A DNA stretch of 18,908 bases from Capsulimonadales bacterium (GTDB taxonomy: Bacteria; Armatimonadota; Armatimonadia; Armatimonadales; Armatimonadaceae), in the NCBI GenBank assembly GCA_033762295.1, contig JANRLW010000019.1, positions 1-18,908 on the forward strand, written 5' to 3'. Below the pieces are notes generated by a model, which worked only from the letters and a program-made list of their open reading frames with translations, was not told where the DNA came from and did not search any database. Both the position numbers and the translations under genes were made by a program. The first letter of the stretch is position 1. Each line of letters opens with the position of its first letter. Of this stretch, positions 1-18,908 are shown piece after piece.

Positions 1-1
1 C

Positions 2-1510
2 GCGACCGACGACGGCGCGGCACGCGCCGAATTCCTCCGCGCCATCCGACTCGCCCCACGGAACCCGGTGATGCACCAGCAGTACGGGCTGTTCCTGGCG
101 AACCGAAGCGCCACACCCGCGGACCGCCGGATTGCCGAGGAGGAAGCACGAACGGCACTGACTCTGGACCCGAAGGACGCGAACTCTCTGCTCCTGCTCG
201 GACGTTTGCTGCAAAGCTCGGGCCGATCCGCCGACGCCGTGGAACCGTTGACCGGGGCGGCATCGTTGCTTCCGGACGATCCGGCGCCCGCCAAAACCCT
301 CTTCGAAGCGTACAAAAGCTTGGGAAACGCGGCGGAAGCGGCGAAGTGGCAGACGATCTGGCACGAACGCCAGGACTACGTGAAGGAACGGCAGTCCCTC
401 CACTTCCAGCTGGGAGCGAAACCGGACTCCCGCGATCTCCATCGCAAGCTCGCCCGGCTTCTCGGACGGCATGGCGATGTCGAAGGCGCGGTCCGCAGCT
501 ATTCCGCCGCCCTGCGTCGCCCCCCGGACTCCGTACAGACCCTCACCGCCGCCGCGCGTGACCTGACCGCCGGAGGCTTTCCGGACCGCGCCCTGCCGCT
601 GGCCGAGCGTGCGACCGCGCTCGGACGGTACAGTCCCGAAGCCCATGAGGCGTATGCCGACGCCCTTTTGCAGAGTAATCGCGTCGATAAGGCGGTCGCC
701 CACTATAACCTGGTAACGAACTACCAGCCGAACCGGGCGAAGGAGCTTCAGGCCCGTGTCGATGCCTACGCCAGGGCGCACCCTCAGCCGATCCCCCCGG
801 CGGAAAAGGCGTACCGGGAAGCCCGTAGCCTGCTGATCGGACAGATCGGTCTGCGACGATCGCCGCAACGGGCACTGGAACTGGCGGAGGAGGCGAATCG
901 TCTGTCGCCCGGAAACGTCGCCTATATGCAATTGCTGCTGAAATTGCAATTCGGCGCACGAAAGACCGACGACGCCATCGAAACCGCCCGGAAAATCGCC
1001 AATCTGGCGCCCTATGATTCGCCGACCCAGGCGCTCCTCGGTGTCATGCTGGCGGAACGGGCCGCAACCCCGCAACAGCTTGCCGAGGCGGAATCCTACC
1101 TGCAGGTCGTGAAGAACGCGCCAACCGCCGCCGCGCAATACCATTACGGCATGGGACTGGTCGCCCTGCGGAAAAAGGACGGCGTCCGCGCAGCGAGGGA
1201 ACTGACTCAGGCGGCGCGTCTCGATCCTGACGCCGACATTACGTTCTATAAGCTGTCCCAGGCGGAGAACCTGGCCGGTCATCCGAAGGCTGCGGCCACA
1301 GCGCTCGCCGAGTACGAACGACGGCAGAAACTGCGACGGGAGGAGTTCGCGCTGCAGGGTGATGTCAGCCAGCGACCGAACGATCCCGCTCCGTACCGGA
1401 AACTCGCCGCATTCTACGAACGGCAGGGCCGCACCACCGAAGCGGCGTCGATGCGGTCCGTCATCCTGCGACGTTTCGGAACGAACGATCCGAAACCCCA
1501 ATCCAAATGA
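2..1510 (+). CDS. Tetratricopeptide-repeat (TPR) protein, 5'-truncated at window edge
   Basis: The frame is open from nt 2 (ATDDGAARAEFLRAIRLAPRNPVMHQQ...) to TGA at 1508-1510. It contains many Ala/Leu-rich helical repeats with TPR signatures (ALTLDPKDANSLLLLG, AARLDPDADITFYKLS, RPNDPAPYRKLAAFY). Confidence 0.85.
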   Translation, partial: ATDDGAARAEFLRAIRLAPRNPVMHQQYGLFLANRSATPADRRIAEEEARTALTLDPKDANSLLLLGRLLQSSGRSADAVEPLTGAASLLPDDPAPAKTLFEAYKSLGNAAEAAKWQTIWHERQDYVKERQSLHFQLGAKPDSRDLHRKLARLLGRHGDVEGAVRSYSAALRRPPDSVQTLTAAARDLTAGGFPDRALPLAERATALGRYSPEAHEAYADALLQSNRVDKAVAHYNLVTNYQPNRAKELQARVDAYARAHPQPIPPAEKAYREARSLLIGQIGLRRSPQRALELAEEANRLSPGNVAYMQLLLKLQFGARKTDDAIETARKIANLAPYDSPTQALLGVMLAERAATPQQLAEAESYLQVVKNAPTAAAQYHYGMGLVALRKKDGVRAARELTQAARLDPDADITFYKLSQAENLAGHPKAAATALAEYERRQKLRREEFALQGDVSQRPNDPAPYRKLAAFYERQGRTTEAASMRSVILRRFGTNDPKPQSK

Positions 1511-1532
1511 CTGAAGGAGTGAATTACCGACA

Positions 1533-1730
1533 ATGAAACAGAATATCGGACCGGCCGCCATCATCGGCGCGGTCGTCGTACTCGGCCTGATCCTGTTCGG
1601 GCTTTATCGTGTGACGCTGGCGCCGAAGGGACCGGACCCGGCCGCCGCCGCCGAGGAGCATAAGGACATGGCGGAGTTCTATCGGAATCAGGGCAAGGTC
1701 GACAGCAAGACCGGAAAACCGCTGCAGTAA
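1533..1730 (+). CDS. Small single-pass membrane protein (65 aa), unknown function
   Basis: AAGGAG at 1514-1519 upstream of the ATG (long spacing). N-terminal hydrophobic helix AAIIGAVVVLGLILFGLY followed by a polar tail. Starts 22 nt after the TPR gene. Confidence 0.75.
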   Translation: MKQNIGPAAIIGAVVVLGLILFGLYRVTLAPKGPDPAAAAEEHKDMAEFYRNQGKVDSKTGKPLQ

Positions 1731-1749
1731 AGGTCCGACCCGGAAACCG

Positions 1750-2897
1750 TCAAAGCGTCGGACGGAGCCGGAGGCGGGCGGTTCGAACCATCGCTGCCGC
1801 CGCCTCCGTCGTCTCCGCCAGAGCGGTCAGGTGGCCCATTTTGCGCCCCGGACGCGCCGTCGCTTTCCCGTACAGGTGGAGATGCACCTCGGGCATTTCC
1901 AGGACGGCGGACCAGTTCGGTTCGCCGTCCTCCCACAGATCCCCGAGAAGATTCGCCATCGCCGCCGCCCGACGCGGCCGGACCGCCCCGAGGGGCAGTC
2001 CGCAAACCGCCCGTAACTGCTGCTCGAACTGACTGCATGCACAGGCTTCGATCGTCCAGTGACCGGAGTTGTGCGGACGAGGCGCGAGTTCGTTGATCAG
2101 CAGTTCGCCCCCGGTAGTGACAAAATATTCGACGCACAGAACGCCGACCACATCCAGCGCCTCCAGGACGCCACGGGCGATCGTCTCCGCTTCCCGTTGC
2201 AGCGCCGCCGGAACCTCCGATTCCGCGACGGGCGCGACAGTCACGTCGAGAATATGGTGCGAATGGTCGTTACGTACGACCGGATACGCCACGAACGCCC
2301 CGTCGCTCCCCCGGGCCGCCACCACCGAGACCTCCACGGAAAAATCGACCAGTGCCTCCAGGACGCAGGGAACGCCGTTCATTCCCTCGAAAGCCGCCCT
2401 GGCCTCGGACGCATCGTTCACACGCCGTTGACCTTTACCGTCGTAACCGAATCCGGCCGTCTTCAGAATCGCCGGATACGAGAAACCATCGACATCCGCT
2501 CCGTTACGGACCTCGCGAAACGGGGTGACCGGAAACCCGTGTTGACGTAAAAACGTCTTCTCACGCAAGCGGTGCTGAGTCGTGTGGAGAACGGAACCGT
2601 GCGGCCGGACAGGAGCGAAACTCTCCGCCGCGCCGGTCGCCTCCGCTGCCACATTCTCAAACTCGAACGTTACCACGGCGACACTCCGGGCAAACGCGGC
2701 CACGGCGTCCGAATCGCCGTACTCTCCGGCCACGGGTTCCGCCCCGGCAAGCGCGGCCGGGGAACCGACGGCATCCGGAGCGTACGTTCGGACACGGTAA
2801 CCCATTCGAACCGCCGCCTGAGTGAGCATCCGGCCCAGTTGCCCGCTGCCCAGCACCCCGATGGTCGCGCCCGGAAGCAGAGGAGATCGAGAATCGT

Positions 2898-2901
<4 letters not shown>
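1750..2901 (-). CDS. purK: N5-carboxyaminoimidazole ribonucleotide synthase (ATP-grasp), 383 aa
   Basis: Motifs [72 protein letters not shown]. Start reassigned to the ATG at 2901 ([11 protein letters not shown]), which overlaps the purE stop (ATGA). Confidence 0.97.
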
Positions 2902-3461
<560 letters not shown>

Positions 3462-3520
3462 CGCTCCCGTTGTACCGCAATTCGGGAGGGATTTCCCTCT
3501 TCCTCACCCACCCTTCGTGT

Positions 3521-3549
3521 TTGCCGAATTGTTTTCCCCATCGTATTAT
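3521..3549 (+). promoter_or_regulatory. Sigma70-type promoter for the helicase gene
   Basis: TTGCCG (3521-3526), 17-nt spacer, TATTAT (3544-3549). The ATG lies 9 nt downstream at 3559 with no Shine-Dalgarno sequence. Confidence 0.65.
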
Positions 3550-3558
3550 GAAATCGGC

Positions 3559-5712
3559 ATGCCCCTCGCTCCGACCGCTCCGACGAACGCCCCCCTCGAC
3601 CTCGCCGCCGGTCTGAACCCCCGGCAGACGGAAGCGTTTCTGCACACCGGAGGTGCGGCTCTGGTCCTTGCCGGGGCGGGTTCGGGTAAGACGACCGTCC
3701 TGCTGCGGCGGGTGGCCCGACTGCTCGCCGAAGGGGTCGCGCCATCCCGCATTCTGGTCACCACCTTCACGAAACGGGCGGCTCAGGAGATGGAGGACCG
3801 CCTGGTCGCGCTTCTGGGCGAGGACGCCGTCGAAGGTCTCTGGATCGGGACGTTTCACTCCCATTGCCTGCGGATTCTGAAAAAGGAATGGGCGGAGTTA
3901 TTCGGCAAGGAAGGCCGGTTCGATATCGCGGATGAATCCTGGCAGAAACGCGTCTGCCGGGCGATTCTGGGCAAGCCGGACGACTACAAAAACCTCCCGT
4001 CCCCCCCGTTCGGCCAGAATATGAAAATGGACCCGAAGACCGCCCTGCTCGCCGTCTCCGCCGCCAAAAACAAAGGGTATTCCGCCGAGGAGGGCGAGAC
4101 GTCCCTGGCCCGCATCTACCCGGATTGGGAGGAACCCGCCGTCCGCAGCGTCGCTCGGTTCTGGCGTTGCTACGAACAGGCCAAGGGCAAGGAGTTCGAC
4201 CTGCTTTCAAAAGTCCCCGCCCGTCGGCTCGACTTCGATGACCTTCTGATTGAGGCCTATACTCTGCTGCGAGACCGGAAGGACGTCCGCCTGCGATACC
4301 AGGAGATGTTCGACTACCTTCTGGTCGACGAAACCCAGGATACCTCGGCGGTGCAATGGGAGTTTGCCGTACTTCTCTCCGAATGGCATGGCAATATCTT
4401 TCTCGTCGGCGATGTCGGTCAGAGCGTCTACGGTTTTCGCGGCTGCGATCCGAAAACGACCCTGATGGCTTTCAAAAAAGCCTACCCGCAGGGGGATATC
4501 ATCCGGCTTCCCGCCAACTATCGCTCCCATAAAGGCATCGTTACGGTCGCCAACGAACTGATCACCCACGCCGACCTCGACGAACGGTATCGTCTCCTGA
4601 TGGAGCCGACCCGCGAGGAGGGCGCGCCACCGGACCTGACCCAGCACATCGATGCGGACGCCGAGGCGGCCTCCGTCGTCGCGCGTATCCGGGAACGGAT
4701 TCAGGCAGGACGCCTCCAGTTTAAGGAGTTTGCCGTCCTGTACCGCACCAACGCCTACTCACGAGCCTTCGAGGACGCCCTCATTGCGGGCGGAATCCCT
4801 TATCGGATCACCGGAGGGACCGGCTTTTACAACCGCCGGGAAGTCCGTGACCTGCTCGCCTATCTCCAGTTATCGGTCGATCCGTACAGCCCCGCCGGTG
4901 ATGAGGCCGCCAAACGCGTGTTGAACATCGCCTCCAAAAAGTTTGGAAAAACGACGCGCGGCCTGGGCAAATCGTTCATCACGCAGGTCGAACAGCTGGC
5001 GGCCAAAAACCAATGGTCGTTCTACGAAGCCCTGAAGCGCGGCTCGTTCAAGACGGCACAGGACGTCGCCATTCTCGATTTTCGACGCCAGATTCAGGAG
5101 ATCCATGACGCCGGAGACTCCGCCACCGCGCGACTGGTGGCCGCGCGACAGTCCGGCTACGATGAGTACGTCATTGAGGAGGAGGGCGAGGCCGAGGATG
5201 AGGGCGAAGGTTCCTCCCGACTGGAAAACCTGGACGAACTCGTCGCCGCCGCCGGTCGGTTCTTTGCGCCGGAAGCGCTGCTCACCTTCGTCGCCGGACA
5301 GGTACGAAAGGCGAACGAATCGTCGCGGAATGTGGACGCCGTCCACCTGATGACGATCCATCGATCCAAAGGACTGGAATGGCCGTGCGTTTTCGTCGTC
5401 GGCTTCGCCATGAACCTGCTTCCGCATCATCGGAGCCTTCGGTACGCGGACGGAAAACTGTTGCCGGACTCGCTGGAGGAGGAGCGTCGCCTGGCCTATG
5501 TCGCCATTACCCGCGCCCGCGAGTTTTTCGCTCTTTCCTGGCCCCTCTACCACAACGGGAAAGCTCTGGGGCCGTCTCCGTTTCTCGACGAAATGCCCAC
5601 CCTGGGGCCTCTGGTGGAAGCCGCACGCCACACCGACGACTCGACCGGGGAGGAGACGGATTGGGACGAGACCGAGGAGTTCCACACCGACGACGGGGAG
5701 GACACCCCATGA
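3559..5712 (+). CDS. UvrD/PcrA/Rep-family (SF1A) ATP-dependent DNA helicase, 717 aa
   Basis: Q motif LNPRQ, I LAGAGSGKT, Ia TFTKRAAQEM, Ib IGTFHS, II VDETQD, III VGDVGQSVYGFRG, IV NYRS, IVa AVLYRTNA, V TIHRSKGLEW, VI EERRLAYVAITRAR. Start reassigned to 3559 because the longer ORF overlaps purE and the promoter. Confidence 0.95.
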   Translation: MPLAPTAPTNAPLDLAAGLNPRQTEAFLHTGGAALVLAGAGSGKTTVLLRRVARLLAEGVAPSRILVTTFTKRAAQEMEDRLVALLGEDAVEGLWIGTFHSHCLRILKKEWAELFGKEGRFDIADESWQKRVCRAILGKPDDYKNLPSPPFGQNMKMDPKTALLAVSAAKNKGYSAEEGETSLARIYPDWEEPAVRSVARFWRCYEQAKGKEFDLLSKVPARRLDFDDLLIEAYTLLRDRKDVRLRYQEMFDYLLVDETQDTSAVQWEFAVLLSEWHGNIFLVGDVGQSVYGFRGCDPKTTLMAFKKAYPQGDIIRLPANYRSHKGIVTVANELITHADLDERYRLLMEPTREEGAPPDLTQHIDADAEAASVVARIRERIQAGRLQFKEFAVLYRTNAYSRAFEDALIAGGIPYRITGGTGFYNRREVRDLLAYLQLSVDPYSPAGDEAAKRVLNIASKKFGKTTRGLGKSFITQVEQLAAKNQWSFYEALKRGSFKTAQDVAILDFRRQIQEIHDAGDSATARLVAARQSGYDEYVIEEEGEAEDEGEGSSRLENLDELVAAAGRFFAPEALLTFVAGQVRKANESSRNVDAVHLMTIHRSKGLEWPCVFVVGFAMNLLPHHRSLRYADGKLLPDSLEEERRLAYVAITRAREFFALSWPLYHNGKALGPSPFLDEMPTLGPLVEAARHTDDSTGEETDWDETEEFHTDDGEDTP

Positions 5713-5718
5713 ACGACG

Positions 5719-5750
5719 ACAGCCCCGGCCGATCGGCCGGGGCTGTTTTC
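5719..5750 (+). terminator. Intrinsic terminator hairpin between the helicase and the convergent small-gene operon (possibly bidirectional)
   Basis: Perfect 28-nt palindrome ACAGCCCCGGCC-GATC-GGCCGGGGCTGT (5719-5746) followed by TTTC, 6 nt after the helicase stop. Confidence 0.85.
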
Positions 5751-5768
5751 ACGTCGGGAATCCGCTTC

Positions 5769-6050
5769 CTACTCCTCTTCGGCGTCCGGTTCGATCTCCT
5801 CGAGTTCGAGTTCGTCGATCTCGATATCTTCGAGCGCCGGTTCGGCCTCGCCGTCTATCGGGGCGCGACCTTCCAGTTCGGAAGCGACCATATTGTTGTA
5901 GCTGGCTGCCGCCTTTTTCGCCGCGTTACTGACGAATTTGACGTTCACGGTGGCGTACCAGGCGGGAATCGCCGACAGCGGAACGCCGGTTTCCGCACAG
6001 CGGACCTCCTCGACGGGCCGCTCATCCTCGATCATGGTGGGAAGTGTCAT
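5769..6050 (-). CDS. Small acidic hypothetical protein (93 aa)
   Basis: GGAG 7 nt before the ATG. Compact N-terminal segment (VRCAETGVPLSAIPAWYATVNVKFVSNAAKK) plus an acidic tail (15 D/E in the last 26 aa). Fills the gap between the terminator and the upstream small gene. Confidence 0.85.
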   Translation of the reverse strand: MTLPTMIEDERPVEEVRCAETGVPLSAIPAWYATVNVKFVSNAAKKAAASYNNMVASELEGRAPIDGEAEPALEDIEIDELELEEIEPDAEEE

Positions 6051-6100
6051 GGTTAGGCTCCGGAATGGCTCCGGCGGTTCGGCAACGGAGCGATTCGCGA

Positions 6101-6328
6101 TCAGTTTTTAGCGGGTCCTTTGGTCACGGGCGCGGGGACGGCGGTGCTCGGAAGCATCCCGTTGATCAGCATCAGGACACCGGCGACCACATAGATGATC
6201 CATTCCTTACCGGTCGCCGCACGACCGGGATCGAAGACCATTTTGCCGCCGCTCAACGCGCCCAGAACTCCGACCGCCAGAAGAGCGACCGCCAGAAGAT
6301 TGAAAGAGTTCCACCAACGCACATTCAT
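6101..6328 (-). CDS. Small membrane protein with two predicted TM helices (75 aa)
   Basis: Start reassigned to the ATG at 6328 (MNVRWWNSF...), which is preceded by AGGAG. Hydrophobic segments LLAVALLAVGVLGALS and WIIYVVAGVLMLINGML. Confidence 0.8.
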   Translation of the reverse strand: MNVRWWNSFNLLAVALLAVGVLGALSGGKMVFDPGRAATGKEWIIYVVAGVLMLINGMLPSTAVPAPVTKGPAKN

Positions 6329-6419
6329 AACCACCGCTCCTGCATTCCAAAGGTGATCGAGGAAGGCTCCCTCGATCGTATCGCCTCCGTGCCGGTTACC
6401 GGAACGGACAACAAAACTG

Positions 6420-6449
6420 ATTGTATCACAGAGAGGGAACACAAAGCAA
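6420..6449 (-). promoter_or_regulatory. Sigma70-type promoter with extended -10 driving the two small minus-strand genes
   Basis: The minus strand reads TTGCTT, 18 nt, TACAAT, with TGTGA directly before the -10 (TRTG-type extension). Confidence 0.7.
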
Positions 6450-6512
6450 GATGCCGAAACCTCCTACAGGGCTCCGTCCCTCCGATCGTCCACCCATCCA
6501 CGAGGTTCCATC

Positions 6513-7415
6513 ATGATCGTTTCCTCCCGTGCGCCCGTCCGTATCGACTTCGGCGGCGCGTGGACCGATGTCAACATCTTCGCCCATGCCGCAGGGGGCG
6601 CGGTCCTGAACGCCACCATCAACCGATATGTGGCCGGACAACTGGTGTTCCCGGAGGCTGGGCAAGCTGTTCCCGCCCGCGAAGGGCTCAACGTGTCCTA
6701 CGGATTCGACCTGCCGTCCGGTTCCGGCCTCGGCACCTCGGCCTCGCTGAACGTCGTCTGGCTTTCACTGATCAAGCATACGCTGATTACCGAGACCGAT
6801 CGACGCCGGATCGCCGAACTGGCGTACCAGCTGGAGGAGATTCTCGGAATCCTGGGAGGAAAACAGGATCAGTACGCTGCGGCGCTCGGAGGCTTCAACC
6901 TGATGCGATTCGACGCGGAGGGGGTTTCCGTCGAACGTCTCCCCGTCCCGGAGGAAACCGTCCGCGCCCTGGAGTCTCGAAGCGTCCTCTGCTACACCGG
7001 GAAGCCGCGCCTGTCCGGAACGATTCACGAAAACGTCTGGGGGGCGTTCCGCCAGGGACGCCGGGAAACGGTCTCGTCGTTGTATGCCCTGCGGGACGTC
7101 GCGCTGAAAATGGCCCCGGTCCTCGTCGCCGGGGACCTGGAAACCTTCGCCGCCATGCTGTCCGAGAACTGGGAGTACCAGAAACGGCTCGATAATTCCG
7201 TGACCAACGAGCAGATCGACGAACTGTTCCGCATCGCTCAGGACGCCGGCGCCATCGGAGGAAAAGCCTGCGGAGCGGGTGGCGGCGGTTGCCTCTACTT
7301 TGTCACCCGACCGGAACGACGGGATGAGGTGGTGGCCGCGCTGGCACAGGCCGGGGCCCGTCCGATCGATTTCGCCTTCGAATTCGAGGGGCTGACCGTT
7401 CGGATCGAAAGTTAG
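6513..7415 (+). CDS. GHMP-family sugar kinase (HddA heptose-7-phosphate kinase / fucokinase-like), 300 aa
   Basis: RAPVRIDFGGAWTD, ATP-binding loop DLPSGSGLGTSAS, GGKQDQYAAALGGFN, C-terminal GGKACGAGGGG. GAGG ribosome-binding site at 6502-6505. Confidence 0.9.
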   Translation: MIVSSRAPVRIDFGGAWTDVNIFAHAAGGAVLNATINRYVAGQLVFPEAGQAVPAREGLNVSYGFDLPSGSGLGTSASLNVVWLSLIKHTLITETDRRRIAELAYQLEEILGILGGKQDQYAAALGGFNLMRFDAEGVSVERLPVPEETVRALESRSVLCYTGKPRLSGTIHENVWGAFRQGRRETVSSLYALRDVALKMAPVLVAGDLETFAAMLSENWEYQKRLDNSVTNEQIDELFRIAQDAGAIGGKACGAGGGGCLYFVTRPERRDEVVAALAQAGARPIDFAFEFEGLTVRIES

Positions 7416-7467
7416 GGGTTCTCCGTCTTTTCCGGCCCGCTTTCTGCGGATATACTGGAGTACCGCT

Positions 7468-9150
7468 ATGCCCGACATTACGAACGTCAACCTCACCTTC
7501 CAGCGGAAAGTACGCGGTCTTGCCCCGCTTTCTCGTTTCGCCGTTCGGGACGACGGCTCCCTCGCGGTGTCCGTTCCCGACGAAATGGAAGTCCGCACTT
7601 TCCACATCGTCCGGTTCGATGCGCGCGGACGCTCCCAGGTTCTGGAAACCTACAACGTCGAAACGCTGCGTAAGACCGAGATCGGGAAAGACGGAAAAAA
7701 CTTCGTCGGGTCCAGCGACGATCACTGCTACCTGTTTCGTGAGGGCCGCAAGAGCCGGTTCATGACGGATCGGCGCGCGTCCTACACCGATATTGCGCTT
7801 GCGGAGGAAGGCCAGCGGTTCGTCGTCGCCTTTTCCGACCTGCTGGCCTCCGGTCATGCCCTGGCGCTGGGCGACGTCGGCGGACGCCTTCTCTGGACCA
7901 AGGATATGCCGTTTCCGGTGCGACGTGTCGCGGTCGACCGGGGGATGAACCATATCGCAATCGTCGGCGAGACGGGCGATCTTCTGATCCTCGACCCGTC
8001 GCGCAATACCGTCCTCAAACATCGGCAGGAGATGGCGCTCACCGCTGTTGCGACCAACGGGCCCGGTCGCACGATGTTCGCCGGCGGCGGCGGAGTCGGC
8101 CTGATCGATGCGGACGGGCAGCTGCTCTGGTTCACCGAGGTGCCCGGAGAGCCGGTCGATGTCGGCCTCGACGCTCAGGGGCAGACGATCGCCGTACTGC
8201 TCCGTACGGACGACGCCTCCGGCCGCCTGATTCTTTTTTCCGAAGGCGGACTTCCGATCTGGGACATCGACTTTGACGAAGCGCGTCCGACCGGGCTTTC
8301 CGTTTCGGCAGACGGCGGACACCTGGCGGTCTCCCTGCGCGATGGCACGGCGATCGTCTATGAACTCCAGTACGGGGAACGGTTCGCCGCTCTGGACAGC
8401 GCCCAGGTGATGCAGGAGGCGCAATCCGCTCGCGAGTCCGGAAACTGGCATGGGGCGGTTCTGGTCCTGAAAGAGCGGTTATCCGCCGTTCCGACCGATA
8501 CCGCCGTTTGCGGTTTACTGGCGGAAACGTTCGGCGCGTTCCGTTCCTTCGCCCTGGCCGCCGCCGCGAACGCCGAAGCGGTCGGCGACTTCGCGGAAGC
8601 GGATGGTCGGCTGGCCGATATGCTGGCTGCCGACCCGACCGACCTGGAGATCGTCCGCTGTCGCCGCGAACTGCGCCATCGCTGGTCGACCGCCGCGCTG
8701 ACCGCCGGGCGGGAGGCCGCCGCCGAGGAGAACAATAGCGTCGCCGAGGCCCGTTTCCTGGATGCGATCGCCGCCGATCCCCTCAATACCGAAGCGCGGG
8801 AGGCTCTGGCCGCCATCCGACAGACCGCCGCGACCGCCGCCATTGTAAAGGGCACGTCCCTCCTGCGTATGGGCCAGTTTTCCGAAGCGATCGCCGCCCT
8901 GACCGAAGCGCAACGTCGAGGCGCGCACGGCTCCGAGGTGACGGGACTGCTGCGCGATGCCCGCGTCGGCGAAGCCCTCGTCGCCGGAAACGCCCTGTAT
9001 CAGGACCGGCAGTACGCCGCCGCACTATTCCAGTTCAAAAAGGTGCTGCGACTTGACCCGGACAATGCCGAAGCGCGCCAGAAGGTCAGCTACGCACAGA
9101 ACTTCCTGCAGGACAACCAGTTGAACGAACGGTTCTCGCGCCTGGAATAA
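7468..9150 (+). CDS. Hypothetical protein: N-terminal WD40/PQQ-like beta-propeller plus C-terminal TPR repeats (560 aa)
   Basis: Repeated beta-blade motifs (GRLLWTKD, GQLLWFTE, GLPIWDID, LSVSADGGHLAV) over the first ~300 aa, then TPR helices (AIAADPLNTEAREAL, FKKVLRLDPDNAEARQKV). No signal peptide. GGAG at 7457-7460. Confidence 0.8.
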   Translation: MPDITNVNLTFQRKVRGLAPLSRFAVRDDGSLAVSVPDEMEVRTFHIVRFDARGRSQVLETYNVETLRKTEIGKDGKNFVGSSDDHCYLFREGRKSRFMTDRRASYTDIALAEEGQRFVVAFSDLLASGHALALGDVGGRLLWTKDMPFPVRRVAVDRGMNHIAIVGETGDLLILDPSRNTVLKHRQEMALTAVATNGPGRTMFAGGGGVGLIDADGQLLWFTEVPGEPVDVGLDAQGQTIAVLLRTDDASGRLILFSEGGLPIWDIDFDEARPTGLSVSADGGHLAVSLRDGTAIVYELQYGERFAALDSAQVMQEAQSARESGNWHGAVLVLKERLSAVPTDTAVCGLLAETFGAFRSFALAAAANAEAVGDFAEADGRLADMLAADPTDLEIVRCRRELRHRWSTAALTAGREAAAEENNSVAEARFLDAIAADPLNTEAREALAAIRQTAATAAIVKGTSLLRMGQFSEAIAALTEAQRRGAHGSEVTGLLRDARVGEALVAGNALYQDRQYAAALFQFKKVLRLDPDNAEARQKVSYAQNFLQDNQLNERFSRLE

Positions 9151-9161
9151 GCCGCGCACAC

Positions 9162-9190
9162 TTGACCGTCCCGACGGAAGCCCGTATAAT
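9162..9190 (+). promoter_or_regulatory. Near-consensus sigma70 promoter for the M61 peptidase
   Basis: TTGACC (9162-9167), 17 nt, TATAAT (9185-9190). GGAG at 9202-9205 and ATG at 9212. Confidence 0.85.
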
Positions 9191-9211
9191 CGCCGAAAAC
9201 CGGAGTCCCGA

Positions 9212-11176
9212 ATGTCCGCTCTTCTCCGTTTCTCGGCGTCCCTGGCCCTTTTTCTCCTCCTGACCGCGTTTACGGCCGGTCCGGCGACCGCTGACGAACC
9301 GACGATCCGGCTGTTGATCGATGCCCGTTCGCCTGAGCGACAGCGCTTCCCGATCCGCCTCGAGATTCCGGTGAAGCCGGGGAAGGTGGCCCTCGCGTTT
9401 CCCCGATGGCTGCCGGGCACCCACGGTGGCGCCAGCCTCCTCCGGAACGTGGCCGGCCTGACGGTCCGCGCCGGCCAGCAAACCGTCGCCTGGGAACGGG
9501 ACCGGTACGATCCGTTCGTTCTCCGCTGTCATGCCCCGAACCGGTCGGACCGACTTACCGTCACCTTCGAATACCTTCCCGCGAAATCCGACGGAGAGGA
9601 GGTCGCCGTCGGTATCGCGGCCTCGGAAAACGTGGTCATTTTGAACGGCGCCTCCCTCTTCCTTACCCCCGAAGGCGGGCGGATGAGTCGCGTTCGAATC
9701 GCCCCCACCGTGCTTCTCCCGCGGGGCTGGCAGTACGCCACCGCGCTTCCCGCGCAGCAACCGCTCGATGCGATCGGAAAAGTGGAATTTGCGCCGGTCA
9801 GCGCGGAAACGTTCGTTGACTCTCCGATCTTCGCCGGAAAGTACGCCGAGACAGTGCGCCTGGACAAAAACGACGGATCGGAGGTGCCGCACTATCTCTG
9901 CCTTTTTGTCGATGACCCGGCGGTACGGAACCGGGTATTGACTCCGATCTTCCGACAGACCATGCAGCGATTGGTGGCGGAAAGCGGGGCATTGTTCGGC
10001 GCGCGCCACTACCCGGAGTTCCGTTTTCTGCTCGCCGTCACCACGAAACTGCCGGTCTGGGGGTTGGAGCACCACGCGTCAAGCGTCAATTCCCTGCGCC
10101 CGGACGCGTTCGGACCACGCGGAACCCTCGATAACCGGGAGTGGTGGAACCCGAACCTGCTTCCGCACGAATTCGTCCATAGCTGGGTCGGCAAGTATCG
10201 CCGCCCGGAAGGGCTGGTTCAGATGTCCTACGAGACGCCCCCGGCAACGGACCTTCTCTGGGTCTACGAGGGCCTGACCGAGTATCTGGGCGAGTTGCTG
10301 ATGGTCCGAAGCGGATTTCGGGACGCCGAAAAGTGGAAAACGGACTTCTTCCGGCAGACCGTCGACGTTGGACAGGACCGGGGCCGTTTCTGGCAAAGCC
10401 TTCAGGACGCCTCGACGGTCTATCCCTACCTGCACCTGAACGGATCGGGAACGGCATTGAGGCCGAGCAACGCGGTCTACTTTGAGGGACTCCTTCTCTG
10501 GCTCGAAATCGATACGCGCATTCGGACGGGAACCGGCGGTAAAAAATCGCTCGACGACTTCTGCCGACTCTTCTTCGGAGGGACCAACCGGGGTATCGAG
10601 GTTCGGCCCTACCGCCGGGAGGATATTATCGACGCGTTGAACCGGGTCCACGCCGCCAACTGGAAGACATTCCTCGAATCCCGGTTGAACGACCGTGGCA
10701 ACGGCATCCTGACCTCCGGCGCGGAGGCGGCCGGCTGGCAGGTGACGCTCTCGGATGCCGTTCCGGCGGAGCATGTTTCGGCGGCGGAGGTCGATTACCG
10801 CTTCTCCCTCGGGTTTCGCCTGACCGCCGGCGGCGTTCCGTGGGCTATTCGGCCGGATTCCGTCGCCGACCGGGCCGGGATAACGCCGTCGTCCCGCATC
10901 GTCGGTGTCAACGGCAAGCTGTTTTCGCCGTCGGCTTTCCGGGAAGCGGTCCGGGCATCGAAAGGCGTTCCCCCGGTTCCTCCGGAAGTCCTCGTTTTCG
11001 AGGAGGACGCTTATCGGCTCGTTCGTCTACCCTACACCGACGGCGAACGGTTCCCGGTTCCCGTTCGGCTGACGGATCGGCCGGACCTGCTCCCGGCGAT
11101 TCTCGCGCCGCTCACGCCGCCCCCGCCGCTCACGACGCCCCTGGCGCCCCCGGTTCCCTCGCCCCCACCCCGGTGA
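9212..11176 (+). CDS. Secreted M61-family glycyl aminopeptidase (zinc metallopeptidase) with C-terminal PDZ-like domain
   Basis: Signal peptide MSALLRFSASLALFLLLTAFTAGPATA. Motifs PRWLPG, FVDSPI, GLEH, zinc-binding HEFVHSW and downstream LWVYEGLTEY, KSLDDF. PDZ-like SVADRAGITPSSRIVGVNG. Pro-rich tail. Confidence 0.92.
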   Translation: MSALLRFSASLALFLLLTAFTAGPATADEPTIRLLIDARSPERQRFPIRLEIPVKPGKVALAFPRWLPGTHGGASLLRNVAGLTVRAGQQTVAWERDRYDPFVLRCHAPNRSDRLTVTFEYLPAKSDGEEVAVGIAASENVVILNGASLFLTPEGGRMSRVRIAPTVLLPRGWQYATALPAQQPLDAIGKVEFAPVSAETFVDSPIFAGKYAETVRLDKNDGSEVPHYLCLFVDDPAVRNRVLTPIFRQTMQRLVAESGALFGARHYPEFRFLLAVTTKLPVWGLEHHASSVNSLRPDAFGPRGTLDNREWWNPNLLPHEFVHSWVGKYRRPEGLVQMSYETPPATDLLWVYEGLTEYLGELLMVRSGFRDAEKWKTDFFRQTVDVGQDRGRFWQSLQDASTVYPYLHLNGSGTALRPSNAVYFEGLLLWLEIDTRIRTGTGGKKSLDDFCRLFFGGTNRGIEVRPYRREDIIDALNRVHAANWKTFLESRLNDRGNGILTSGAEAAGWQVTLSDAVPAEHVSAAEVDYRFSLGFRLTAGGVPWAIRPDSVADRAGITPSSRIVGVNGKLFSPSAFREAVRASKGVPPVPPEVLVFEEDAYRLVRLPYTDGERFPVPVRLTDRPDLLPAILAPLTPPPPLTTPLAPPVPSPPPR

Positions 11177-11209
11177 TTGCCGGAAATAGCCCCAACGACG
11201 GCTGTCTCT

Positions 11210-11238
11210 TTAACTTCGGGGGCGGTTTGACGTATACT
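11210..11238 (+). promoter_or_regulatory. Putative sigma70 promoter for a leaderless transcript starting at about 11245
   Basis: TTAACT (11210-11215), 17 nt, TATACT (11233-11238) in an AT-richer intergenic patch. A GTG sits 6 nt downstream. Confidence 0.6.
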
Positions 11239-11244
11239 GTTTCC

Positions 11245-11409
11245 GTGACAAAGCGAATTCCCTGGCTGACACCGGCGCGTTCGTACCCCACGATGCGCCA
11301 GATGCTGAAAGGCAAGAATCGAAGCGGACGCCGAAACCGCGCTCCGTGGTACGCCGGTTTTCCCAACCGGGATCACGCCTCCTGGGCACAGACGCTAAGG
11401 CGAAAATAA
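11245..11409 (+). CDS. Putative leaderless 54-aa basic microprotein MTKRIPWLTPARSYPTMRQMLKGKNRSGRRNRAPWYAGFPNRDHASWAQTLRRK
   Basis: GTG at the expected transcription start. Open frame to TAA at 11407-11409, fitting the intergenic gap. About two-thirds of third codon positions are G/C. 14 R/K versus 1 D. It is the 3' end of track ORF 10840..11409. Confidence 0.55.
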   Translation: MTKRIPWLTPARSYPTMRQMLKGKNRSGRRNRAPWYAGFPNRDHASWAQTLRRK

Positions 11410-11503
11410 ATCCGAACGGCGCGGCGCACTCCTTCCGGCGCGTCGGAAATAACGGAAACCTCCGGGCATAAAATTGCTACTTGCAGACAAGGAGAAAAAG
11501 CAA

Positions 11504-11974
11504 ATGCCGGACGTATCCGTTTCCGTCGGGGAAACCCCCGCTTCTACAGGGGAAACCCCCTCAGAGCTACCGCCGTTACCCCCTGCCCTGCGTGCCTTGA
11601 TTGTCGACGATGAAGCCACCACCGTTCTGGTCCTGCGCCGCGCCCTGGAAGACGCCGGGTACGAAGTGGTGGGGCAGGCGAAGGACGGTCGCGAAGGCGT
11701 CGCAGAGGCGATTCGTACCCGCCCGGACCTGATTCTGATGGATTACAGCATGCCCGGCATGGACGGAATCCAGGCGATGCAGGAGATCATGGGGCAGCGC
11801 CCCGTGCCGATCATCATGCTGACGGGCCATAGCGACGAGGAACATATCAACCAGGCGATCGAAGCCGGAGCCAGCACCTACCTCGTGAAGCCGATCAACC
11901 GGGCGCGCCTGTTGCCGGCCATCCGCACCGCGTTCGACGTTTTCACCACCCGGCGTCCCGTGAACCGAACCTGA
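11504..11974 (+). CDS. Single-domain response regulator receiver (PdtaR/AmiR-like REC without output domain), 156 aa
   Basis: AAGGAG at 11489-11494 favours the ATG at 11504. Motifs LIVDDE, phospho-acceptor DLILMDYSMPGMDG, IIMLTG, YLVKP. The protein ends about 20 aa after the KP. Confidence 0.92.
   Translation: MPDVSVSVGETPASTGETPSELPPLPPALRALIVDDEATTVLVLRRALEDAGYEVVGQAKDGREGVAEAIRTRPDLILMDYSMPGMDGIQAMQEIMGQRPVPIIMLTGHSDEEHINQAIEAGASTYLVKPINRARLLPAIRTAFDVFTTRRPVNRT
11528..11560 (+). repeat. Direct repeat GGGGAAACCCCC x2 (21-nt period) in the 5' end of the receiver gene
   Basis: Copies at 11528-11539 and 11549-11560, encoding GETP...GETP. Each copy is self-complementary. Confidence 0.7.
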
Positions 11975-12012
11975 AAGGCGGCTATAAAAGCGGCGTCGGC
12001 GTGGCAACCGAG

Positions 12013-15000
12013 TCAGATTTTTCCGTCCGAAAGGTCACCCAGCGCCGTTTCCAGAAGCGCGTACTCGGTTTCCGCCCTTCGGATCAGGGCGGGCGCGTTT
12101 GTGATCGTGCCGGATTTACCCATCTCCTCCAGTCGGGCGCAGACCTCCGCCAGCCGTCGACCGCCCAGGTTGCCCGCCGCCCCCTTGACGCCATGGGCGG
12201 CCTGCGACAGAAGGGACGGGTTAGCGTCGCGCACCGCCTGACGCATCACCTCCAGCCGCGTGGACACCTCCGTCGCCAGGGTCTTCCGAATCTCGGGCAT
12301 CAGATCGGCCAGCGAGCGCAGGTCCTCGTGAAACGCCGGGTCCAGTACCTCACCCGAAACTTCCGGGACCGGATCGTCGTTTGTCGCCCCCGAAGTCGGT
12401 TCCGAAACGGAGGCTTCCGTCTCCTCGCCGGAACCGGTGGCGCGTCGGGAACGGAGCCATCGACCGCAGCGCTCGAGGGCTGCCCTGAGAGCGTCCGGCT
12501 TCACCGGCTTGGCCAGGTAATCGTCCATACCGGCGGCAAAACACGCCTCCTGATCCTCGTGCATTGCGTTGGCCGTGAGAGCGACGATCCGTGGCCGACG
12601 TCCCGCACGGTACCGATGAACGATCCGCCTCGTCGCTTCCAGACCGTCCATCTCCGGCATCTGGACATCCATCAGAATCACGTCGTACGTCTGCCGCTCC
12701 AACGCGCGAAGCACTTCCAGCCCGTTGGCGGCGATATCCGACCGGTAGCCGAATTTCGACAACAACGCCTGCATGAGTTTCTGGTTCACCGTCAGATCCT
12801 CGGCCATCAGAATCCGTAGCGGGAAACGGGCCGCCATCGACGGATCGTACGGCGAAACCGGAACGCGGGCACGCGCACCACCGGAACGCCCGGATATGGC
12901 GCTCACCAGCACATTGTAGAGATGGGACTGCTTGATCGGTTTTGTCAGCATTTCGGCGAACCCCGCCCCCTCGATCTCCGACGGGCGCGCGCCGACCGAA
13001 CTCAACCCGACCAGCGGCATCGGATGGTCCTTGCAGCAAAGACCGATCTCACGGGCCAGCGCGATGCCGTCCATATCGGGCATCTGTATGTCCAGGATCG
13101 CGATATCGAACCGCTCGCCACGGCGGAGACGTTCCAGAGCCTCGGCGGCGGTCGCACACTCGACCGATTCCATGCCCCAGGTCCGCGTCTGCAGGGTCAG
13201 AATCTGCCGGTTGGTCGCGTTGTCGTCGACGATCAGCAGACACAATCCGTCCAGTCCCGGATGGTCGGTCGGGTCGAAACTGGGTAATCCCATCGGTGAA
13301 ACATCGACCGGCAGCGAAACATGGAACGTCGATCCGACCCCGACCTCGCTTTCCGCCCAGATGCGCCCGCCCATCATATCGCTCAGACGCCGACTGATCG
13401 CCAGACCCAACCCCGTTCCGCCGTAACGCCGCGTCGTGGAGGCGTCCACCTGGCTGAACGAACGGAAGAGCCGATCCATGCGCTCCTGCGGAATGCCGAT
13501 CCCGGTATCTCGAACCGCGATACGGAGTTCGTAACGGTTCGCGGACAGCGGAACGCTGTCCAGATTCACCACCACCTCGCCCCGTTCGGTAAATTTCACC
13601 CCGTTGCTCAGCAGGTTGAGGAGAACCTGCCGGACCCGCGTCACGTCTCCGAGGATGACGTTCGGCGTATCGGGCGACATCACGTATCCCAGTTCGAGTC
13701 CCTTTTCGGCGGCCCGTGTCGCGACCAGGTCGAGTGCGGATTCCACACACTCCCGCAGGTCGAACGGCTGACGCTCGATCTCCAGTTGCCCCGCCTCGAT
13801 TTTGGAGAAATCCAGAATGTCGTTGATAATCGTCAGGAGAGCATCGCCGCTATCGCGAATCACCTGCGCGTACTCGCGCTGTTCCTGGTTCAATTCGGTA
13901 TCGAGCAACAGGCCCGTCATTCCGATCACGGCGTTCATCGGCGTCCGAATCTCATGACTCATCGTCGCCAGGAACTCGCTTTTGGCGACCGCCGCCGCTT
14001 CGGCCGCCTCCTTCGCCGTTCTGAGTTCGGACTCGGCTTCGCGCTGATCGGTGATATCGGTATGGACGCCGACCCATTCGCCGATTTCGCCGGACGGTTC
14101 GAAAATCGGAAGGGCGCGAATGGAGAATCGACGGTACTCTCCGTCAAACCGGCGTACTCGATGCTCAAACACGAACATGCGGCGTTCGGCGACCGCCTTA
14201 TTCCACGCGTCGATGGTCGGCTGCGCATCGTCCGGATGCACCGCCTTCGCCCAGCCGTATTCCTGATATTCCTCCGGCGTTTGACCGGTGAAACCGCCCC
14301 AGCCCGGTTGTTCGCCGAGCATCCGACCGTCGGCGGTGTTGGTCCAGAGAATACCTCCCACTGCACGCACCGCGGTCCGGAACCGGGCTTCGCTGGCCTC
14401 CAGAGCGTTCTGGTACCGTCGCTGCTCGGTCACGTCGGTATTGCTTCCGAACCAGCGGACGACCTGATTCTGCGCGTTGCGGATCGGAAGCGCACGGGAA
14501 AGGAACCAGCGGTACTCACCGTTCGCCCCGCGGAGCGGGAAGGAATCCTCCCAGAACACCCCTTCGCGGATGCACCGGGCGAATTTTTCGCGTACGGCAT
14601 CGACATACTCGGGGTGGTGCACCTTCTGCCACCCCCAGCCCTTCATCTCTTCGAGGGTGGTTCCGGTGAAATCGAACCAGCGCTGGTTGTACCAGAAGAT
14701 GGAACCGTCGCCATCGGCCATCCAGGCAAGCTGGGCGATATTATCGGCCAGGTCACGGAACCGTTCCTCGCTCGAACGAAGCGCGTCTTCCGCCTCTCGC
14801 CGCTGCCTCAGTTCCCGCTGCGCCTCCTCGTAAAGCCGCGCATTGTCCATCGCGACGGCCGTTTGCGCGGCGATGCCCGACAGCATCCGTTCATGCCGTT
14901 CATCGAAACGCCCCGGCCGCGCATGCCCGAAAAACAGGCCGCCGATGACGTTTCCATCACGGGAGACAACCGGGACGGCCAGGTAACTGCGGACGGGAAG

Positions 15001-15693
15001 ATGTCCCTCCGGCATCCCGTAATACGGAGGATTCAATCCATAGCGAGGATCACGGGTAATATCGTCACTCCGGACGATCCCCTCGCCGGCGAACGTCGGC
15101 GCAAAAACGTCGGTGTTGCGTGGCATCGGAAATTGCGCGAACCGTTCTCGCGGAACCCCCGAAATGGTGTAGAGGAGCAACACCTCACCCCGTTCGTCGA
15201 ATCCGTTGTAAAAGAAACTGCCGAACTGCGCTCCGACCAGCGAGGTCGCCTCATCGGTGACCAGTTGAACGAGACGATCGCGATCGAGTTCGGCGGAAAG
15301 TAACGCGCCCACACGGTTCAGCGTCTCATTAAGCCGCATCTCCTCCTGCAGGGCCAATTCCGTCCGTTTCCGCTCGCTGACGTCCTGAGCGTAAATGGCG
15401 AGTCCATCGGGCACCGGGTAGGCACGCACTTCCACCCAGAGGTCGGTGCCGGGAATCTGCGTCACCTCGGTCCGGGGCGTCCGCTCCTCCGCCGCCCGCA
15501 GCAATGCGTCCCGGATCGGCGTTTCGTGAACCTCGGGAAACACCTCCCACAGGGAACGGTTCAGCAGATCCCCGCGCGACCTCCCGACCAGTCGCTCCGC
15601 CGGACCGTTGACGTAGATATACCGCCAATCATGTCCGACGATACTGAACGCGTCGGGTATATGGTCAAAGACATCGGTGAGTTGTTGGGGCAT
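12013..15693 (-). CDS. Cytoplasmic hybrid sensor histidine kinase: PAS-GAF-PAS-PAS-HisKA-HATPase-REC-REC-Hpt (1226 aa)
   Basis: H-box [16 protein letters not shown]-box [14 protein letters not shown]1 DTGIGI, G2 [12 protein letters not shown]1 [19 protein letters not shown]2 [15 protein letters not shown]. Hpt [16 protein letters not shown] with [24 protein letters not shown]_3-type [11 protein letters not shown] and [10 protein letters not shown]. No TM segments. Confidence 0.96.
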
Positions 15694-15809
15694 GGTATCG
15701 GTCCGGCAGGTCAGGTCGTTTCGTCGCCGAACCGTCGTAGCCGGTCCCCGGGGTTACAGGGAACCGGACGGCGGGGTCGCGGTCAACGTCCGCATGAAAA
15801 GTTGACAAC

Positions 15810-15820
15810 ATTCTACCGCA
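15810..15820 (-). promoter_or_regulatory. Putative extended -10 element upstream of the hybrid kinase
   Basis: The minus strand reads TGCGG-TAGAAT in the intergenic region, one mismatch from a TRTG extension. No clear -35. Confidence 0.5.
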
Positions 15821-15859
15821 TTGTTCGACGGACGGAAATCGCCGAACCGGTGCCTTCCG

Positions 15860-17215
15860 TTAAACGCCGCTCAGATGCTCGACCTTTCCTGTACTGTCCC
15901 CGATCGATTCCGGACGTACTCCTGCACGGTCCAGTAAGGTGAGATAAAGATTCGTCATCGGGGTGCCCGGTGCGAACCGGAGGTGCCGCCCCGGCTTCAG
16001 AGCGCCGCCGCCCCGCCCGGCGACAATCACCGGAAGATCGGAGTGCGCATGCTGGTTTCCGTCGCTCAATCCGCTACCGTAGACGATCATCGAATGATCG
16101 AGCAGGGAGCCGTTGCCATCCGGCGTTTCCTTCAGTCGTTTCAGCAGGTAAGCGAACAACTCGGCGTGGTAGACATTGATTTTGGTGACCTTCTCGATCC
16201 ACTCCGGTTCGTTTCGATGGTGCGTGATCGGATGGTGTGATTCCGGAACGCCGATTTCCGGATAAACGCGGTTGCTGCCCTCCCGACCGATCATCAAGGT
16301 GGAGATCCGGGTCGAGTCGGTCCGAAACGCCAGAACCTGCAGGTCGTACATCAGCTTCACGTAGTCGCCGAACGCGACCGGCACTCCGGCCGGTTTTTCC
16401 AGTTCCGGAAGCGTCGGTGCCGCCTCTTTTTCGGCAAGCGCAATTCTCCGTTCAAGTTCCCGGACGGCGGTCAGGTACTCGTCGACTTTTCGCCGGTCCG
16501 CCGCCCCCAGCGTGCGGACCAGCTTCCGTGTATCGGCATGTACCAGGTCGAGGATACTCTTCCGTCGCATCAGTCGGCGGGCGCGTTCCTCAGGTCGGAC
16601 GCTCGGATCGAAAGCCCCGAACAGTCGCTCGAAAACGAGCCGAGGATTGACCTCCGGCGGCATCGGAGTCGTCGGCGTTCGCCAGGAAATGGAGTTGGAA
16701 TAGGCGCAGGAATATCCGGAATCGCAGTTGCCCACCACGCGCGAATCATCGCAACCGAGTTCGAGCGAGGCGAGGCGTGTGCGCTGCCCGAGGAACCGGG
16801 CAGCGACCTGGTCGGCGGAGATTCCGCCCCGGATGTCCGCTCCGGCCGTCTTTTTGGGCCGAACCCCGGTCAGGTAGGACGCGCCCGCGCGGGCATGGTC
16901 GCCGGCTCCGTCCGGCCCGGCTTCGCCGTTCTGATCGCGAAGTCCGGACAGGATGAATAGGTCCTCCCGCAAGGCTTCGAGCGGTTTGAGAACACGGGTC
17001 GTCTCATAATTTGCCCCTTCGGTTCCGGGCGTAAAGGCGTCCATAATGATCCCATTCGGAACATAGACGAAGGCGAGACGAACCGGCGTTACCGGGGCGG
17101 CGCCCCGTTCGGCGAACGCCGGTGTCATGGCATCGAGGACCGGCAGACCGACCGCGACACCCACCCCACGTAGCAGGGTTCGACGATCCATCATTTTTCG
17201 GGAGATATGATTCAT
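15860..17215 (-). CDS. DUF1552 (HXXSHH-family) protein with twin-arginine-like N-terminus, 451 aa
   Basis: N-terminus RRTLLRGVGVAVGLPVLDAM. Family-typical RLAFVYVPNG, ISADQVAA, SLELG, CDSGYSCAYSNSISW, NPRLVFERLFG, KSILDLV, HHPITHH, GSLLDHSMIVYGS. Confidence 0.92.
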   Translation of the reverse strand: MNHISRKMMDRRTLLRGVGVAVGLPVLDAMTPAFAERGAAPVTPVRLAFVYVPNGIIMDAFTPGTEGANYETTRVLKPLEALREDLFILSGLRDQNGEAGPDGAGDHARAGASYLTGVRPKKTAGADIRGGISADQVAARFLGQRTRLASLELGCDDSRVVGNCDSGYSCAYSNSISWRTPTTPMPPEVNPRLVFERLFGAFDPSVRPEERARRLMRRKSILDLVHADTRKLVRTLGAADRRKVDEYLTAVRELERRIALAEKEAAPTLPELEKPAGVPVAFGDYVKLMYDLQVLAFRTDSTRISTLMIGREGSNRVYPEIGVPESHHPITHHRNEPEWIEKVTKINVYHAELFAYLLKRLKETPDGNGSLLDHSMIVYGSGLSDGNQHAHSDLPVIVAGRGGGALKPGRHLRFAPGTPMTNLYLTLLDRAGVRPESIGDSTGKVEHLSGV

Positions 17216-18906
17216 TTTTGCGCCACCATTCTTGGTTCTTTACGGAAGGGAAGGCTAAGTACGATTTCACGGAACAGGACCGAGGAACGATAGCCGTTCC
17301 TCTCCACAACGGACGCGATCCTCTCCACCGTCGGCCGATCGTACCGTTCGAGTCCTCTTCCCAGGGCGTATGTCAGTAGTTTGCCGGTCAGAGCGCGTGT
17401 AAACGTCGCGCGGTCCCGCCTGAGAACCGCCGCCAGTTGCCGAGGTCCGACGAACGACTTGCCATCGGGCAGAGACCCCGACGCCTCCACCGGGGACGCG
17501 CCATCCCGTGTTCGCCACCGCCCGACCGCATCGAAGTTCTCCAACCCGAAGCCCAGTGGGTCGAGTTTGGCATGACAGGAAGCGCATAACGGCTTGGTTC
17601 GGTGAGCTTCCAACTGCTGGCGGAGCGATGCTCCCTCGGGAATTTTGGTTTCCTCCAGCGAAGGAACTCCCGGCGGCGGGGGCGGGGGCGGCGTGTTCAG
17701 CAGATTGTCAAGGATCCACTTGCCGCGCAGCACCGGACTCGTCCGGGTCGAATAGGAGGTCAGGGCAAGAATGCTCCCCTGTGTCAGAACGCCGCACCGT
17801 TCGGTACCGGCAAGGTCGACTTTTCGGAACTCCGGCCCACGAACGTTCTCCATTCCATAGTGTATGGCGAGTTTTTCATTTATAAACGTATATTCACCGT
17901 CCAGGAAATCGAGGATCGATTGGTCGTTCCGCACGATCTCTTCAAAAAACATTTCCGTTTCACGACGCATGGACAGGCGCAGATACTCGTCGAACGTCGG
18001 AAATTTATCCGAATCGCGCTGCAGCGACTCCAGTTTCCGCAGTTCCAGCCATTGACCGGCAAAATTCGACGCCAGCGCACCGGCCTTCGGATCGCGACGC
18101 ATCCGCTCGACCTGTGCGGTCAATACCTCGGGACGTAGTAGCGCGCCGTTTTCCGCCAGACGGAACAGCGTGTCGTCCGGCATCGTGCTCCACAGAAAAT
18201 ACGAGAGACGTGAGGCCAGTTCGAACGCGTCCGGCTTACGCTCAATGCGGAAAAGAAAATGTGGGGAGACCAGTATTGCCTGAACGGCACCGCACAGGGC
18301 TTCGTCGAAACTGTCGCCGGCCTTCCGGGATTGCGCAAACAGATCCAGATAGGGAGTTAGTTCGGAGGCGGACACCGGACGGCGAAACGCCCTTCGGGCG
18401 AGATTTTTCAGAATGACGCGCTGACAGCCGGCGGTATGGGTCGTTCCAGTATGGCCGCAGACAAAAAGGCGACGACGACCGGTGGCCGAGGGACGCGTTC
18501 GCGGTTCATACGGCCCGCCGATCTCGATCGTGTTGACCTTGACCCCGCCGATCAGCCCTCGATTCTGCCGTTCGGCAAACTCTTTGAATCGCTTTTCCCG
18601 CTCCTTGCGCCGTTCGATCTGCTCCGGGGTCGCGTCGGCGGGTAGCGGCGGAAGACGCGAGGGCGGCGGGTCAGGCACCGCTTTTTTCGACGGGTTCGGC
18701 CCCCCGAACCGTGCCGGCAACCCTTCGTAGATCCGTTCGATCGCGACCGCTACCCAGTGTTCGCCCGCAGGGACCGACACCCGCTCGAATACCGCCTTTT
18801 GACCGTAGATTTCAATCGGGCCACCCGGAAACGTCGTCACCCCGCCGGGCAGATATCGGACCTCCGCGACCTTTTTCCCATCGATCCGCAGCGCCAGACG
18901 CATCGG
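17212..18906 (-). CDS. DUF1592/DUF1588/DUF1595/DUF1585 (PSD4/PSCyt3/PSD5/PSD2) protein with a c-type heme motif, 5'-truncated at window edge
   Basis: LARRAFRRPV, ELASRLSYFLWSTMPD, NFAGQWL, TSPVLRGKWILDNLL..PPPPPPP, CASCH (17572-17586), DPLGFGLENFDAVGRWR, KLLTYALGR. The stop overlaps the DUF1552 start (ATGA). The frame is open to the window end. Confidence 0.93.
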   Translation of the reverse strand, partial: PMRLALRIDGKKVAEVRYLPGGVTTFPGGPIEIYGQKAVFERVSVPAGEHWVAVAIERIYEGLPARFGGPNPSKKAVPDPPPSRLPPLPADATPEQIERRKEREKRFKEFAERQNRGLIGGVKVNTIEIGGPYEPRTRPSATGRRRLFVCGHTGTTHTAGCQRVILKNLARRAFRRPVSASELTPYLDLFAQSRKAGDSFDEALCGAVQAILVSPHFLFRIERKPDAFELASRLSYFLWSTMPDDTLFRLAENGALLRPEVLTAQVERMRRDPKAGALASNFAGQWLELRKLESLQRDSDKFPTFDEYLRLSMRRETEMFFEEIVRNDQSILDFLDGEYTFINEKLAIHYGMENVRGPEFRKVDLAGTERCGVLTQGSILALTSYSTRTSPVLRGKWILDNLLNTPPPPPPPGVPSLEETKIPEGASLRQQLEAHRTKPLCASCHAKLDPLGFGLENFDAVGRWRTRDGASPVEASGSLPDGKSFVGPRQLAAVLRRDRATFTRALTGKLLTYALGRGLERYDRPTVERIASVVERNGYRSSVLFREIVLSLPFRKEPRMVAQK

Positions 18907-18908
18907 TT

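Follow-up and report, generated by a model that had tools for sequence, protein, structure and literature searches.

A conserved short frame between an M61 peptidase gene and a receiver gene in an Armatimonadota genome very probably encodes a basic 54-residue protein, likely from a leaderless start

The frame at 11245-11409 of the DNA analysed here (the window, a stretch of 18,908 nucleotides from a Capsulimonadales bacterium) is, judging by its conservation, very probably a real protein-coding gene, whose product would be a basic protein of 54 amino acids. The gene likely has its own promoter and a leaderless start in this genome, the mRNA probably beginning at the start codon of the gene. 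As far as sequence searches define it, the protein is one of a small family without a name, known to date from a few genomes of Armatimonadota and from metagenomes. Taking all parts together, we slightly favour a leaderless gene for a small protein that acts in trans as an accessory binder of polyanions; the binding of nucleic acid that forms part of this proposal is tentative, a reading of the composition of the protein only. The elements of the locus are as follows.

9212-11176: M61 peptidase gene (Pfam Peptidase_M61_N and Peptidase_M61).
11199-11229, plus strand: weak hairpin carrying the -35 hexamer in its loop, the counterpart of a strong terminator-like hairpin plus T-run at the homologous loci.
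11210-11215, plus strand: -35-like hexamer TTAACT, in the loop of the weak hairpin.
11233-11238, plus strand: candidate -10 hexamer TATACT, placed after a 17-nt spacer from the -35 and followed by GTTTCC (6 nt) and then GTG.
11245-11409, plus strand: predicted coding sequence of the 54-aa basic protein, with GTG at 11245-11247, 54 codons and TAA at 11407-11409.
11504-11974, plus strand: gene of a receiver-only response regulator (Pfam Response_reg, E 4e-31).

An earlier note on this DNA had described the succession TTAACT-17-TATACT, six nucleotides, GTG 11245, 54 codons and a TAA ending at 11409, and all of these are present in the sequence. A promoter scan of both strands between 10800 and 11900 detected TTAACT-17-TATACT as the sole promoter-like site, against a mean of 0.2 in the shuffled region. 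As the note had also remarked, the 54-codon frame appears in the ORF list only as the tail of a longer frame, a GTG ORF of 189 aa (10840-11409), the front of which overlaps the M61 peptidase gene in a different frame. Further in-frame start candidates are found 5' of 11245, namely GTG 11173 and TTG 11227. The closest homologues (P0008, P0017, P0019 and P0013) begin with MTK, and the window's GTG-ACA-AAG encodes the same N-terminus, which supports 11245 as the start. No Shine-Dalgarno-like tetramer (GGAG, GAGG, AGGA or AAGG) was found in the 20 nt 5' of GTG 11245. The description of the gene as hidden has to be given up: an identical protein of 54 aa already stands in NCBI and NCBI nr, as an unnamed protein.

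To define the family, we collected the results of profile and word searches together with cluster members. This gave 16 distinct intact sequences of 50-77 aa, the window's own included, all of which are labelled unnamed or "hypothetical"; the intact homologues were drawn from predicted-protein collections, where broken copies cannot occur. The family has a common order of motifs, YPTLRxLL[RK]G, a Gly/Arg linker, RxP[WF][YF]xG[YF]PxR and a C-terminal [WF]xQxL[KR][KR][KR]. In an alignment of ten sequences (A3) the invariant columns are M1, P15, T16, R18, L21, G23, R32, P34, G38 and P40, and the aromatic positions exchange W with F and Y with F. The window protein aligns end to end with a profile E-value of 4e-24 and has the expected residue in all ten invariant columns. 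Three much longer proteins (705-1802 aa), in each of which 5-27 stretches matched, were set aside, uninspected, as low-complexity matches, and no fused or longer form of the family appeared among 8000 scored candidates, which is weak evidence. We also observed that the 90% cluster of P0010, a family member of 56 aa, includes a protein of 813 aa annotated as "predicted ATPase/class 3 adenylate cyclase" (P0018); this is probably a clustering artefact, and the family motifs were not noticed in its sequence.

The homologous loci were then compared at the level of DNA and of the six translated frames. When 71 genomes of the order were searched with the protein in six frames, two relatives showed clear matches, G004 (E 1.3e-7) and G007 (E 2.6e-7), all remaining matches having E-values of 0.0026 or worse. 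The G004 homologue is an ATG ORF of exactly 54 codons. In DNA-level comparisons with 40 relatives, homology was limited to short chance matches. Over 45 ungapped codons the window is identical at 73 of 135 nt (54%) to G004 and, equally, to L043, a family member from a metagenome; frame +1 scores 107 and 106 on the BLOSUM scale in these two comparisons and the other five frames score -7 to 48. Frame +1 is the sole frame open in the window, G004 and L043 alike. Conservation of the amino-acid sequence, with frame +1 the only one kept against distant loci, thus bears out the view of the note that this is a genuine protein-coding gene. Within the frame, the G+C content of third codon positions amounts to 0.93 in G004, 0.88 in L043, 0.81 in the C-terminal half of G007 and 0.67 in the window. 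The note had proposed dN/dS below 1 as a check. Values below 1 were obtained for the window against G004 (0.53) and against L043 (0.41), and for the C-terminal half (27 codons) of G007 against G004 (0.26); the comparison of G004 with L043 gave 0.98, and at these evolutionary distances dN/dS provides weak support for coding.

The note had counted two observations against a gene: stops or frameshifts at homologous loci, and conservation of RNA structure only. Regarding the second, the RNA of the frame has no excess structure (z = 0.11 against shuffles) and it is the amino-acid sequence that is conserved. Searches of the region for Rfam families and tRNA yielded none, save a chance miRNA match at E 2.1; with no such match and a fold no better than that of shuffled sequences, a reading of the region as structured RNA is rejected. 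Regarding the first, the outcome is divided: the frames of G004 and L043 are intact, and that of G007 is broken as assembled, which makes one broken locus among the four loci for which DNA was compared. In G007 the N- and C-terminal motifs lie in different frames and the DNA alignment contains two 1-nt gaps. The convergent PAD gene beside it (locus L011 1623-2850, minus strand) is likewise split, into two ORFs that cover profile positions 194-360 and 15-181; since the adjoining gene is split as well, an assembly error is plausible for the broken copy. This contig contains either frame errors or pseudogenes.

The intact window copy has atypical codon usage. On a CAI-like scale it scores 0.518, which places it at the 0.7th percentile among 6372 in-frame chunks with a mean of 0.719 and an sd of 0.073; off-frame chunks average 0.442 and the neighbour genes reach 0.67 and 0.66. 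Its third-position G+C of 0.67 compares with 0.77-0.78 in the neighbour genes. The contrast is exaggerated by the reference set, to which only ORFs with third-position G+C above 0.7 were admitted. These values would fit an unexpressed or decaying accessory gene, functionless here, within a family that is real elsewhere. The patchy distribution described below, the fact that the locus is unique to this genome and the frame-shifted state of the related G007 copy point the same way. Against this, the window frame is intact, it keeps every invariant residue of the family, and its promoter is the best formed among the four loci, so that decay appears decidedly improbable.

To place the candidate start in the context of the genome, we examined the first ATG or GTG codons of 3153 long ORFs with high third-position G+C (whole genome, G000). 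TANNNT ends 6 nt 5' of the start in 87 of the 3153 and 5 nt 5' in 53, and at every other offset from 0 to 39 it is found 14-36 times, about 24 each. This peak suggests a minority class of leaderless-type genes in the genome, most genes having Shine-Dalgarno tetramers with a peak 7-9 nt 5' of the start. The 87 sites at 6 nt have the consensus GGTAnAAT, the two preceding positions being G in 72% and 64% of them, and lack a clear -35; TATACT recurs among them, and the start codons that follow are ATG in 65 cases and GTG in 22. The spacing of 6 nt between TATACT and GTG 11245 is therefore the genome-wide mode. The window gene has the -10 at 6 nt, where 5-8 nt is required of a leaderless start, lacks a Shine-Dalgarno site and has GTG as its first codon, and the leaderless start that the note proposed appears plausible on these grounds. 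In mycobacteria a GTG at the 5' end suffices for leaderless translation, according to one study (PMC4633059). The small leaderless proteins of mycobacteria treated there resemble the window gene as short ATG or GTG ORFs at the start of the transcript without a Shine-Dalgarno site (PMC4633059); they belong to a different phylum, the start here is predicted from sequence, and no homology is implied. A literature search on leaderless genes in Armatimonadetes found nothing relevant.

The upstream region was also compared across the loci. In G004, G007 and L043 the gene is preceded by a strong hairpin flanked by runs of A and T (z = -3.2 to -3.5). Its counterpart in the window is much weaker (z = -1.5 for the 74-nt stretch 11177-11250), but there the hexamers are canonical; a simple terminator scan did not call the window hairpin at 11199-11229. 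The loop carries TTAACT, TTAGCA or TTAGCG at the homologous loci and TTAACT in the window. After the hairpin the homologues have a T-run, CGCG, then TATTGG, TATACA or TCTAAT, followed by 6, 8 or 10 nt and ATG. By the same scan as was used for the window, none of these three loci has a promoter-like site, TATTGG, TATACA and TCTAAT being without the canonical T or A; in each of them a GGAG, AGGAG or AAGGTG sequence ends 3-4 nt upstream of the ATG. A leaderless start is thus not a conserved trait, given the missing canonical promoter and the Shine-Dalgarno-like sites of the homologues, and the leaderless design may be particular to this genome. The claim of the note that the gene has its own promoter accordingly remains likely for the window, where the promoter is well formed and abuts the GTG, and does not extend to the three homologous loci, where no canonical promoter is kept. 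In a separate observation, the hairpin lies directly 5' of the small gene in all four loci despite different upstream genes (L010 1425-1460 in G004, L011 1420-1455 in G007, L043 440-480 and window 11199-11229); it could serve as an insulating terminator, form an element of the promoter or be bound by a factor.

The same data allow the gene to be real and yet not leaderless, its transcript coming from the M61 peptidase gene by read-through or from a different promoter, the two hexamers being there by chance or serving as the promoter of the receiver gene. The layout of the three homologous loci agrees with this, and the weak hairpin upstream of the window gene may let read-through pass. Still, the window copy has no Shine-Dalgarno-like tetramer before its GTG, and this GTG lies 69 nt past the stop codon of the peptidase, too far for coupling. 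In addition, the 6-nt spacing coincides with the genome-wide TANNNT mode, and the GGAG-type sites of the homologues, at 3-4 nt before the ATG, are off this genome's 7-9 nt peak. We consider a start other than a leaderless one somewhat unlikely. On the preferred reading, the sigma-70-type promoter would start the transcript at or next to GTG 11245, and the resulting leaderless mRNA would be translated without a Shine-Dalgarno site and would possibly run on into the receiver gene.

The distance from the stop of the small frame to the receiver gene is 95 nt, on the same strand. The simple terminator scan called no terminator-like site between 11409 and 11504, and a hairpin at about 11417-11445, between the two, has no T-run. 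The receiver gene may therefore be a second cistron of the transcript of the small gene, a suggestion of co-transcription that follows from this layout. The receiver gene has an AGGAG of its own 9 nt 5' of its ATG. On the far side, a gene for a 1226-aa hybrid histidine kinase (PAS, GAF, HisKA, HATPase_c, two receivers and Hpt; 12013-15693, minus strand) converges on the receiver-only gene.

Such a position would also suit a cis-acting leader peptide, that is, an upstream ORF controlling the receiver gene, which has the same orientation and no called terminator in between. To evaluate this, the order of genes was compared at the four loci.

Window: M61 peptidase, ORF, receiver.
G004: PilT, ORF, bPH_2 protein.
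G007: PilT, ORF, convergent PAD.
L043: IS1 transposase fragment, ORF, enolase.

Downstream of the conserved protein's gene stand unrelated genes (bPH_2 protein, convergent PAD, enolase), the conservation of the amino-acid sequence covers its whole length, which is atypical of attenuator peptides, and the receiver gene carries its own AGGAG. Control of the receiver gene by a leader peptide appears very improbable. Since the protein is conserved beside unrelated genes, it would act in trans and not as a leader peptide in cis. At the G004 locus we noticed that the frame of the bPH_2 membrane protein, which follows downstream, overlaps the small gene at its final codons (L010 1611-2174). A link to arginine deiminase was considered and rejected: PAD adjoins the G007 copy, but the PAD of this genome is on another contig (C43).

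The distribution of the family is patchy. Clear matches are limited to three of the 71 genomes of the class and three of the 32 genomes of the family. A sample of 401 genomes of the phylum gave two (17 candidates were scored per genome, and G004 lies outside the sample). A pattern-limited scan of 185,579 species returned the two relatives and one 11-residue chance match. In metagenomes, a first scan produced 289 pattern matches, none of which was confirmed as family, and in a second scan two of 64 were confirmed, L043 as a family member and L044 as a match of 14 residues. Phages and plasmids gave no match (tblastn with the family member P0006). Partial matches in two further genomes, G010 (E 2e-4 to 6e-4; read in the DNA only) and G047 (E 0.0016), were taken as chance, the G047 match overlapping a 226-aa ORF in another frame; the searches of class, phylum-sample and family genomes gave further weak matches at E 3.7e-4 to 0.05.

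PilT identity was used to rank the relatives, as a single-gene proxy of relatedness and not a tree. By this measure G010 (91%) and G017, G009 and G003 (86%) are closer to this genome than the carriers G007 (84%) and G004 (82%), and the four closer genomes contain no clear match to the small protein. The PilT orthologue of this genome lies on another contig, without such an ORF after it. Of five relatives checked for the M61 peptidase, only G003 has an orthologue (44% identity), and nothing similar to the small ORF follows it. Patchy presence and changing neighbours give the picture of an accessory, movable gene. A literature search on this small-protein family found nothing.

We next turn to the protein itself. 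The count of its residues confirmed the composition given in the note, with 14 K+R, 1 D, 0 E, 3 W and 5 P in 54 residues, and no signal peptide was found. The AlphaFold2 model has a mean pLDDT of 64 and two short helices only, at residues 17-21 and 44-53, and the protein is, as modelled, largely unstructured. Foldseek with this low-confidence model against the PDB returned no matches. Neither Pfam nor NCBIfam contains a family matching the window protein; the best hit of these libraries among ten members of the family is a chance MACPF match in one of them (E 0.14). A profile search of the PDB, ribosome structures included, gave no chain below E 0.5. The best matches of that search, at A3 positions 19-39, were a segment of the CysN G-domain (E 0.54) and the fungal defensin eurocin (E 0.94), and were taken as chance. 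The ESM Atlas contains the same sequence, with no usable neighbour and no structure model. The note had seen no match to bS22, bL37, bTHX or ArfA, and in Pfam, NCBIfam and the PDB there was indeed none.

Basic chains with conserved aromatics and prolines and a poor fold are typical of small ribosomal proteins. With 14 K+R in 54 residues, conserved aromatics and prolines and little predicted fold, the window protein could thus be a lineage-specific ribosomal or ribosome-associated protein, a tiny basic chain threaded between rRNA helices. It is, however, present in only a few genomes of its family and class, and the relatives nearest by PilT identity gave no clear match. The gene keeps no constant position beside ribosomal or translation genes, its codon usage falls at the low 0.7th percentile, and no PDB chain, those of ribosome structures included, falls below E 0.5 with the profile. 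The patchy distribution, changing context and codon usage make a core ribosomal role unlikely, and we regard a ribosomal protein of this kind as quite improbable. The proteins bS22, bL37 and bTHX are very small, very basic, have little fold of their own and are restricted to particular lineages. The window protein is like them in these traits and differs from them in having no Pfam, NCBIfam or PDB match, a patchy presence within one family and poor codon usage. ArfA, which is made from truncated non-stop mRNA with a 3' hairpin within the frame, is likewise a small basic protein without a hydrophobic segment; unlike ArfA, the window protein has no family match, its frame ends in an ordinary TAA stop and the mRNA of the frame shows no excess structure.

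A cationic protein of about 55 aa with Trp and no signal peptide also calls to mind exported cationic Trp-rich peptides such as the leaderless bacteriocins. These are characterised by an amphipathic, hydrophobic helical bundle and a transporter or immunity gene as neighbour. Here, by contrast, there is no hydrophobic helical core, the model is mostly coil, no ABC transporter or immunity gene adjoins the gene at any of the four loci, and Pfam and NCBIfam gave no match, so that an exported peptide of this type is extremely improbable.

Arginine-rich and RGG-type RNA-binding peptides offer another likeness. A Gly/Arg-rich segment with flanking aromatics is the kind of surface that binds RNA, and the window protein has a Gly/Arg linker after the invariant L-[RK]-G, with aromatic flanks; it resembles these peptides in composition only. 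In the mechanism we favour, the conserved parts would be the helix-prone YPTLRxLL[RK]G, the Gly/Arg linker, the aromatic-proline motif and the basic C-terminal helix. The protein would use its arginines and stacked aromatic residues to bind a polyanion, most likely RNA, and would fold on binding, serving as an accessory factor and not as a core ribosomal protein. The more specific version, an accessory RNA- or ribosome-binding factor that clamps structured RNA, or else an autoregulatory binder of its own upstream hairpin, appears unlikely as it stands.

The protein represents a new small unnamed family of a familiar kind, which lies outside every named family tested. Experimental genetics hardly exists for this phylum, which thereby gains a further conserved small protein without a known family. 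The analysis also provides, as a side result, sequence evidence for a class of leaderless-type genes in an Armatimonadota genome, amounting to about 90 starts above background among 3153 and marked by a GGTAnAAT element placed 5-6 nt ahead of the start codon. Should the protein indeed bind RNA or ribosomes, a new small factor would have been found.
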